Shown: one piece after another, positions 1 through 46,660 of the stretch | Layout of the letters: each line of letters begins with the position of its first letter | How positions within the stretch are numbered: position 1 is the first letter of the stretch | Source: Escherichia phage aalborv | Reading direction: 5' to 3' (one strand) | Sequence record: NC_049829.1 | DNA: 46,660 bases | Made by a program: the position numbers and the translations under genes | Notes under the pieces: model-generated | The model's database searches: none | What the model was told of the DNA's origin: nothing | Seen by the model: only the letters and a program-made list of their open reading frames with translations

Positions 1-158
1 GCCTCCGCAAATGCTAATGGGTAGTGACCATATGCTACGCGAAGTAGAATCATTGCAGCACCCCAATCCAAATGCATATTGTTTTTCGTTCCGCCTTTTA
101 CCGCCTCGCGTGCGGTTTGTTGTGCCTGATCAAATGCTTTCTTGCTGTATACTACCAT
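1..158 (-). CDS. hypothetical protein, partial (start at 158, continues past window start); N-terminus MVVYSKKAFDQAQQ
   Basis: ATG at 158..156 preceded by GAGGAAA SD; frame open to position 1; downstream of motif-type promoter 185..235; not in ORF track because truncated. Confidence 0.4.
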   Translation of the reverse strand, partial: MVVYSKKAFDQAQQTAREAVKGGTKNNMHLDWGAAMILLRVAYGHYPLAFAE

Positions 159-184
159 TTTTATTTCCTCATGTTCGTTTCGAT

Positions 185-235
185 AAAATAATTATGCCCG
201 ACACAAGGCAGGGCTTTTTAACAAAAAGTGCTATT
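185..235 (-). promoter_or_regulatory. motif-type promoter module (AATAGCACTTTTTGTTAAAA, 22-bp spacer with inverted repeat, -10 CATAAT)
   Basis: Motif at 216..235; -10 at 191..196; hairpin-capable GCCC..GGGC in spacer. Confidence 0.55.
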
Positions 236-470
236 TTGACGCGGATTCGTAAAACTCTTGCAAGTCTTTACCGATCTGCTCATGCCATTTTTCAAGCGGT
301 AGTTTTCTTGTTTCCTCAAAGCTCATATCAAGCGCGCTTGTAAACTCCCACGGATCGCAATCTAATAGCGGTTTTATGAAATCGTTTTTATCAAGCGCCT
401 CGCAAACCATAGCGCGAAATAACAACCACTCTCCAGTTTCATTTAAACAAACGTTTCTTTCTTTCTTCAT
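231..470 (-). CDS. hypothetical protein (79 aa)
   Basis: ORF track; stop codon TAG is embedded in promoter motif 216..235; start coupled to stop of upstream methylase gene. Confidence 0.5.
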   Translation of the reverse strand: MKKERNVCLNETGEWLLFRAMVCEALDKNDFIKPLLDCDPWEFTSALDMSFEETRKLPLEKWHEQIGKDLQEFYESASK

Positions 471-474
471 GGTT

Positions 475-1176
475 TTAGCTCCGTTTCCGTGCGCGACGCT
501 CTGCTACTGACGGGCAAATGTCGCTGATTTTAATGTATCGCGTTTTCTGCTGCTCACCTTCTTTTAGTTCGCGCATGATGAAAATAACGCTGCCTTTGTT
601 GTTGCCCTGCACTGGTTTACCTGTAAGCGCGGAAGTAAACGCCAGGCGTCCGGTGCGGGAATATTCTGTTCCATCCTCCTGGTAAACTTCGCCAGTGATC
701 CAGATGATTTCCGCTGCTCGCTGTTGCGCTTCATAAAACCATCCTGTTGATGTGTCGCAAGGTAACAGCATGTCGATCTGGTTGTTGCGCTCCATTTGCT
801 CAATCGCCTTCTTAACAAATGGCGTAATATTGCTGTACGGTGGATTCAGCCAGATATGCTTATTACTACCCCACCAACGCTTTAAGCAATTTGTTTCCTT
901 GCTGTAGAATTTTTCACATACGGCATTTTCTTTGCTCGCCGCCGCGTCGATGTCATAATCACCGTATTCGCTTTCCATCCATGCGACAAGCTCAGACGGA
1001 GTAGACCACAAATCGCGCACAATGTCCGGCGTATTGCTGCCGTTATAGCGGTTGCCAGTCACTTTGAAATATTGATTTGGTTTAACAGCCTGGTAATGAC
1101 CACCAGTAGCAAGAGCATTGCCAATGAATGTTTCGAGTTCTATTTGTTCAAATGTCACTTCGGTTTCTTTGCTCAT
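475..1176 (-). CDS. DNA N6-adenine methyltransferase (Dam-like)
   Basis: 233 aa with catalytic NPPY motif (HIWLNPPYSNITPF) typical of N6-adenine MTases; preceded by motif-type promoter 1205..1255. Confidence 0.7.
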   Translation of the reverse strand: MSKETEVTFEQIELETFIGNALATGGHYQAVKPNQYFKVTGNRYNGSNTPDIVRDLWSTPSELVAWMESEYGDYDIDAAASKENAVCEKFYSKETNCLKRWWGSNKHIWLNPPYSNITPFVKKAIEQMERNNQIDMLLPCDTSTGWFYEAQQRAAEIIWITGEVYQEDGTEYSRTGRLAFTSALTGKPVQGNNKGSVIFIMRELKEGEQQKTRYIKISDICPSVAERRARKRS

Positions 1177-1204
1177 TTCTTAATTACCTGTTGCTTGTTG
1201 AATT

Positions 1205-1255
1205 GGTGTTATTATGGCGCAATCCTTCGCGCCTGTTTTAACAAAAAGTGCTATT
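1205..1255 (-). promoter_or_regulatory. motif-type promoter module upstream of methylase gene
   Basis: Motif 1236..1255; 22-bp spacer with GGCGCG..CGCGCC inverted repeat; -10 CATAAT 1211..1216. Confidence 0.55.
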
Positions 1256-1670
1256 TCATCATGTATTCTACAGCGATCATGAATTGCTTATATCCGTATG
1301 TAACGGCGGCGAATCCGCCAAGCTCACGAACGCGGCTCAAAAACGCTCTTTGCTCCTTGCTGACTGGTGAAGCCTTTCCCTTTCCTGATTTGTTTACGCG
1401 CTTCATCTCAATTGCCGCAAACGGATAGCGGCCTTTTAATCCAATCAGGATGATGAAATCACTTACTCCCTTAACAAGTCCGGCTTGCTGGTCCATCATT
1501 GCTGTAGCGATCCCCTTGTCGCCCTCGTTTTTCGTATGCCATGCCAGCAATTCAGGGTAGGCATAAGTCAACCATTGAAACGCCCCGATCTGGTGCGATT
1601 CCTCTTTTAGCGTATCTGTCGGATCTCTTTCGTAAAACTCCAGATAATCGCCTTTATCAGTCATTGCCAT
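1251..1670 (-). CDS. VRR-NUC domain nuclease (PD-(D/E)XK-like)
   Basis: 139 aa; D...E-x-K arrangement (SDFIILIG...AAIEMKR) reminiscent of VRR-NUC family; stop TAG inside promoter motif 1236..1255. Confidence 0.5.
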   Translation of the reverse strand: MAMTDKGDYLEFYERDPTDTLKEESHQIGAFQWLTYAYPELLAWHTKNEGDKGIATAMMDQQAGLVKGVSDFIILIGLKGRYPFAAIEMKRVNKSGKGKASPVSKEQRAFLSRVRELGGFAAVTYGYKQFMIAVEYMMK

Positions 1671-3702
1671 AATTAAATTCCTTCTTGTACAAATTATCTT
1701 CGCCCTTGCTAGTCTTGCGATGAGTCACACGCGATGGCGGCATGATGTGATTCACATATTGCATGATTTTACGCGCATTGCGATAGCTCGCCACCATACC
1801 AGCAATGCGGCGATCTGGTATGTGTTTAAGAGCAACGCTTCGCCATTTTGCGCGGCAAATTTGGCTCTCAGATTCAGGGAAAAATATCTCTCTCGCCTTG
1901 AAAGTATCTATGCCATCGGAAAGCTCATAATTAAATATTATCCCTTTCTGGTTTTTCGTCATGTCAACCGCGAAAGATTGCACCTGGAACCAGTCGTTTT
2001 TTGTGTAGTGCTTTCCGCTTAACTTCTCGTTGGGGTCAATCAATGACATGTCACAATGTCTGCATACCCTGGCCGCAATATCATTTTTCGTTCCACAACC
2101 GCGCTGAATAATCTTTTTAGTGCGCGGGTCAATCTGATCATCACATGTCCTGAATTTAAAGAACCATTCGCATCTGTTGCCGTTTTCGTCTACGTGCATA
2201 CAACGACGAGCATAATAGCTATTAAGAGTTCCGCAAATAGGGCAAGGCTTCGGATCTTTACCATTTCTGAATCGCTTCTGATGCTGCGCCTGTTCCAGTA
2301 TCGGATCAAAATAAAGCTCCCCTAGCTCGTCCATCGTTCCTGAAAAATCCATGACTAGATGATCATCCTTCTGGAATCCTTGCTCCTTATGCCACTTCTT
2401 AAGTAGTCGCATTCCGCGACCTAAAAGCTGAATCAGCAACGTAAGAGATCCAATCTTACGCAGAATAACAGACGTATCCCAAAACGGCACGTTAACGCCA
2501 GTAGTTAGCGCCTGCACCTGGAAGATGTATTTAACCTTTCCCTCGTATGCTTCTTTCAACCACTCCTTGCGCTGGTTATCGCCAGTCTTACCAGTAATGA
2601 TCCTGTAAGTAGTTCCAGGTGGCAACGCTGCCGCTGCCTCTTTGCAATGCCTTTCTCCTGCACATGTCACAAGTACGCCATTGCGGTTTTTACAGATCTC
2701 GTGAACTTTCGCCATGATGCGCTTTGTCATGGTCGCTTCTTCATGAATTTTTTGTTCCATCCTGCGAAGCGTTTTAGCGTCAAAGTCTGCAACTCCATCC
2801 TCACTTGATGCCTCAAACTCTGAAAGGTCATACCCGAGATCGCCAACGTCGCCAAAATTAGTCGGAACAACAGATCCGAACTTGATCAGGTAGTTGGTGT
2901 CAATATTAGTAACCTGCTCACGCCAGAATCCTTTTTGCTTTTTATCTTCTACCAGTATTGGCACTACACCGCGAAACTCTGATCCAGTCATGCCAAATAT
3001 GCGTAGTTCATGACCATATGTTTTCCGGCAACGGCGCATCATTTCCATAATAATGACAGTGTATTGTGTGCGTCCTGTTCCCTCCATTGGCAAGCCATCA
3101 TCACCAATCAGGAACTCTGTATTTCTGTTCCTGCTTCCCTTTGTTATGTTATAATATGGATTTGGTACTTTTTCGCCTTTCTCCGTCGTCATTTGTAAAA
3201 ATGATTCGTCTTTCTCTATTGCGTCGGCAAGGTCTTCCCAATCCACCTGGTGACACTCGTCAATCCCGATAACGTGCGGAACATAGTCGCCAAGCGCTTT
3301 AAACAGTCCATTAACTACAGTTCCCTCAGAACCAACAACGATCGGAAAGTATGCGCTTTTTGTCTTCAGTCCTGCACAATAGATGGAGTTCGGCACACCA
3401 AGATTTGTTATCTCTTCAGAATCCTGATCCACAATCTCAGCCTGGCGAGCAAGGACCATCATTTTCAAGCCCATTTTCCGGCACTGGTGAGCAACCATTG
3501 CAAACATCAATGTTTTGCCAGCCGATACAGACGCTTTAACAAAGAATGGATGCTCATAATTTTTCATACGCTTTGCGATCTCAGCGTATGCAACGCACTG
3601 GTAAGGGTAAGGCACAATCTCGCCAACAGTGAATCGCTCCTGAATGGATTTAATTACCGCTTCACCAAGTGCTGATATTTGCTTTTCAATGTTTGGAATC
3701 AT
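1657..3702 (-). CDS. SF2 ATP-dependent DNA helicase with C-terminal Cys-rich (zinc-ribbon-like) region
   Basis: Walker A (SAGKT), DExH-like box (GIDECHQ), motif VI-like QLLGRGMR; track ORF begins with TTG at 3768 inside the promoter motif, so start moved to ATG 3702 (MIPNIEK) with AAAGG SD; ATG 3726 is an alternative. Confidence 0.75.
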   Translation of the reverse strand: MIPNIEKQISALGEAVIKSIQERFTVGEIVPYPYQCVAYAEIAKRMKNYEHPFFVKASVSAGKTLMFAMVAHQCRKMGLKMMVLARQAEIVDQDSEEITNLGVPNSIYCAGLKTKSAYFPIVVGSEGTVVNGLFKALGDYVPHVIGIDECHQVDWEDLADAIEKDESFLQMTTEKGEKVPNPYYNITKGSRNRNTEFLIGDDGLPMEGTGRTQYTVIIMEMMRRCRKTYGHELRIFGMTGSEFRGVVPILVEDKKQKGFWREQVTNIDTNYLIKFGSVVPTNFGDVGDLGYDLSEFEASSEDGVADFDAKTLRRMEQKIHEEATMTKRIMAKVHEICKNRNGVLVTCAGERHCKEAAAALPPGTTYRIITGKTGDNQRKEWLKEAYEGKVKYIFQVQALTTGVNVPFWDTSVILRKIGSLTLLIQLLGRGMRLLKKWHKEQGFQKDDHLVMDFSGTMDELGELYFDPILEQAQHQKRFRNGKDPKPCPICGTLNSYYARRCMHVDENGNRCEWFFKFRTCDDQIDPRTKKIIQRGCGTKNDIAARVCRHCDMSLIDPNEKLSGKHYTKNDWFQVQSFAVDMTKNQKGIIFNYELSDGIDTFKAREIFFPESESQICRAKWRSVALKHIPDRRIAGMVASYRNARKIMQYVNHIMPPSRVTHRKTSKGEDNLYKKEFNYGND

Positions 3703-3712
3703 TCTAAAACCT

Positions 3713-3740
3713 TTGAGTAATGCCATTTGGCGTGTATAAT
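3713..3740 (+). promoter_or_regulatory. sigma70-like promoter (TTGAGT-16-TATAAT) for HTH-primase operon, divergent and overlapping the helicase promoter
   Basis: -35 at 3713..3718, -10 at 3735..3740; the -10 lies in a palindromic TGTATAATACA shared with the leftward promoter. Confidence 0.45.
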
Positions 3741-3780
3741 ACACAATCATTAAATCATCGTTTAACAAAAAATGCTATTG
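3730..3780 (-). promoter_or_regulatory. motif-type promoter (variant AATAGCATTTTTTGTTAAA) for helicase operon
   Basis: Motif 3761..3780; -10 TATTAT about 3735..3741. Confidence 0.5.
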
Positions 3781-3791
3781 GAGAATGAATA

Positions 3792-4265
3792 ATGAAAGAA
3801 CAGCGAATCGCAGTATCAACTGGCAAGATTGACAAGCGCACAATTAATGGCAATAACGGAACCAGACGAGGCAAGGATAAGAAGAAACGCAAACGCCCTA
3901 CAGGATATTATGTACTAAAAGATGAAGTGCGCGCTGGGCTAAAAGCACGCCTTGACATCCTTATTGAGTATTACGGAAGTGTATCAGCAATGGCAAAACG
4001 TCTTAACGTTAGCCAGCAAACTGTAAATCAGTGGCGTGTTCGCGGTATGATTTCAGCCGCTGGCGCTCAAAAGGTGCATAACGATTACAAAAAGTATGGC
4101 TGTCAAGGCTATCGCGCTTCATTCTGCCGTCCAGATCTGCGATTTGATTCCAATGGAAAACCGCTCACAAAGAGATGTGATAAGCGTGAAATGTTGCGAG
4201 TGGTAAGAATGTCAGATTATGAACCTGGCGGATTCCTGTATAAACCTGAAAGCACTAATTGCTAA
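3792..4265 (+). CDS. helix-turn-helix DNA-binding protein (Cro/YdaS-like HTH), basic N-terminus
   Basis: 157 aa; HTH-like segment SVSAMAKRLNVSQQTVNQWRVRG; GGAGAA SD; followed by intrinsic terminator 4273..4310. Confidence 0.55.
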   Translation: MKEQRIAVSTGKIDKRTINGNNGTRRGKDKKKRKRPTGYYVLKDEVRAGLKARLDILIEYYGSVSAMAKRLNVSQQTVNQWRVRGMISAAGAQKVHNDYKKYGCQGYRASFCRPDLRFDSNGKPLTKRCDKREMLRVVRMSDYEPGGFLYKPESTNC

Positions 4266-4272
4266 AAACAAT

Positions 4273-4310
4273 GCCTGGCATGATGTTATCATCTGTCAGG
4301 CTTTTTTGTT
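4273..4310 (+). terminator. intrinsic terminator after HTH gene
   Basis: Imperfect GC/AT stem GCCTGGCATGAT..ATCATCTGTCAGGC followed by TTTTTTGTTT. Confidence 0.5.
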
Positions 4311-4320
4311 TGAGGTGCAT

Positions 4321-5253
4321 ATGAACAACGAAAACTTTATGGTTTATCAAAAGGAAGATGTTCTCCCATATATGCAGGGATTATGGCGTGAGGCGCTACA
4401 AAGTATTTGCGGTCTTCCAAATGAAGTTTTTAACGGCAAGCATCAATCTTGCCCCCACTGCGGCGGAAAGGATCGCTTTAGATGGACGGATAAACTTGGA
4501 GATAAAAAAGGCGATGGCGGTGCGATCTGCAACGTGTGCGGAAACGATACTGGAATCGGTTGGATCATGAAGCTAACCGGAGAACCTTACAGCGAAGTGA
4601 TCAATATTTTGGGCCGCTTTCTTGGAAAAGTTCCGCAGGACTATAGAATCAAGGCAAATAAGCGAGTATCTCGTGATTCTGGTTATTCGTTTGGGAAACA
4701 GGCAAGCCATGAATGCTGCGAGCGCGTTATGTCAAAAACACTAAAATTTGATCGCACGCCGTTAAGCACATATGAAGGAATATGCCCGCCTGAAGATGGT
4801 CATTATGATTGCGGCGTAAAAGATGGTCGATACATTCACGCGTTACCATGTTACCTTGTGCATTCAGATGATATTGATGATGAAATGTGCAATGTGCTTT
4901 TCATTGATGAAGAAGGTAAACAGTCTTTTCTAGCAAAGGACTACACGCGAGGGTCGATTGTTAGAACCGGAAGTACAGATAAGACTATCTATCTTTGCGT
5001 TGACTGGATTGATGCGCAACATATTCATCTTGCAACTGGTCAGGAGGTTTGGGCCTGTTTTGATGCAACTAACATTGAGATTGTGGCTTACAGGTATAAA
5101 GGCAACAGAAGAATGCGAGTTGTCTGTAAGAGCACAGATCGTGACGCGATCATTGCTGCCGAGGAAAGAGGACTTGAAATTATGATGCCGATTAATGATA
5201 ATTACAGACAAGGGATAGAGAGGAAGGTTTTCAAACCTGAATCTATTCTCTAA
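4321..5253 (+). CDS. DNA primase-like protein with N-terminal C4 zinc ribbon
   Basis: CPHCGG...CNVCGN (C-x2-C-x21-C-x2-C) resembles primase zinc-binding domain; start trimmed from track 4219 to ATG 4321 (GAGGTG SD) because 4266..4310 is a terminator hairpin. Confidence 0.55.
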   Translation: MNNENFMVYQKEDVLPYMQGLWREALQSICGLPNEVFNGKHQSCPHCGGKDRFRWTDKLGDKKGDGGAICNVCGNDTGIGWIMKLTGEPYSEVINILGRFLGKVPQDYRIKANKRVSRDSGYSFGKQASHECCERVMSKTLKFDRTPLSTYEGICPPEDGHYDCGVKDGRYIHALPCYLVHSDDIDDEMCNVLFIDEEGKQSFLAKDYTRGSIVRTGSTDKTIYLCVDWIDAQHIHLATGQEVWACFDATNIEIVAYRYKGNRRMRVVCKSTDRDAIIAAEERGLEIMMPINDNYRQGIERKVFKPESIL

Positions 5254-5269
5254 ATGTCACTGCTACTTT

Positions 5270-5296
5270 TACCCCGCATTGCGGGTTTTTTTTTTG
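5270..5296 (+). terminator. intrinsic terminator after primase gene
   Basis: Stem CCCGC..GCGGG followed by run of 10 T. Confidence 0.6.
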
Positions 5297-5352
5297 CCTT
5301 AGCAAATGCTATTATCTGCATTGACATTAATATGCAACACGGGAGAAAACGC

Positions 5353-5979
5353 ATGGCAATTTACAGAACCGGACAAGCGTCAATGGACGCGCAAGGTTAT
5401 ATCACTGGATACGACACAAAATGGCGAGAGCAACTAACGCTCATTCGCCCTGGTGCAACAATCTTTTTCATTGATGCTCCATTTCAAGCGGCTGTGATCA
5501 GTGAAGTTATCAGCGATACACAAATCCGCGCCATCACAACTGGCGGCGCTGAAATTGGGCGAAGCAACTACATTATTTTGCTGCATGACTCAATAACTGT
5601 TGACGGCCTGGCGCAAGATGTTGCGGAAACGCTGCGTTACTATCAAAGCAAAGAAACTCAGATCGAGGAATCTATTGAATTTCTCAAAAACTTTGACCTA
5701 AAACAGTTGCAAGATCTGGCTAATCAGGGTAAAGGTGATGCAGAGAAAACAGCCAATGATCGTGCTGCTACTGAACAACTGAAAAACGACACTCAACAGA
5801 TAAAGGATTCTGCTGTTGCTGAAACAAACCAGATTAAAGCAGACACTAACGCATTCAAAGAGCAAAAGGCAAAAGTTGACAAGCAACAAGAGGAGATCGA
5901 AACACTTAAATCTGAAATTGCAGATCTCAAAGAGGCGGTGGCGGCGTTACTCGACAAGCCAACAACGCTGGAAAATTAA
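5353..5979 (+). CDS. hypothetical protein with C-terminal coiled coil
   Basis: Start trimmed to ATG 5353 (GGGAGA SD) because track N-terminus spans terminator 5270..5296; C-terminal heptad-like K/E/Q-rich region; followed by terminator 5996..6024. Confidence 0.5.
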   Translation: MAIYRTGQASMDAQGYITGYDTKWREQLTLIRPGATIFFIDAPFQAAVISEVISDTQIRAITTGGAEIGRSNYIILLHDSITVDGLAQDVAETLRYYQSKETQIEESIEFLKNFDLKQLQDLANQGKGDAEKTANDRAATEQLKNDTQQIKDSAVAETNQIKADTNAFKEQKAKVDKQQEEIETLKSEIADLKEAVAALLDKPTTLEN

Positions 5980-5995
5980 CAAAAAATAATCACAA

Positions 5996-6024
5996 GGCGC
6001 GGCTACGGCTGCGCCTTTTTTCGT
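5996..6024 (+). terminator. intrinsic terminator after coiled-coil protein gene
   Basis: GC-rich stem GGCGC..GCGCC followed by TTTTTT. Confidence 0.55.
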
Positions 6025-6337
6025 CTTTATGCCATTTGCTGACATATCGCTTACAAATATTTTATATCTATTCCTGGTAATTTGGCGCACACCCTTTGTC
6101 ATACCATAAATATTGCAAACTTTTTTTTAATTTTTTAACGTCAAAGAGAGCACGAACAATAGCTGATTAAGGTCACTCACCAATATCAATTATGAAATCG
6201 GCAATGTCAGGTTTTAACGGGCTTGGAAGTATGAGCGGAATGTTGTCAATAATGACCAATGGAAAACTTAATGCTCATCAAGCTTAACTTGCAAAGCGAA
6301 TTGCTGTTAAGGTTATTGCCGTGCTTGTGATGGCTGA

Positions 6338-6366
6338 AAGTGAAAAAGGGGCGTAATGCCCCTTTG
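6338..6366 (-). terminator. intrinsic terminator after SSB gene
   Basis: Stem AGGGGC..GCCCCT with T-tract on minus strand. Confidence 0.55.
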
Positions 6367-6370
6367 TTGA

Positions 6371-6823
6371 TCAGAAAGGAATGTCGTCGTCAAAATCCAT
6401 AGGTGGCTGATTACTTTGTCTTGGCTGTTGCGGTTGTTGCGGTTGATTCTGTTGTTGTGGTTGGCCCCATCCCCCTTGCGTTCGCTGCTGATATTGTTGC
6501 TGGCTTTCCCCGCGCTGACTGAAGATAAGATTTGCAAATCCACCAGGCATCAAACTTGAATACATCTTTCCGTTGTGTTCTCGCGTTTCAATGCGCAGAG
6601 TGTCACAAGAAACAGAAATAACCTTGCCAACCTGGAACGCCTCAGCATACCAACCATTAAGTCCGTCAGTTTTCGCATTAAAAAAGAAACTGTAGTTTGT
6701 ATATTGCCAGTTTCCATCTTTATCTTTGTATCGCTCTGAAAGTTCAACCACATAAAGTGTGCTGCCGTTAGGCATTTGCTTTACTCGCGGCTCTTTTCGG
6801 ATCTCACCAGTAATAATATGCAT
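6371..6823 (-). CDS. single-stranded DNA-binding protein
   Basis: C-terminal acidic tail DFDDDIPF identical to the E. coli SSB tail motif, preceded by Gln/Pro-rich linker; N-terminal OB-fold-sized domain. Confidence 0.75.
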   Translation of the reverse strand: MHIITGEIRKEPRVKQMPNGSTLYVVELSERYKDKDGNWQYTNYSFFFNAKTDGLNGWYAEAFQVGKVISVSCDTLRIETREHNGKMYSSLMPGGFANLIFSQRGESQQQYQQRTQGGWGQPQQQNQPQQPQQPRQSNQPPMDFDDDIPF

Positions 6824-6840
6824 TATTTATTCTCCTGTAA

Positions 6841-6862
6841 GAAAGGGGCGCAAGCGCCCCAT
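6841..6862 (-). terminator. hairpin after ERF gene (weak terminator / attenuator)
   Basis: Stem GGGGCGC..GCGCCCC followed by TTTCTT on minus strand. Confidence 0.4.
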
Positions 6863-6867
6863 GTCAA

Positions 6868-7524
6868 TTATTCGAAATCAGTGATACTTTGTGATTTTAC
6901 TTGCTCGTCGTTTTTTGTGTCAACGTCTTGAGCGGCGAGATTTTGCTTTGGTTGCGCTGGATTAAATCCTCGTGCTTTTCCGATCTCAAGCTCTGCTTTG
7001 CGTTTTTCGTAATGCTCTTTAATTACCTGCTTGCTTGCCGGATCGCTTGCCTTCCATGCTGATTTAAGCACTTCTTGTAATTCGTTCACGCTTTCGCATT
7101 TCTCAATGTCACGCTTCCAGTCGTTTGCAGATTTAACGGCAATCTGCGCGTCATCGTCTGCCTGGCTTAAGCCAAATGCTGCGGCTGCTGCATAACGACG
7201 CGCGTATGTGAATGCAGATCCGACACCTTGAGGATCGTTTTTAACTATTGGTAATTCAGCATAGAATTTAACGTACTGACCGGACACATGAAGCACTGTC
7301 GTTTCAACTTTAATCCTATTTGGCTGATCGCTTTCAATCATATCCTGCATAAGCATTAATTCGTTATCGTTTAGCGCCGGAGTGATTGCATCAAGAACTG
7401 CATCAAGCGTTGCGTAACGATTTTTAAGGTGAGTGTTTTGCTTGTCCTTTTTAACCTTCACAAACAAGCTGCGAGCCTTATGCAGCGCTGGTAAAACCTT
7501 GTCGAATTGCTCTGATAGTTTCAT
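6868..7524 (-). CDS. ERF-family single-strand annealing protein (recombinase)
   Basis: 218 aa; motif [23 protein letters not shown] matches recalled ERF signature (SSYARKY...GLFGIDD of P22 Erf); adjacent to SSB and exonuclease. Confidence 0.7.
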
Positions 7525-7569
7525 GATTAATTCCCGTAATTCATGGCGGCTTTCGCCGCCTTATTGCTG

Positions 7570-7848
7570 TTAGTGTTTTGTTTCTTCTTTAGTGTGTAAT
7601 TTAATAAGATTTTCCATCATGCGATCAGAACTTTCTTTTACCGCCTTGATTGCTTCCTCGTTGTCTTCACTCATTGTCGCAATGAGCACGACGTTATCGA
7701 CTGCATCTATTACTTTTCTGATGTACTCCATTTCTTCTTCGCCTGCTGTTGGATCAAGTGGCTCTACAAAGTCACGAAGCAACATAGCCATGCCAGTTGC
7801 AAAATTGTTGATATGAACTGCTACCTCTGACACTTGTTTGTTTTCCAT
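7570..7848 (-). CDS. hypothetical acidic protein (92 aa)
   Basis: ORF track; degenerate motif-type promoter upstream (7880..7921). Confidence 0.45.
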   Translation of the reverse strand: MENKQVSEVAVHINNFATGMAMLLRDFVEPLDPTAGEEEMEYIRKVIDAVDNVVLIATMSEDNEEAIKAVKESSDRMMENLIKLHTKEETKH

Positions 7849-7879
7849 GTTTATTTCCTTACGCTTATTGTTAACTTAT

Positions 7880-7921
7880 GCGGTGAATTATAACACCGCA
7901 TTTTTCATTTGTTTAGCTATT
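7880..7921 (-). promoter_or_regulatory. degenerate motif-type promoter (AAATAGCTAAA ... TATAAT)
   Basis: -10 TATAAT at 7886..7891 inside inverted repeat TGCGGTG..CACCGCA; partial motif at 7911..7921. Confidence 0.4.
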
Positions 7922-7929
7922 TGTGCTGT

Positions 7930-8991
7930 TTAAATAAGATATTGCTTAAACTGGCGTCGCACCCAATCAGGAGTATCAAGGCAAACCTCCGGCTCGCCGT
8001 TTGAATACGAAGGCCAAACGTCATGTTGCTGGCACATGGCAAACTGGTTAATTACGCTCATGTACTGAATGCGCCCGATCTTCAATTGCTCGCTGTTCAT
8101 GCGGAAAGCTAACGGCAAGTAAGGCTCTTTCTTCTCTTGCGCTAACAGGCGCACAACTATAGGTCGCTTTTCTTCTGGATACGCTTTCCTGAATAAATCA
8201 CATTGCAACGCCATTTTCAGATAATAGCCGTGATTGTAAGCCAGGCGCATAAACTCAACCGGATTAGCGATCATTGTTGTTTTGTAGTCAGTAATCACAA
8301 TCGCCTCTGGATAAATAATATCGCGGCAAATCGGTTGACCTTTTTCATCGTAACCATCAATCAGCGTTGCGGTGACGTTCTTTGTTACGTCAACGTGATC
8401 GCATCGCACTTTGACTTTTACGCCGTTGATTTCACCGAACAACGATAATTCACGTTGTGCTGTCTTGCTATTCATACATGCGTTATGTTCCGGTATTGAT
8501 TCCAGAACCTGGCGCATTGCAACGCACGAATCGTAATCTTTAGCTTCGATTAACTGAACCCCATCGGCCCTGGCCTGACTTTCTGCGATCATGTCGATTA
8601 ACCACATGACGTTAAGGTCTTCTCCGCAGTCGACCATCATTTTTATAAGTTCGGGGTAAGTCTTTCCGGTTGTACCTTTCAGGCCAAATGATTTCAGCTT
8701 TGCAGCAAGCGCCGTTTGGCTGGTTATCAGATCCTTAAAGTCTTCTGGCGCTGGCGCACGGCGATAGTTTTTTTCGAAAAGCTCCTTGCTTTCAAAGTTG
8801 GTATGCGACTGCGTACCAAAAACTAGCGCCTTGCTCTTGTCGTCACGCGGCTTGAACTTCCACGCTGCCGGGCATGTGCTGTAAATCTCCGCCAGGCTTG
8901 AACCGCTAACATAATCAGCCGTCCACGCTTCTGGATCGTGATAAAGCTCGTTGCTCATTTCTTCGCTGGTGTACGCCATAAACTTATTCAT
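7930..8991 (-). CDS. PD-(D/E)XK exonuclease (RecE/YqaJ-like) partner of ERF
   Basis: 353 aa; D-x-K-containing segment IVITDYKT; synteny with ERF and SSB; GAGGG SD; sigma70-like promoter 9015..9048. Confidence 0.55.
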   Translation of the reverse strand: MNKFMAYTSEEMSNELYHDPEAWTADYVSGSSLAEIYSTCPAAWKFKPRDDKSKALVFGTQSHTNFESKELFEKNYRRAPAPEDFKDLITSQTALAAKLKSFGLKGTTGKTYPELIKMMVDCGEDLNVMWLIDMIAESQARADGVQLIEAKDYDSCVAMRQVLESIPEHNACMNSKTAQRELSLFGEINGVKVKVRCDHVDVTKNVTATLIDGYDEKGQPICRDIIYPEAIVITDYKTTMIANPVEFMRLAYNHGYYLKMALQCDLFRKAYPEEKRPIVVRLLAQEKKEPYLPLAFRMNSEQLKIGRIQYMSVINQFAMCQQHDVWPSYSNGEPEVCLDTPDWVRRQFKQYLI

Positions 8992-9014
8992 GATTTGCCC
9001 TCGTTTGTTGGTAT

Positions 9015-9048
9015 GCCTGCATTGTAGCTATTTGATGCGTTTAGTCAA
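9015..9048 (-). promoter_or_regulatory. sigma70-like promoter TTGACT-16-TACAAT for exonuclease-ERF-SSB operon
   Basis: -35 at 9043..9048, -10 at 9021..9026 (minus strand); 24 nt upstream of exonuclease start. Confidence 0.5.
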
Positions 9049-9101
9049 TAGCTATTTTGTTTTTTATGTTCTAACAACGTTCTCACCAACCTGGATAACA
9101 A

Positions 9102-9117
9102 AACTTACATGTAAGTT
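9102..9117. promoter_or_regulatory. 16-bp perfect palindrome AACTTACATGTAAGTT (candidate operator) within control region A
   Basis: Exact palindrome; embedded in longer imperfect dyad GGATAACA...TATCC. Confidence 0.45.
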
Positions 9118-9288
9118 ATTGATAAATATCCGAGTTGTCTTTTTGTTCTCTTGTTCCTCCATTTGCGCCGGATATAGATATATACACACATAACCACTGA
9201 CACATGCATAATCACAGAAAAATCACCAGACACGCAAAATCACACAAAACATAGATAACAATAAAGAACAGATATAAATATATATACC

Positions 9289-9304
9289 ACTAACTTATTG
9301 ATTT
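9289..9304. repeat. 16-mer ACTAACTTATTGATTT shared by control regions A and B (copy A)
   Basis: Identical 16-mer at 37186..37201; flanking ATATAAATA / TATATATA blocks also similar. Confidence 0.8.
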
Positions 9305-9415
9305 ATATGTATTTATATATATTTATCTGTATATATTGCTCTCTATTGTTGTTTACTTTTTGCTCTAAATTTACGCCTCCGCAGATTTGAGAACGCATGA
9401 GAACAAAAAGAACAG

Positions 9416-9465
9416 AATAGCACTTTTTGCTAAACGCCTGCTGTAAGATCGTGTATAGTTGCAAC
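9416..9465 (+). promoter_or_regulatory. motif-type promoter (variant AATAGCACTTTTTGCTAAA) for Cor-like gene
   Basis: Motif 9416..9435; -10 TATAGT 9454..9459 after 21-bp spacer. Confidence 0.5.
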
Positions 9466-9490
9466 CAACAACAACGAAGGAGATACCAAG

Positions 9491-9718
9491 ATGAAAAAAT
9501 TAATCGCCGTTTTGATTGCAGCCGTAACCCTGACTGGTTGCGCAAATATGCCTAAACGTGAATGCACGGCTATTTATGAAAATAGCGGTATGCAGTATTC
9601 AGTTGCTATTTTTGGAGTAAAACGAGTTGGCGACCGCACTCTTGTTAAGGCTGGCTATCCGTTTAATTTTCAGTGGGTAAGTATTGATAACTTTAAAAAC
9701 GCTGATTGCAGTCTGTAA
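9491..9718 (+). CDS. small outer-membrane lipoprotein, Cor-like superinfection exclusion candidate
   Basis: 75 aa; signal peptide plus lipobox LTGC; only plus-strand gene between the exonuclease and tail modules; promoter 9416..9465; terminator 9725..9750. Confidence 0.5.
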   Translation: MKKLIAVLIAAVTLTGCANMPKRECTAIYENSGMQYSVAIFGVKRVGDRTLVKAGYPFNFQWVSIDNFKNADCSL

Positions 9719-9724
9719 ATAAAA

Positions 9725-9750
9725 ATAAAGGGGCGAAAGCCCCTTTTTTC
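9725..9750. terminator. bidirectional intrinsic terminator between convergent Cor-like and tail-fiber-like genes
   Basis: Stem GGGGC-gaaa-GCCCC flanked by A-tract and T-tract. Confidence 0.65.
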
Positions 9751-9751
9751 A

Positions 9752-10390
9752 TTAGTCGTAAATATCAGTCTTGATGGCAATTATTGAGTTTCCGTTATTT
9801 GTTATAGAACCTGTTCCTGGAGTTGTCCTTGCCGCACCTATCCTTGTGCTTGAACCATCATACCTGCATGATGTATATATGTCAGACGCACCCATACCTA
9901 TAACAGCACCAAGCCTTGATGGGCAAACGGCATAAGAACCAGATAATGTCTGATCTATATTAGTTCCCCCTGAAGAACCATGAGCACCAATTGTCACAAG
10001 GTCTGTTAGCACCCTGCTTTCATTAGTTAAAACCAACTTGCCGCTTGCATCCCATATAGCCATTCCATATTTTGGCAGAGTTTGAGGGAATATGGCAAAT
10101 ATATAAACAGTCATTGTAAATGATTGCCCGTATGGATTGCCTCCGTTTACATAAATGTTGCCACCATTCCTGTAAGCTATTAATGCAGTTGGCTGCTGTG
10201 TGTTTGTTGTTTTTATAAATGCCATACATTGATAAGATTGATTTAATGGTATATTTGCGCTTGCGCTATGATAGGCAGAATTGCCAGAAGATGAATAAGT
10301 GTACTTGCCATATAAGCAAAATGGCGTTGATTTTGGTGTGATAAATGGATTCCCATTTGATAAAGATAACATTGCTCCATATTCAGCCAT
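9752..10390 (-). CDS. putative tail fiber / host-range protein (paralog A)
   Basis: Start set at MAEYG (ATG 10390) directly after stop of upstream paralog with GAGGG SD; Gly/Ser/Thr/Asn/Tyr-rich; downstream of J. Confidence 0.4.
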   Translation of the reverse strand: MAEYGAMLSLSNGNPFITPKSTPFCLYGKYTYSSSGNSAYHSASANIPLNQSYQCMAFIKTTNTQQPTALIAYRNGGNIYVNGGNPYGQSFTMTVYIFAIFPQTLPKYGMAIWDASGKLVLTNESRVLTDLVTIGAHGSSGGTNIDQTLSGSYAVCPSRLGAVIGMGASDIYTSCRYDGSSTRIGAARTTPGTGSITNNGNSIIAIKTDIYD

Positions 10391-10391
10391 T

Positions 10392-10697
10392 TTAAGCCCT
10401 CTCAAGAAAAACAACTAACTCGCACTTTGAAGAAGAATACCTATTTGGACCAACTGACGATGTAGGACTAATTCTTATTGTATTTCCAGATGCCACTATT
10501 TCCCTTCCAACTCCTCTAGCGCCTTCATCAAGTGAAACAACATACCCAACCTTAAAACCACTTGGAATGCTAAAGCTCCACGATCCGCTTGTCTGACCAG
10601 CGGCAAGACTGATGACACCAACAACGGAAACTGGCTTAATCCCGTAGTTATTATATTTTCCGTTAGCATCCCACGTTGAAATTCCATACTCAGCCAT
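10392..10697 (-). CDS. putative tail fiber / host-range protein (paralog B)
   Basis: Start set at MAEYG (ATG 10697, GGAGG SD) because track N-terminus overlaps J; shares N-terminal MAEYG..WDA..GK block with paralog A. Confidence 0.4.
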   Translation of the reverse strand: MAEYGISTWDANGKYNNYGIKPVSVVGVISLAAGQTSGSWSFSIPSGFKVGYVVSLDEGARGVGREIVASGNTIRISPTSSVGPNRYSSSKCELVVFLERA

Positions 10698-10706
10698 TAT
10701 TAAACC

Positions 10707-10735
10707 TCCATAAATGCGGGGCAAACGCCCCGCTT
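10707..10735 (-). terminator. hairpin after J-like gene (possible attenuator)
   Basis: Stem GCGGGGC..GCCCCGC followed by ATTTAT on minus strand. Confidence 0.4.
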
Positions 10736-10740
10736 TGATT

Positions 10741-13700
10741 TTACCACGTACCAGTAAGCCTACCAATCTGAACACGCAAGCGCCCGTTTGCGTCTCGTAC
10801 ACTTATCGTTTCGTTTGTCAACTTCATGGCCCCTTCTCCAGGAGTAGAGCCATAATTTTCAAACGTGCCGTTTTTATCCAGCCTCCATCCTGTTTGATTC
10901 CAAACGTAATTGTTTGATTGGATGAAGTTACCGATCATCGCATTGGTGATTGAACCATTTTTCACTAACAGGCTGTTAATGAAAACTTGGTTGTTTTCGA
11001 CCACAAAAGGCAATGTATACGACCCTCCGGTAGAACTCGTCATGATCGCAAATCTTCCAGCATCAAAAAGGATTTGTGAAATCAACCCTTGAGCGCTGTT
11101 TGATAGCTGCATGACCATTCCGGCGCTGTACTTCTGCCCGTTGTATGTCAATCCAAGTTTCATTGCGTACTGTGCGCCAACTCCATTAACGCCAGCCCAT
11201 GAATCAAGTTTTTCAGTAAGCGCCGATTCAACATCTCCAAACTTCGCTGTTAGTGCTGTATCAGCCGAAACGCGCGCCTCTGTTTCGCTTGCAATCGCCT
11301 CCTCAACTCTCGTTAATTGCCCCTGAATATCATCACCAATCTGTGATTTCAATTTCTCAATGGCTGTGGCTCGCGTTTCCGATTCTGTTGCAATTGCCTG
11401 ATCAAGTCTCGTTACTTCGCTAGTTATCTCCTCGTTAAATTCAGCCTTTAGTTGCGTCATTGCGGTAACGCGCGCTTCCGTTTCATTTGCGATCAATTGG
11501 ATTGATTGTCTAAACTCGGCTTTGCGTTTTCCGTTCTCCTTCCTCATAATCCTAACGTCTGTATCATTCGCCAATGCGTTTTGAATGATGCTTTGTGCCT
11601 GATCCTTGATTTTGTTTGCGCTATCAATGGCGTTCTCTTTCAGATCCTTTCCTGCTTCGGTATCAAAAATCTTATCAAGAATATCTCCTAAAACAGCCTC
11701 AACATCATCTGAAGCCATGCCTCTAACAAAATCAGTCCAGCCGGAAACGTTGCCGATTCTGTCAACACTTCGGATTCTATACCATACAACATGACCAGCC
11801 GGAAGCGTACCGTGCCAGTATTCATATTGTGGATATGGGATCAGCGTTAACAGGCTTGAGTTTTCAGCCGTTCCATCAGGCGACTGATGAAGCTCAATGT
11901 ATGCCGTGTCTCCGCTCCCTTCTGGCATCCCCCACTTAACACGAATGCCAAACACCTCATTGTCTGATGCAGTTAAGTTAACTGGCGCGCCTGGCTCTCC
12001 TACCTTACCAGTCAGTGAAGCTGTCACAATTCTGGACCACGGCGACGTAGAACCGGAAGCAGAAACAGATCTTACCCTTACCTGGTAGTTTCCTGAATAA
12101 ATACCTTCAACCTCAATTTCTTTGTTTGCAGTCTGTGGTGTATTCAGCCAGTTGCCATCACCTTTTCGCCACTGCATTTCATACAGCGATGCGTAAGGTA
12201 CTTTATCCCACGACACAACCATTGTTTCAACGCTTGCACCCTGGACAATTCGCGAGTAGGAGGATATTTGCACATTTTCAGGCGCTGCCATTGTGTCAGG
12301 CTGGACAATTGAAGTTGGCCTGTCGTCAATGTTTACTCCATAATCAATCTCGTCGTATTTGTTCGGGTCATATTCAACAGCTGTGATGGAGTATGTAAAT
12401 TCATCATCATCATCACCTTTGCCGATACTCGTTACAACGTATTGCTGCAATGCAATATCAGTGCGGTCGATTGCAAAAACCGTGTCCGGTTTAACTTCAA
12501 ATCCAAACCCAATGTTTAACTCAATGGTTTTTCCGTCACCGCTTACCTTTGAGATTGTGCGCTTAACTGGCTTTCCGTCAGGCTTGTTGATGATAATGAA
12601 ATCACCTGGTCGCGCGTCAATCTTAAACGGAGCGAACACCTGCAAGCCGGAAACTTCCATCACGCGACCTGATAGGTTTAATTTAAGGTTGCTGCTGTGA
12701 AAATTGTCAGAAATAGCAATCACATCACCTATTGATGGGATCATGCCTTCCAGTCCAGTAGCAAAGTTTACCGTAGTGCTGCGCAAGTTGGTTTTTAGTA
12801 TCCATCGACCGCGCCGATTAGCCTCACTCCTGCGTGTACATCCGATAGCTGTTATGCTTGTTGGATTGTATCCAAATCGCAATGCTGCCTCGGTGTCGAA
12901 TACGCCCTCAACGTCCTGTTGATACATGTTTTGTTCGTCGTCGAACGTCACGTTGCACTGCGTGTACATGCTCTTTTCGCTTGCTGTTGTGTACTGAAAA
13001 TCACCATCAACAACGTTGTCATTGGTGAAGATGTACGACGGATCGCGCGGCTTATCAATGACGATTGACAAGCTCTCGCCATTCCAAAAGCTCATGCCTC
13101 GGAAGATTGAGCAAATATCACGAATAAGCTGATAAGCCTCAATCTGACTCTGGATAACAACATCACATAGATAGCGTGGCTCTGTGCCTCCTTTTCCGTC
13201 AGGCACTTTCTGATCGCAGTATTGCGCCGCTTCGTAAAGACTCCATTTGTCAACATGCACACCAAGTTCTCTCTGATCTAATCCGTATCGCTGGTTTGTG
13301 ATAATGTCATAAAGTACCCACGCCGGATTGTTCGACCACGCTTTCTTGAATGTACCATCCCATGAACCGTGATACTCTCGCATTACCGTATCGTAATTGC
13401 TCGGAACATTAATCAACTTCCATTTCTTCTTGATTGAAATGTTAGGGATCTGGTTAGGGAACAACTCACTGTCAAATTCAACGTATACAAGACCAGTCAG
13501 AGGATAACGGAATTTTGCATCAATAACCTCAGCGTAACTTTGTAGCTTAATCAGATCAGTAACACGAGAAGATGTGCTGTCTGCCGTAACCCTTCTAACC
13601 CTAAGTAGTACGCGATCATTAAATGCCGGAAGGTCAATCCTCCGGCTTCTGTCGTAACCGGAACGCGTTTTACCTTCGATAGTGTCTAGCAATACCTCTT

Positions 13701-14166
13701 TGTAAGAGTCTCCGTCAACAGCCATATCAACAGCATAAGTAACCTTAACGCCGACAAGATCGCCGTTATCCTCTTGTCTAATGCCTGTTGGCATTAGCAT
13801 TTTGATTCTGATAGCCGATAATGTTTTGTTGGTTACAGAAATTACATAAGGATTTGATGTAGTAATGTCACGCGCCAGCGTCACTTCGCTTGATGTGTCA
13901 GTAAACCCCTGGATGTAATCTTGCGTCTGCGTTCCAGGTCGAAATTCAGCTTTCACACCCTGGTAGTTAACAGTTCCGTCGTCTGCAATTACCGGAACAT
14001 CATCAAGATACAGATCGCGAAGTGTAAAATCTGGATCGCACTCGCCATCGGAAACGGCAAGAAGGATTTTGATTTTGTTGATTGAGATCAGGTTATCTTC
14101 CATCTCTTTCGGAACATAAGGTTTTGATGATCCGCCCTTACTGCCCGTTATCATATTTTCAGTCAT
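10741..14166 (-). CDS. tail tip / host specificity protein (lambda J-like central tail fiber)
   Basis: 1141 aa, largest ORF after tape measure; position after I-K-L-M homologs; AAGGTG SD; sigma70-like promoter 14194..14228. Confidence 0.8.
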   Translation of the reverse strand: MTENMITGSKGGSSKPYVPKEMEDNLISINKIKILLAVSDGECDPDFTLRDLYLDDVPVIADDGTVNYQGVKAEFRPGTQTQDYIQGFTDTSSEVTLARDITTSNPYVISVTNKTLSAIRIKMLMPTGIRQEDNGDLVGVKVTYAVDMAVDGDSYKEVLLDTIEGKTRSGYDRSRRIDLPAFNDRVLLRVRRVTADSTSSRVTDLIKLQSYAEVIDAKFRYPLTGLVYVEFDSELFPNQIPNISIKKKWKLINVPSNYDTVMREYHGSWDGTFKKAWSNNPAWVLYDIITNQRYGLDQRELGVHVDKWSLYEAAQYCDQKVPDGKGGTEPRYLCDVVIQSQIEAYQLIRDICSIFRGMSFWNGESLSIVIDKPRDPSYIFTNDNVVDGDFQYTTASEKSMYTQCNVTFDDEQNMYQQDVEGVFDTEAALRFGYNPTSITAIGCTRRSEANRRGRWILKTNLRSTTVNFATGLEGMIPSIGDVIAISDNFHSSNLKLNLSGRVMEVSGLQVFAPFKIDARPGDFIIINKPDGKPVKRTISKVSGDGKTIELNIGFGFEVKPDTVFAIDRTDIALQQYVVTSIGKGDDDDEFTYSITAVEYDPNKYDEIDYGVNIDDRPTSIVQPDTMAAPENVQISSYSRIVQGASVETMVVSWDKVPYASLYEMQWRKGDGNWLNTPQTANKEIEVEGIYSGNYQVRVRSVSASGSTSPWSRIVTASLTGKVGEPGAPVNLTASDNEVFGIRVKWGMPEGSGDTAYIELHQSPDGTAENSSLLTLIPYPQYEYWHGTLPAGHVVWYRIRSVDRIGNVSGWTDFVRGMASDDVEAVLGDILDKIFDTEAGKDLKENAIDSANKIKDQAQSIIQNALANDTDVRIMRKENGKRKAEFRQSIQLIANETEARVTAMTQLKAEFNEEITSEVTRLDQAIATESETRATAIEKLKSQIGDDIQGQLTRVEEAIASETEARVSADTALTAKFGDVESALTEKLDSWAGVNGVGAQYAMKLGLTYNGQKYSAGMVMQLSNSAQGLISQILFDAGRFAIMTSSTGGSYTLPFVVENNQVFINSLLVKNGSITNAMIGNFIQSNNYVWNQTGWRLDKNGTFENYGSTPGEGAMKLTNETISVRDANGRLRVQIGRLTGTW

Positions 14167-14193
14167 ACTTTTTCACCTTTTGTGCTATTTGAT

Positions 14194-14228
14194 TTGTTGA
14201 ATTATACGGGCAAAAAAAAAGCCGCGCA
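14194..14228 (-). promoter_or_regulatory. sigma70-like promoter TTGCGC-17-TATAAT upstream of J-like gene
   Basis: -35 at 14223..14228 (within terminator stem), -10 at 14200..14205; partial AAATAGCAC element in 5'UTR (14181..14189). Confidence 0.45.
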
Positions 14229-14236
14229 ACGCGCGA
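14208..14236 (-). terminator. intrinsic terminator after I-like gene
   Basis: GC-rich stem followed by 9 T on minus strand. Confidence 0.6.
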
Positions 14237-14246
14237 CTCTTTTATA

Positions 14247-14843
14247 TTAAGCCTTATCCTCTGCATAGCTTCCAGCCGACCAGATAGCACCGCCAACGGT
14301 CCTCTGACCATATGGCAATGGTATTGGGTATCCTGCCGCCGTTGTGTTAACAGCGCCACCGAAAGCGTAAGACGGCTTATTCTCTGCTGATTGGGATGAT
14401 AACCGCGAACCTCCTTGCTGTGGTGAAATCATCTGCATTACGCCACCCAGCACCATAGCGCCACCCATCATAAAAGCAGACGATGCAAAAGCACCCATCA
14501 ACGCAAGTGAAGCGCCGCCAGTGAAAAATGCAGTCGCCATAATAACCGCGCCAAGAACAACCTGAAACAACCCGCCAGACTTTGACCCTGTTGGGATTGG
14601 AATAATCCTCACTTCCTTTGCGCATTGCCACGCTTTTTCATCGTGCTGTCCTACATTATTACCGTCAACAAATACAGCATAACGCATTCGCGATCCTACT
14701 TCGCTTTGCATGTATTCCTTGAATCCTTCCACCTGCGAAGATAGCGCACGGATTGCTTCAGGGTATGAGTCAACAGCCATCTTATGAAATACACCAAATC
14801 TTCGCCCTAAAGATCCAGATAATTTAATCACCTTCAAAGTCAT
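14247..14843 (-). CDS. tail assembly protein (lambda I-like)
   Basis: 198 aa; Gly/Ala-rich hydrophobic C-terminal half; synteny between K-like and J-like genes. Confidence 0.65.
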   Translation of the reverse strand: MTLKVIKLSGSLGRRFGVFHKMAVDSYPEAIRALSSQVEGFKEYMQSEVGSRMRYAVFVDGNNVGQHDEKAWQCAKEVRIIPIPTGSKSGGLFQVVLGAVIMATAFFTGGASLALMGAFASSAFMMGGAMVLGGVMQMISPQQGGSRLSSQSAENKPSYAFGGAVNTTAAGYPIPLPYGQRTVGGAIWSAGSYAEDKA

Positions 14844-15558
14844 ATTTCAGATCCTTATGTCTACAAACCATTTTTACATGTTCCTGATACCATCCAGAAT
14901 ACAAATCAACCCTCGACAACTTACCAAAGGCATGATGAAGCAACTGATTGTTGCCAAGATAAATGCCTGCATGATTCCAAACTGGCGCGGAAAGCTGAAA
15001 GATAACCATATCACCAGGTTTTGGCGGCTCTCCTGTTTCAACAAAACCCTCTTTCAGATAATTTTCTTGATAAAGATTTTCACCGTGCTCAGGCTTCCAC
15101 CATTCATATGGTTTCCTGAAATCATTCAGGATAACCCCATGTTGCTTGTGCCATGCCATAATAAGACCCCAGCAATCATAAGAACCAAGCGACCACGGGC
15201 GACCAATCAGGGGACGAGATTCAGGCTCTATGATTCTCATGTCACCTTCTGGCCATGACAAAATAACCCATGAAACACCCATTTCATCACACATGCATGT
15301 ATCATGGGCGCTTGGAATTGTACTTGCCCCGTCTCCTGTGTGGCTATGCACAACAGCAATAAGCTCACCACTTTCACAAGCCTCAACGTATTCAATTGCG
15401 TCCATCTCAAAATGATTTTCAGGATCATTATGCACGTTGTTTATGCGGTGGTATTTTTGCGCGCGTGATTTTTGAGTGATAACACCGCACGCCTCTCGCG
15501 GGTATTCATCTTTTACGTGCTGCATTATTTCAAGTTTTATTTTTGCACTAATCATCAC
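14824..15558 (-). CDS. tail assembly protein (lambda K-like; MPN/JAMM plus NlpC/P60-like)
   Basis: JAMM-like motif HSHTGDGASTIPSAHD; Cys/His-containing C-terminal peptidase-like region; synteny. Confidence 0.75.
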   Translation of the reverse strand: MMISAKIKLEIMQHVKDEYPREACGVITQKSRAQKYHRINNVHNDPENHFEMDAIEYVEACESGELIAVVHSHTGDGASTIPSAHDTCMCDEMGVSWVILSWPEGDMRIIEPESRPLIGRPWSLGSYDCWGLIMAWHKQHGVILNDFRKPYEWWKPEHGENLYQENYLKEGFVETGEPPKPGDMVIFQLSAPVWNHAGIYLGNNQLLHHAFGKLSRVDLYSGWYQEHVKMVCRHKDLKYDFEGD

Positions 15559-16349
15559 TGATTTCTCCTTAACAGGCTTGCTACTGGTGCACCGCCAAAA
15601 TCAAGCTGCTGATCTGCACCAAACCGAAGTTTACACGCGGTTACAGTTCCGGCGCAAAAGTCTTGAGATGGATCGGTTACAGGATTGTTGTCTTTGTCAA
15701 ACATTCGCGATCCATTGTATCCGCAACCTTTTCCGCTTCGATACCATCCACGCTGCGCCCAATAACAAACGCTTTGAGTTATTCGAGGAGGAATCATTAT
15801 TCCATCCATATCATAAGGCGATGTCAGATCAAATTTTGCCATCATCCTATTGTAGTGGCTTGGGCGCTCAATGTAGTAAACCAGCTTTCTTGAAGCTCCA
15901 TCTTTAATGCTGCCATCTTTCCCCATTAATTCCGCTGGCGTAATCCAGATTGTAACCTTAGCTTGCATCATGCCGTTAAAGTTGCGAATCATCGCGCTCA
16001 CCTGGCTATCAAGGTTTGATAGTATCAATTGTGGCTTATCAGCCTTTCCGTTGCTTGTGAAGTTGATTCCAGATATTCCGAACGGGCGCGCGCCGTAAAC
16101 CTCACCACGGAATGTAATCTCTTTCGGCGGAAGAACTCCAGTTTCTCGCGCCTGCAATAATTCTTCCGCAGTGTATGAGATGTTCTCATTGTGTATGCGG
16201 TAAATGTTTGCGCCAAACTTTGTGCCGTCAATTTCAATTAGCGTGATAATCTCGCCAGGGTAAAGGCTTTGCAGACAATTTTCAAGATCCGCGCGACCTG
16301 TTGTTTCATTAGCCATAATTGCACCTCCTTTCGTGCATTGTATCATCAA
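15555..16349 (-). CDS. minor tail protein (lambda L-like)
   Basis: 264 aa; synteny between M-like and K-like genes; start overlaps K-like stop. Confidence 0.65.
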   Translation of the reverse strand: MMIQCTKGGAIMANETTGRADLENCLQSLYPGEIITLIEIDGTKFGANIYRIHNENISYTAEELLQARETGVLPPKEITFRGEVYGARPFGISGINFTSNGKADKPQLILSNLDSQVSAMIRNFNGMMQAKVTIWITPAELMGKDGSIKDGASRKLVYYIERPSHYNRMMAKFDLTSPYDMDGIMIPPRITQSVCYWAQRGWYRSGKGCGYNGSRMFDKDNNPVTDPSQDFCAGTVTACKLRFGADQQLDFGGAPVASLLRRNQ

Positions 16350-16376
16350 TAAAAAAGCCGCACAAAGGCGGCTTGA
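16350..16376 (-). terminator. intrinsic terminator between M-like and L-like genes
   Basis: Stem AAGCCGC..GCGGCTT followed by TTTTTT on minus strand. Confidence 0.6.
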
Positions 16377-16377
16377 A

Positions 16378-16734
16378 TTATTGCATTGATGTAAATTGCT
16401 CAGTAAATGTTGCTTTCACTTCCTGAACGGTTGCTGATATTGGAGTTAATCCAACGCTACCAGATTTTATCCTGAATAGACCAGGTTGACCGTCAGGCAT
16501 AAACCATAAAAACGGCTTCAGCCTGTGTCCATTCAGAAAGTCAACAACGTCTCTGTAATCCTTGCCAACATAGACAATGGAAAACTCCCTGCGTACCGTG
16601 TTAAACCCTCCTGAAGCAACCTGCGTGTAACCATTACCAAATGAGATTTCCCTGTCGTTATTTGATGTGGTCATAGTGCCGCCGCCTCCTTGCGTTTGCG
16701 TGCACCATTTGAATTGCTCAAGTTTCACTATCAC
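16378..16734 (-). CDS. minor tail protein (lambda M-like)
   Basis: 118 aa; immediately downstream of tape measure with 4-nt overlap. Confidence 0.6.
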
Positions 16735-19403
16735 CCCCGCTTAGACATAACAAATTCGTAAACTTCCCCACCCTGCGTACAGGAACGCTTAATCATATCA
16801 GTGAAAATCATTTTTACGCCAGTCTCTAACCCCTTCGGATCGTTTCCGTTGTTAATATCAACGCTAATCCCACCAATATTAAGGTTTGTTGCTCCTGATG
16901 AAACGCCGCCGCCAGTGTATGAAGTTCCGCCAACAACGCCGCCATTTGCATAACCGCGCATCATTTTGTAAAGGTTTCCAACTCCGATCCGCTTCGTGGC
17001 CTCCTTCGTCATGACAAACTCGCCTTTATGGACAACACCTGCTGGCTCATACTTCCCGCCGTCGCCAGTGTATCCACCAGTTGCAAATCCAACATTCTTA
17101 AGAAGGCTTCCAATCGTCCAAGTGTCACCGCCAATCGCACCAGATATGGCATTAAAGATAACCATCTTCGTGATCATCTGGATAATCATTTGGATGATTG
17201 ACGTTGCGAAGCTCTTAAAGTTTGCCTTGCCTGTTGCAAGGAATGTAGCCATTTGGTTGGTTAGACCGTTGAGCGCCTGGCTTGCAATATCTTGCACGTT
17301 TCCGTACATATCCATTGCATCTTGTCCGTAAACCTCCCATGCGTTTTTTGCTCCTGCAATCCAGTTATTTCTTAGCTGATCCTCAGTGGCGTAATACTCT
17401 TTCAGCTTTGCTTCCATCTGCTGATAAATTTCATCGTCGATACTACCTCCGCCAGCAACATAATCAGTTCGCAACTTCTTCAACTCAAGCTCTCGCTGGA
17501 TTTGCAGATCTGTAGCTCCAGACTGTCGCAAGTTCATAGCGTCAATAGCATCTGATGTTTGCTGAATGAATTTAAGACCTTCCTGGTATTGCTTATTCTT
17601 TCTCTGTTGCAAAACAATCTGATCGCCTATCTCGGCCTTTTCTTTTGCCATAGCAATAACTGCTTTTTGCTCGTTTAGTAACGCCTGTTCCGCTTTTGTC
17701 AGCTTACGTTTGCTTTGCGCTTCCTCCAGGATCTGGATCTGCTTTTCAATGCTCCACAAAGATTGTCGCTGGCGTGAAATAACATCATTTACAGTCCTGT
17801 GCTCTTTTAGTGTTTCAAGTTGCGCTTTGAGAACATATAGCTCCTTATCAAGCTGCTCTGTTGGCGCTTTTACAACTCCACCAACTTTTTCCTTTTGCTG
17901 CTGCGCCTTCTTCGCCTCTTCAAGCTCTTTTCGCCTGAACTCCACGTTCTCAGCCGCTCGTTTTTTCAACTCTTCGTCTGCTGTCCTTGCTACGTTCTTC
18001 TGATCCTCTATGGCTTTGTTTAAAGCCTCTTGCGCCGCTCGAACTCTGTTTAAGGAAAGGTTTTCTCTGTCGATTCGTGCTGCTCGTTCAGCCATATCCT
18101 TATTCGCATCTTTTACGATCTTTCCTATATCCTCATAGGTGTTCTTCGCAAATTGCAGCATTGGATTCACATAAGCAAGCTCTTTCCCCAACAGCCCGCC
18201 GGACGGTGAAACATAATCACGTTTTGCTTTTAAGACCGCATACCATGAATCGCCAAGCTCAAGAACCTTGTTTTTGTGATCAGCAATTTTATTGTTAAGA
18301 CTTACAAAACTTGATGCGTTTTTGTATTCGTTTACTTTTGCCTTTGCTTCGTCATAGGTAAATCCAACATCGACGAGTTTTTGTATAGCCTCGGTTGCTC
18401 CATCCTTAGTGCTTATGTATGCCTTTGCCAGATTGTCGGCGCTCTCACCTGTCTTGTCAGATAGCGCCTGGATTCCAGTTGCAATCCGCTCCGCAAAATC
18501 ACCAGAAAGACCAGTTGCCTCTTGAACGGTTTTTGTGATCTCCTTCAGTTGCGCATTTGCTTTGTATGCATTATACGCAGCATAACCAAGCGCACCAGTC
18601 AGCGCCGTCATTCCTACACTTAAAGGCGTGACAAATGTCATTAGCGCTTTAAACGTATTAGCAACACCGCCGAATGAGTCCTTGATTTGCCCCCCCTGCT
18701 GGATTGCGATCATCCATACTGGCATACCTGAAGCAAGAGAAGTAACAACGTCAGTGATCTGCATTGGCAATTGCGCCATTGCTTGCTTGTACTGCCCCAT
18801 AGAAACGCCAAGTTTTGAGGCTTGTTTTTCCTGCTCCTTCATTTTTGCAATAAATGGCGCGGCCTCTGCACTAACTCCAAGTTGTGCGGCTCTCATTTCT
18901 ACAAGCTCTGATTTTGTTTTTTCCGCTGCGTCAGCTTGCGCCTGCAATGCCGCAATGAACTTTCTTGCCTCAGCCTCTGCTCTTGCCTTATTTTTTGCTT
19001 CCTCAAGCGCTGCTCGGCCTTCTTCAGTTAGTGCCTTTTTAGTTGCGATCAGTTTATTTTGCTGCGTCTCAAGAATTGATCCTAACTCAAAGAATGTATC
19101 ATCCGGCACAATTCCTTTTTTCCAAAGCGCATCAAGCTGTGTCGCAGCTTGGCGCAACTTATCCATTTTGCTTGCTGTCGGATCTATTGCCGACTGAATT
19201 GCTTTAAATTCTTGCTTCTGCTTTGCCAATTCCTCAGCCAGTTGTTTGGCTCTTTGTCTTGCAACAACCTCTGAATCAACAAAACTCTCAACGCTTCCCT
19301 TTGCGTCGTCGTTTGCCTTCTTGAATTGCTGTAAAGAATTTACAGCATTGTTGAGTTGAGAAACGTCAACCCCAAGCGTCAAGCCTGCGTATTGTTCTGA
19401 CAT
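16731..19403 (-). CDS. tail tape measure protein
   Basis: 890 aa; long coiled-coil-rich N-terminal two thirds, Gly-rich C-terminus; position after G/GT chaperone. Confidence 0.85.
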
Positions 19404-19421
19404 TATTAATCCTCCAGGTAA

Positions 19422-19448
19422 TAAAAAAGCGCCCGTAGGCGCTTATTT
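19422..19448 (-). terminator. intrinsic terminator between GT chaperone and tape measure gene
   Basis: Stem AAGCGCC..GGCGCTT followed by TTTTTT on minus strand. Confidence 0.6.
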
Positions 19449-20071
19449 TGAATGCATCATTTCAAGTGCTTTTTGCTCCATGATTCGCAAGTCGTTTAGC
19501 GCCATCTCGCGATCCTCAACCTTGTAAATCTCAAAAAGCATAGGCAAGACATTATAATCAAATCCGTAAGCGCCACCGCCAGAACACCTCCATTGCGTTT
19601 GCATTGCGCAAAATATATCCCATGATTGCATCATGCTTTCATCAAATATAACCTCTGGCGGATCTTCTCCTTCATAGTCTGCCCTTGTAAGGCCAACGGC
19701 CTCAAGTTCTGCATCTGTCGGCGGTTTCTGATAAAACAGGTAAACCGCCCTTTTTAGTTTTTTACTCGCTGCCCCGCAAGCGCTTTCATGTATGCGCTAG
19801 TTAATCCGATTGCTGTTGCTGGGTAGTAATCAAGAAGCTGTTTAATATTTTCTTCGTTAAATTCATCATCAAGATTCCAACCGGAAGCAAGGAAGGTGAT
19901 CATTTCAACATCGCTCATTGGAGTATCTGACGTGTAGCGCTCGTGAATCTCACTTGTTTTGCGGTGGCGAACTGTGAAGATAATTGTTTGATCTTCTCCG
20001 TTAGGCATTGCAAATTTCACTGGCAATTTAAAGTCAGGAAGCGGCCCAATCGTCAATTTCATTTTTGACAT
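19443..20071 (-). CDS. tail assembly chaperone fusion (G-T-like) produced by programmed -1 ribosomal frameshift
   Basis: -1 frame is open from the slippery site (19757..19763) to stop at 19443 and matches track ORF 19443..19634; stem-loop 19720..19750 lies 6 nt downstream of the heptamer. Confidence 0.65.
19754..20071 (-). CDS. tail assembly chaperone (lambda G-like)
   Basis: 105 aa; ends with slippery heptamer A_AAA_AAC immediately before stop; AAGGAG SD. Confidence 0.7.
   Translation of the reverse strand: MSKMKLTIGPLPDFKLPVKFAMPNGEDQTIIFTVRHRKTSEIHERYTSDTPMSDVEMITFLASGWNLDDEFNEENIKQLLDYYPATAIGLTSAYMKALAGQRVKN
19757..19763 (-). other. -1 programmed ribosomal frameshift slippery heptamer A_AAA_AAC
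   Basis: Heptamer occupies the last sense codons of the G-like ORF; downstream 8-bp stem GGCGGTTT..AAACCGCC at 19720..19750. Confidence 0.65.
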
Positions 20072-20083
20072 TTCTTTCTCCTT

Positions 20084-20134
20084 GATAGCACTTTTTGTTA
20101 AAAGAATTGATTATGAATCGTGTAGCATGATTGT
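20084..20134 (+). promoter_or_regulatory. motif copy (GATAGCACTTTTTGTTAAAA) in antisense orientation within late operon, TAGCAT 22 bp downstream
   Basis: Motif 20084..20103 on plus strand between minus-strand major tail and G genes; -10-like 20123..20128. Confidence 0.4.
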
Positions 20135-20142
20135 ACAGTAAC

Positions 20143-20170
20143 AAAAAAAGGGGCGCAACGCCCCTTGTTA
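20143..20170 (-). terminator. intrinsic terminator after major tail gene
   Basis: Stem AGGGGCG..CGCCCCT followed by 7 T on minus strand. Confidence 0.65.
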
Positions 20171-20833
20171 TTATGCTACTTGAGAAGGTAGGAAGGTGAA
20201 TCGACCTTTCAGGGTTACAGACAGGGAAACAGTTTCCATTTCGTTAACGGTCGTTTGTGGGATCTCGTTAAACGAAAGGACACCAGCCCAGCAACGCATC
20301 TCTTTCGCTTTCGGTACATACATGCGAAGCGCGGTCACTTTGCATGATTCATCTGCTGAACGCAATAGCGGATAGATCGCGTTATCGTATTCGTGCGCAA
20401 AAGTGTAAGTAAGAGAAACAGCGCTCTTATAGGTAGGTAACTGCTGTTCCTGGTCGTCTGCCAAACACTGATAAGTATAGTATTGCTGTTCGCCGCCGTC
20501 CTGCGACAAATCCTGAACCCAAGGGATCTCAGTCCATGCATTAATCCTGGCAAAAGATGCAGTGCCGCCAGTCGGGAACACGTTCTGTTCGGTAGTATCA
20601 ACACCCTCAAGAGTTACGCTTGTTTCTTCACCGTCAGCCTTTACACGCATAACACGATCAATCAGCTTACCCCAAGAGGACGCAGTTATGATCACATAAT
20701 CACCTTTCTTGTACTCAGTGCCACCAGATGCAACGGTGAATACAGGATCTTTATCGTTTGATACTGCCGTTGCTTTGATTTCGCTGCCACGATTGCTCTC
20801 AACGAAAATTTGCGATCCATTTGGTAAATGCAT
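20171..20833 (-). CDS. major tail protein (by synteny)
   Basis: 220 aa ORF immediately upstream of G/GT and tape measure; strong terminator follows (20143..20170). Confidence 0.55.
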   Translation of the reverse strand: MHLPNGSQIFVESNRGSEIKATAVSNDKDPVFTVASGGTEYKKGDYVIITASSWGKLIDRVMRVKADGEETSVTLEGVDTTEQNVFPTGGTASFARINAWTEIPWVQDLSQDGGEQQYYTYQCLADDQEQQLPTYKSAVSLTYTFAHEYDNAIYPLLRSADESCKVTALRMYVPKAKEMRCWAGVLSFNEIPQTTVNEMETVSLSVTLKGRFTFLPSQVA

Positions 20834-20838
20834 AATTT

Positions 20839-21237
20839 TTACTCCTTTGTTTCAATTCGAACATAAAATCTTATTGGGAGAAGCCAGCCGCTTTCACTCT
20901 TGAGCGGCTTGTGAACTCTTGCACCCTCATATATATAACCATGCTCCAACATTTTACCATCGTAAAAGAATTGCGCAATCTCTTTAGCGAGCACGCGCGG
21001 CCTGTCAGTTCCGTAACCTGGTGGAAACACAATGCCAACCTGAATCATTCCGATATATGAAACGCATTTTCGATCCAATGACAAGTATTCTGTGTCAACT
21101 TCGGCATAGTCAAACTTCAACCACGGCGAACCGTCACCAGGTGGCGTAAACTCTACGTTTTCATAAGCGATCATGAATCTTCTCTCGTATTCAGTCGCCA
21201 GCGCCTTACGCGCCGATAGCATTAATTCATAGTGCAT
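20839..21237 (-). CDS. tail terminator-like protein (by synteny)
   Basis: 132 aa ORF between tail completion-like gene and major tail gene. Confidence 0.4.
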   Translation of the reverse strand: MHYELMLSARKALATEYERRFMIAYENVEFTPPGDGSPWLKFDYAEVDTEYLSLDRKCVSYIGMIQVGIVFPPGYGTDRPRVLAKEIAQFFYDGKMLEHGYIYEGARVHKPLKSESGWLLPIRFYVRIETKE

Positions 21238-21670
21238 TTTTTGCCCTCGACTCTTTTATTGCCTCAGCCATATAAGATCTCAACTTAACCGCTACAATCC
21301 CAAGCACACCCGCTGGCGCTTGTTTTGAATGACCGTATTCAAGCGCGTTAGCGTAAATAAGCATATTTGAAAAATAAATGGCCCTTACCGCTCCGCCACC
21401 TCTCAATATTGCGTATATAGCTCGCTTACCTTCCGCGATCGTTTTGTCGCCGTGCTTATCGTACTGGTTAAGCGCATACAATGGCGGCTTATTTGCTGTT
21501 ACCTGCCAGTTTCCACGGTAACGACCAGTATCTACCGGAGAACGCTTAACCAAATCTGTGTGTACTTTTTCGGCGAACAACTCCACGCAATCTTTCAGGC
21601 CATTATCAACGGCGTTTATCCACGCATCAATGTTGCCGTGAAATTCCCTTATCGTGTAGTTTTTAGCCAT
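21227..21670 (-). CDS. tail completion / head-tail joining protein (HK97 gp10-like, by synteny)
   Basis: 147 aa; position in head-tail joining block. Confidence 0.4.
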   Translation of the reverse strand: MAKNYTIREFHGNIDAWINAVDNGLKDCVELFAEKVHTDLVKRSPVDTGRYRGNWQVTANKPPLYALNQYDKHGDKTIAEGKRAIYAILRGGGAVRAIYFSNMLIYANALEYGHSKQAPAGVLGIVAVKLRSYMAEAIKESRAKNAL

Positions 21671-22034
21671 GTACAGAAATCCTTCTCAAAATAGGCCGAT
21701 AAGCAACTGTGACATTGGTTTGTCTGATTGGTCTTGCTTCAACTACAACATATAATTCACCATCAACATCAATATGATACCCGTTCTTAATTTCAACTTT
21801 ATTGTTAAAAACTCCCAACTTATCGGTTGCTCGTATTGTCTCGCCGTCAACCTCGCGTAATTTTGGGGATCGAATTAAACCTTTAATCATTACGCCAATC
21901 TCTGGCTTTTCTACTTCTTCACCTCCGATGATTTCAACGCTTCCACGCTGCGTTATGCACTTAAACTCACCGTTGCTATCACTAAAGAAGTTAATTCCTT
22001 CGGTTGCCATTCTTGCGATCTCGTTATAGTTCAT
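21663..22034 (-). CDS. head-tail joining protein (by synteny)
   Basis: 123 aa ORF in head-tail joining block. Confidence 0.4.
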
Positions 22035-22447
22035 TTGCAGCGCCTCCGAAATCCAGTCACAAGGCCAAATCCACCGCCTTTCTTACGATTTAGCGTTTCG
22101 TACATTTTCCCCCATGGAGTTTGTCTAATCTCTTTTCCGCCAGAGTAGCCTGACACTCGATCAAAAGTCTGGCTAAATTCACCAGTCAGGGAAAATGATG
22201 CAACTCGCCGCGAGTAACTCTCTACGCTTTCCCCCTCTTGCTTCATTGCTCCGTCAAGCGTCATAAGGTGCAACGTATAAAGAGCAACCGCTTTAGGATA
22301 TGATTCTTTAAACCGCTTCTTGCAAACAAATTCCTTTGCAAGCTCAATCCATGCCACCATTAAATCTGGATCAATCTGCTTCATCGGTGGCGCTAATTTC
22401 ACGATTTGCTGCGTGATTTCTGCTTCAGTGAAAAGTTCATCAACCAT
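22031..22447 (-). CDS. head-tail connector / adaptor protein (by synteny)
   Basis: 138 aa ORF downstream of capsid gene; GGAGG SD. Confidence 0.4.
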
Positions 22448-22464
22448 TGTGTTTCCTCCAGATA

Positions 22465-22495
22465 TGACAAAGGGCGCTTATAGCGCCCTCTTTAT
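22465..22495 (-). terminator. hairpin after 22495..22767 (weak terminator)
   Basis: Stem AGGGCGC..GCGCCCT followed by TTTGTCAT. Confidence 0.4.
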
Positions 22496-22767
22496 TAATA
22501 GATGCCGCCGTCTTCAAGTTCGGCTTTGCTCTTGCCCTCTCGCGGGTCTTTTTTACGTTTGCTTGCTGCGCTCTGTTTGATTTCTTCGTTCAATGCGGAG
22601 TTGTCTTTAACCTCCAGATCGCCTTTTGCAATTAGATATTCAAACGCGCTTGTTTTCAATTTTGATTCTTCTACGTCAAACTCTTTGCCTGGATGATAAT
22701 GCTCACCATCAACAATGATAAGGCACACGCCGGAAACCTTTAGCGTTACAGTTTTTTCTTTAGCCAT
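22495..22767 (-). CDS. hypothetical protein (90 aa) downstream of major capsid gene
   Basis: ORF track; GGAGG SD after terminator 22782..22812. Confidence 0.45.
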   Translation of the reverse strand: MAKEKTVTLKVSGVCLIIVDGEHYHPGKEFDVEESKLKTSAFEYLIAKGDLEVKDNSALNEEIKQSAASKRKKDPREGKSKAELEDGGIY

Positions 22768-22781
22768 TTCATAACCTCCAA

Positions 22782-22812
22782 TAAAAAAAGGGAATCCAGT
22801 TAAGGATTCCCC
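22782..22812 (-). terminator. intrinsic terminator after major capsid gene
   Basis: 8-bp stem GGGAATCC..GGATTCCC followed by 7 T on minus strand. Confidence 0.7.
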
Positions 22813-22824
22813 AATGTTATACGA

Positions 22825-23799
22825 TTAACTTGATTTTTTCAAGCCAGTAATAAGCACTAGCGTAAACGGACGGTAAATCGTCAGGCCAGTACATTTTGAA
22901 GTACACGGAACTTTGAAATGCAGATCTTTTGGTTGTGCCGGAAGCATGTTAAATGCTTCTGGAATTTCGATCGACATGTTCATCGGGTCTTTCTCATATA
23001 CCAGGCAACCTTTCGTTCCAGTGCCATCAATATCCTCAAGCTCTGCGATTGAGTCGATGTTGATTCCGCTGTTTTGTTTCTGGAAGTATTCCAGATAACT
23101 TTCAGAGGTGTTTTCCATTCGAACGGAAAGAACCTTGCGCATAGACGGCGGAATCAAGATATTGGTTGCACGGTGCTGACCATTGGTGATGGTCTGAATG
23201 GTTTCAATAGCCTTTTCCAGTTCAGCATATGCTGCCTGCGGGAACTTAGTGTCTTCATTAGCACTTAACCAGCCAGCTGACACGATCTTTGCCAGGTTAG
23301 GGTGTTCAAACACCGAAAGAATCTTATGCGGCTTTGAACCCTTAAACACCAGGCGGTTAACTTCCTGATCATGAGCGTTTTGCGCTGCGTTTGCCTTGCG
23401 AGTGGAAAGGCTCTTACCAGTGCGCTGACCAGCCTTGATTTCGTCAATGGAGATCAAGAACGCGTTACCCAGGCGGAATACTTTACCGAATTCGCTAGAC
23501 ATCATCGCGTCAACGGTCGGCAGGTCGTCGGTGTAATCAGCGATAATTTTTGCGTAACCGACTTTGTCAAACATCTGATATTCAAAAGTCTTATCAGTAT
23601 CAGAAAGCTCATTAGTTACAGGGAATACACGAAGCGCTGAACCTGCCGGATATTCTTTCTCGTAAGCATTAGAGCGAATCTTATGCAGTTCTTGAGCGGC
23701 CCAAATGCCCATATCGGACGTATCACCTTTAACGCCGCGAGTAGCCAGATAGCTAGAAACAATGTCCGCATCTAGCTGATCAAATTTTTCTTTTTCCAT
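22825..23799 (-). CDS. major capsid protein (by size and synteny)
   Basis: 324 aa; GGAGG SD; followed by strong intrinsic terminator, typical of highly expressed capsid gene. Confidence 0.65.
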   Translation of the reverse strand: MEKEKFDQLDADIVSSYLATRGVKGDTSDMGIWAAQELHKIRSNAYEKEYPAGSALRVFPVTNELSDTDKTFEYQMFDKVGYAKIIADYTDDLPTVDAMMSSEFGKVFRLGNAFLISIDEIKAGQRTGKSLSTRKANAAQNAHDQEVNRLVFKGSKPHKILSVFEHPNLAKIVSAGWLSANEDTKFPQAAYAELEKAIETIQTITNGQHRATNILIPPSMRKVLSVRMENTSESYLEYFQKQNSGINIDSIAELEDIDGTGTKGCLVYEKDPMNMSIEIPEAFNMLPAQPKDLHFKVPCTSKCTGLTIYRPFTLVLITGLKKSS

Positions 23800-23844
23800 T
23801 TTCTTCCTCCATATATAAAGGTCGTTAGTATGTAACGGACCAAT

Positions 23845-23863
23845 GATAGCATTTTTTGTTAAA
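23845..23863 (+). promoter_or_regulatory. motif copy (GATAGCATTTTTTGTTAAA) in antisense orientation upstream of capsid gene
   Basis: On plus strand between minus-strand genes; no -10 at the usual spacing. Confidence 0.35.
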
Positions 23864-23882
23864 CGTGCAACATAATTTTGTG

Positions 23883-24317
23883 TTATGGGTCAATGCTTAC
23901 CCCGACAATATATGAATCATTATCAACCTTTACATGTTCGCCAGTAAAGATCCAACCAATCAGCAAGTCGCCTTCACTGTATGCCACATCTCCATCTTGC
24001 GTTACAAATACTTTATCTCCATATTCTGGCGCTTCGCTCTCAGAAGTTAAGCACCAAACATTACCTCGACTAACCACATTAACTGGATCGCCCTCCTCAT
24101 ATATGTACGAGTCCGGCGGCCTTACTGCCACGCCAATAACGAGATCCCCATTAACACTTGCTATTTTGTATCCATTTGTTATATGTGATAGTCGCACAAT
24201 CTTACCTGGCGCAATAAATTCATCTCCGCACACGAAAGATCCGTTAATCACCATTATTGAAGAATCAACCATGCACCCTGGCGACTCAGCGCCAACAATG
24301 ACTGAATAATCACTCAT
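23883..24317 (-). CDS. capsid-associated protein, decoration-like candidate (paralog 2)
   Basis: 144 aa; C-terminal half similar to 24363..24875 (G.VW.L.....AP..G..........G). Confidence 0.4.
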   Translation of the reverse strand: MSDYSVIVGAESPGCMVDSSIMVINGSFVCGDEFIAPGKIVRLSHITNGYKIASVNGDLVIGVAVRPPDSYIYEEGDPVNVVSRGNVWCLTSESEAPEYGDKVFVTQDGDVAYSEGDLLIGWIFTGEHVKVDNDSYIVGVSIDP

Positions 24318-24330
24318 GAGAACTCCAAAT

Positions 24331-24356
24331 ATAAAAAAGGCGCTCAGTGAGCGCCA
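24331..24356 (-). terminator. intrinsic terminator between the two decoration-like genes
   Basis: Stem GGCGCTC..GAGCGCC followed by TTTTTT on minus strand. Confidence 0.6.
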
Positions 24357-24362
24357 TATTTA

Positions 24363-24875
24363 TTAACCTGCTGAAGCTGCCGGAATTTTTTGCACCTGAA
24401 CCTCTACCAGCTTCAAGTCTTGAAACTTGGTGAAATCACCAGTCGCGATCCAGTTTGTTTCGATAGTGCCAGACGAGGTATCGACCTGACCATCATCAGA
24501 CAGTTTGATTGCAGTGCCGAAAGCTGGCGCGGAAGCGTCTTTAGCCAACATCCAAACACGCCCTTCAGTCATTACGTTGATTCCGCCGCCAGATTCATAA
24601 ATCATTCGACCGTCAGACGAAGTTGTCTGAAAGTGAGATCGAATTGCAACGCCGTAAGCCTTGCCGCTTGCCGCCATCGGCTTAATTAGCTTATTGCCCA
24701 TAGCGTCAACGCCGCCATGCTGGACCGCAACACCAACAAAAACAGACTGATTCTGATTGTCTGCTGCATTCTCAAGAACACAAGCGCCATCAATATTATA
24801 AGCTGAAGTGTCAGAAACCTGACCAGGTAACGCACGAGACATTACAGCAAAGTAGCTTGCTCCAATTGTAGCCAT
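24363..24875 (-). CDS. capsid-associated protein, decoration-like candidate (paralog 1)
   Basis: 170 aa; between scaffold-like and capsid genes; paralogous to 23883..24317. Confidence 0.4.
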   Translation of the reverse strand: MATIGASYFAVMSRALPGQVSDTSAYNIDGACVLENAADNQNQSVFVGVAVQHGGVDAMGNKLIKPMAASGKAYGVAIRSHFQTTSSDGRMIYESGGGINVMTEGRVWMLAKDASAPAFGTAIKLSDDGQVDTSSGTIETNWIATGDFTKFQDLKLVEVQVQKIPAASAG

Positions 24876-24887
24876 GTTTATTTCTCC

Positions 24888-26000
24888 TTATTTAAGTTTT
24901 TTCAAACGCGCAGTAGGATCAAGGGAGTCGGTTTTTTCACCCTTGCCAGATTCGAAAGAATCGCCCTTAACAGATTTACGCTGCGCCGCCATTTTATCAG
25001 ACTGCTTCGCAAGGTCAAAAGCCGTTTCAATATATGCATCGGCTTTTTCTGAAATATCCGCGCCAGTAACTTCTTTGACGTAAGCAACCTTGATCGCTTT
25101 AGCGTCCAAGCCGTCACACTTGATGCCAATTTCAGTTGCATCTGCAACCAGCTTGGCGTGTTCTTCTGCGTCAGTCTTTGCCTTCTTAACAGCTTCTGCA
25201 ATCTGCGCCGGAATGCCATCGACTTTAGTTTTCATGGCGTCGCGCTCGGCCTCAAGGCCATCAGCTTTTTCGGTTGCAGCTTTTGCATCTGCCTTTAACG
25301 CCTCAATATGATCAGCAACGGCCTTTGGAACATCAAATTCTACCGCGCCATCAAGTTTAATTTTTACTGTCATTTCCTCATCTCCTTTGTCATTTAGAAC
25401 CTCGTCACTATACGGAAAATCTTGTTCACTATCAAGATTTAATTTGGCAATGCCAGCACGACCACGAAAGACAAGCGCAATGTGGTTGACACGAATATTC
25501 GTCTGAATGGCGTCAAATTTGACCCAATCAGGAGAATCAGGCTTCCAGTCTTCTTTAAGGTCTTCATCAAATAAGTAATCACCAGTTTTATTGTTGCCCC
25601 ATCCTGGTTTATCAATATCAATTGATGTGTAACCAACTGAAATTTCAGCCGTATCTTTCTTTTTTGCGCTCTCAATTGCTCGCTTTGAGTAAATGCTTAA
25701 CGGAACTTCAACGCCAATTCCATTAGGAACACCAGCGCCAGCGCATGAACCAACAACAACCTGATCCGCATTATCTGGCGTCACTGTGACGTGACCGATA
25801 GTGATCGGCTTGCCTGCGAACGTGGCAAGGGAATCAGCTTTGAACACCTCTGACGCTGGTCTGAACTCTCGTCTGATTCCATACGGCGTGTGATACTCCT
25901 GCAAGCCAATTCGCGCCACAATTGGGCGATCCACTAAAAAGCCATTATCATCAAAATGCGCCTTAACCTGAACGCTATCAAATCTTTGTTTTGCCTTCAT
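24888..26000 (-). CDS. prohead protease / scaffolding-like protein
   Basis: 370 aa; globular N-terminal domain followed by long Ala/Lys/Glu/Asp-rich coiled-coil-like tail; position between head morphogenesis and capsid genes. Confidence 0.45.
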   Translation of the reverse strand: MKAKQRFDSVQVKAHFDDNGFLVDRPIVARIGLQEYHTPYGIRREFRPASEVFKADSLATFAGKPITIGHVTVTPDNADQVVVGSCAGAGVPNGIGVEVPLSIYSKRAIESAKKKDTAEISVGYTSIDIDKPGWGNNKTGDYLFDEDLKEDWKPDSPDWVKFDAIQTNIRVNHIALVFRGRAGIAKLNLDSEQDFPYSDEVLNDKGDEEMTVKIKLDGAVEFDVPKAVADHIEALKADAKAATEKADGLEAERDAMKTKVDGIPAQIAEAVKKAKTDAEEHAKLVADATEIGIKCDGLDAKAIKVAYVKEVTGADISEKADAYIETAFDLAKQSDKMAAQRKSVKGDSFESGKGEKTDSLDPTARLKKLK

Positions 26001-26003
26001 TAA

Positions 26004-26768
26004 TTACTCTCCTTTATTATTCCAATCTGGAATCGCCCAGCAACGGCAACCCCACGGCTCACCAGGGAAATCATGAATTGCATCAAGCGCTATTCTTTTA
26101 CCTTCCCATAACACATGCTGCAATCGCTCTCTATCATCTAACATTCCATGCCAGAAATAATGAGTTACCTTAGCATCGTAAAGGCGCTGGCGCATCAGGC
26201 GACTATTCCACGCGCCGATAATGTTTTCTGATCTTGTTTTGCCCCAAGAGCTATAAACAGCAAATCTCTTTTCTGCAAGATCATTAACCTGTTTATCATT
26301 GCTTCCGCGAAAGTTTGCATTGCGAATGTTTGTTGACCAGTCAGACACAATATTTGTGAACAACTTCCTTAGCGATGATTCTGTAAGCCCGTGCCATTGA
26401 CCGTAGAGCGTCTGATACCAATCCTCGTTAGCGTTAGCGCCAACCGCGATCAAAACAATTACCGCCGTATTATCCTTTCCGCCAGTTGACTTGGCAACAT
26501 TGATAAACTGCTTCGCATTGAATTTATAAATGGTCAACGCGATTGCAGGAAGAGTTGAAACAATGCCAGCTATAAGGTCAGTTGCCAGGCTGTTAATTTC
26601 ATCTTCTGCGCTGTTGATCTCATTATCTGTTGCGTCAAACTTCATCGCTTTTGTTCGCTTGCGCATGAGAATTACAAGATCTCTAATTGCCTCCTGAATT
26701 GAGCGGCTAAGTTGCCGCTCGCTTGCTTCAGGAAAGCGCCATTGTTTAACGACGCCATTCACTTTCAT
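26004..26768 (-). CDS. head morphogenesis / minor head protein (Mu F-like)
   Basis: 254 aa immediately downstream of portal with overlapping stop/start; Cys/Trp-containing C-terminal region. Confidence 0.55.
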   Translation of the reverse strand: MKVNGVVKQWRFPEASERQLSRSIQEAIRDLVILMRKRTKAMKFDATDNEINSAEDEINSLATDLIAGIVSTLPAIALTIYKFNAKQFINVAKSTGGKDNTAVIVLIAVGANANEDWYQTLYGQWHGLTESSLRKLFTNIVSDWSTNIRNANFRGSNDKQVNDLAEKRFAVYSSWGKTRSENIIGAWNSRLMRQRLYDAKVTHYFWHGMLDDRERLQHVLWEGKRIALDAIHDFPGEPWGCRCWAIPDWNNKGE

Positions 26769-28048
26769 TACTCATTCCCCTGTGTGCCTGGCTCCGGCTC
26801 CGCTGGCTCCGGTAGCTTGATTTTATTAGTGTCCTTTAGTTTAACGCTTGTGGCGATTGCTCGCAACGTGTCTCGCGCTTCTTCAACATCAAGGAACTGA
26901 CCATCAATAGCCTTGCTGATTGAGTCGATATTCTTATTCAGAATTTCAGCCTGATCTTTATCGCTAGGCACGCTCAAAGGTGAAAACTCAATGCTCCACT
27001 CCTGCTCACTAATGATGAACGGCAATAGAAATTCAAGGATAGGCTTGTAATCCTCAACGCGTTTTCTTTCAATCAGCTTATAGAATGTTTCAAGCGCCGT
27101 ATTTTGGCTTGCGCTAACGCCGCCAACGTTTTTATTTTTCAGGATGATTTCATGAATACCTGAAAGGGAAACTATGCGATCCATTTTCTTTTCCAGAAAA
27201 GAATCAACGCCGCTAATGTCAGAGTTAAGAATATCATATTCCTCATCCTCAGCATCAATACCAATGGCCTTGCCTACGCCGCCCTCATCGTCAACCTGCG
27301 CAAGCCTCAGACGTGCCGCGCTAACACCTTCCTCATCATCGCACAAGTCAGCGAGTCCTTTAGCCTTCCATACCGCCTGTTGTTTCCTACGCAATAATTG
27401 CGTGGCTAATGTTTCACAATAGTTATAATCAACAATAGCCTCAACAAGTCGCTTGTTGAGAACTGACTCACCCCAGCCATCATTGCTGCGTCGCTTTGCG
27501 TTAGGTATCCGCTCACCGTCGATAATGCAAACTCGCGTGTAGTGTACCTGGTATTCCGGCAAGTCTCCGCCTGGTGTTACAGTGTAAAGCACTGGCTCAC
27601 CATAGCGAACCTTGCGGGGATTAGTTTCGCGCGCTTCAACGCGAATCTGATAGCGATCGTAAACGCGCACATCTTCCAGAATAGCTCCAGGCTTTACAGG
27701 TGATTTGAGCGCTCGCCCATCCTGAACAAGAGCAATGATTGCAGATCCGCCAAACAAACGCGACCAGCAAAGCGCATCAATGATTTTTGCATTCAATCGC
27801 TTCTCATCCCACAAAGAACGGAATGCTGCCTCGTCTGCCACGCCGTCAACAGTAAAGCCAGGGGAAACCATTTCCTCTGGTACTACGTCAATAATCCTTT
27901 TTGCCAGGCCCTCTTTTTCGTAAAAGTCAGCAAGCGTCTTGTATGGCATTGACTGCATGTAGAATGGTTGCTCTGCTCGCGATTTGCAATTCTCGCCTTT
28001 AAAGATCTCGTTGTAGCCGTCAGCCTTAACGATTCGTGATTTACTCAT
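26768..28048 (-). CDS. portal protein
   Basis: 426 aa; immediately downstream of large terminase; GGAGG SD; acidic C-terminus. Confidence 0.8.
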   Translation of the reverse strand: MSKSRIVKADGYNEIFKGENCKSRAEQPFYMQSMPYKTLADFYEKEGLAKRIIDVVPEEMVSPGFTVDGVADEAAFRSLWDEKRLNAKIIDALCWSRLFGGSAIIALVQDGRALKSPVKPGAILEDVRVYDRYQIRVEARETNPRKVRYGEPVLYTVTPGGDLPEYQVHYTRVCIIDGERIPNAKRRSNDGWGESVLNKRLVEAIVDYNYCETLATQLLRRKQQAVWKAKGLADLCDDEEGVSAARLRLAQVDDEGGVGKAIGIDAEDEEYDILNSDISGVDSFLEKKMDRIVSLSGIHEIILKNKNVGGVSASQNTALETFYKLIERKRVEDYKPILEFLLPFIISEQEWSIEFSPLSVPSDKDQAEILNKNIDSISKAIDGQFLDVEEARDTLRAIATSVKLKDTNKIKLPEPAEPEPGTQGNE

Positions 28049-28061
28049 TATCTTTCCTCCA

Positions 28062-28088
28062 ATAAAAAAGGCTGGATTTACCAGCCTT
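28062..28088 (-). terminator. intrinsic terminator between large terminase and portal genes
   Basis: Stem GGCTGG..CCAGCC followed by TTTTTT on minus strand. Confidence 0.6.
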
Positions 28089-28122
28089 TGATTATATATT
28101 GGTTTGTCGATTCGTGCTATTT
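28085..28122 (-). promoter_or_regulatory. truncated motif element (AAATAGCACGAAT) plus TATAAT at terminase-portal junction
   Basis: Large terminase stop TAG lies in AAATAGCAC; TATAAT at 28091..28096; terminator follows. Confidence 0.35.
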
Positions 28123-29685
28123 GTTCCGCAAACCTGCCAATTTTTTCATTCTTCCTACCGGATCATCTGCCATGTTCATTTCAATGTTAACCGCATCAAT
28201 GATGTTATCAACAATATCATCATGAGGATGCGAATCATCGAATGTAAACGCCGCAACTTCAGCGAGTATCTCAGCCAGCATATGATGCGATTCTGGAAGT
28301 GCTACGCGTCCGGCGCGCATTACTGGCGCTGCGTCCATTGCTCGCGTAACCTTATCTTTATCTCGCTGAACGGGATTGATCTTGATCATGATTTTTTTCG
28401 CTGCACTCTGAATCAAACCAGTGCCAGACGATTTATCTTCAACATGAATCCTTCTCAACGTTCCGCATTCTTTATTGCGCTTCCAGCACTGATTAACGAA
28501 TGCAACAAAATTCGTCTCAAGGTCCGGTGCTTCCCATTTTCCGCGAACACCATCAATGAAGTAAACGCGATCTTTATACATCCCCCAATAACAGATCACG
28601 GAGTAGTCGTTAAGCTCCCCTGTTTTCTGTGCGGTATCAACCGTGATAAATGTATATTCAAAGCGATCCGGTTTTGGTAGCGTGCATTTCTCGCTGCTGC
28701 CGTAATACTGAAACCACTCTGTTTTAAACACGTTACCGCCAAGCGCAACAGGCTGTTGCTGATACTGACTAGCGAACGTGTACGGATCAGCATTGCGAAG
28801 CGCAAGCAATTCCTCCGCGCTTTCCTTAGCAGGCCAGAATGAATAATGAGCAACGCCATCAATCATCACTGGCTTACTGGACAAAACATCGCGATCAAAC
28901 TCAGGCTTTAACCAATCAGGAAGCGTTTCGCGATATTCCTTAGTAACGAGCGCCGGAATACTAACCACCTTAAACTTGATGCCGCCCATGCCGCCGTTTG
29001 TCATGAACCATGTTGAATCATTGACGTGTAGCCGTTGCTGGACCATTACGATGGGCGTTGTGTCCTTCATTCTACGCGATCGCACCGTGTTCTTTAGGCG
29101 CATGTGTCCGGCTTCTCGCTTTACCTTAGAAAGCATGTCATCCGGTTTGTCTGGATCATCAAGAACCAGCATACCAGTAAATCCATCGTCCATGTATCCG
29201 CCACGCAGACCAGTAACCTGACCACCGATAGAACGCGAGTTAACTTGTAATTTAACCTTGCCGCCATCGGTTACAATCAAATCCTTTGCGCTCGCCTTTG
29301 CCAGCTTTCCAGGCCATAGCTCCTGCCATTCTGGAGAACCAATAATCTCCTTAATTCGGTTGCTATTCTGCTGGACAAGGCCATCACTAAACGAAAGATT
29401 AAGATTTCGCACCTTCTTACTTTTCAATGACGCATAAGGTGACATATGGATCGAGAATATCTCTGTTTTACCGCTGCCTGGCGTTATGTTGAAAATTACA
29501 TTCTGTGACTCGCCTTTGATGATTTTTTCAACTTCGCTGCATAGGTAGCTGAAATGCCAGTTTCCTAAGAATTTCTGACCTTGCAATAATTGAAACCAAA
29601 TGCGGATCATCTTTTCGAATGAATATTCGCTCATTTCCTTAACGGCGCGTTTCTGCGCCGCTGTTAAGTCTTCCCAAATCAGCAT
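28117..29685 (-). CDS. terminase large subunit
   Basis: 522 aa; Walker A-like NITPGSGKTE; C-terminal nuclease-like acidic residues; start overlaps stop of small subunit. Confidence 0.85.
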   Translation of the reverse strand: MLIWEDLTAAQKRAVKEMSEYSFEKMIRIWFQLLQGQKFLGNWHFSYLCSEVEKIIKGESQNVIFNITPGSGKTEIFSIHMSPYASLKSKKVRNLNLSFSDGLVQQNSNRIKEIIGSPEWQELWPGKLAKASAKDLIVTDGGKVKLQVNSRSIGGQVTGLRGGYMDDGFTGMLVLDDPDKPDDMLSKVKREAGHMRLKNTVRSRRMKDTTPIVMVQQRLHVNDSTWFMTNGGMGGIKFKVVSIPALVTKEYRETLPDWLKPEFDRDVLSSKPVMIDGVAHYSFWPAKESAEELLALRNADPYTFASQYQQQPVALGGNVFKTEWFQYYGSSEKCTLPKPDRFEYTFITVDTAQKTGELNDYSVICYWGMYKDRVYFIDGVRGKWEAPDLETNFVAFVNQCWKRNKECGTLRRIHVEDKSSGTGLIQSAAKKIMIKINPVQRDKDKVTRAMDAAPVMRAGRVALPESHHMLAEILAEVAAFTFDDSHPHDDIVDNIIDAVNIEMNMADDPVGRMKKLAGLRNK

Positions 29686-30206
29686 TATATCTTCTCCAGA
29701 ATGTCAATTACCGCCTCTTTGACTTCCTCCGCCGTTACAGCGTCAACGCTTGCGCTTGTGTTATTCTCAATGGTTACGGTTGCTGGCTTTTCAATGCCGA
29801 TCTCTTTACCAATGAATCCGGCGTTAACAATATTGTTTGCGGCAAGCTGGAATTTTTGCTCGTAAACAACGCCGTCGATAAAGTCCATAACATCGCTGAA
29901 TCCTGGCTCGCGTCGCCATTTTTCAAGCACGGAAGCAGAAAGGCCAGAGAATAAGCGGAACCCATTTAAGGTGAACACGCGCGGCTTGTGAATCTTGCTT
30001 TCGTATACATCACCTTGAAAGGATGCAGTTTCCGCAGCCTGTATATGGTTTTCCTCTGCCCACGTAAAGTAACGTACAGCCAGATCAAATACCTGTTCCG
30101 GCGTGTACTTGTGCGCCTTTGTCATTTTTGCAATATCGCCATATTGCTTATTATATAGTTTTTTAAAATTGCAAGCCTTTACGGCTGGCTCAACGTTTTT
30201 AGCCAT
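29685..30206 (-). CDS. terminase small subunit (by synteny)
   Basis: 173 aa ORF directly upstream of and overlapping large terminase; preceded by terminator and TATAAT. Confidence 0.55.
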   Translation of the reverse strand: MAKNVEPAVKACNFKKLYNKQYGDIAKMTKAHKYTPEQVFDLAVRYFTWAEENHIQAAETASFQGDVYESKIHKPRVFTLNGFRLFSGLSASVLEKWRREPGFSDVMDFIDGVVYEQKFQLAANNIVNAGFIGKEIGIEKPATVTIENNTSASVDAVTAEEVKEAVIDILEKI

Positions 30207-30254
30207 AATGCGCCCTCCTTATAACAAAGACTCATTATAGACAAATTGCAGGCA

Positions 30255-30279
30255 ATAAAAAACCCGCCATTTGGCGGGT
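30255..30279 (-). terminator. intrinsic terminator upstream of terminase operon
   Basis: Stem CCCGCC..GGCGGG followed by 6 T on minus strand. Confidence 0.6.
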
Positions 30280-30285
30280 AGTTGG

Positions 30286-30519
30286 TCAATACTTGTATTT
30301 TACTTTTTCATCTTCTTGATTCTCCAGGTGCTGATGGATTTTGCTACCAATCATCAGATAGTGACCGCGCACATCCCATCGCTGCATATTGTTATTCCAT
30401 GTCGCGCTTGCAAACTTCCCGTTCTTAGCAAGAAATTTGCAAATCTTTTCCGATGCGACAAGCAGAATAATTACAGCAAAAACAAAACCAATAACAAAAG
30501 CAGAAATTAAGTTCAACAT
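30286..30519 (-). CDS. small membrane protein (77 aa, N-terminal TM helix)
   Basis: Hydrophobic N-terminus LISAFVIGFVFAVIILLVA; GGGGAG SD. Confidence 0.5.
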   Translation of the reverse strand: MLNLISAFVIGFVFAVIILLVASEKICKFLAKNGKFASATWNNNMQRWDVRGHYLMIGSKIHQHLENQEDEKVKYKY

Positions 30520-30604
30520 GATACTCCCCTTACAAAATTGATTGAAAATTGATGCGTCTCTGGATCTGCACCTGATATAACTTTAGCACATTGAATCGCG
30601 TCAA

Positions 30605-30641
30605 CAGGATTTTGCGCTGAAATCTCGCATTCAAAATCCTG
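30605..30641. other. 10-bp perfect inverted repeat CAGGATTTTG..CAAAATCCTG with 17-nt spacer in noncoding region
   Basis: No flanking T-tract on either strand, so not a terminator; lies in a 515-bp stretch without convincing ORFs. Confidence 0.5.
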
Positions 30642-30900
30642 CCTACATGACTGGCAATTACGCCCCATTCACCTGATCGTCAGCTTTACTTTGTACTTCA
30701 TCTTTTACGATCTCTCGTTTGATGCAATTGATATTGTGCACGGTGTACAAGTATTCACCAATTCGAATGAATTTGCAATCATCATCAATTTCATCCTCAT
30801 TCACGGTAACAGAAAAGCTATTGCAAGGTAACCATTTAATGGATTCATCACCATACCGTCAAACATGAAAGTTAATTTGTACTTTTCCATATATTCACCT

Positions 30901-30942
30901 ATAAAAAAGGCGATACGTCTTACGGCAAAAACCTGCATATCG
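30901..30942 (-). terminator. intrinsic terminator after 31035..31265
   Basis: Stem GGCGATA..TATCGCC with long loop followed by TTTTTTAT on minus strand. Confidence 0.45.
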
Positions 30943-31034
30943 CCGTTGTTGCGTGGCAACCGCGCCACCCGTTCGGCCTTAGCCGCTCTTATGTAAACGA
31001 TTGATATGCTATCCAATCAGGAAATAGTTGTCAA

Positions 31035-31265
31035 TCATTCGCGGTCAAATGCGTTTCCCCATCTTCCACGAAGATAACCACATAACCAGATGAATTGGGT
31101 AATTGTCAGCATTGGCGCAACTGGCTGATAATGTTCGGCAATAATGCCCTTCATAACTTCATCAACATACTTCCCGCGCTTTTCAACATCCGCCTTCATT
31201 GCCTCGCCGCACTTCTTAGCTTGGCGTTTTGCAGCGTTGAATTGTGCCTCGCTCATTCCAAACAT
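31035..31265 (-). CDS. hypothetical protein (76 aa)
   Basis: ORF track; start overlaps stop of upstream micro-ORF (TAATG); terminator 30901..30942 follows. Confidence 0.5.
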   Translation of the reverse strand: MFGMSEAQFNAAKRQAKKCGEAMKADVEKRGKYVDEVMKGIIAEHYQPVAPMLTITQFIWLCGYLRGRWGNAFDRE

Positions 31266-31393
31266 TACAGACCTCTACCCTTCCACAAGTTGTACATTTC
31301 GAAATAGTGCATTGCCGTTTCAGTGTCGCCGCGCTCTAATGCTTCCTCTTGCTTATGTGCGCACCACTGCGACGGTTTTATGTAGTTATCCAT
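31265..31393 (-). CDS. hypothetical small protein (42 aa, MDNYIKPSQWCAHKQEE...)
   Basis: Not in track (<60 aa); AAGGTGA SD 5 nt upstream of ATG; stop overlaps downstream ATG. Confidence 0.4.
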   Translation of the reverse strand: MDNYIKPSQWCAHKQEEALERGDTETAMHYFEMYNLWKGRGL

Positions 31394-31409
31394 TGAATCA
31401 CCTTACCTA

Positions 31410-31458
31410 AAAAATGCCTCGTAAAAATGCGTCCTGTTCGCTGTATGAGGCATTCAAT
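31410..31458 (-). terminator. hairpin with T-tract after 31464..31775
   Basis: 8-bp stem AATGCCTC..GAGGCATT, 26-nt loop, followed by TTTTT. Confidence 0.4.
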
Positions 31459-31463
31459 TTTAA

Positions 31464-31775
31464 TTAAAAATCGTCGAGCAACTCACGAAAGTTGTTAAGC
31501 GTTGCAACTTTAGCGCAATCCCACTCCGTAGATCCAGCTTCTTCCCACGGAGAACCAGGCCCGTGATTTGTCATGTCGTCGATTAGTGATGAAATTTCAT
31601 CAACAACAATCTCTTTCAAATGCTCTCGGTGCTCTATATCTTCCACTGGCTCAAAAGCCTGAATTACACCACCCAAAACGCGTTGCTGTGCTTTCGCATC
31701 GTCGAGCGTATCGTAAATATTTCGGATCTGCTTGTTGGCAAACTTCCCGATCCCGTAAGTGTGAATGTAAATCAT
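31464..31775 (-). CDS. hypothetical acidic protein (103 aa)
   Basis: ORF track; terminator 31410..31458 downstream. Confidence 0.5.
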   Translation of the reverse strand: MIYIHTYGIGKFANKQIRNIYDTLDDAKAQQRVLGGVIQAFEPVEDIEHREHLKEIVVDEISSLIDDMTNHGPGSPWEEAGSTEWDCAKVATLNNFRELLDDF

Positions 31776-32080
31776 TTTAATTTCTCCACATCAACCATAG
31801 TGCAGCGAGAAACAACACCAGATACACGATCAACTTTCTTTTTGCTCTTTCGCTTCCAGTTGTGAACTTTTAAAGCCGTGTATCCATTCTCAGCAAGCCA
31901 TTTTGCAGTTTCTGCCGCGTCAGTCGGACGCGGTGAGAATTTTTGCTCAAGCTGAGTAAAAAGCTCTCTTGCAACCTCATGATCAATCATCATTTCATCA
32001 TCTGATCCGCAAAGTGCACGAGAACCTACAGCATGCAGGAGTTTCTTTGCTTGTTCTTCTGAAAGGTTAATCGTGATCAT
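31772..32080 (-). CDS. hypothetical protein (102 aa)
   Basis: Start set to ATG 32080 (MITINLSEE), which overlaps the upstream stop as ATGA; track start 32098 lacks SD. Confidence 0.5.
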   Translation of the reverse strand: MITINLSEEQAKKLLHAVGSRALCGSDDEMMIDHEVARELFTQLEQKFSPRPTDAAETAKWLAENGYTALKVHNWKRKSKKKVDRVSGVVSRCTMVDVEKLK

Positions 32081-32289
32081 TCTTCTACTACCTCGCATTC
32101 GTCATGGTTTACGCCGATGTTATCACCGATTCGAATTTCTTCTGTATTGCGGATTGCTAACACGCAGTAAGAACCATCGCGAAAGAATCCGTCAACCTCT
32201 ACAATGTCACCAACTTTGAACCCGCATTGCTCAAGGGTAATGCCTCCGTCGTTGCGGTCAATGTCAACCCTGGTGATTCGAATTTTCAT
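32077..32289 (-). CDS. hypothetical protein (70 aa)
   Basis: ORF track; GAGGAAA SD; driven by motif promoter 32316..32366. Confidence 0.5.
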   Translation of the reverse strand: MKIRITRVDIDRNDGGITLEQCGFKVGDIVEVDGFFRDGSYCVLAIRNTEEIRIGDNIGVNHDECEVVEE

Positions 32290-32315
32290 TTTGATTTCCT
32301 CTGTTTCGCTTCAAT

Positions 32316-32366
32316 GAGGACACTTTAACAAATGCCCTCGCGGAAGTTTTAACAAAAAATGCTGTT
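32316..32366 (-). promoter_or_regulatory. motif-type promoter (variant AACAGCATTTTTTGTTAAAA), -10 TAAAGT
   Basis: Motif 32347..32366; 22-bp spacer; -10 32322..32327. Confidence 0.45.
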
Positions 32367-32652
32367 AGCTCATGTAATAGATTTCATCGCGAACAAAATC
32401 GTCAAAATCAGATTGCGTCAATGGTCGATCCTCTAGTGCTGCCTGCTCAATCATTTCTACAAGGGCGCAATCCATATCAAGGTAATGAGCATCAAAATCA
32501 TACCATGAAGCCATTTCACGCGCCCATGAGCGGCAATTCTTGAATCCGTAACGTCTGATACAGTTTGCTGTATGAAATGAGTCATTCCAACCACGCTCAA
32601 GCGCTGCCTTTTCGAATGCGTTAATCAACATTTTGCGATAGCTTTTAGCCAT
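32365..32652 (-). CDS. hypothetical protein (95 aa)
   Basis: ORF track; AAGGAGG SD; stop TAA abuts promoter motif. Confidence 0.5.
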   Translation of the reverse strand: MAKSYRKMLINAFEKAALERGWNDSFHTANCIRRYGFKNCRSWAREMASWYDFDAHYLDMDCALVEMIEQAALEDRPLTQSDFDDFVRDEIYYMS

Positions 32653-32694
32653 TTGTTTCCTCCTTTTGGCGCCACCTAAGCGGCGCGGTTAACA

Positions 32695-32874
32695 TTACTT
32701 CTTTTTTCCGGTCAGCATGTATCGCTTACCGTCTTTGAATCCGTCACCATAGCCAGCATATCCGCCAGCCATGAAGATAATCAATCCGCCGATTGACTCA
32801 ACAATGCCGCTATATCCATAAGCCAGGTAGCAACCAGCGATAAGGGCAATAAAAATGATAATTACTCTTTTCAT
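32695..32874 (-). CDS. small membrane protein / possible lipoprotein (59 aa)
   Basis: Start at ATG 32874 (MKRVIIIFIALIAGCY), lipobox-like LIAGC; ATGA overlap with upstream interrupted frame. Confidence 0.45.
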   Translation of the reverse strand: MKRVIIIFIALIAGCYLAYGYSGIVESIGGLIIFMAGGYAGYGDGFKDGKRYMLTGKKK

Positions 32875-33233
32875 ACGTGATCCCATACATCGCACTTTTT
32901 GACAACCAGCAAACGCAGCTTGTAAGGTCGGAACTTGTGCAACTTTTTAGCGTACTCACGCGCTTCACTGTAGCTATTGAACTCCATAGCCCAAAAACCG
33001 AAAGCATCATCCGTCAGATATTCCCAATCGCCACTGATAACGCGGCGGCGTTGCAGGTAATAAATCTTGCATTCTGTGCAAGCAACGATCCGGTATTAAG
33101 GTTTAAAGATTCGTTTTAATGCGTTAAAAACCATAGTGCGGCCCTCACTGAATAAATAACTAAGAGAATCAAGAATAACACAATCATGATTTCATAAAAA
33201 TCAAACGGTGGCTTAGGATTGGTTGCGTTGTTG

Positions 33234-33638
33234 TTATTTCCCAGCATTTCGCGCAATCCCCTTGTACATGCCGTAAAGAACATTATCAGGCTTTTTGAAC
33301 TTGATCGCATTGCGCGCAAGTCGGCGCATACGTCGCGCATCGTATCGCGCTCGCTGAAATGGCATTTTCATTGTCTTAACATGGCAGCCGCGATGATCGC
33401 TGATTCGCTTAAGCTCAATCAAAACGCCTTGAGTTGCCTCTACGCAATAATGATCAAAGCCAAGTCGTCTAGTAATGATATAGCCATTCTTGATGCGTGG
33501 TCGGTTAAACTCTTTTAACGATCCGATATAGCGATCGGAAGCCGTTACAATCTCACCTTTACGAATGCCGCATCGCTCATCATATACCCAGGTTACAACA
33601 AATTTTGTGCCTACGCGGATTTTGTGAAGATCTAACAT
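33234..33638 (-). CDS. hypothetical basic protein (134 aa)
   Basis: Start moved to ATG 33638 (MLDLHKIRVG, AAAGGA SD) because track N-terminus lies upstream of promoter -10 (33669..33674). Confidence 0.5.
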   Translation of the reverse strand: MLDLHKIRVGTKFVVTWVYDERCGIRKGEIVTASDRYIGSLKEFNRPRIKNGYIITRRLGFDHYCVEATQGVLIELKRISDHRGCHVKTMKMPFQRARYDARRMRRLARNAIKFKKPDNVLYGMYKGIARNAGK

Positions 33639-33662
33639 GTTCAAGTCCTTTCGTTGATTGGT

Positions 33663-33714
33663 GTTTGCATTATAGCGAGGCATTGCGCCCCGCTTTTAGC
33701 AATTCGTGCTATTT
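33663..33714 (-). promoter_or_regulatory. motif-type promoter variant (AAATAGCACGAATTGCTAAAA), -10 TATAAT
   Basis: TTGCTA then 22-bp GC-rich inverted-repeat spacer then TATAAT (33669..33674). Confidence 0.5.
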
Positions 33715-34299
33715 GATCTTTGTGTGTTTCCACTGGACCGTTTTGATGATCTCGTCAACAGTCTTTTCTGGATCGCCATCAGTCATTGTGAAGTCGTAAT
33801 GCTTGGCGCGGTGATGGTATCCGCTCAGGTCAATATAGTTTCGTGAATCGCCATCAAACGTGAAGCCTTCGCGATGCAGTCGGCAAATGTGCACTTCATG
33901 GCCTGCCTTAACTAGCGGCTTGATTTCTTCAGGGAATCCGCCGTCACTAATTACAACAGCTAAATCTCTGTACATCTCGTGTACTTGCTCAACCATGCGA
34001 TTTCCGAAATATTGCTCGCCAAAAGCTGGCTTCATAACTTCTTCGCTAATCCAGATCATGAACTGGCGAGGCGACTTTCCTTGCAAGATTGCTTGGGGCT
34101 TTTCTTTCTGCTCGCGGTCGTTATACAGATTAATGAACTCGTCATATCGGTAAACGCCAAGCATGGAAAACGCAATATCAAACATAGGCTGTTTAAACGA
34201 CGCTTTAACGGCTGCGTAACGATGGCCCGTTAAGTATGCCGCAAGCGTATCCTTGCCAACTCCTGGCGGTCCGTTAAGGATGATAATGTCGCGTTTCAT
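33709..34299 (-). CDS. P-loop nucleotide kinase (dNMP kinase / polynucleotide kinase-like)
   Basis: Walker A GPPGVGKDT near N-terminus resembling T4 gp1 / Pnk kinase P-loops; stop TAG inside promoter motif. Confidence 0.55.
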   Translation of the reverse strand: MKRDIIILNGPPGVGKDTLAAYLTGHRYAAVKASFKQPMFDIAFSMLGVYRYDEFINLYNDREQKEKPQAILQGKSPRQFMIWISEEVMKPAFGEQYFGNRMVEQVHEMYRDLAVVISDGGFPEEIKPLVKAGHEVHICRLHREGFTFDGDSRNYIDLSGYHHRAKHYDFTMTDGDPEKTVDEIIKTVQWKHTKIK

Positions 34300-34301
34300 A
34301 T

Positions 34302-34418
34302 TTATTCACCTCTTGCTTTCAAGACAGTAATTTCTGTTGTCTCGCTTAAAACCTTGAAATTTCTATTCTCGCTTTTAATTGTCATATTGACAATCATAAC
34401 CCGACCGCGCTCTATCAT
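34302..34418 (-). CDS. micro-ORF (38 aa) translationally coupled to kinase gene
   Basis: Stop TAA immediately followed by kinase ATG; preceded by overlapping 30-codon ORF 34415..34507 (ATGA); weak SD. Confidence 0.25.
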   Translation of the reverse strand: MIERGRVMIVNMTIKSENRNFKVLSETTEITVLKARGE

Positions 34419-34517
34419 GTCGGCAAGCTCTCGAAGGTGACTTGCAGTTTTGGCAATCTCTTAGCTTTTTTCGTCAAATGGTGGCAATTGCATTTAGTTG
34501 TCTCCATGTCTGATTGT

Positions 34518-34568
34518 AGGCCTACTATACAGCAGGCCCGATAATCTGTTTTTGCAAAAAGTGCTATT
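34518..34568 (-). promoter_or_regulatory. motif-type promoter (variant AATAGCACTTTTTGCAAAAA), -10 TATAGT
   Basis: Motif 34549..34568; -10 at 34524..34529. Confidence 0.5.
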
Positions 34569-34743
34569 AAACAGAAAAATCATCATCATCTGGATCAATG
34601 GCCCAGGTGTCACCGTGGTCGTCGTACACAAAGTAATTGCCAGCACTCGACACATCGGCATGATAACGCTTTCCAGCGGTGAAACATTCGTTGACTTCCT
34701 CGCATTCACTACCCAGGAATTTAATCACTGTTGATTGCATCAT
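34567..34743 (-). CDS. small acidic protein (58 aa, C-terminus DPDDDDFSV)
   Basis: Not in track; GGAGG SD 9 nt upstream; stop TAA immediately precedes TAGCAC of promoter motif 34549..34568; preferred over track ORF 34494..34709, which reads through the motif. Confidence 0.45.
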   Translation of the reverse strand: MMQSTVIKFLGSECEEVNECFTAGKRYHADVSSAGNYFVYDDHGDTWAIDPDDDDFSV

Positions 34744-35362
34744 TTTTCAATTCCTCCACGCCGCAACGCAAACATTTACCATCAACCACACTAAAACAGT
34801 GCTCGCCTTCGCATTCGATTTTTGGCTTCAATTCATCCACGCCGTGCGATTGGATGTGATTATGTGGCTTGTCGTATTCCGTGACCTGATAGGTTGTGAT
34901 CCCCAGGCTGCGGAAGTGCTTAACCACGTTCGGCGAATCGTCAAAGGCGCAAACGATGTTCTCCAGGCCAATAGCTTGCAAGACTTCTTCTTTGATGATT
35001 GTATCTTTTCGATTGTCTTCCTTTCGGCGCATGATTAACGCGTCGTGCTTGATGCCGTTATAATTTAACCAGTCGCAGGTGTCAGCCATCACCTCATCGC
35101 TGCGTCCGGTCAGGATAACGATGGCAAATCCTGACATCCACAATCCGTTAACCACTGCAACCGTGCTCTTAATCGGCGAATCGCCAACAGCCGCTTTGTT
35201 GAACTCAGACCAGCTTTCTGTAAGGTGCAAATCTTCTGTCGGCAGCAGGTGCAAGCGATGCGTTCCATCTGATAACGTTCCGTCCAGATCAACAATAACA
35301 ATCGGCTTGCTCGTGGAAAAATGGTATTTGCTGCCAAAAAGTTCGAACTCGTATTTTTTCAT
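34721..35362 (-). CDS. HAD-superfamily phosphatase with C-terminal Cys4 zinc ribbon
   Basis: DxDGT motif (VIVDLDGTLSD) near N-terminus; C-terminal C-x3-C...C-x2-C. Confidence 0.6.
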   Translation of the reverse strand: MKKYEFELFGSKYHFSTSKPIVIVDLDGTLSDGTHRLHLLPTEDLHLTESWSEFNKAAVGDSPIKSTVAVVNGLWMSGFAIVILTGRSDEVMADTCDWLNYNGIKHDALIMRRKEDNRKDTIIKEEVLQAIGLENIVCAFDDSPNVVKHFRSLGITTYQVTEYDKPHNHIQSHGVDELKPKIECEGEHCFSVVDGKCLRCGVEELKNDAINSD

Positions 35363-35580
35363 TATTTCACTTCCTCAAATTCAGCAATTACCATAGCGTG
35401 TGCCATAACCTTAGTGCCTTCACCGCCGTTCAGGAACATGCGATGCCCCTTACTATTGCTCACATAAAAAGATCCGGTTGATGATTTCAACTTTTGCGCC
35501 ATATAGATTTCGCCAGGCTTGAACATGCCAGCGCAACCATAGTTAACGGAAATGCATTTCATCTTCTTGTTAATGTACAT
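35362..35580 (-). CDS. hypothetical protein (72 aa)
   Basis: Start moved to ATG 35580 because track TTG start lies inside promoter motif 35636..35655. Confidence 0.45.
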   Translation of the reverse strand: MYINKKMKCISVNYGCAGMFKPGEIYMAQKLKSSTGSFYVSNSKGHRMFLNGGEGTKVMAHAMVIAEFEEVK

Positions 35581-35604
35581 CGTTTTATCTTCTTCATTGA
35601 AAGT

Positions 35605-35655
35605 GAGGCCATTATACCTGGCCCCACATTTGAGTTTTAACAAAAAGTGCTATTT
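35605..35655 (-). promoter_or_regulatory. motif-type promoter, -10 TATAAT in loop of GGCC..GGCC inverted repeat
   Basis: Motif 35636..35655; -10 35611..35616. Confidence 0.55.
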
Positions 35656-35839
35656 AGAATTTTACCTCTTCCACAAGCTCAACCATTTTATAACCCAGCC
35701 GATAAGAGTCACCGAACAACAGCACCCCCATAAATTCATCGTGGCTTATTGACTCTTTGCCAACAGTTCTAAGCTCGCCGTTGTGAATCACAGTATCGCC
35801 GATCTTGATTTCTGATTTATGGACTAATTTCGTTTTCAT
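35654..35839 (-). CDS. hypothetical protein (61 aa)
   Basis: ORF track; AGGTGA SD; stop TAA abuts promoter motif. Confidence 0.45.
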   Translation of the reverse strand: MKTKLVHKSEIKIGDTVIHNGELRTVGKESISHDEFMGVLLFGDSYRLGYKMVELVEEVKF

Positions 35840-35854
35840 TTATTCACCTGCTAA

Positions 35855-36040
35855 TTAAAAGAAAGCTACATAGTTTGCAATGCCTTTGGCGTCGTCGTTT
35901 GGCATTGCTTTTACAGCCAGGTCATAACCTTCCTCTACCTTCTGCTTTGCTGTTTCTTCGTTGTAACCCCAGATAACCAGGATTTTAACTACGTTTTCTT
36001 TGTTCAGGATTTTAAGGTCTTTGGTGATGCGACGTGCCAT
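35855..36040 (-). CDS. hypothetical protein (61 aa)
   Basis: ORF track; GAGGAAAA SD within conserved 5'UTR (CATCGAAACGA) of promoter module 36067..36117. Confidence 0.5.
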   Translation of the reverse strand: MARRITKDLKILNKENVVKILVIWGYNEETAKQKVEEGYDLAVKAMPNDDAKGIANYVAFF

Positions 36041-36066
36041 TTTGTTTTCCTCAATCTCGTTTCGAT

Positions 36067-36117
36067 GAGGCTATTATGCCAGGCTTTTACACCTGGCTTT
36101 TAACAAAAAGTGCTATT
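36067..36117 (-). promoter_or_regulatory. motif-type promoter module, exact inverted copy of module 40786..40836
   Basis: Motif 36098..36117; spacer hairpin GCCAGG..CCTGGC; -10 CATAAT 36073..36078; conserved leader CATCGAAACGA. Confidence 0.55.
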
Positions 36118-36118
36118 T
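36073..36118. repeat. 46-bp exact inverted repeat of promoter module (partner 40785..40830)
   Basis: Reverse complement of 40785..40830 matches 36073..36118 base for base. Confidence 0.85.
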
Positions 36119-36379
36119 AATATCTGTTGTGACTTGCTGGTGCATTACGCTCTTTCCGCTGTTGTGCGTGCTATTCGTTGCGCCTTTGCAATTGGTGTAA
36201 TAGATCGCGCGACCGTTATCATAGAATCTGTATGCTGTGCATCCATCAACAGTGAACAGGCGACCGACTTTGAAATCTGACTCCACGCCTACGACAACCG
36301 TTGATTCCGATGCCTTTCGCATCCGGTCAGGGTAGCGATTGCAATCAAAACTCCAATTAATGCCTTGTTCATTATTCAT
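36113..36379 (-). CDS. hypothetical protein (88 aa)
   Basis: ORF track; stop TAG inside promoter motif 36098..36117. Confidence 0.5.
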   Translation of the reverse strand: MNNEQGINWSFDCNRYPDRMRKASESTVVVGVESDFKVGRLFTVDGCTAYRFYDNGRAIYYTNCKGATNSTHNSGKSVMHQQVTTDIK

Positions 36380-36842
36380 CCTCCATCTTTACCATCTCGT
36401 TAAGCATTTCATTCATTCGCTCAAGTGCGATTGCCGCACCTTCCAGGCGCTCGCCTTCAAGATCGCTGATTCGCGGCTGTGTTTTAAGCAGTTGAGCAAT
36501 AAACTTTGCTCGCCACTTGATTTCAAGTTTCGCTATATCATCTCCAGTCAGAACACGCGGTTTGCTTTTGGATTCTGTGAGCGCAAACACGAAACCATCA
36601 CCTTCATCAGTCACCTTGCGCTTAATGCTGATCACGCCTTTTTGCTTCACTTCAGGTACGCGGTTGACAACCTGGCGCATGTACGATGCCGTAATTGCTT
36701 CGCCGTTCTCCACATTAGCGCACAAAAAAAGTGCTGGCATGAATACATTATTACGCTCACCACTACCAATTGCCGCGCCCAAGTCGCGAAGCATATCGCA
36801 GAACTCACTACGCGACATATAACTAATATTTTCTTCATTCAT
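36372..36842 (-). CDS. hypothetical protein (156 aa), first gene of leftward operon
   Basis: Start set to ATG 36842 (MNEENISYM, AAGGAG SD); sigma70-like TTGACA-17-AATAAT promoter 36873..36907. Confidence 0.5.
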   Translation of the reverse strand: MNEENISYMSRSEFCDMLRDLGAAIGSGERNNVFMPALFLCANVENGEAITASYMRQVVNRVPEVKQKGVISIKRKVTDEGDGFVFALTESKSKPRVLTGDDIAKLEIKWRAKFIAQLLKTQPRISDLEGERLEGAAIALERMNEMLNEMVKMEDE

Positions 36843-36872
36843 GGCGTCTGCTCCTTTTGTTGCGTTTAAACT

Positions 36873-36907
36873 GGATGCATTATTTCCTTGCCTTTCCTGC
36901 ATGTCAA
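36873..36907 (-). promoter_or_regulatory. sigma70-like promoter TTGACA-17-AATAAT for leftward operon
   Basis: -35 at 36902..36907, -10 at 36879..36884 (minus strand); 30-nt leader with AAGGAG SD. Confidence 0.5.
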
Positions 36908-37185
36908 TATATTTTGTGTTTTAATAACAATTTTTGGCATGTGGCGCGTTTAAAGATAACAAAATGCACTACTTAAGTTATTGGTTTAACAGATAAAAGC
37001 GACCCTGTTGACCTGGTTGACGGAGTATTGCCGCTACCCCATATATATACATACAAAAATCACCACACATCACCATTGATTAAAAAATATACAATCACAC
37101 ATACATATCACCACAAACAATACCACTCCACCACATACCCATAGAACAAGCTCAACAGTAAATAACAAATATAAATACATATATA

Positions 37186-37201
37186 ACTAACTTATTGATT
37201 T
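37186..37201. repeat. 16-mer ACTAACTTATTGATTT (copy B)
   Basis: Identical to 9289..9304. Confidence 0.8.
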
Positions 37202-37442
37202 TATGGGTATATATATAAATTTTATTTTGTTCTTTTTGTTGATGAACGCCGTTTCTGTTATCTAAAAGTGCGGAGGCTTATTTGAGATAACATGGGGAAC
37301 AGAAATAACAGATGAGCGCGCCAGGATTGCCGGAAAGGACGCAAGAGGACCGCGTTTCTCTATCCCCTCCACACAAAAAGTTAATCATCTGATTAAAATT
37401 GATCAAACTCAATATCTCACAATCCAGGTGATCGCGAATGAG

Positions 37443-37482
37443 TTATTCCTGTTATTCCTGATTAATGGAATAGATGGAATAA
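37443..37482. promoter_or_regulatory. dyad of repeated half-sites TTATTCC(x2)...GGAATA(x2), candidate operator upstream of first rightward promoter
   Basis: TTATTCC at 37443 and 37452; GGAATA at 37467 and 37476; 14 bp upstream of motif 37496. Confidence 0.45.
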
Positions 37483-37495
37483 TGACCAGTCAGCA

Positions 37496-37546
37496 AATAG
37501 CACTTTTTGTTAAAACTGAATCCGCCTGATCGGGTACATTACACAC
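37496..37546 (+). promoter_or_regulatory. motif-type promoter module, first of the rightward early array
   Basis: Motif 37496..37515; -10 TACATT 37535..37540; leader CATCGAAAAGAA. Confidence 0.55.
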
Positions 37547-37575
37547 ATCGAAAAGAACCGATCAGGAGATAGCAA

Positions 37576-37848
37576 ATGAACATCAGCAAAACCACTTTCA
37601 ACTTCGCTAAGCGTCACGGTCTGGATCTGACTGTTGAAGATTTTGGCGATGTTCTGCAACTCTGCATTTGGGAAGCAGATAACGATTGCGAGTGGCTTTG
37701 CTCTTATCGTATCAACTACGATTGCTTGACCTGGCACGGCAATATCTATCTGCCGCAAGAAGTGAAAGAGGAATTGCCAGAAACCATCAACAACGAAGTT
37801 TTTTTGCGCAAAGTCATGAAGTTTATTGCCGAGGAGATCAAGAAATGA
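37576..37848 (+). CDS. hypothetical early protein (90 aa)
   Basis: ORF track; first gene after promoter module 37496..37546; AGGAGA SD. Confidence 0.5.
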   Translation: MNISKTTFNFAKRHGLDLTVEDFGDVLQLCIWEADNDCEWLCSYRINYDCLTWHGNIYLPQEVKEELPETINNEVFLRKVMKFIAEEIKK

Positions 37849-38084
37849 TTAATGAAGTGGATTTTGAACTCGCTGAGGCCCAGGTAAGGGCCAAAAAGAT
37901 GGGATTGCGGATCTTGACGCAAAAAGTCGAGTTCCCGTCGATGCCGTTCGCATCATTCCATAAAGTGACTGTGTTCAGTAGCAAACGCGAGTTTAACGCG
38001 CTAATCCCTGATGGTGATGATAAGCGCATGGCGAAATTTATTAACGAATCCTGTGATGTTCTGGATGCCGTTAAACATGGTTAA
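37845..38084 (+). CDS. hypothetical early protein (79 aa)
   Basis: Start ATG 37845 overlaps upstream stop (ATGA). Confidence 0.5.
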   Translation: MINEVDFELAEAQVRAKKMGLRILTQKVEFPSMPFASFHKVTVFSSKREFNALIPDGDDKRMAKFINESCDVLDAVKHG

Positions 38085-38103
38085 CAACAAAGGAGAAATA
38101 AAG

Positions 38104-38370
38104 ATGCCACGTATCAATGCACCTATTCCAGATAAGCGCAAAGCACGTTTGCTCAATAACGGGTGTTACGCCCTGCGGCCTGCATTTAAGGATCGCACCT
38201 TTCCGGTTATCGTTAACGTATCTCACGTAAGCCGTAGCGGGGATCTGGTATTTGTTAAAGGTGAGGATCTGTCGGCGCTTGGATTCTATGGCGGTATTTA
38301 CGGTGAGGCGCTAGGATTCTGGATTAAAGATCCGTTAACTGGCGAGCGCGAAATCGAATTCCTGGACTAA
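38104..38370 (+). CDS. hypothetical early protein (88 aa)
   Basis: AAAGGAG SD; stop TAA abuts promoter motif 38370..38389. Confidence 0.5.
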   Translation: MPRINAPIPDKRKARLLNNGCYALRPAFKDRTFPVIVNVSHVSRSGDLVFVKGEDLSALGFYGGIYGEALGFWIKDPLTGEREIEFLD

Positions 38371-38420
38371 ATAGCACTTTTTGTTAAAACTCAATCCTCG
38401 TATTCCTGTACATTACACAC
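38370..38420 (+). promoter_or_regulatory. motif-type promoter module
   Basis: Motif 38370..38389; -10 TACATT 38409..38414; leader CATCGATAACGAA...GAGGATTTGAAA. Confidence 0.55.
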
Positions 38421-38447
38421 ATCGATAACGAATGCGAGGATTTGAAA

Positions 38448-38600
38448 ATGGTTACTCTGATTACCTGGGAACACGAAAACAGCCAGCCGGAAGTGCGCGA
38501 ATTTGAAACTGTAGCCGCTTGTTACAACCTGGCGAAAAATGGCGGCTTCTACAAGGCGCAAATCGTTAACGAATTTGGAGTTGTTGACTATGAGTTCTAA
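38448..38600 (+). CDS. hypothetical small early protein (50 aa, MVTLITWEHENSQ...)
   Basis: Not in track; GAGGA SD in conserved 5'UTR of promoter module 38370..38420. Confidence 0.45.
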   Translation: MVTLITWEHENSQPEVREFETVAACYNLAKNGGFYKAQIVNEFGVVDYEF

Positions 38601-38871
38601 GTTTTACAGCTACACCGACACAGTGGATTTTGAGGGGATACAATTGCCCCTACCTAACAACTACAGGTACATAACTCGTGACCGTTTCGGCTTTATCCAG
38701 GGGTGGCGGAACAAACCAACACACACTGAGTTCGGTATGTCTGGAGGAGAAGAGTTGCCGATCACTTTTGGGCATCAAAGCGGTGAAAATCTTCCGGTTG
38801 TTGCGCGTAAGTATCGTAGACGAAAGATCACAAGACGGCTTATCTCTTTAACTGGATCTGTTGTTGAATAG
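38590..38871 (+). CDS. hypothetical early protein with basic C-terminus (93 aa)
   Basis: Start ATG 38590 (MSSKFYS, GGAG SD) overlapping previous ORF end; stop TAG inside promoter motif. Confidence 0.5.
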   Translation: MSSKFYSYTDTVDFEGIQLPLPNNYRYITRDRFGFIQGWRNKPTHTEFGMSGGEELPITFGHQSGENLPVVARKYRRRKITRRLISLTGSVVE

Positions 38872-38917
38872 CACTTTTTGTTAAAACCGATGCGCCTCTG
38901 ATTGGTATATTAATCGC
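38867..38917 (+). promoter_or_regulatory. motif-type promoter module
   Basis: Motif 38867..38886; -10 TATATT 38906..38911; leader CATCGACAACGAA...GAGGATTTAAAA. Confidence 0.55.
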
Positions 38918-38942
38918 ATCGACAACGAACGAGGATTTAAAA

Positions 38943-39140
38943 ATGGAAAATCAAGTTGATGTTAAAGTTGTACAGCGTGACAAGTCTCACGAAAAAGGTT
39001 TGTTTAAGAAAGGTGCTGAAATCACCATTGACCTTGATGATATGGAGGCGTACCACTCAGGGCTAACTTGGAACGTGCGCAAATGTGAAAACGGCCTGTT
39101 CAAGTTAAATGGCTTTGAAACATACATGGAGATCATTTAA
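38943..39140 (+). CDS. hypothetical early protein (65 aa)
   Basis: ORF track; GAGGATTTAAAA-ATG conserved leader. Confidence 0.5.
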   Translation: MENQVDVKVVQRDKSHEKGLFKKGAEITIDLDDMEAYHSGLTWNVRKCENGLFKLNGFETYMEII

Positions 39141-39460
39141 TGGCAAAGCAATTAAAACTTAAGTGCGTAGAAACTTATAACTCAATTTGGAAATTTACGC
39201 GCGGAAAAGAATATCCACTAATGTGAAATCTCAAAGAAGATCCTCATGTAATTTCAGATAATGGTCTTCACCTTTATTTGATGGAATACAACGATGGCTA
39301 TATTGGCGCTGGTGTTCCAGGTCATAAATTTAAGATGAAAAATAAGAAATGAGGCTATTTATTTTCAAAAATGCCCGGATGGTAGCGGTTGCAAATGACC
39401 ATTACGGAGGCGACGGAAAAAGAGCGCCACGTCATTCATATTTCAATTGAGGATATTTAA

Positions 39461-39688
39461 ATGAAAGCAAAAGTTTTAAACATTATGGCAACTATTGACG
39501 CTCATCACCGCGTGGCTGTAAAACTTGATAAGTCCTGCGGAATTAGCCAAATCACTATCACCGAGGGCAAAGGCGGCTATCTTATTGGTAGCCATCCAGG
39601 CGGTAAGGTGCGCAAATACAATAAAGATCAGGTAAAAGAATTACTGGAAGAAAACGCTTTCTATATTCAAAGTTGGCGCGCTCTTTAA
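39461..39688 (+). CDS. hypothetical early protein (75 aa)
   Basis: ORF track; GAGGATATTTAA-ATG leader; followed by terminator 39696..39718. Confidence 0.5.
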   Translation: MKAKVLNIMATIDAHHRVAVKLDKSCGISQITITEGKGGYLIGSHPGGKVRKYNKDQVKELLEENAFYIQSWRAL

Positions 39689-39695
39689 TTAATCT

Positions 39696-39718
39696 GGCGG
39701 CGTTTTGCCGCCTTTTAA
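39696..39718 (+). terminator. intrinsic terminator after 39461..39688
   Basis: Stem GGCGGC..GCCGCC followed by TTTT. Confidence 0.55.
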
Positions 39719-39730
39719 ATGAGGTGGAAA

Positions 39731-39847
39731 ATGATAGATAAAGCTATTGATTTCTTTTTTTATTCTATTATTGGCGCGGTTGGTTTTTTGGTTACTGCTG
39801 CTGGTCTGGCTATTATCTTGGCTGTTATTAAGGGGATTATGCGATGA
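39731..39847 (+). CDS. small hydrophobic membrane peptide (38 aa, MIDKAIDFFFYSIIGAVGFLVTAAGLAIILAVIKGIMR)
   Basis: Not in track; GAGGTGG SD 5 nt upstream; single predicted TM helix. Confidence 0.4.
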   Translation: MIDKAIDFFFYSIIGAVGFLVTAAGLAIILAVIKGIMR

Positions 39848-39877
39848 GTCAAGACGGTTTTTTTTGAGCGCCTTCAA

Positions 39878-40069
39878 ATGGCAGAAGATGCCGGACTAAA
39901 TAAAGAGTCGGCGCTTGAAGTGGCATATAAAATTAAGACTCTTGATGAGGCTTTAGGTGATATGGATATGGATCTTGAATCAAGCGCAATATTTGCAGAT
40001 CCCACTATGATTGTTAATGATTGTGGATGCGATTTCGATCCTGGTTGTGCGCGCTGTTTTCCGTTTTGA
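39878..40069 (+). CDS. hypothetical acidic Cys-containing protein (63 aa)
   Basis: ORF track; weak SD. Confidence 0.4.
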   Translation: MAEDAGLNKESALEVAYKIKTLDEALGDMDMDLESSAIFADPTMIVNDCGCDFDPGCARCFPF

Positions 40070-40079
40070 GGTAATGACG

Positions 40080-40790
40080 ATGTATAAAGGTTTAATATTC
40101 TCCCTATTTGATGGATCTGGTAAAGCCGTTAAAGATTGGGCTGATAATGGCTATAAGTGCATTTGCTTTAATGCTGACGGCGGCGATCACGGTGATTACC
40201 AGTCAGTGCGCATACAGCATGAGAATATCGAATATGTTAACGTCTGGATTGATGAAAGATTTTACCACCGCGCGCGCTGGGAGGAATGGGGCATTCCTGA
40301 CTTTATTATGGCATTTCCGCCATGCACTGACCTTGCAAATAGCGGATCTCGCCATTGGGCTAAAAAACGCATTGAGAATCCATCGTTCCAGGATGAAGCC
40401 GCCGACACTTGCAAAATAGCTGCGCAAATTGCTGATTATTTCGGTGTTCCGTACATGATAGAGAATCCTGTAGGCAAGCTGTCAACGCTATGGCGCAAGC
40501 CTGATTATACGTTCCATCCGTGCGATTATGCTGGCTATCTGCCGGAAGATGATAAACATCCCGACTTTCCTGATATTATTCCGGCACGGGATCGGTACTT
40601 TAAGAAAACATGCCTTTGGACTGGAAACGGATTTGTTATTCCTCCGCGCGCAACAATCATTCCTAAAGATGGCGACAAGGATAATCCTGGTTGGGCCAAA
40701 ACTGGCGGAAAATCGTCTCGCACAAAGATGATCCGCTCCCTCACACCGCGCGGTTTTGCTCGCGCCGTCTTTGAAGCAAACGCAAAATAG
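40080..40790 (+). CDS. putative compact DNA cytosine-C5 methyltransferase-like protein
   Basis: Start set to ATG 40080 (MYKG, GAGGT SD); FxGxG-like (LFDGSG), PC (FPPCTD) and ENx (MIENPVG) motifs in C5-MTase order; short for the family, so tentative. Confidence 0.4.
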   Translation: MYKGLIFSLFDGSGKAVKDWADNGYKCICFNADGGDHGDYQSVRIQHENIEYVNVWIDERFYHRARWEEWGIPDFIMAFPPCTDLANSGSRHWAKKRIENPSFQDEAADTCKIAAQIADYFGVPYMIENPVGKLSTLWRKPDYTFHPCDYAGYLPEDDKHPDFPDIIPARDRYFKKTCLWTGNGFVIPPRATIIPKDGDKDNPGWAKTGGKSSRTKMIRSLTPRGFARAVFEANAK

Positions 40791-40830
40791 CACTTTTTGT
40801 TAAAAGCCAGGTGTAAAAGCCTGGCATAAT
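40785..40830. repeat. 46-bp exact inverted repeat of promoter module (partner 36073..36118)
   Basis: See partner entry. Confidence 0.85.
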
Positions 40831-40836
40831 CACTTC
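40786..40836 (+). promoter_or_regulatory. motif-type promoter module
   Basis: Motif 40786..40805; spacer hairpin GCCAGG..CCTGGC; -10 CATAAT 40825..40830. Confidence 0.55.
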
Positions 40837-40861
40837 ACCGAAACGAAAGGAGAAATAAACG

Positions 40862-41248
40862 ATGAAAGTTATCTGCAATAAAACCAACGTTTTGATGAAC
40901 GGTCGCTATAAAACCGTATACGAAAAAATCGCTGGTAGCGATGATGTGATCGAGTTGGAACAATTCCAGGTAAAGAGCATTACAAAGGGTAGTAAGTGGC
41001 AAAACGCTGTTGAGTCTGACTATCGTCACATCAAGACAAAAACAATTAAATGCACATTTGTAGATCACAAGATCCCGTGCAAAAAGCATTTCAAAGAAGG
41101 AAAGCGTTACCAGATTGAGCAAGGACGCGCGCTTGGCGCTGTTGCTGGTTATGTGTTTGATGAGTCTGGCGACCGCTGGACGCTATACCGCGAAGAAGTT
41201 GGATTTTCCGCTGGTGGCTGTCATTTGTTTGAGGCTATGTATAAGTGA
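40862..41248 (+). CDS. hypothetical early protein (128 aa)
   Basis: ORF track; AAGGAGAAA SD after promoter module 40786..40836. Confidence 0.5.
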   Translation: MKVICNKTNVLMNGRYKTVYEKIAGSDDVIELEQFQVKSITKGSKWQNAVESDYRHIKTKTIKCTFVDHKIPCKKHFKEGKRYQIEQGRALGAVAGYVFDESGDRWTLYREEVGFSAGGCHLFEAMYK

Positions 41249-41466
41249 TCAAGGCTGAATATCGCTATAAGGTGACTCATTCAGCAACAAAAACCTTCAA
41301 TCCTGGCGATATAGTCAGGCCAATAAAGAAAACGATGGTTGGGTGGCTGACTGGATTCTCATATCACAAATCACTTTACTTTGATTTTGTTGATTCTGTA
41401 ACCGCGCATTGCCATAGTGCAAAGGAACCAGAAAAAATCTTAGTTAGCATAGAGCGGATCAAATAG
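41245..41466 (+). CDS. hypothetical early protein (73 aa), GTG start
   Basis: GTG at 41245 overlaps upstream stop (GTGA); stop TAG inside promoter motif. Confidence 0.45.
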   Translation: MIKAEYRYKVTHSATKTFNPGDIVRPIKKTMVGWLTGFSYHKSLYFDFVDSVTAHCHSAKEPEKILVSIERIK

Positions 41467-41512
41467 CATTTTTTGTTAAATGCGGGTAGCATTGGTGCGG
41501 TATTATTGCCGC
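41462..41512 (+). promoter_or_regulatory. motif-type promoter module (variant AATAGCATTTTTTGTTAAA)
   Basis: TTGTTA 41473..41478; 22-bp spacer; -10 TATTAT 41501..41506. Confidence 0.5.
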
Positions 41513-41534
41513 ATCAAAAAAGGAGTTATCATCA

Positions 41535-43118
41535 ATGAATTTTTCGTTTGAAACCAATAAACTAACACCAAAACAAATTATCGAATTAGCTGATGCACAA
41601 GGATTGTCTCCGGTGCGCGTGTCCATTCAGGCAAACGGATACCGTCAATCGTCCAGCTTTTGGGGTGAGGTTAATGATGTTAATAACGGAAACGATCGCT
41701 ACCCTATAATTTCTCTTGGCAATGATGTTGATGTTGTTGGTAAGTTGGCGCGCAACATTGCTCGATCAGTTCAGTTCCCTGAATCATCGGCATATATGCA
41801 TTTTATCGGCTGCGTGTCTGCTGCAATGCTTGGACGCTTCACGGTTGAGTATCACGGAACGGATCAACCAACTGCTCTTTACGTTGTTACAAGTCAGCCT
41901 CCTTCAACTGGTAAATCTGCCGTTAACAGCCTTGCACTTGCTCCTATGGTTGCTGAGGTAGAAAGAATTAATGATCAGCGAAAGAAGGAACGAAAAAAGA
42001 TTCAGGCAAAGTTGGCAGGTCTTGCAAAGGAAATGAAAAGCGAGCGTTCCGGCGCTGATATGGAATCGCTATACCAGGAGAAAGAAGATCTGGAAGAAAA
42101 ACTGGAAAAGATGTGTGACATTGTTTTCCCTGTCTCCGACACCACGCCGGAAGGACTTGCAAGAATCAACAACCGCCAGGGAAACTTTGCTGTAATTTCA
42201 GACGAGGCAACGAGTATTAACAGCCTTTTAGGTCTGACATATGCCAATAGCGAACGTAAAACCAACAGCGAACTTGTGCTAAAAGCATGGGATCATGGTC
42301 ATGTTTCTATAGCTCGTGCAAACGCTGACAACAATATGAGTTTTAAAGCTCTTGGCTGCATGGCGGTAATTGCCCAGGATGAAACAATCAATGCCATCAT
42401 GGACGCAGGATCACGCGGTATCGGTGTAAGTGAGCGTTATTTGCTTGTGCGTGAGGAATCATTTTTAGGTCGTCGAAAGTTTGTTGATGATAACGGTGAT
42501 TCGACTTATGAGCCTGTTGATGGAGAACTGAAAAGCCAATATTTTAAGCTGATCCATAACATAATGAGCGAATCAAACATCCAGCTTAAGATCAGCAAAT
42601 CAGCAATGCGAGTGCTTAACATGGCTCGTCAGGAGATGGAACCGCACCTTGCCGATGGCGGAAAGTATTCTCATACAATGCTGCGCGGCGCGCTTGGCAA
42701 AATGGATAAGCAGGTGATCAGAATTGCTTCGGTTTTGCACACTATCCGCAATTGGTTTAATCCTGGCGGATACCCTCAAAAGTCGAAAGAGATTGAGGTT
42801 GAAACCGTTCAGGAAGCACTGCTGATGTTTAGCGAGTTGAGCAAAACATACATTAGCGCCGCCAACGCTTCTGGCTATGCTGGTGATGATGCTGAAATGG
42901 GTAAACTAATCGAGATTATCACTCGACACGGTAAGGCTAACAAGGGAATCTTGAATGTGCGAGCCATATATGAGGCTGCGCGAAAAGTTAAGCCTTTTGT
43001 TGGTCAGGCTGGCGTAATGAAGCGCATGGAAACGCAACTGCTGCCGATGCTTGAAGAAAGAAATTATATTTGTGTGATTAATGGCGTTGTTTTTGTAAAT
43101 CCAACATTGCTGGGGTAA
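41535..43118 (+). CDS. P-loop NTPase domain protein (527 aa), function unknown
   Basis: Walker A-like TSQPPSTGKSAV; AAGGAG SD; largest protein of the early block. Confidence 0.6.
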   Translation: MNFSFETNKLTPKQIIELADAQGLSPVRVSIQANGYRQSSSFWGEVNDVNNGNDRYPIISLGNDVDVVGKLARNIARSVQFPESSAYMHFIGCVSAAMLGRFTVEYHGTDQPTALYVVTSQPPSTGKSAVNSLALAPMVAEVERINDQRKKERKKIQAKLAGLAKEMKSERSGADMESLYQEKEDLEEKLEKMCDIVFPVSDTTPEGLARINNRQGNFAVISDEATSINSLLGLTYANSERKTNSELVLKAWDHGHVSIARANADNNMSFKALGCMAVIAQDETINAIMDAGSRGIGVSERYLLVREESFLGRRKFVDDNGDSTYEPVDGELKSQYFKLIHNIMSESNIQLKISKSAMRVLNMARQEMEPHLADGGKYSHTMLRGALGKMDKQVIRIASVLHTIRNWFNPGGYPQKSKEIEVETVQEALLMFSELSKTYISAANASGYAGDDAEMGKLIEIITRHGKANKGILNVRAIYEAARKVKPFVGQAGVMKRMETQLLPMLEERNYICVINGVVFVNPTLLG

Positions 43119-43120
43119 TT

Positions 43121-43513
43121 ATGTTTCTTCTGGATCTGTATCGCTGGTGTGAGTCATTCGAATGGTTTACACGTCAACATATAGCGAAATTTATATTTCA
43201 GCATAGAGAATGTGAGCGGCTCGCAAGGGCCGCAGGATTTACGCCGAGGATGTTTGCAACTGCCGTTTCAAAAGAATTTTGCTCAAGAATGATGACCGCT
43301 GGTTATCTTGATGGAGTTGGTGGAAAGTTCTGGTGTAAGAAAGGATCAGCAAATCGCCCTTTCTCGTTTGAACTTTACAGCCTGGAAGGTATGCAAAACG
43401 AATGGGTAAGAGATGTTTTACGGATCGGAGAAATGAGCGATGAAGAATTGTTTACGTCAAATGCTAATAGACAAAATATTGAAGTTCTGCGCCGTAAGTT
43501 CAATCTCACATGA
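43121..43513 (+). CDS. hypothetical early protein (130 aa)
   Basis: ORF track; GGGG SD. Confidence 0.5.
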   Translation: MFLLDLYRWCESFEWFTRQHIAKFIFQHRECERLARAAGFTPRMFATAVSKEFCSRMMTAGYLDGVGGKFWCKKGSANRPFSFELYSLEGMQNEWVRDVLRIGEMSDEELFTSNANRQNIEVLRRKFNLT

Positions 43514-43634
43514 CGACTTCATGCACGCAATGTTAACGCTCATTCATTCTGACATGCGAGCGTTTGATATATCAGAGCATAATTTGTGTGATGAGGACGG
43601 AGTTTTGTTGGTTACTGTAAAGCGTATTGAATAG
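43440..43634 (+). CDS. hypothetical protein (64 aa) overlapping previous gene out of frame
   Basis: GGAGAAA SD; stop TAG is the TAG of promoter motif 43630..43648; 74-nt overlap with 43121..43513. Confidence 0.35.
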   Translation: MKNCLRQMLIDKILKFCAVSSISHDDFMHAMLTLIHSDMRAFDISEHNLCDEDGVLLVTVKRIE

Positions 43635-43679
43635 CACTTTTGTTAAAACACCCGATCTCGTATCGGGTATATTTGTTTC
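43630..43679 (+). promoter_or_regulatory. motif-type promoter module
   Basis: Motif 43630..43648 (one T shorter); spacer hairpin CCCGAT..ATCGGG; -10 TATATT 43668..43673; leader CATCGAAACGAA. Confidence 0.55.
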
Positions 43680-43706
43680 ATCGAAACGAATATGAGGATT
43701 TTAAAA

Positions 43707-43928
43707 ATGGCTATCAAAGTAACAAAAAAAGAAACAAAAATCATCAATGTAACTTTTGATGTTTTCAACGACAAAGGAACTGCGACAAGAGAAGATGGTA
43801 GCACGTTTGAAATAAATCGTTACGAATACAATGAAATGTTATGGGATATAAAGAAGAAAGGTGCTTACATTCTTGTCGAGAATGATTATAGCGGAAACAG
43901 CTTTCAAGATTTGATGGATTCACTATAA
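43707..43928 (+). CDS. hypothetical early protein (73 aa)
   Basis: Start ATG 43707 with GAGGATTTTAAAA leader; terminator 43934..43960 follows. Confidence 0.5.
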   Translation: MAIKVTKKETKIINVTFDVFNDKGTATREDGSTFEINRYEYNEMLWDIKKKGAYILVENDYSGNSFQDLMDSL

Positions 43929-43933
43929 AACAA

Positions 43934-43960
43934 AGGAGGCGTTAAGCCTCCTTTTTGTTG
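43934..43960. terminator. bidirectional terminator between rightward early array and lysis cassette
   Basis: Stem AGGAGGC..GCCTCCT followed by TTTTTGTTG; spanin stop codon lies in the loop. Confidence 0.6.
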
Positions 43961-44340
43961 CCTTTGCGGTAGGAAAAGTAAAGCATTGACAAAAGACCAC
44001 TAAAAATTGCCGCGCAATAGATTATAGGATCGTACCAATTCCTTTGTCCACCTTGCACGACCTGGATTTTATCAGCCTTGATGGTGTTAGCCTGAATGGT
44101 TGACGTAGTAAAATCCTTCTTGCTGGAAGTGTCCACCTTATCAACCGCAGATTCCTTTATTGTAGTTTCCTGTTTTGTGCTGGTGTCCTGCTTTGCGGTA
44201 ACGCCAACGGTCTGCTTTACGTTCTCCGCTCCTGCCTGTGCTGTGATTTCCGGCTTACTACCGATTAATCCGGTCAGTGGCATAACGCTTGAACATCCAG
44301 ACAAAATAACAGCGATCACGATTATTGATAACTTTCTCAT
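43942..44340 (-). CDS. unimolecular spanin-like lipoprotein (outer-membrane lipoprotein with C-terminal TM anchor)
   Basis: Lipobox LSGCSS after signal peptide; C-terminal TM helix IIYCAAIFSGLLSMLYF; last gene of lysis cassette. Confidence 0.6.
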   Translation of the reverse strand: MRKLSIIVIAVILSGCSSVMPLTGLIGSKPEITAQAGAENVKQTVGVTAKQDTSTKQETTIKESAVDKVDTSSKKDFTTSTIQANTIKADKIQVVQGGQRNWYDPIIYCAAIFSGLLSMLYFSYRKGNKKEA

Positions 44341-44342
44341 AA

Positions 44343-44831
44343 TTACAGATCCTTAATGCAATATTTAAATTCCACAGCGCGGCGGTTTCGCAGTCCTTTA
44401 GACGTTTCTTTCTTTCCTGTTTTTGGATTGGTGTATTTTGTCCATCGCCATAACTGCTCGCACGCTTCCATATAACGACCGTTATTAATCAGCTTAAGCA
44501 TGGTTGAATTTCTAAAAGCACCAGTGCCAGCATTGTATGTGAATGAATACATTGCCGCGCGCATTGTATCAGGAATATCAACATTAACACGCTTATCAAC
44601 TTCATCCTTTGCGATCTTGATATGCTTTGCCAGTAGCGCATCGCATTCTCTCTGCGTGTACGTCTTACCTGGTATTACGTCAGGTCCAGTTATTCCGGCG
44701 CAAACCGTCCATATTCCAGCAATATCTTTGTACGGCTTATATTTTACTCCTTCTATTTCCTCCAGCAACGGAGAAGTAAGAGCAAGAGCAACGCCAAAAG
44801 CCGCAGCGGTCACTCTTTGTTTTATGCTCAT
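44343..44831 (-). CDS. endolysin, GH24 lysozyme with N-terminal SAR-like signal-anchor
   Basis: E-x8-D-x5-T catalytic pattern ([22 protein letters not shown]); Gly/Ala-rich weakly hydrophobic N-terminus. Confidence 0.75.
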
Positions 44832-45046
44832 TATTTACCCCTGATTTCAATAGCTTTCTTAATATCTCCGCATTCAAGCGCGTCACGTAGCGCCTTACTA
44901 TCACGCCAGCGAAGATAAGCCCCCCACATACCAAATGCAGCCATCAAAACGAAGCTGGCTATTGCAATGGTTGTTTGACCAGTTACCGCGCCAGTGATTG
45001 ACGCGCCGCCAGTGCCGGAAGTTGCAACGTTTAAAAAATCTTTCAT
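44831..45046 (-). CDS. holin / pinholin candidate
   Basis: 71 aa with TM helix [20 protein letters not shown] and charged C-terminus; overlaps endolysin start. Confidence 0.6.
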
Positions 45047-45118
45047 GATTAGATCTCCTGTAAATAAAAGTCAACAATTAATTGATTGTATCCTAACCAT
45101 TGAACGCATAAAAAGGAA

Positions 45119-45144
45119 TAAAAAAAAGGCAAAGCAAAATGCCT
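45119..45144 (-). terminator. intrinsic terminator upstream of lysis cassette
   Basis: Stem AGGCA..TGCCT followed by 8 T on minus strand. Confidence 0.5.
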
Positions 45145-45192
45145 CGCCCAATTAAATTTATGATTTATATTGGTATTTTAATAATTAAAAGT

Positions 45193-46311
45193 TCAATCAG
45201 CCATTTCTGGATAATGCATAAATCGCCCTACTTCTCCGTATTCTTTATCGTAAACAATAACAGCCGCACGGCGACGGGAACGCCATCCACCGCGCGCCGC
45301 ATATGCATCTTTTGCCGCCATAGTGCTATGCACTTCAACAATGCCCAGGCTTGTTTCAGTTACTGTCTGATTATGCCAGTGCCCTACGTGAGCATACATC
45401 ATTTTTGAATTTCCGAAGTCTTCGCGCCAGTCTGCCGCGCACATCATGAGCAATGTTTCAGGCTTGCGGATAGTGTGCCCATGATGGTATGCCAGGAATG
45501 TTTTGCCATATTGTGTGTGATGAACTACTCGCGGAGACACATCAACATGCACTCGCGGCTCATTCTCATATGCTGCCGCCATTGCTGCGCGCAACCAGAT
45601 CATGCCGCTTTGGTCGTGGTTGCCTTCAATTATCTGAATCTCGACGTTTTTGTGTTTTGATAACAGCTTTGCTATTGCTCGACGCACTGACCGGATGGCA
45701 ACGTAAACCAGTTTTGCATATCGACTATCTTGATCCAATACGTGACCGCTTGCAGGTGTTACCGCCTCCAGTCCGTCGCTGTGAAGCATATCACCACCAA
45801 TCAGCAAGACAGCTTTTTCACTATCCGGCGCGCACTGGATGGAATAATCAATGAAATTATTCATTACGCGCTCTGCTGTTGCTGTATCCCAATTCTCTCC
45901 GCATTCATGCTTATGCGCCATTGCGCCCAAGTGCATATCAAAGATCGGATACAGTGATAACGTCTCGCTATAATCCTTTTGTGATTCTGGTTGCGGATCA
46001 AGTCGCGGAACTTCTTCGCTAAATGCATCCATAGCGGCCTGCATTAATGCTTCTAACTGTTCGCGGTCCTTGCTTGTCTTAATCCATGTCATAACCACAT
46101 TGCCATCTTGATCAATTAGCTTTGATTCTCCAGTAACACCAAAACCAGGTGATCCGATGGTTGTAACTTTACCTTGCTTTGCTAATCGTGCCGCGCGGCG
46201 CTCAATGCTGCGAACGTTCATGCCATACTCATTAGCGATCTGCTTATATGTCTTTCCCTGCTTGCGCTCATTGATAAATTGTTCATCTGTGATTTTGATT
46301 TGCTTCATCAA
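45193..46311 (-). CDS. HTH domain fused to calcineurin-like metallophosphoesterase
   Basis: N-terminal HTH-like TYKQIANEYGMNVRSIERR; MPP motifs D-x-H (FDMHLG), GDxxD (GGDMLHSD), GNHD (EGNHDQ), GH-x-H (GHWHN). Confidence 0.6.
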   Translation of the reverse strand: MMKQIKITDEQFINERKQGKTYKQIANEYGMNVRSIERRAARLAKQGKVTTIGSPGFGVTGESKLIDQDGNVVMTWIKTSKDREQLEALMQAAMDAFSEEVPRLDPQPESQKDYSETLSLYPIFDMHLGAMAHKHECGENWDTATAERVMNNFIDYSIQCAPDSEKAVLLIGGDMLHSDGLEAVTPASGHVLDQDSRYAKLVYVAIRSVRRAIAKLLSKHKNVEIQIIEGNHDQSGMIWLRAAMAAAYENEPRVHVDVSPRVVHHTQYGKTFLAYHHGHTIRKPETLLMMCAADWREDFGNSKMMYAHVGHWHNQTVTETSLGIVEVHSTMAAKDAYAARGGWRSRRRAAVIVYDKEYGEVGRFMHYPEMAD

Positions 46312-46406
46312 AAATTCTCCTTATTTCATTATGACAACGTATACAATAGAGAACGCCATCATAACAGGTAAGGGCAAAAGTAACAAACGCCACATGATAA
46401 TAATCC

Positions 46407-46649
46407 TCATTTGTAGTATTTGCGCGGCTCGCGAATTTTCGCCATAGCCTCTTTGAAATCAATCTTTGTTGGTATTGCTGGTACGCGATGCATCTTGCGC
46501 GGTCGTTCATTGAGAAATGTCATTTTGTCGCCGCTGATAATGCTTATGTCAGCAATATCAAAATATTTCGCTATCCTGGATATGTCTTCTGCGATCCCGC
46601 ATTCCTTTGCGTGATCCCATACAGCCTGCCTACCTTGTTCAACCTTCAT
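46407..46649 (-). CDS. hypothetical protein (80 aa)
   Basis: ORF track; start 11 nt from window end, so upstream signals not visible. Confidence 0.4.
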   Translation of the reverse strand: MKVEQGRQAVWDHAKECGIAEDISRIAKYFDIADISIISGDKMTFLNERPRKMHRVPAIPTKIDFKEAMAKIREPRKYYK

Positions 46650-46660
46650 GCTTATAATAT

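What the first reader, a model, noticed from the sequence alone, without database searches (positions are those of the whole stretch)
36903..37575. Control region B: homologous AT-rich region between the divergent leftward and rightward operons
About 670 bp without convincing ORFs. It shares with region A the 16-mer ACTAACTTATTGATTT, flanking ATATAAATA / TATATATA blocks, AA(C/G)TTATTG(A/G)T units (36981, 37189) and AATCAC iterons. It also carries a dyad of doubled half-sites TTATTCC...GGAATA (37443..37482) immediately upstream of the first rightward promoter, and tandem TTGACC/TTGACG at 36996..37010. Two related control regions about 28 kb apart suggest duplicated origin or operator functions.
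Basis: seen in the sequence. Interest (0 to 1): 0.7.

Follow-up and report, generated by a model that had tools for sequence, protein, structure and literature searches.

The report
T1-like phage non-coding control hub
This 730-bp gene-free stretch is the conserved non-coding "start" region of a T1-like coliphage: a likely replication-origin-type element that has a twin 28 kb away, the stretch where relatives' DNA-packaging site was mapped, and a promoter that looks built for the host activators MarA/SoxS/Rob.

Summary
The window is a T1-like phage (Drexlerviridae, near Hanrivervirus). Region B (true intergenic span 36843-37575) lies between the two divergent early operons and has four parts.

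1. A near-consensus sigma-70 leftward promoter (36879-36907).
2. A ~410-bp element (36903-37311) paralogous to region A, which lies upstream of recE. It holds the most AT-rich DNA and the longest G-free runs in the window, an exact IHF core consensus (the shared 16-mer), and phased TGTT/AACA words in inverted arrays. The same A/B pair exists in T1 and TLS.
3. A B-only module (37312-37496). The T1 and TLS records, and the pac site their authors assigned, begin at the equivalent place. It ends in the TTATTCC/GGAATAA dyad, which is conserved at this position in several lineages and replaced by other repeats in others.
4. The first rightward promoter, whose known 21-nt "function-unknown" repeat matches the MarA/SoxS/Rob box consensus 15/15 with micF-like class II spacing.

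My best reading is that A and B are paired origin-type assembly sites, most like P4 ori/crr (confidence 0.42). A purely transcriptional operator region is the main rival. No binding protein was identified.

The parts
36879..36907 (-). Leftward early promoter P_L: -35 TTGACA (36907-36902), 17-nt spacer, -10 AATAAT (36884-36879). It is followed by SD AAGGAG (36856-36851) and the real start codon at 36842.
   Evidence: Promoter scan, 11/12 match; sequence; KarlJaspers annotates the shorter gene. Region A has the equivalent TTGACT-16-TACAAT at 9048-9021 upstream of recE.
36903..37311 (.). The element paralogous to region A (9043-9416): the origin-type or nucleoprotein-assembly element.
   Evidence: Collinear alignment; BLAST core E 9e-17; profile from relatives hits only these two places; the same pairing exists in T1 and TLS.
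36954..36986 (.). Conserved block GATAACAAAA (36954-36963) plus the left IHF-like site TAAGTTATTGGTT (36974-36986, minus strand, one mismatch to WATCAANNNNTTR). The A copy at 9112-9124 is an exact match.
   Evidence: Footprint over 10 B and 10 A regions of relatives; IHF pattern search.
37005..37034 (+). Left word pair TGTTGACC / GGTTGACG, 9 bp apart, followed by the GC-rich boundary block TTGCCGC.
   Evidence: The TGTT/GTT and TT.CCGC columns are conserved in both A and B of relatives. The pair is 86% complementary to the AACA words at 37145-37158.
37034..37196 (+). CA-rich stretch almost free of G (4 G in 163 nt). It contains the three longest G-free runs in the window.
   Evidence: Runs 37079-37143 (65 nt), 37034-37077 (44 nt) and 37159-37196 (38 nt). 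Sequence conservation is low, so the conserved property is composition.
37143..37167 (-). Three phased AACA words (AGAACA, CAACA, TAACA), 9-10 bp apart.
   Evidence: Strongly conserved columns in both A and B of relatives.
37159..37240 (.). AT-rich (TA)n core, the candidate unwinding element. It contains the shared 16-mer (37186-37201), which holds the exact IHF core at 37188-37200 (minus strand), and it ends in TTTTGTTCTTTTTGTT (37225-37240).
   Evidence: The 12 most AT-rich 100-nt windows of the whole window all lie here or at 9221-9281; IHF match; the block is conserved. The weak dyad symmetry is not beyond chance (z -1.5).
37256..37311 (.). Right boundary: dyad TGTTATCTAAAA / TTTGAGATAACA around GTGCGGAGG, then TAACA / GAACA / TAACA at 9-bp spacing, inverted relative to the left pair.
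   Evidence: Inverted repeat with 92% complementarity; conserved columns. Region A has the stronger equivalents 9138-9153/9396-9411 (94%) and 9051-9072/9400-9421 (86%).
37312..37442 (.). B-specific module, absent from A. It holds the conserved CCAGG (37321-37325) ... CCCCTCC (37364-37370), then an AATCA-rich stretch. This stretch is the positional equivalent of where the T1 and TLS records, and the TLS authors' pac assignment AGATTT, begin.
   Evidence: Alignment gap in A; the module is conserved in relatives; record starts; TLS pac mapping; T1 pac placed in this UTR; T1 repeat_region 1..2800. It is not coding and has no significant fold.
37443..37482 (.). Dyad of four half-sites: TTATTCC x2 / GGAATA(A) x2.
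   Evidence: The same motif sits at the same position in T1, L212, L244, L218, L236 and L241. Other lineages carry GATTAC repeats, TGTCAaaaTGACA or 2x TAGACCAATCGGTCTA instead.
37497..37578 (+). First rightward promoter P_R1 and its leader: 20-bp MarA/SoxS/Rob-type box ATAGCACTTTTTGTTAAAAC (37497-37516), poor -35 (AAAACT), -10 TACATT (37535-37540), predicted start about 37547, SD AGGAG (37564-37568), ATG at 37576.
   Evidence: 15/15 match to GCAHWWWWTGYYAAA. The G of GCAC falls at -47, as in the micF Rob complex. This is one of the family's 21-nt repeats.
9021..9459 (.). Region A, the twin: P_recE (9048-9021, minus strand), IHF cores at 9112-9124 and 9291-9303, TGTTCT words, AT core, inverted GAGAACA words, then a marbox (9417-9436) and -10 TATAGT (9454-9459) for the cor-like lipoprotein gene.
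   Evidence: The same architecture is present upstream of recE in 44 related contigs.

Best explanation
Region B is the composite cis-acting hub at the conventional start of a T1-like phage genome.

Its largest part (36903-37311), together with its twin region A, is most likely a replication-origin-type assembly site. IHF would bend an easily melted (TA)n core. Helically phased TGTT/AACA words in inverted arrays on either side would be bound by a phage protein that has not been identified. The flanking divergent promoters would supply negative supercoiling. The priming machinery could then enter, built around a primase of the P4-alpha type.

Having two such elements 28 kb apart parallels P4, which needs both ori and crr.

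Region B additionally carries the pac-proximal module with a lineage-specific dyad, and a MarA/SoxS/Rob-box class II promoter that starts the rightward early operon.

Shown here: the anatomy, its conservation and the motif matches. Inferred: replication function, IHF and Rob binding, and the role of the dyad.
For: Copy number and pairing:
- There are exactly two copies per genome.
- The pairing is also present in T1 and TLS.
- The same architecture lies upstream of recE in 44 related contigs.

Composition:
- The cores are the most AT-rich DNA in the window, and B holds its longest G-free runs.
- ATATATA is nearly confined to A+B: 16/23 copies in the window, 18/20 in T1, 9/13 in TLS.

IHF sites:
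- Exact IHF cores sit at conserved positions.
- 31 of 44 relatives' A regions have at least one, against about 0.12 per region expected by chance.

Short words:
- They are enriched and lineage-specific: TGTTC/GAACA in the window and TLS, and TGTTACA in T1, where all 6 genome copies lie in A+B.
- They are conserved in column, spaced 9-10 bp apart and arranged in inverted arrays.

P4 parallel:
- P4's annotated type-1 origin repeat is TGTTCACC and occurs in both ori and crr. TLS has TGTTCAC 4 times in A+B, out of 8 copies in its genome.
- The window primase aligns to the P4 alpha primase domain (E 6e-13).

Other points:
- T1-like origins are unreported.
- The promoter reading rests.
- The pac placement rests.
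Against: - No initiator was identified. The primase lacks P4 alpha's D5_N/Pox_D5 part, which contains the iteron-binding C-terminus. The DUF3987 helicase shows no similarity to alpha, and its termini are only modestly more variable than its core.
- The Cro/YdaS-like protein next to the primase does not diverge out of step with the word type.
- The words carry little information, and there is no exact TGTTCACC in the window's A or B.
- In T1-type genomes A and B partly use different words.
- There are no DnaA boxes.
- Only 69 bp of the A-B similarity is significant by BLAST.
- Both elements sit directly upstream of the only consensus-like sigma-70 promoters found here, which fits a transcriptional role equally well.
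- In TLS, region A has no divergent partner promoter.
- There is no experimental replication data.
Confidence: 0.42

Rival explanations
1. Purely transcriptional control region. A and B would be upstream regulatory regions of the two strong sigma-70 early promoters (P_L and P_recE). IHF bending and many weak sites for a phage repressor or activator (for example the Cro/YdaS-like protein) would form a looped complex that times early transcription, as in the Mu early operator region.
For: - The A-B homology starts exactly at the -35 of a near-consensus leftward promoter in both copies.
- A Cro/YdaS-type HTH protein is conserved across the family.
- IHF sites are common in phage early control regions (general knowledge).
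Against: - 400 bp with the most AT-rich DNA in the genome and a 160-nt G-free strand is far more than an operator needs.
- The recognition helix of the Cro-like protein does not track the word changes.
- A and B drive unrelated operons in different timing classes.
Confidence: 0.28
2. The whole of region B is the packaging (pac) region. The repeats and the IHF site would serve terminase assembly, as at P1 pac, and region A would be a relic or a secondary pac.
For: - T1 and TLS pac was mapped to this UTR, and both records start in the B-specific module.
- T1's terminal redundancy is annotated as starting there.
- An IHF site flanked by short repeats resembles P1 pac (from memory).
- The dyad varies by lineage.
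Against: - The record starts fall in the B-only module, not in the part shared with A.
- A second pac at A would give a second packaging series, which the papers read here do not describe.
- TerS identity does not follow dyad type: window vs L168, which has a different dyad, is 75% identical, while window vs L188 and T1, which share the dyad, are 57% and 53% identical.
Confidence: 0.12
3. A non-functional AT-rich spacer, duplicated by an ancient recombination event and kept only because it carries promoters.
For: Much of the similarity is low-complexity AT-rich sequence. The cruciform and fold scores of the cores are not significant.
Against: - Column-wise conservation of specific blocks holds across genera, and in both paralogs.
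- The pairing is retained in Tunavirinae and Tempevirinae despite sequence turnover.
- The IHF core is kept exactly.
Confidence: 0.08
4. The region encodes a small protein or a non-coding RNA.
For: KarlJaspers annotates a 71-aa CDS over the B-specific module. A conserved CCAGG...CCCCTCC block exists.
Against: - That ORF's start codon is GAG in the window, it has no SD, and it runs through the dyad and the marbox.
- There is no Rfam match even at E <= 1.
- The fold z-score is about 0.
- No internal promoter was found.
Confidence: 0.04

Closest known systems
Satellite phage P4 ori and crr (type-1 iterons bound by the alpha primase-helicase)
   Same: Both have two separate cis elements in one genome. 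Both carry short repeats of the TGTTC type in both orientations: P4 has TGTTCACC, TLS has TGTTCAC, and the window has TGTTCTC and TGTTGACC. The primases are homologous.
   Different: The window has no exact octamers. The T1-like primase lacks the helicase and the D5_N/Pox_D5 part that carries alpha's iteron-binding C-terminus. The elements are 28 kb apart rather than 4.5 kb, and they contain an IHF site and a (TA)n core. Function is untested.
Iteron-flanked AT-rich origins of phage-inducible islands (SaPI ori with Pri/Rep) and SPP1 oriL/oriR
   Same: The layout is similar: repeats on both sides of an AT-rich segment, with a separate primase and helicase. SPP1 is a pac phage with two distant origin-like sites. 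These points are from memory; the SPP1 record carries no origin annotation.
   Different: There is no sequence similarity, and no identified Rep/G38P-like origin binder. The helicase here is DUF3987.
Class II MarA/SoxS/Rob-dependent promoters of E. coli (micF type)
   Same: P_R1 matches the marbox consensus 15/15 in forward orientation. The box overlaps a poor -35, and the G of GCAC falls at -47 as in the Rob-micF complex.
   Different: The promoter sits in a virulent phage, which has 15 exact matches to the consensus (19 cassettes counting near-matches), and it comes with a conserved leader. No binding or activator dependence has been shown. The phage encodes no MarA homologue.
The 21-nt intergenic direct repeat of T1-like phages (TLS paper, PMC11447400)
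   Same: It is the same element (aaATAGCACnnnTTGnTAAAA), oriented with transcription about 76 nt before start codons.
   Different: That paper leaves its function open, suggesting stoperator, enhancer or UP element. Here it is read as a marbox with fixed spacing to a -10.
pac regions of headful phages (P22/Sf6 gp3-type TerS; P1 pac with an IHF site and flanking hexamers)
   Same: TerS belongs to the P22 gp3 family. T1 and TLS pac was placed in this UTR. Repeats and an IHF site lie nearby.
   Different: pac lies about 7 kb from terS rather than inside it. The recognition sequence is unknown. The dyad does not covary with TerS.

Membership tests
P4-type origin (ori/crr) | Multiple copies of the octamer TGTTCACC in both orientations | tested here: not met
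   P4 repeats verified. The window's A and B have related words (TGTTCTC, TGTTCCTC, TGTTGACC, GAGAACA) but no exact octamer. TLS has TGTTCAC x4.
P4-type origin (ori/crr) | Two separate cis-acting regions that share the repeats | tested here: met
   A and B are the only two profile hits. The pairing is also seen in T1 and TLS.
P4-type origin (ori/crr) | Initiator that joins primase, helicase and a C-terminal iteron-binding domain | tested here: not met
   The primase aligns only to alpha residues 26-262 and has no D5_N/Pox_D5 domain. The DUF3987 helicase is unrelated to alpha.
Iteron-type origin in general | AT-rich unwinding element next to repeated binding sites | tested here: met
   AT content up to 82% per 100 nt, the highest in the window. 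Words are enriched, phased and conserved.
Iteron-type origin in general | IHF and/or DnaA sites | tested here: inconclusive
   The IHF core is exact and conserved. There are no DnaA boxes. Binding was not tested.
Iteron-type origin in general | Replication starts there, and the element supports replication in trans | not testable with these tools
   Needs marker-frequency sequencing or a plasmid assay.
Class II MarA/SoxS/Rob promoter | Match to the marbox consensus GCAHWWWWTGYYAAA | tested here: met
   37500-37514 matches exactly. Pattern search: 14 exact and 4 one-mismatch sites against 2.6 expected. Script count of exact matches: 15 in the window, 11 in T1, 12 in TLS, against 0.2 or fewer expected.
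Class II MarA/SoxS/Rob promoter | Forward orientation, overlapping the -35, at fixed distance from the -10 | tested here: met
   The -10 lies 35 (or 34) nt after the G of GCAC at 17 of 19 sites, putting G at -47/-46 as in micF. The transcription start is predicted, not mapped.
Class II MarA/SoxS/Rob promoter | Binding by, and dependence on, MarA, SoxS or Rob | not testable with these tools
   No paper linking these factors to T1-like phages was found.
pac site | Packaging series starts here (mapped DNA ends) | not testable with these tools
   Literature only: TLS restriction mapping, the statement about T1 and the record starts.
pac site | Recognition sequence covaries with the small terminase | tested here: not met
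   TerS identity does not group genomes by dyad type.
Operator of a phage repressor | Dyad-symmetric sites overlapping or abutting promoter elements | tested here: met
   The dyad spans about -104 to -65 of P_R1. In T1, L218, L236 and L241 the last GGAATA overlaps the first bases of the marbox.
Operator of a phage repressor | A cognate DNA-binding protein that covaries with the site | tested here: not met
   No protein family in the sampled neighbourhoods is confined to TTATTCC-type genomes. The first downstream gene is shared by genomes with other dyads.

The most novel reading that the evidence does not exclude
T1-like phages replicate from two paired, IHF-bent, iteron-flanked origins (A upstream of recE, B at the genome start), a bipartite arrangement like P4 ori/crr. 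In addition, they run nearly all of their non-consensus promoters, including those bordering these origins, through the host MarA/SoxS/Rob activators. The long-unexplained 21-nt repeats would then be marboxes, and phage development would be wired to a host stress regulon.
Probability: 0.3. Interest if true: 0.8.

Novelty: new variant of a known kind. Interest (0 to 1): 0.6.

Why it matters
T1 is one of the classic coliphages, and its relatives are common laboratory and fermentation contaminants. Even so, recent papers state that no replication origin has been found and list the function of the 21-nt intergenic repeats as an open question.

This region gives concrete, cheap tests for both problems:
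- two defined candidate origin elements with mapped IHF sites and word arrays;
- a promoter cassette whose sequence and spacing predict dependence on Rob, MarA or SoxS.

If the second prediction holds, a host multidrug-resistance and stress regulon would control a virulent phage's gene expression. That bears on phage-antibiotic interactions and on engineering T1-resistant strains.

Tried and rejected
- **Rfam:** nothing for the whole window at gathering thresholds, and nothing for 36800-37700 at E <= 1.
- **Coding potential:** rejected. ORFs are short, and the start codon of the CDS annotated in KarlJaspers is lost in the window.
- **Cruciform or RNA/DNA structure:** not significant for the cores or the B module (z -1.5, -1.2 and about 0). 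Only the TTATTCC dyad is significant.
- **Exact 16-mer scan of viral contigs:** mostly chance hits in unrelated contigs, so it was replaced by gene-anchored loci.
- **DnaA boxes:** none in A or B.
- **GATC clustering in window B:** not enriched, 4 observed vs 3.6 expected.
- **Binder search by covariation:** all negative or inconclusive. This covered TerS against dyad type, the Cro/YdaS-like protein against word type, the helicase terminal domains, and presence/absence of any neighbouring protein family against the TTATTCC type.
- **Similarity to plasmids or E. coli genomes:** none.
- **PDB sequence searches:** uninformative for the primase and the helicase.
- **MarA homologue in the phage genomes:** none.
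- **SPP1 record:** carries no origin features, so that comparison rests on memory.
- **Papers:** the T1 genome paper is not held.

Full report
**What the window is.** The window is a T1-like siphovirus of the family Drexlerviridae, subfamily Tempevirinae. The stretch 36400-38100 is 92-93% identical to Hanrivervirus phages such as KarlJaspers and SFP17. Gene content fits this: terminase, a P22-gp3-type TerS, an Erf-family annealing protein, a PD-(D/E)XK-type exonuclease homologous to the recE product annotated in T1 and TLS, a Zn-ribbon primase and a DUF3987 helicase.

Region B lies between the two divergent early operons. In the T1 and TLS records the same junction is the place where the linear map is opened. 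Region A lies between recE (leftward) and a cor-like lipoprotein gene (rightward).

**Check of the observation.**
- The 16-mer occurs exactly twice.
- No ORF in B exceeds 44 aa, apart from an antisense overlap with the next gene.
- The dyad is real and folds better than all 200 shuffles.
- The TTGACC/TTGACG pair exists about 12 nt to the right of the stated position.
- The left gene starts at ATG 36842, not 36902. The longer ORF would swallow its own promoter (-35 at 36907-36902, -10 at 36884-36879) and its SD. The non-coding span is therefore 36843-37575.
- BLAST supports only a 69-bp A-B core (84% identity, E 9e-17); the remaining similarity is short collinear blocks.
- A profile HMM built from relatives' A and B cores, without the window's own sequences, finds exactly two significant hits in the window: 37137-37240 and 9241-9329.
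- AATCAC is mildly enriched, but that segment is conserved in composition, not in sequence.

**Part 1 of region B: the leftward promoter.** A near-consensus sigma-70 promoter (TTGACA-17-AATAAT) points leftward. Region A has TTGACT-16-TACAAT in front of recE, and the A-B alignment begins at these -35 hexamers.

**Part 2: the shared element, 36903-37311.** It has three unusual compositional properties.
- Its centre is the most AT-rich DNA in the window. The twelve most AT-rich 100-nt windows all lie here or in A.
- Its plus strand holds the three longest G-free runs, with only 4 G in 163 nt.
- Of the 23 ATATATA copies in the window, 16 lie in A+B. The figures are 18 of 20 in T1 and 9 of 13 in TLS.

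The shared 16-mer contains an exact IHF core (WATCAANNNNTTR, minus strand). Three of the nine exact matches in the window lie in A and B, all in the same orientation. B's second unit, at 36974-36986, is one mismatch away. Among 44 related contigs, 31 have an exact IHF core within 650 nt upstream of recE, against roughly 0.12 per region expected by chance, and these cores recur at two conserved positions in the regions examined individually.

A footprint over ten B and ten A regions from several Tempevirinae lineages shows blocks conserved in both paralogs:
- GATAACAAAA;
- the two IHF-type units;
- pairs or triplets of TGTT(C) / (G)AACA words, 9-10 bp apart;
- two GC-rich boundary blocks (TTgCCGC and GTGCGG).

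The word arrays are inverted with respect to each other on the two sides of the core. The short words change with lineage while their layout stays the same: GTTCNC types in Tempevirinae, GTTACAC in T1 (all six genomic TGTTACA lie in A+B), and GATTACA, GTGACAA and other words in further lineages.

**Part 3: the B-only module, 37312-37496.** It is absent from A. In relatives it keeps a CCAGG...CCCCTCC block and an AATCA-rich stretch, followed immediately before the promoter by a lineage-specific repeat:
- TTATTCC x2 / GGAATAA x2 in the window, T1 and at least four other lineages;
- GATTAC repeats, TGTCAaaaTGACA, or two copies of TAGACCAATCGGTCTA in others.

Both the T1 and the TLS records begin inside the AATCA-rich stretch. 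TLS begins with AGATTT, the sequence its authors assigned as pac after restriction mapping. T1 annotates its 2.8-kb terminal redundancy from that point. Another paper states that T1's pac lies in this UTR. So this module is where packaging is thought to start, and it proceeds leftward in window orientation.

**Part 4: the first rightward promoter.** Its upstream half is one of the 21-nt repeats known in T1-like phages, whose function is explicitly listed as unknown.
- The repeat matches the published MarA-box consensus GCAHWWWWTGYYAAA at all 15 positions.
- The window has 14 exact and 4 one-mismatch sites against 2.6 expected.
- A script count of exact matches gives 15 in the window, 11 in T1 and 12 in TLS, against 0.2 or fewer in shuffles.
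- At 17 of 19 cassettes a good -10 hexamer lies 35 or 34 nt after the G of GCAC. That puts the G at -47/-46, the position it has in the Rob-micF class II activation complex, where the box overlaps and replaces the -35.
- The -35 position of P_R1 reads AAAACT.
- The phages encode no MarA homologue.
- No paper in the library connects marboxes or Rob with these phages.

**How the element most likely works.** The shared element has the anatomy of an origin-type nucleoprotein site: an easily melted core with a central IHF bend, inverted arrays of phased short sites that co-vary with lineage, GC boundary blocks, and flanking divergent promoters that would drive negative supercoiling into the core.

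The closest documented system is P4. Its record annotates the type-1 repeat TGTTCACC in two separate cis elements, ori and crr. The window's primase is homologous to the primase domain of P4 alpha (E 6e-13). TLS-lineage elements carry TGTTCAC, and the window carries one-off variants (TGTTCTC, TGTTGACC).

Against membership in the P4 family:
- there is no exact octamer in the window;
- the primase lacks alpha's helicase and iteron-binding parts;
- I could not identify the binder.

The Cro/YdaS-like protein next to the primase, the TerS and the helicase termini show no disproportionate covariation with the word or dyad type. No neighbouring protein family tracks the TTATTCC type. There are no DnaA boxes. 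The element has no relatives in plasmids or E. coli genomes.

The main rival is a purely transcriptional control region for the two consensus-type early promoters, and I cannot exclude it. A packaging role is best supported for the B-only module, not for the shared element.

**The dyad.** It spans about -104 to -65 relative to the predicted start of P_R1. In several lineages its last half-site overlaps the first bases of the marbox. That suits an operator competing with the activator. Its position next to the assigned pac end suits terminase recognition equally well. The data do not decide between the two.

**Verdict.** The finding is a real, conserved, multi-part cis-acting region. Parts of it are already known: the UTR as the place where pac lies, and the existence of the 21-nt repeat. 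As far as the searchable literature shows, three things are not described: the family-wide A/B pairing with IHF cores and inverted word arrays, its resemblance to P4 ori/crr, and the marbox identity and class II geometry of the repeat. All functional statements remain inferences that need the experiments listed under next steps.

Noticed in passing
window, 19 sites (e.g. 217, 1237, 3761, 9420, 33695, 35636, 36099, 38374, 38871, 40790, 41466, 43634): The promoter cassettes found across the window all combine a MarA/SoxS/Rob-box consensus, a -10 hexamer 34-35 nt after the G of GCAC, and a shared leader CATCGAAACGAAC.GAGGA before the start codon. T1 and TLS have 11 and 12 exact boxes. This reads the 'function-unknown' 21-nt repeat of T1-like phages as a class II marbox.
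   Followed up: partly
window 20083-20170 and 23844-23900: Two marbox cassettes point against the leftward late genes. The one at 20088 has a -10 (TAGCAT) at the right spacing and runs straight into the hairpin at 20152-20166. It could make a ~35-nt antisense RNA, or it could be an inverted cassette.
   Followed up: no
window 36086-36127 (-) and 40785-40831 (+): The spacer between marbox and -10 often holds a GC-rich inverted repeat. These two promoters share the identical CCAGGTGTAAAAGCCTGG. Read on the opposite strand, hairpin plus TTTT looks like a terminator for converging transcription.
   Followed up: no
window 36372-36902 (-): The mechanical ORF start at 36902 is spurious, because that ATG lies inside the -35 TTGACATG. 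The DUF7174 gene starts at 36842, behind SD AAGGAG.
   Followed up: yes
L001 6913-7128 (KarlJaspers bas06_0064) = window 37314-37529: The annotated 71-aa CDS covers the B-specific module, the dyad and the marbox. Its GTG start is GAG in the window and it has no SD, so it is probably an annotation artefact.
   Followed up: yes
L115 (TLS) 49840-49902, and L222/L224/L248 upstream of the first rightward promoter: TLS-lineage B modules carry three TGATC(A/G) hexamers 12-13 bp apart, next to the authors' pac position. This is reminiscent of the methylation-sensitive hexamers of P1 pac (from memory). The window has only two GATC sites there, which is not an enrichment.
   Followed up: partly
L116 (T1) about 95-115, window-orientation junction: In T1 a perfect marbox abuts the right-hand word array of region B, but no -10 follows at class II spacing. 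It is a box without an obvious promoter at the border of the origin-like element.
   Followed up: no
window 3792-4265 (+): A Cro/YdaS-like HTH protein with a basic N-terminus and conserved cysteines is encoded directly upstream of the primase. It is conserved across the family at about the same rate as the primase, and is a candidate binder of the A/B words or of the dyad.
   Followed up: partly
window 5254-5979 (+): The N-terminal ~170 aa match the N-terminal domains of solved phage depolymerase tailspikes (7vz3, 7vyv, 7lzj; E about 1e-50). This looks like a tail-fibre/spike adaptor module next to the primase gene.
   Followed up: no
whole window: DnaA boxes (TTWTNCACA) are depleted: 2 found against 6.3 expected, and all 100 shuffles had at least as many.
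   Followed up: no
window 9051-9072/9400-9421 and 9138-9153/9396-9411: Region A is bracketed by nested long-range inverted repeats (86% and 94% complementary, 327 and 242 nt apart). This gives the element terminal-inverted-repeat-like ends.
   Followed up: partly

What the first reader, a model, noticed from the sequence alone, without database searches (positions are those of the whole stretch)
40080..40790. Possible second, compact DNA methyltransferase in the early array
Besides the NPPY Dam-like enzyme (475..1176), the early protein at 40080..40790 has LFDGSG, FPPCTD and MIENPVG in the order of C5-cytosine MTase motifs I, IV and VI, but it is only about 236 aa and lacks an obvious target-recognition domain. 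If functional, the phage would encode two DNA modification enzymes, which is of interest for anti-restriction.
Basis: inference. Interest (0 to 1): 0.5.

Follow-up and report, generated by a model that had tools for sequence, protein, structure and literature searches.

The report
Known compact phage Dcm-like cytosine methyltransferase
The 236-residue protein is a real, very small DNA cytosine-C5 methyltransferase, but it is the ordinary "Dcm-like" enzyme of T1-like coliphages, and a near-identical copy has already been shown to make 5-methylcytosine and to set off the retron Ec86 defence.

Summary

The window is a Drexlerviridae (T1-like) coliphage. The protein is 91% identical, without gaps, to the "Dcm-like C5 cytosine methyltransferase" of phage KarlJaspers (Bas06). 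A KarlJaspers-like phage, K42, has a 711-bp dcm gene whose key residues (C82, E128, K175, K176) have the same numbers here. That enzyme was shown by LC-MS to put 5mC on retron Ec86 msDNA and to trigger the retron (Wang et al., bioRxiv 2023; Cell Rep 2024). Phage TLS already names its homolog dcm. The co-occurrence of Dam and Dcm in this family is in the BASEL paper.

The second enzyme is a Pfam Dam at 475..1176, but on the minus strand.

New here, and only circumstantial: CCWGG is not avoided in the window (111 sites). It is denser in dcm+ relatives than in dcm- relatives, and one dcm- relative has purged it.

The exact target base is still not directly mapped in what I could read.

Verdict: already known, low interest.

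The parts
40080..40790 (+). Coding sequence of the compact (236 aa) Dcm-like DNA cytosine-C5 methyltransferase
   Evidence: ORF list and sequence. PHROG 757 'DNA methyltransferase' E=1e-84. 91% identical and gapless to KarlJaspers Dcm-like MTase. AF2 pLDDT 90 with a C5-MTase fold.
40068..40071 (+). GAGG Shine-Dalgarno, 8 nt before the ATG, overlapping the TGA stop (40067-40069) of the upstream 63-aa ORF
   Evidence: Read from the sequence. Two K42 escaper phages carried a single base change 9 bp upstream of the dcm start codon. In this window that position is the last G of GAGG. The strand of the reported change is my inference.
40104..40121 (+). Motif I (LFDGSG, aa 9-14), AdoMet-binding FxGxG loop
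   Evidence: D11 G12 S13 G14 are invariant. Aligns with motif I of DNMT3B in phmmer/hmmsearch.
40314..40331 (+). Motif IV (FPPCTD, aa 79-84) with catalytic Cys82
   Evidence: P81 C82 are invariant. Aligns with the PC of DNMT3B. C82 is one of four residues mutated in the inactive K42 Dcm mutant.
40455..40475 (+). Motif VI (MIENPVG, aa 126-132), an ENP variant of ENV
   Evidence: E128 N129 P130 are invariant. E128 was mutated in the K42 Dcm mutant.
40590..40610 (+). Motif VIII-like stretch DRYFKKT (aa 171-177). Lys175/Lys176 stand where canonical enzymes have RxR.
   Evidence: D171 Y173 K175 T177 are invariant. K175/K176 were named substrate-binding residues from an AF2 superposition on DNMT3A and were mutated in K42 Dcm.
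40611..40727 (+). Short variable segment (aa ~178-216), the probable minimal target-recognition region, ending in the conserved GGKSxRTK
   Evidence: Most variable part of the alignments. Lowest model confidence. Its role in recognition is inferred, not shown.
40731..40754 (+). Motif IX-like IRSLTPRG (aa 218-225), followed by the terminal helix
   Evidence: I218 R219 S220 L221 T222 P223 R224 are invariant. Helix 224-234 in the model. The resemblance to the canonical 'RxLTxRE' motif is from my own knowledge.
40806..40825 (+). 7-bp hairpin just after the stop codon, with a CCWGG site in each arm
   Evidence: Fold -13.7 kcal/mol, z=-2.98, 0 of 200 shuffles fold as well. CCAGG at 40807 and CCTGG at 40820. 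No T-run follows, so it was not called a terminator. Function unknown.
475..1176 (-). Second DNA methyltransferase of the phage: Dam-type N6-adenine methyltransferase (233 aa, LNPPY)
   Evidence: ORF on the minus strand. Pfam PF05869 Dam E=7.3e-61.

Best explanation
The ORF encodes a functional, stand-alone (orphan) S-adenosylmethionine-dependent DNA cytosine-C5 methyltransferase. It belongs to the compact 'Dcm-like' family that is standard in Drexlerviridae and several other enterobacterial phage groups.

Mechanism, inferred from the family chemistry: Cys82 of the PPC motif attacks C6 of a flipped-out cytosine. Glu128 of the ENP motif protonates N3. The methyl group of AdoMet, held by the FDGSG loop, goes to C5.

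Its most likely target is CCWGG, the E. coli Dcm site. Methylating the fast-replicating phage genome would protect its 111 CCWGG sites from EcoRII-type restriction. The same activity is a liability in hosts carrying retron Ec86 (Eco1). There it methylates the msDNA stem and triggers abortive infection.

Shown elsewhere for a close ortholog: 5mC formation in vivo, dependence on C82/E128/K175/K176, and retron triggering. Shown here: orthology, fold, motif conservation and genome-composition patterns. Inferred: CCWGG as the exact site, and the anti-restriction role in this phage.
For: Family and fold:
- PHROG 757 'DNA methyltransferase', E=1e-84.
- Motifs I, IV and VI are invariant across the family.
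- The AF2 model has pLDDT 90 and pTM 0.88.
- Foldseek top hits are DNMT3A/3B catalytic domains, E about 6e-8, probability 1.00.
- 14 of 26 relatives touch Pfam PF00145, best E=1.2e-5.

Orthology to a tested enzyme:
- 91% identity with no gaps to KarlJaspers/Bas06 'Dcm-like C5 cytosine methyltransferase'.
- Phage K42 is 95.4% identical in genome to Bas06. It has a 711-bp dcm gene, the same length as here, with C82, E128, K175 and K176.
- Expressing K42 Dcm raised 5mC in msDNA by LC-MS. The quadruple mutant did not.
- Changing CCTGG in the msDNA stem abolished defence.
- Four escaper phages had dcm lesions.
- 34 of 35 Ec86-sensitive phages encode it.

Genome composition:
- CCWGG has 111 sites, against 60.7 expected from base composition and 106.5 from a maximal-order Markov model, so it is not avoided. 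Meanwhile 15 or more 6-mer palindromes have no sites at all.
- Across Drexlerviridae loci, CCWGG obs/exp has a median of 1.87 in dcm+ loci (n=48) and 1.25 in dcm- loci (n=12).
- One dcm- relative has CCWGG at 0.12.
Against: - The window protein itself gets no Pfam or NCBIfam hit, even at E<=10.
- Motif VIII is non-canonical (YxKK rather than QxRxR), and no GN-type motif X is visible.
- In the preprint the CCWGG specificity was taken from E. coli Dcm by analogy. It was supported only by mutating the msDNA site, not by mapping methylated bases.
- The experiments were done in MG1655. To my knowledge that strain has its own Dcm, yet control msDNA had little 5mC. The phage enzyme may therefore differ from host Dcm in site, substrate form or simply dose.
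- The composition comparison is not corrected for phylogeny. dcm- phages such as T1 and Rtp do not avoid CCWGG either.
- No experiment was done on this phage.
Confidence: 0.85

Rival explanations
1. It is an active DNA C5-methyltransferase, but its real specificity or substrate differs from E. coli Dcm. Possibilities are the outer C of CCWGG, a shorter or looser motif such as CCNGG or CCW, or a preference for hairpin or single-stranded DNA.
For: The recognition segment is only about 40 residues and has no similarity to Dcm/EcoRII-type enzymes (no NCBIfam hit). The preprint assumed rather than mapped the site. Control msDNA from MG1655 had low 5mC although it contains CCTGG. MG1655 carrying its own Dcm is from my own knowledge. 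The closest folds are DNMT3A/B, which read a 2-bp site.
Against: All three substitutions in the CCTGG of msDNA abolished defence. CCWGG density tracks presence of the gene. In this window CCSGG is almost absent (2 against 47.5 expected) while CCWGG is abundant. That pattern is easier to explain if W-centred sites are protected and S-centred sites are not.
Confidence: 0.2
2. It transfers a group other than methyl, for example carboxymethyl from Cx-SAM as in phage CmoX, as the first step of a hypermodification.
Against: LC-MS found 5mC as the product of the K42 ortholog. CmoX systems come with a phage CmoA and a ligase. None of the five neighbouring ORFs I scanned matches a Pfam family for such a partner, though I did not scan every ORF in the window. 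DNMT3B and ordinary methyltransferases score as well or better.
Confidence: 0.03
3. It is an RNA (tRNA) m5C methyltransferase of the DNMT2 kind, or an inactive methyltransferase-like DNA-binding protein, rather than a DNA modification enzyme.
Against: The ortholog methylates DNA (msDNA) in vivo in a way that depends on the catalytic residues. All catalytic residues are invariant over more than 3,000 clusters. DNA methyltransferases outrank DNMT2 in both fold searches.
Confidence: 0.03

Closest known systems
Phage K42 / KarlJaspers (Bas06) 'Dcm', the trigger of retron Ec86 (Eco1): Wang et al., bioRxiv 10.1101/2023.08.16.553469; Cell Rep 2024;43:114857
   Same: Same length (711 bp, 236 aa). 91% identity to the Bas06 protein with no gaps, and residues 121-236 are almost identical. 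The catalytic and binding residue numbers are the same (C82, E128, K175, K176). Same phage family and same genome position.
   Different: 21 substitutions relative to Bas06, mostly in the N-terminal half. I could not obtain the K42 protein sequence itself. Nothing has been tested on this phage.
Phage TLS 'dcm' (PTLS_gp75) and the other Drexlerviridae 'DNA cytosine methylase' annotations
   Same: Homologous (65.5% identity to TLS). It sits in the same slot, two small genes upstream of the DUF3987 helicase, in a genome that also carries Dam.
   Different: These are annotations only. I found no biochemical data for the TLS protein.
Mammalian DNMT3A/DNMT3B catalytic domain
   Different: Only 13-19% identity. 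DNMT3 domains are about 285 residues, act as DNMT3L-assisted oligomers and read CpG. The phage protein is 236 residues, and its oligomeric state is unknown.
E. coli Dcm / M.EcoRII (CCWGG inner-C methyltransferases, Pfam PF00145)
   Same: Probably the same chemistry and, by the published inference, the same CCWGG site.
   Different: No detectable sequence membership. There are zero NCBIfam and Pfam hits for this protein. It is about half the size of E. coli Dcm (size from my own knowledge). The name 'Dcm-like' describes the presumed function, not ancestry.

Membership tests
DNA cytosine-C5 methyltransferase superfamily (Pfam PF00145 / DNMT fold) | Motif I FxGxG AdoMet-binding loop | tested here: met
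   F10 D11 G12 S13 G14. D11-G14 are invariant in 26 sequences. Aligns to DNMT3B motif I.
DNA cytosine-C5 methyltransferase superfamily (Pfam PF00145 / DNMT fold) | Motif IV Pro-Cys with the catalytic cysteine | tested here: met
   P80 P81 C82, with P81 and C82 invariant. Aligns to the PC of DNMT3B.
DNA cytosine-C5 methyltransferase superfamily (Pfam PF00145 / DNMT fold) | Motif VI ENV with the catalytic glutamate | tested here: met
   E128 N129 P130 are invariant, with V131 following. This is an ENP variant.
DNA cytosine-C5 methyltransferase superfamily (Pfam PF00145 / DNMT fold) | Motif VIII QxRxR and motifs IX/X closing the AdoMet site | tested here: inconclusive
   The invariant D171-x-Y173-x-K175-K176-T177 replaces QxRxR. 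An RSLTPRG motif IX-like stretch is present. No GN-type motif X is visible, and the chain ends 11 residues after the motif. No residue-level structural superposition was available to me.
DNA cytosine-C5 methyltransferase superfamily (Pfam PF00145 / DNMT fold) | Score above the Pfam PF00145 gathering threshold | tested here: not met
   No Pfam hit for the window protein at E<=10. 14 of 26 relatives give weak PF00145 hits, best E=1.2e-5.
DNA cytosine-C5 methyltransferase superfamily (Pfam PF00145 / DNMT fold) | Class I methyltransferase fold most similar to solved C5-MTases | tested here: met
DNA cytosine-C5 methyltransferase superfamily (Pfam PF00145 / DNMT fold) | Catalyses 5-methylcytosine formation in DNA | not testable with these tools
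   Reported for the K42 ortholog by LC-MS, and lost in the C82A/E128A/K175A/K176A mutant. Not tested for this protein.
E. coli Dcm / EcoRII-methylase type (CCWGG) | Sequence membership (NCBIfam/TIGRFAM dcm-type models) | tested here: not met
   No NCBIfam family at E<=10.
E. coli Dcm / EcoRII-methylase type (CCWGG) | Methylates the inner cytosine of CCWGG | tested here: inconclusive
   Only circumstantial. CCWGG is not avoided here. It is denser in dcm+ than in dcm- relatives, p=3e-6 uncorrected for phylogeny. One dcm- relative has purged CCWGG. The literature inference rests on msDNA site mutants.
Phage triggers of retron Ec86 (Eco1) | Orthology to the K42 Dcm that activates the retron | tested here: met
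   91% identical and gapless to the Bas06 protein of the same phage species group, with the same gene length and residue numbering. Triggering by this particular protein is untested.

The most novel reading that the evidence does not exclude
The compact enzyme may not copy host Dcm. With only about 40 residues for recognition, it may read its site differently (another base of CCWGG, a looser motif, or hairpin DNA). In about half of the dcm+ Drexlerviridae lineages it goes with an almost complete purge of CCSGG. That would suggest a two-part escape from CCNGG-type restriction enzymes: methylate the W-centred sites and delete the S-centred ones.
Probability: 0.15. Interest if true: 0.45.

Novelty: already known. 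Interest (0 to 1): 0.15.

Why it matters
It matters little as a discovery. The gene is annotated as a cytosine methylase in many of the 1,500 phage records that carry a homolog. Its activity and its role as the retron Ec86 trigger are published.

It has practical value for this phage:
- It predicts 5mC in the virion DNA.
- It predicts resistance to EcoRII-type enzymes.
- It predicts sensitivity to retron Ec86/Eco1 hosts such as E. coli BL21.

Two questions of modest interest remain open. How does a 236-residue enzyme with a minimal recognition segment select its site? Which base does it actually methylate?

Tried and rejected
- **Pfam and NCBIfam scans of the protein:** no hit even at E<=10.
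- **phmmer and profile search against PDB sequences:** only marginal DNMT3B matches, E 0.06-0.08, covering motifs I-IV. Fold comparison was needed for a clear answer.
- **CCWGG over-representation as a signature of the enzyme:** CCWGG is 2.7-fold above dinucleotide shuffles, but this vanishes under a maximal-order Markov model (111 against 106.5). It reflects tetranucleotide composition. Only the absence of avoidance is meaningful.
- **Near-absence of CCSGG as a direct consequence of the dcm gene:** rejected as a general rule. Among 80 dcm+ loci the CCSGG ratio is bimodal (22 below 0.1, 53 at or above 0.7). Loci with nearly identical Dcm recognition segments fall in both classes.
- **Peer-reviewed Cell Reports version:** not held, so details added after the preprint are unknown to me.
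- **Searches for independent methylome data on Drexlerviridae:** nothing specific found.

Full report
**1. What is in the sequence**

The + strand between 40080 and 40790 is an ATG-initiated ORF of 236 codons ending in TAG.
- LFDGSG at residues 9-14
- FPPCTD at residues 79-84
- MIENPVG at residues 126-132

A longer mechanical ORF from TTG 40011 (259 aa) also exists, and many database entries use the equivalent long form (257 aa). I prefer the ATG at 40080 for three reasons:
- The extension overlaps the upstream 63-codon ORF, which stops at 40069.
- A GAGG lies at 40068-40071, eight bases before the ATG.
- Family conservation starts at about residue 3 of the short form.

**2. It is not a chance motif match**

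- PHROGs places the protein in phrog_757 'DNA methyltransferase' (E=1e-84).
- The large protein database returns 3,146 clusters, nearly all 227-260 aa.
- tblastn finds it in 1,500 phage records: Escherichia, Klebsiella, Salmonella, Shigella and other phages, many annotated 'dcm', 'DNA-cytosine methylase' or 'DNA methyltransferase'.
- In a 26-sequence alignment down to 56% identity, several stretches are invariant: D11-G12-S13-G14, P81-C82, E128-N129-P130, W138-R139, D171/Y173/K175/T177, G209-G210 and I218-R219-S220-L221-T222-P223-R224.

**3. Fold**

Sequence-only methods barely see the relationship.
- Pfam and NCBIfam give nothing for this protein.
- PDB sequence searches give marginal DNMT3B matches over motifs I-IV (E about 0.06-0.08).
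- 14 of 26 relatives touch PF00145 weakly (best E=1.2e-5).

Structure settles it.
- The AlphaFold2 model built on the alignment is confident (mean pLDDT 90, pTM 0.88).
- Foldseek against the PDB returns DNMT3A/3B catalytic domains at probability 1.00 (E about 6e-8).

The enzyme is unusually small. Motif VIII is non-canonical (YxKK in place of QxRxR). I see no GN-type motif X. The segment that must serve as the target-recognition region is about 40 residues (about 178-216) and contains the least confident part of the model.

**4. Whose gene this is**

- The window is a Drexlerviridae (T1-like) coliphage. Its first 25 kb is about 96% identical to Shigella phage SFP17 and Escherichia phages vojen and egaa.
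- The gene region is about 90% identical to vB_EcoS-95, SECphi27 and many others.
- In BASEL phage FritzSarasin (Bas04) the 92.8%-identical homolog is annotated 'Dcm-like C5 cytosine methyltransferase'. It sits, as here, two small genes upstream of the DUF3987 'putative helicase' (Pfam for the window's helicase).
- The KarlJaspers (Bas06) protein (QXV82308.1, 236 aa) belongs to the same 90% cluster as the best database hit. It is 91% identical to the window protein with no gaps, and residues 121-236 are almost unchanged.
- Phage TLS already names its 65.5%-identical homolog dcm. T1 has only Dam, and Rtp has neither.

**5. What is already published**

Wang et al. (bioRxiv 10.1101/2023.08.16.553469; peer-reviewed as Cell Rep 2024;43:114857 according to reference 19 of PMC12916289) selected escapers of retron Ec86 with phage K42. 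K42 is a KarlJaspers strain 95.4% identical to Bas06.
- All four escapers had lesions in or just upstream of a 711-bp gene for a 'Dcm-like C5 cytosine methyltransferase'.
- Expressing the gene was toxic only in cells with the retron.
- The authors identified C82 as the catalytic residue and E128, K175 and K176 as binding residues from an AlphaFold model superposed on DNMT3A.
- A quadruple alanine mutant was inactive.
- LC-MS showed high 5mC in msDNA only with the wild-type enzyme.
- Replacing CCTGG in the msDNA stem abolished defence.
- 34 of 35 Ec86-sensitive phages encoded the gene.

The gene length and all four residue numbers are the same in the window protein.

[quoted passage not shown] It found no simple link to restriction phenotypes (PMC8594841).

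**6. The second enzyme**

ORF 475..1176 is a Dam-family N6-adenine methyltransferase (PF05869, E=7e-61) with LNPPY. It lies on the minus strand, not the plus strand.

**7. Target site: what I could add**

The preprint took CCWGG from E. coli Dcm by analogy and supported it only with msDNA site mutants. I looked for genomic footprints.

In the window:
- It shows strong palindrome avoidance. Fifteen or more 6-mer palindromes have zero sites, and CTAG is at 0.11 of expectation.
- GATC (253 against 177) and CCWGG (111 against 60.7 by base composition) are not avoided.
- The apparent CCWGG excess disappears under a maximal-order Markov model (106.5 expected). The honest statement is 'no avoidance'.

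Across relatives:
- I took Drexlerviridae loci recovered through the neighbouring helicase, keeping only those where the dcm slot is covered.
- CCWGG obs/exp has a median of 1.87 (1.00-2.52) in 48 dcm+ loci and 1.25 (0.12-1.57) in 12 dcm- loci (Mann-Whitney p=3e-6, not phylogenetically corrected).
- One dcm- relative (L114) has only 4 CCWGG sites where 33 are expected.
- In parallel, GATC is at 0.2-0.4 of expectation in dam- relatives and 1.1-1.7 in dam+ ones.

These patterns fit protective methylation of CCWGG and GATC. They do not prove it.

**8. A side observation that did not hold up as a rule**

CCSGG is nearly absent from the window (2 against 47.5) and from TLS (0 against 44), but normal in T1. 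That suggested a link with dcm.

Over 80 dcm+ loci the ratio is bimodal: 22 are below 0.1 and 53 are at or above 0.7. Loci with nearly identical Dcm recognition segments fall in both classes. Values below 0.2 were seen in 24 of 48 dcm+ loci and 1 of 12 dcm- loci.

I read this as lineage- or host-specific restriction avoidance. It may be complementary to Dcm protection against CCNGG-type enzymes, but it is not a consequence of the enzyme.

**9. Rivals**

- **A different specificity or substrate form** remains possible (about 0.2). The site was never mapped in what I could read. Control msDNA from MG1655 was poorly methylated. MG1655 being dcm+ is my own knowledge.
- **An RNA methyltransferase or an inactive protein** is contradicted by the ortholog's activity on DNA and by invariant catalytic residues.

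**10. Verdict**

This is a real feature, correctly interpreted and already known. Interest is low. The remaining open points are the exact methylated base and how so small an enzyme recognises its site.

Noticed in passing
window 38943-39140 (+): A 65-aa ORF matches Pfam PF25180 'Phage antiviral trigger protein Gp54' over its full length (E=1.3e-38). The same early gene block therefore carries a second protein whose family is named as a defence-system trigger.
   Followed up: no
window 41535-43118 (+): A 527-aa DUF3987 protein (PF13148, E=2e-43), annotated 'putative helicase' or 'DNA helicase' in Bas04, T1, Rtp and TLS. It lies two small genes downstream of dcm and served as the anchor for comparing dcm+ and dcm- relatives.
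   Followed up: partly
whole window: Strong avoidance of palindromic restriction sites. At least 15 six-base palindromes have zero occurrences. CTAG is 19 against 177 expected, GGWCC 14 against 61, and CCSGG 2 against 47.5. GATC, CCWGG, GCGC and CGCG are at or above expectation.
   Followed up: partly
loci L005-L147 (IMG/VR Drexlerviridae and other dcm+ contigs): The CCSGG purge is bimodal among dcm+ phages (22 of 80 loci below 0.1 of expectation, 53 at or above 0.7). It is not explained by the sequence of the Dcm recognition segment. It was seen in 24 of 48 dcm+ loci against 1 of 12 dcm- helicase-anchored loci. The cause is unknown; host-specific CCSGG or CCNGG restriction is my guess.
   Followed up: partly
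L114 (IMGVR_UViG_2974594196_000001, 29642-49579): A T1-related contig with no dcm homolog in the 20 kb held has only 4 CCWGG sites (33 expected, ratio 0.12) but 75 CCSGG sites (30 expected, ratio 2.49). This is the mirror image of the window. The other ~30 kb of the contig was not examined.
   Followed up: no
L003, L014-L019, L118-L127 (Rtp-like loci) versus dam+ loci: GATC is at 0.2-0.4 of expectation in relatives lacking the Dam gene and 1.1-1.7 in those carrying it, including the window at 1.43.
   Followed up: partly
window 40806-40825 (+): A 7-bp hairpin 16 nt after the dcm stop codon has a CCWGG site in each arm (CCAGG 40807, CCTGG 40820). Its free energy is -13.7 kcal/mol, z=-2.98. No T-run follows. 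Conservation in relatives was not checked.
   Followed up: no
window 40011-40079 (+): Many public entries annotate the homolog with a 21-residue N-terminal extension (257-aa forms, or 774 nt in Bas04). It starts inside the upstream ORF. The 236-aa ATG form fits the ribosome-binding site and family conservation better.
   Followed up: partly

What the first reader, a model, noticed from the sequence alone, without database searches (positions are those of the whole stretch)
45193..46311. HTH-metallophosphoesterase fusion adjacent to the lysis cassette
A 372-aa protein combines an N-terminal HTH-like segment with a complete set of calcineurin-like phosphoesterase motifs. This domain combination, and its position directly upstream of the holin, is unusual; it could be a DNA-bound phosphatase or nuclease, or a regulator of lysis timing.
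Basis: inference. Interest (0 to 1): 0.45.

Follow-up and report, generated by a model that had tools for sequence, protein, structure and literature searches.

The report
T1-like phage HTH-tethered phosphoesterase nuclease
This is the conserved "DNA repair exonuclease / phosphoesterase" gene of T1-like phages, a DNA-binding helix-turn-helix fused to an Mre11/SbcD-type metal-dependent phosphoesterase; it is most likely a DNA nuclease of the early DNA-metabolism genes (a candidate for the phage's still unassigned host-chromosome degradation), not a lysis regulator, and both the gene family and its place beside the lysis genes are already catalogued.

Summary
The ORF is real. It lies on the minus strand at 45193-46308 (371 aa from the ATG; 372 from the TTG). 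It has an N-terminal three-helix HTH, a floppy linker, a small beta-hairpin/helix module and a metallophosphoesterase core with every catalytic motif invariant across the family. The window is a T1-like coliphage (Drexlerviridae, Hanrivervirus). The protein is 99.7% identical to phage haarsle gp57 and matches PHROG 704 end to end.

The architecture is not unusual. It is found in about 2,000 phage genomes and in E. coli prophages. The order exonuclease-holin-endolysin-spanin is published for 508 of 522 Drexlerviridae. A terminator-like hairpin separates the gene from the holin in four diverged relatives, and in other phage groups the gene sits in replication, nucleotide-metabolism or tail regions. 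There is no support for a lysis-timing role.

The nearest folds are PolD DP1, Mre11 and SbcD; Ser/Thr phosphatases are far lower. A 58%-identical orthologue (Bas01_0050) is toxic in E. coli, dispensable, and mutated in DRT7 escapers.

Best reading: an HTH-tethered DNA nuclease. It is plausibly the unidentified T1 host-DNA-degrading enzyme, analogous to T5 A1. No biochemistry exists.

The parts
45193..46308 (-). CDS of the HTH-metallophosphoesterase (371 aa from ATG 46308; stop 45193-45195; alternative TTG start at 46309-46311 gives 372 aa)
   Evidence: 99.7% identical to phage haarsle gp57; PHROG 704 E=3.6e-150 over residues 5-370
46317..46322 (-). Shine-Dalgarno AAGGAG, 8 nt upstream of the ATG
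   Evidence: read directly from the sequence
46358..46386 (-). promoter-like site TTGTTA-17-TATGAT with TG (a consensus match only; function not shown)
46171..46296 (-). N-terminal helix-turn-helix domain (residues 5-46; helices 8-16, 21-28, 32-44)
   Evidence: the most divergent part of the family (median 17% identity vs 40% for the core)
46138..46170 (-). flexible linker (residues 47-57, pLDDT about 57)
46012..46137 (-). beta-hairpin plus helix module (residues 58-99) with near-invariant G69 and W75; role unknown
45196..45963 (-). metallophosphoesterase core (residues 116-371). Motif I D124/H126 at 45931-45939; motif II D173/H176 at 45781-45792; motif III N230/H231 at 45616-45621; motif IV H276 at 45481-45483; motif V H310/H312 at 45373-45381
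45117..45149 (-). terminator-like hairpin (10-bp stem, 45149-45127) followed by a T-run, between this gene and the holin
   Evidence: equivalent hairpins in T1, Bas01 and TLS
43942..45046 (-). neighbouring lysis cassette, listed as context and not as part of the system: holin 44831-45046, endolysin 44343-44831, Rz-like spanin 43942-44340
   Evidence: PHROG 2877, 7 and 1804; annotation of haarsle

Best explanation
The gene encodes a two-metal (probably Mn2+) phosphodiesterase of the Mre11/SbcD/PolD-DP1 structural type. It acts on DNA and is held on DNA by its N-terminal HTH through a flexible linker. It is the last gene of the early DNA-metabolism operon (helicase, VRR-NUC, Dam, three small genes, then this gene; minus strand, running across the window ends). 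It is not part of the lysis cassette.

Its most likely physiological role is attack on the host chromosome. This would be the T1/TLS-type degradation of host DNA with re-use of the nucleotides, for which no gene has been assigned. It would be analogous to the T5 A1 metallophosphatase.

Shown: the ORF, the domain architecture, the intact metal-binding motifs, the fold neighbours, the synteny, and published genetics on an orthologue (dispensable, toxic, DRT7 sensitivity determinant).

Inferred: nuclease activity, DNA binding by the HTH, and the role in host-DNA degradation. I put nuclease activity on DNA at about 0.65 and the host-degradation role at about 0.35.
For: All MPE catalytic residues are invariant, with the GDxxH and GNHD forms typical of Mre11/SbcD. 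The model is confident (pLDDT 92.8). The best matches by two methods are PolD DP1 proofreading exonuclease, Mre11 and SbcD. Weak profile hits go to SbcD/Mre11 and the ligase-associated nuclease MPE/PdeM.

The HTH is present throughout the family.

Orthologue Bas01_0050 (58% identity, syntenic): DRT7 escapers carry missense or frameshift mutations in it, and its expression is toxic in E. coli (bioRxiv 10.64898/2026.02.16.706125).

T1 and TLS degrade the host genome and re-use its nucleotides, and the responsible gene product is unidentified (PMC11447400). T5 A1, a predicted metallophosphatase said to resemble DSB-repair nucleases and polymerase proofreading subunits, is necessary and sufficient for host DNA degradation. 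Relatives of A1 carry N-terminal HTHs.

Polynucleotide kinase and dNMP kinase genes often follow the exonuclease in Drexlerviridae. A PNKP-phosphatase and a P-loop kinase follow it in Kagunavirus. An m6-dAMP-sensing defence that responds to chromosome degradation restricts a Tunavirinae phage.

Against: Sequence relation to T5 A1 is limited to motif III (hhalign 27%).

The window holds other candidate nucleases: VRR-NUC and the RecE-like exonuclease VIII.

The gene also occurs in temperate lambdoid prophages next to the replicative helicase, where wholesale host-DNA destruction is less expected.

I could not map the classical T1 host-degradation mutants to this ORF; the T1 genome paper is not held.
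Confidence: 0.55

Rival explanations
1. An Mre11-like end-processing nuclease or phosphoesterase that serves the phage's own replication, recombination or DNA repair. Examples would be trimming blocked or damaged ends, or processing ends for Erf/RecE recombination-dependent replication. It would not destroy host DNA.
For: In E. coli lambdoid prophages and phage mEp013 the gene lies in the PR replication operon, 19 nt upstream of a DnaB-type helicase. In Campylobacter phage F374 it follows DNA ligase and a Holliday-junction resolvase. In Vibrio phage F27 it follows SSB. Polynucleotide kinase/phosphatase neighbours fit end healing. The fold is that of Mre11/SbcD/DP1.
Against: The orthologue is dispensable for plaque formation and strongly toxic when expressed alone. 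There is no Rad50/SbcC-like partner. The phage already has RecE-like, Erf and SSB functions.
Confidence: 0.25
2. A phosphodiesterase for a non-DNA substrate, such as cyclic or linear signalling nucleotides of defence systems or other nucleotide derivatives. The HTH would then serve autoregulation or localisation.
Against: No PADLOC or anti-defence family match. The top structural neighbours are nucleases. A fused HTH and toxicity in uninfected cells fit a DNA substrate better.
Confidence: 0.07
3. A regulator of lysis timing, or a member of the lysis cassette.
For: The exonuclease-holin-endolysin-spanin order is conserved in 508/522 Drexlerviridae. Lysis genes are also within about 2 kb in Dhillonvirus, RcPutin and Vibrio F27. 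No consensus sigma-70 promoter was detected between the hairpin and the holin, so read-through cannot be excluded.
Against: A terminator-like hairpin lies between the gene and the holin in 4 of 4 diverged relatives. HNH, SH3 and kinase genes are frequently inserted between them. Order and distance to lysis genes vary, or the linkage is absent, in other lineages. Frameshift mutants of the orthologue still form plaques. Nothing in the fold relates to holin or antiholin functions.
Confidence: 0.02
4. An ordinary Ser/Thr (PPP-type) protein phosphatase like lambda NinI.
For: It belongs to the same calcineurin-like superfamily, and phage-encoded examples exist (established knowledge).
Confidence: 0.03

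Closest known systems
Orthologues in sequenced T1-like phages: haarsle gp57, TLS gp66 ('proof-reading exonuclease'), T1 AZS32451, Bas01_0050 (PHROG 704 'DNA repair exonuclease')
   Same: Same protein family and architecture, and the same position at the end of the helicase-Dam operon upstream of the lysis cassette. Identity is 99.7% to haarsle and 58% to Bas01_0050.
   Different: Nothing of substance. In T1 and Bas01 an HNH gene and a small (SH3) gene sit between it and the holin; here there are none.
Mre11 / SbcD nucleases
   Different: No capping domain and no Rad50/SbcC partner gene. It has an extra N-terminal HTH and a hairpin/helix module. Sequence similarity is only marginal (E 0.26-0.9).
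Archaeal PolD small subunit DP1 (3'-5' proofreading exonuclease)
   Different: No OB domain and no DP2 partner. The phage encodes no D-family polymerase.
Phage T5 A1 (pre-early metallophosphatase, necessary and sufficient for host DNA degradation)
   Same: A phage MPE with a full motif set. It is toxic in E. coli, is an early gene, and has relatives with an N-terminal HTH.
   Different: 556 aa with a roughly 300-residue N-terminal region. It is essential in T5 and also needed for second-step DNA transfer. Profile-profile similarity is restricted to motif III (probability 27%). PHROG 1745, not 704.
Ligase-associated nuclease MPE / PdeM (Pseudomonas putida 6nvo)
   Different: About 200 aa with no HTH. 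The scores are far below the family cut-off (20 vs 150 bits).

Membership tests
Calcineurin-like metallophosphoesterase superfamily | Motifs DxH, GD, GNH(D/E), H, GHxH that bind two metal ions | tested here: met
   D124, H126, D173, N230, H231, H276 and H312 invariant, H310 at least 90% conserved, in 118 relatives
Calcineurin-like metallophosphoesterase superfamily | Four-layer alpha/beta sandwich MPE fold | tested here: met
Calcineurin-like metallophosphoesterase superfamily | Pfam PF00149 gathering score | tested here: not met
   14.6 bits against a cut-off of 21.5. 28 of 118 relatives match at E<0.01. The family is a divergent branch that the Pfam model barely reaches
PHROG 704 ('DNA repair exonuclease') | Full-length match to the family profile | tested here: met
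   E=3.6e-150, residues 5-370 on profile positions 3-389 of 390
Mre11/SbcD nuclease family | MPE nuclease domain with GDxxH and GNHD | tested here: met
Mre11/SbcD nuclease family | C-terminal capping domain | tested here: not met
   The protein ends at residue 371, directly after the MPE core
Mre11/SbcD nuclease family | Partner Rad50/SbcC ATPase gene | tested here: not met
   The ORFs of 500 aa or more are a helicase, tail tip J, tape measure, TerL and a second helicase. There is no SMC-like ATPase
Mre11/SbcD nuclease family | Mn2+-dependent exo/endonuclease activity | not testable with these tools
   Needs purified protein
T5 A1 family (PHROG 1745) | Sequence or profile homology over the A1 length | tested here: not met
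   BLASTP E=0.31. hhalign 16-27% probability over 19-22 columns around motif III
T5 A1 family (PHROG 1745) | Necessary and sufficient for host DNA degradation | not testable with these tools
   Only indirect evidence: the orthologue is toxic, and T1/TLS degrade host DNA through an unknown gene
PPP Ser/Thr protein phosphatases (lambda NinI type) | GDxHG, GDxVDRG and GNHE motifs | tested here: not met
Helix-turn-helix DNA-binding domains | Tri-helical HTH recognised by profile and structure | tested here: met
   Sub-threshold for this sequence (HTH_28 18.4 vs 25 bits). Relatives reach E=1.5e-9. Three helices are modelled at pLDDT 81-95. The profile aligns to GerE/LuxR HTHs
Helix-turn-helix DNA-binding domains | DNA binding | not testable with these tools
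   Needs EMSA or ChIP
Phage lysis cassette | Co-transcription and conserved linkage with holin and endolysin across lineages | tested here: inconclusive
   Linkage is conserved within Drexlerviridae (508/522) but absent or rearranged elsewhere. A terminator-like hairpin intervenes in 4 of 4 relatives. Read-through was not measured

The most novel reading that the evidence does not exclude
This HTH-metallophosphoesterase is the long-unidentified nuclease behind host-chromosome degradation and nucleotide recycling in T1-like phages. Its loss would then give the classical high-transduction, degradation-defective T1 phenotype. HTH-tethered MPE nucleases (PHROG 704 and, independently, the T5 A1 family) would be a general phage host-takeover device whose activity is what defence systems such as DRT7 perceive.
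Probability: 0.3. Interest if true: 0.6.

Novelty: already known. Interest (0 to 1): 0.33.

Why it matters
As a sequence feature it is ordinary. It is a catalogued, near-universal Drexlerviridae gene whose neighbourhood has been described.

Its value lies in function. No member has been characterised biochemically. A 2024 re-annotation of TLS states that the gene responsible for T1/TLS host-genome degradation is still unknown. A 2026 preprint shows that an orthologue is toxic, dispensable and a determinant of sensitivity to the DRT7 reverse-transcriptase defence.

Identifying it as the host-DNA nuclease would do three things. It would assign a 40-year-old phenotype. It would explain why generalized transduction by T1-like phages is limited. 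It would give a defined trigger for studying DRT7 and other damage-sensing defences. It also matters for phage therapy, because deleting it could change the risk of transduction.

Tried and rejected
1. Homology to T5 A1. BLASTP, profile against sequence and profile against profile align only motif III. I rejected family membership and kept A1 as a functional analogy.

2. PDB sequence searches with the protein and with the family profile gave nothing significant. Only fold comparison was informative.

3. PADLOC gave no hit. NCBIfam gave only a far sub-threshold PdeM hit.

4. A conserved partner gene. Flanking small proteins from 10 lineages, compared all against all and scanned against Pfam, share no family. 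I rejected the idea of a dedicated immunity or inhibitor partner.

5. A link between the HTH and the other reported DRT7 trigger, Bas63_035. That protein is a 99-aa Xre-type HTH with only generic similarity (14% probability). Rejected.

6. The search for related loci with the family alignment failed because no stretch was conserved enough. The afdb50 fold library was unavailable.

7. Mapping the classical T1 host-degradation mutants. The T1 genome paper is not held and the text searches were unproductive, so this is unresolved.

8. Other escape-mutant papers (Stokar-Avihail preprint, Gabija preprint) do not mention this gene family.

Full report
**Observation.** The window holds an uninterrupted minus-strand ORF from 46311 (TTG) or 46308 (ATG) to the stop at 45193-45195. 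An AAGGAG lies 8 nt upstream of the ATG, so 371 aa is the likelier product. On the same strand downstream lie a 71-aa holin, a 162-aa endolysin and a 132-aa Rz-like spanin (PHROG 2877, 7 and 1804). It omitted that the gene is on the minus strand and that 146 nt separate it from the holin.

**Origin of the window.** The protein is 99.7% identical to gp57 of Escherichia phage haarsle (Drexlerviridae, Tempevirinae, Hanrivervirus). That protein is annotated 'putative phosphoesterase' or 'DNA repair exonuclease'. The window end joined to the window start is colinear with haarsle at 96.6% identity over 2,963 nt. The window therefore looks like a complete, circularly permuted T1-like genome. The gene closes a minus-strand operon that runs across the ends: helicase (3768-1657), VRR-NUC, Dam, three small genes, then this gene.

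**Family.** The protein matches PHROG 704 end to end (E=3.6e-150). tblastn finds it in 2,039 of 50,697 phage records: Drexlerviridae, Dhillonvirus, Jerseyvirus, Kagunavirus, and Vibrio, Rhodobacter, Microcystis, Campylobacter and Flavobacterium phages. An exhaustive HMMER search finds 4,606 clusters at 50% identity. It also occurs in E. coli lambdoid prophages and in phages mEp010 and mEp013. In 118 full-length relatives of 30-95% identity, 116-152 residues always precede motif I. The N-terminal module is therefore a constant feature, although it is the most divergent part (median 17% identity against 40% for the core). A few short members, such as the 317-aa Campylobacter phage protein, lack it.

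**Domains.** Pfam alone is weak for this sequence (HTH_28 E=0.0023; Metallophos E=0.047). Across the family, 28 members hit Metallophos. Many hit HTH families: HTH_1 23 members, Sigma70_r4_2 21 (best E=1.5e-9), HTH_28 16, HTH_8 15, GerE 7 (best E=2.4e-8).

The alignment shows invariant D124, H126, D173, N230, H231, H276, G309 and H312, and near-invariant H176 and H310. This is the complete two-metal motif set in the GDxxH and GNHD forms typical of Mre11/SbcD. There is also a family-specific conserved loop, TPxSGHxLDxDxR.

The AlphaFold2 model is confident (mean pLDDT 92.8). It shows three helices (8-16, 21-28, 32-44), a floppy linker (pLDDT about 57), a beta-hairpin plus helix (58-97), and an MPE core from 116 to 371 at pLDDT 96-98.

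There is no capping domain. No Rad50/SbcC-like gene is among the large ORFs. The protein therefore resembles these nucleases but is not a member of the Mre11/SbcD family.

**Position next to the lysis genes.**
- Within Drexlerviridae the order exonuclease-holin-endolysin-spanin is published as a persistent feature of 508 of 522 genomes. SH3 (188 genomes), HNH, polynucleotide kinase or dNMP kinase genes are sometimes inserted. [quoted passage not shown]
- I confirmed the insertions in T1 and Bas01 and the direct adjacency in TLS.
- In all four diverged genomes examined, a terminator-like hairpin with a T-run lies between this gene and the holin. I found no consensus sigma-70 promoter in the remaining spacer, so read-through cannot be excluded.
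- Outside the family the linkage is loose or absent. In lambdoid prophages the gene lies between an ANT/Bro gene and a DnaB-type helicase, 19 nt upstream of the helicase.
- In Jerseyvirus and Kagunavirus it is in a small divergent island among tail genes.
- In Campylobacter phage F374 it comes after DNA ligase.
- In a Proteus phage it is near dUTPase and dCMP deaminase.
- In Vibrio F27 it lies between SSB and a later endolysin.
- In RcPutin and Dhillonvirus it lies downstream of the lysis genes.

The recurrent proximity to lysis genes is best explained by both sitting at module boundaries. Nothing supports a role in lysis timing.

**Published genetics.** Bas01_0050 of BASEL phage Bas1 is the syntenic orthologue (58% identity). 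Spontaneous Bas1 escapers of the DRT7/UG10 reverse-transcriptase defence carry missense or frameshift mutations in it. Its expression is toxic in E. coli. The authors call it a putative nucleic-acid-targeting phosphoesterase (bioRxiv 10.64898/2026.02.16.706125). The gene is therefore dispensable for plaque formation, harmful to the host, and functionally perceived by a defence system that is also activated by lambda Gam.

**Mechanistic reading.** T1 and TLS degrade the host genome and re-use its nucleotides. The 2024 TLS re-annotation states that the responsible early gene product has not been identified (PMC11447400). That same paper lists the orthologue gp66 merely as a 'proof-reading exonuclease'.

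In T5 the predicted metallophosphatase A1 is necessary and sufficient for host DNA degradation and is toxic. It is described as resembling DSB-repair nucleases and polymerase proofreading subunits (bioRxiv 10.64898/2026.04.02.716235). These are the same neighbours I find here.

A1 is not a detectable homologue beyond motif III. However, A1 relatives of 46-48% identity carry N-terminal HTHs above Pfam thresholds. The HTH-plus-MPE design therefore recurs.

Nucleotide-salvage or end-healing genes often follow the gene: PNK and dNMP kinase in Drexlerviridae, and a PNKP phosphatase and a P-loop kinase in Kagunavirus. A defence that senses m6-dAMP released by chromosome degradation restricts T-even phages, T5 and a Tunavirinae phage.

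Taken together, the best explanation is an HTH-tethered DNA nuclease of the early DNA-metabolism module, plausibly the T1-type host-DNA-degrading enzyme.

The main rival is an Mre11-like end-processing enzyme for the phage's own replication, recombination or repair. The replication-module context in lambdoid prophages and the ligase, SSB and PNKP neighbours favour it.

**Verdict.** The feature is already catalogued and its synteny is published, so novelty is low. The residual interest is functional and directly testable.

Noticed in passing
window 1-1300 and 45001-46660: The window end and start are contiguous in the related phage haarsle (96.6% identity over 2,963 nt across the junction). The window looks like a complete, circularly permuted T1-like genome of 46.66 kb, and the helicase-VRR-NUC-Dam-...-phosphoesterase operon runs across its ends.
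   Followed up: yes
window 5254-5979 (+): The lateral tail-fibre ORF is only 241 aa and matches N-terminal parts of tail-fibre PHROGs. The haarsle homologue is 683 aa and the genome here is about 2 kb shorter. This may be a truncated or exchanged distal fibre.
   Followed up: no
window 44343-45046 (-): The endolysin begins with a hydrophobic stretch ([23 protein letters not shown]), as in SAR endolysins. TLS and KanT1 orthologues are annotated pinholin / SAR endolysin / u-spanin. This genome has no SH3 gene between the exonuclease and the holin.
   Followed up: partly
L002 (T5 A1) and proteins P0342, P0345, P0372: Relatives of the T5 A1 host-DNA-degradation protein (46-48% identity over 87% of A1) carry N-terminal HTH domains above Pfam gathering scores (HTH_23, HTH_7, CENP-B_N). 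T5 A1 itself has none and works with the separate DNA-binding protein A2.
   Followed up: partly
L013 3501-5670 (Kagunavirus Golestan): The homologue is followed, with 4-nt overlaps, by a PNKP-type HAD phosphatase (72.7 bits) and a P-loop kinase-like protein. The trio sits as a divergent island inside the tail gene cluster.
   Followed up: partly
L015-L017 6001-8559 (E. coli prophages): In lambdoid prophages integrated next to an ogt-like gene, the homologue lies between an ANT/Bro antirepressor-like gene and a DnaB-type helicase (19-nt gap). The order in the PR operon is Lin1244_N initiator, ANT, phosphoesterase, helicase, NinB.
   Followed up: partly
phage records MG065657 (hit H32) and protein P0050: 'Campylobacter phage C4' (49.9 kb, 94.9% identical protein) and 'Streptococcus phage MBBL140' (79% identical, 49-kb contig) carry this coliphage-type gene. 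The host labels look doubtful; these could be contaminating T1-like phages.
   Followed up: no
window 41535-43513 (+): A 527-aa helicase/ATPase (PHROG 2373) is followed by a 130-aa protein of unknown function (PHROG 2794; 'HTH domain-containing protein' in TLS). The pair converges on the lysis cassette from the opposite strand.
   Followed up: no
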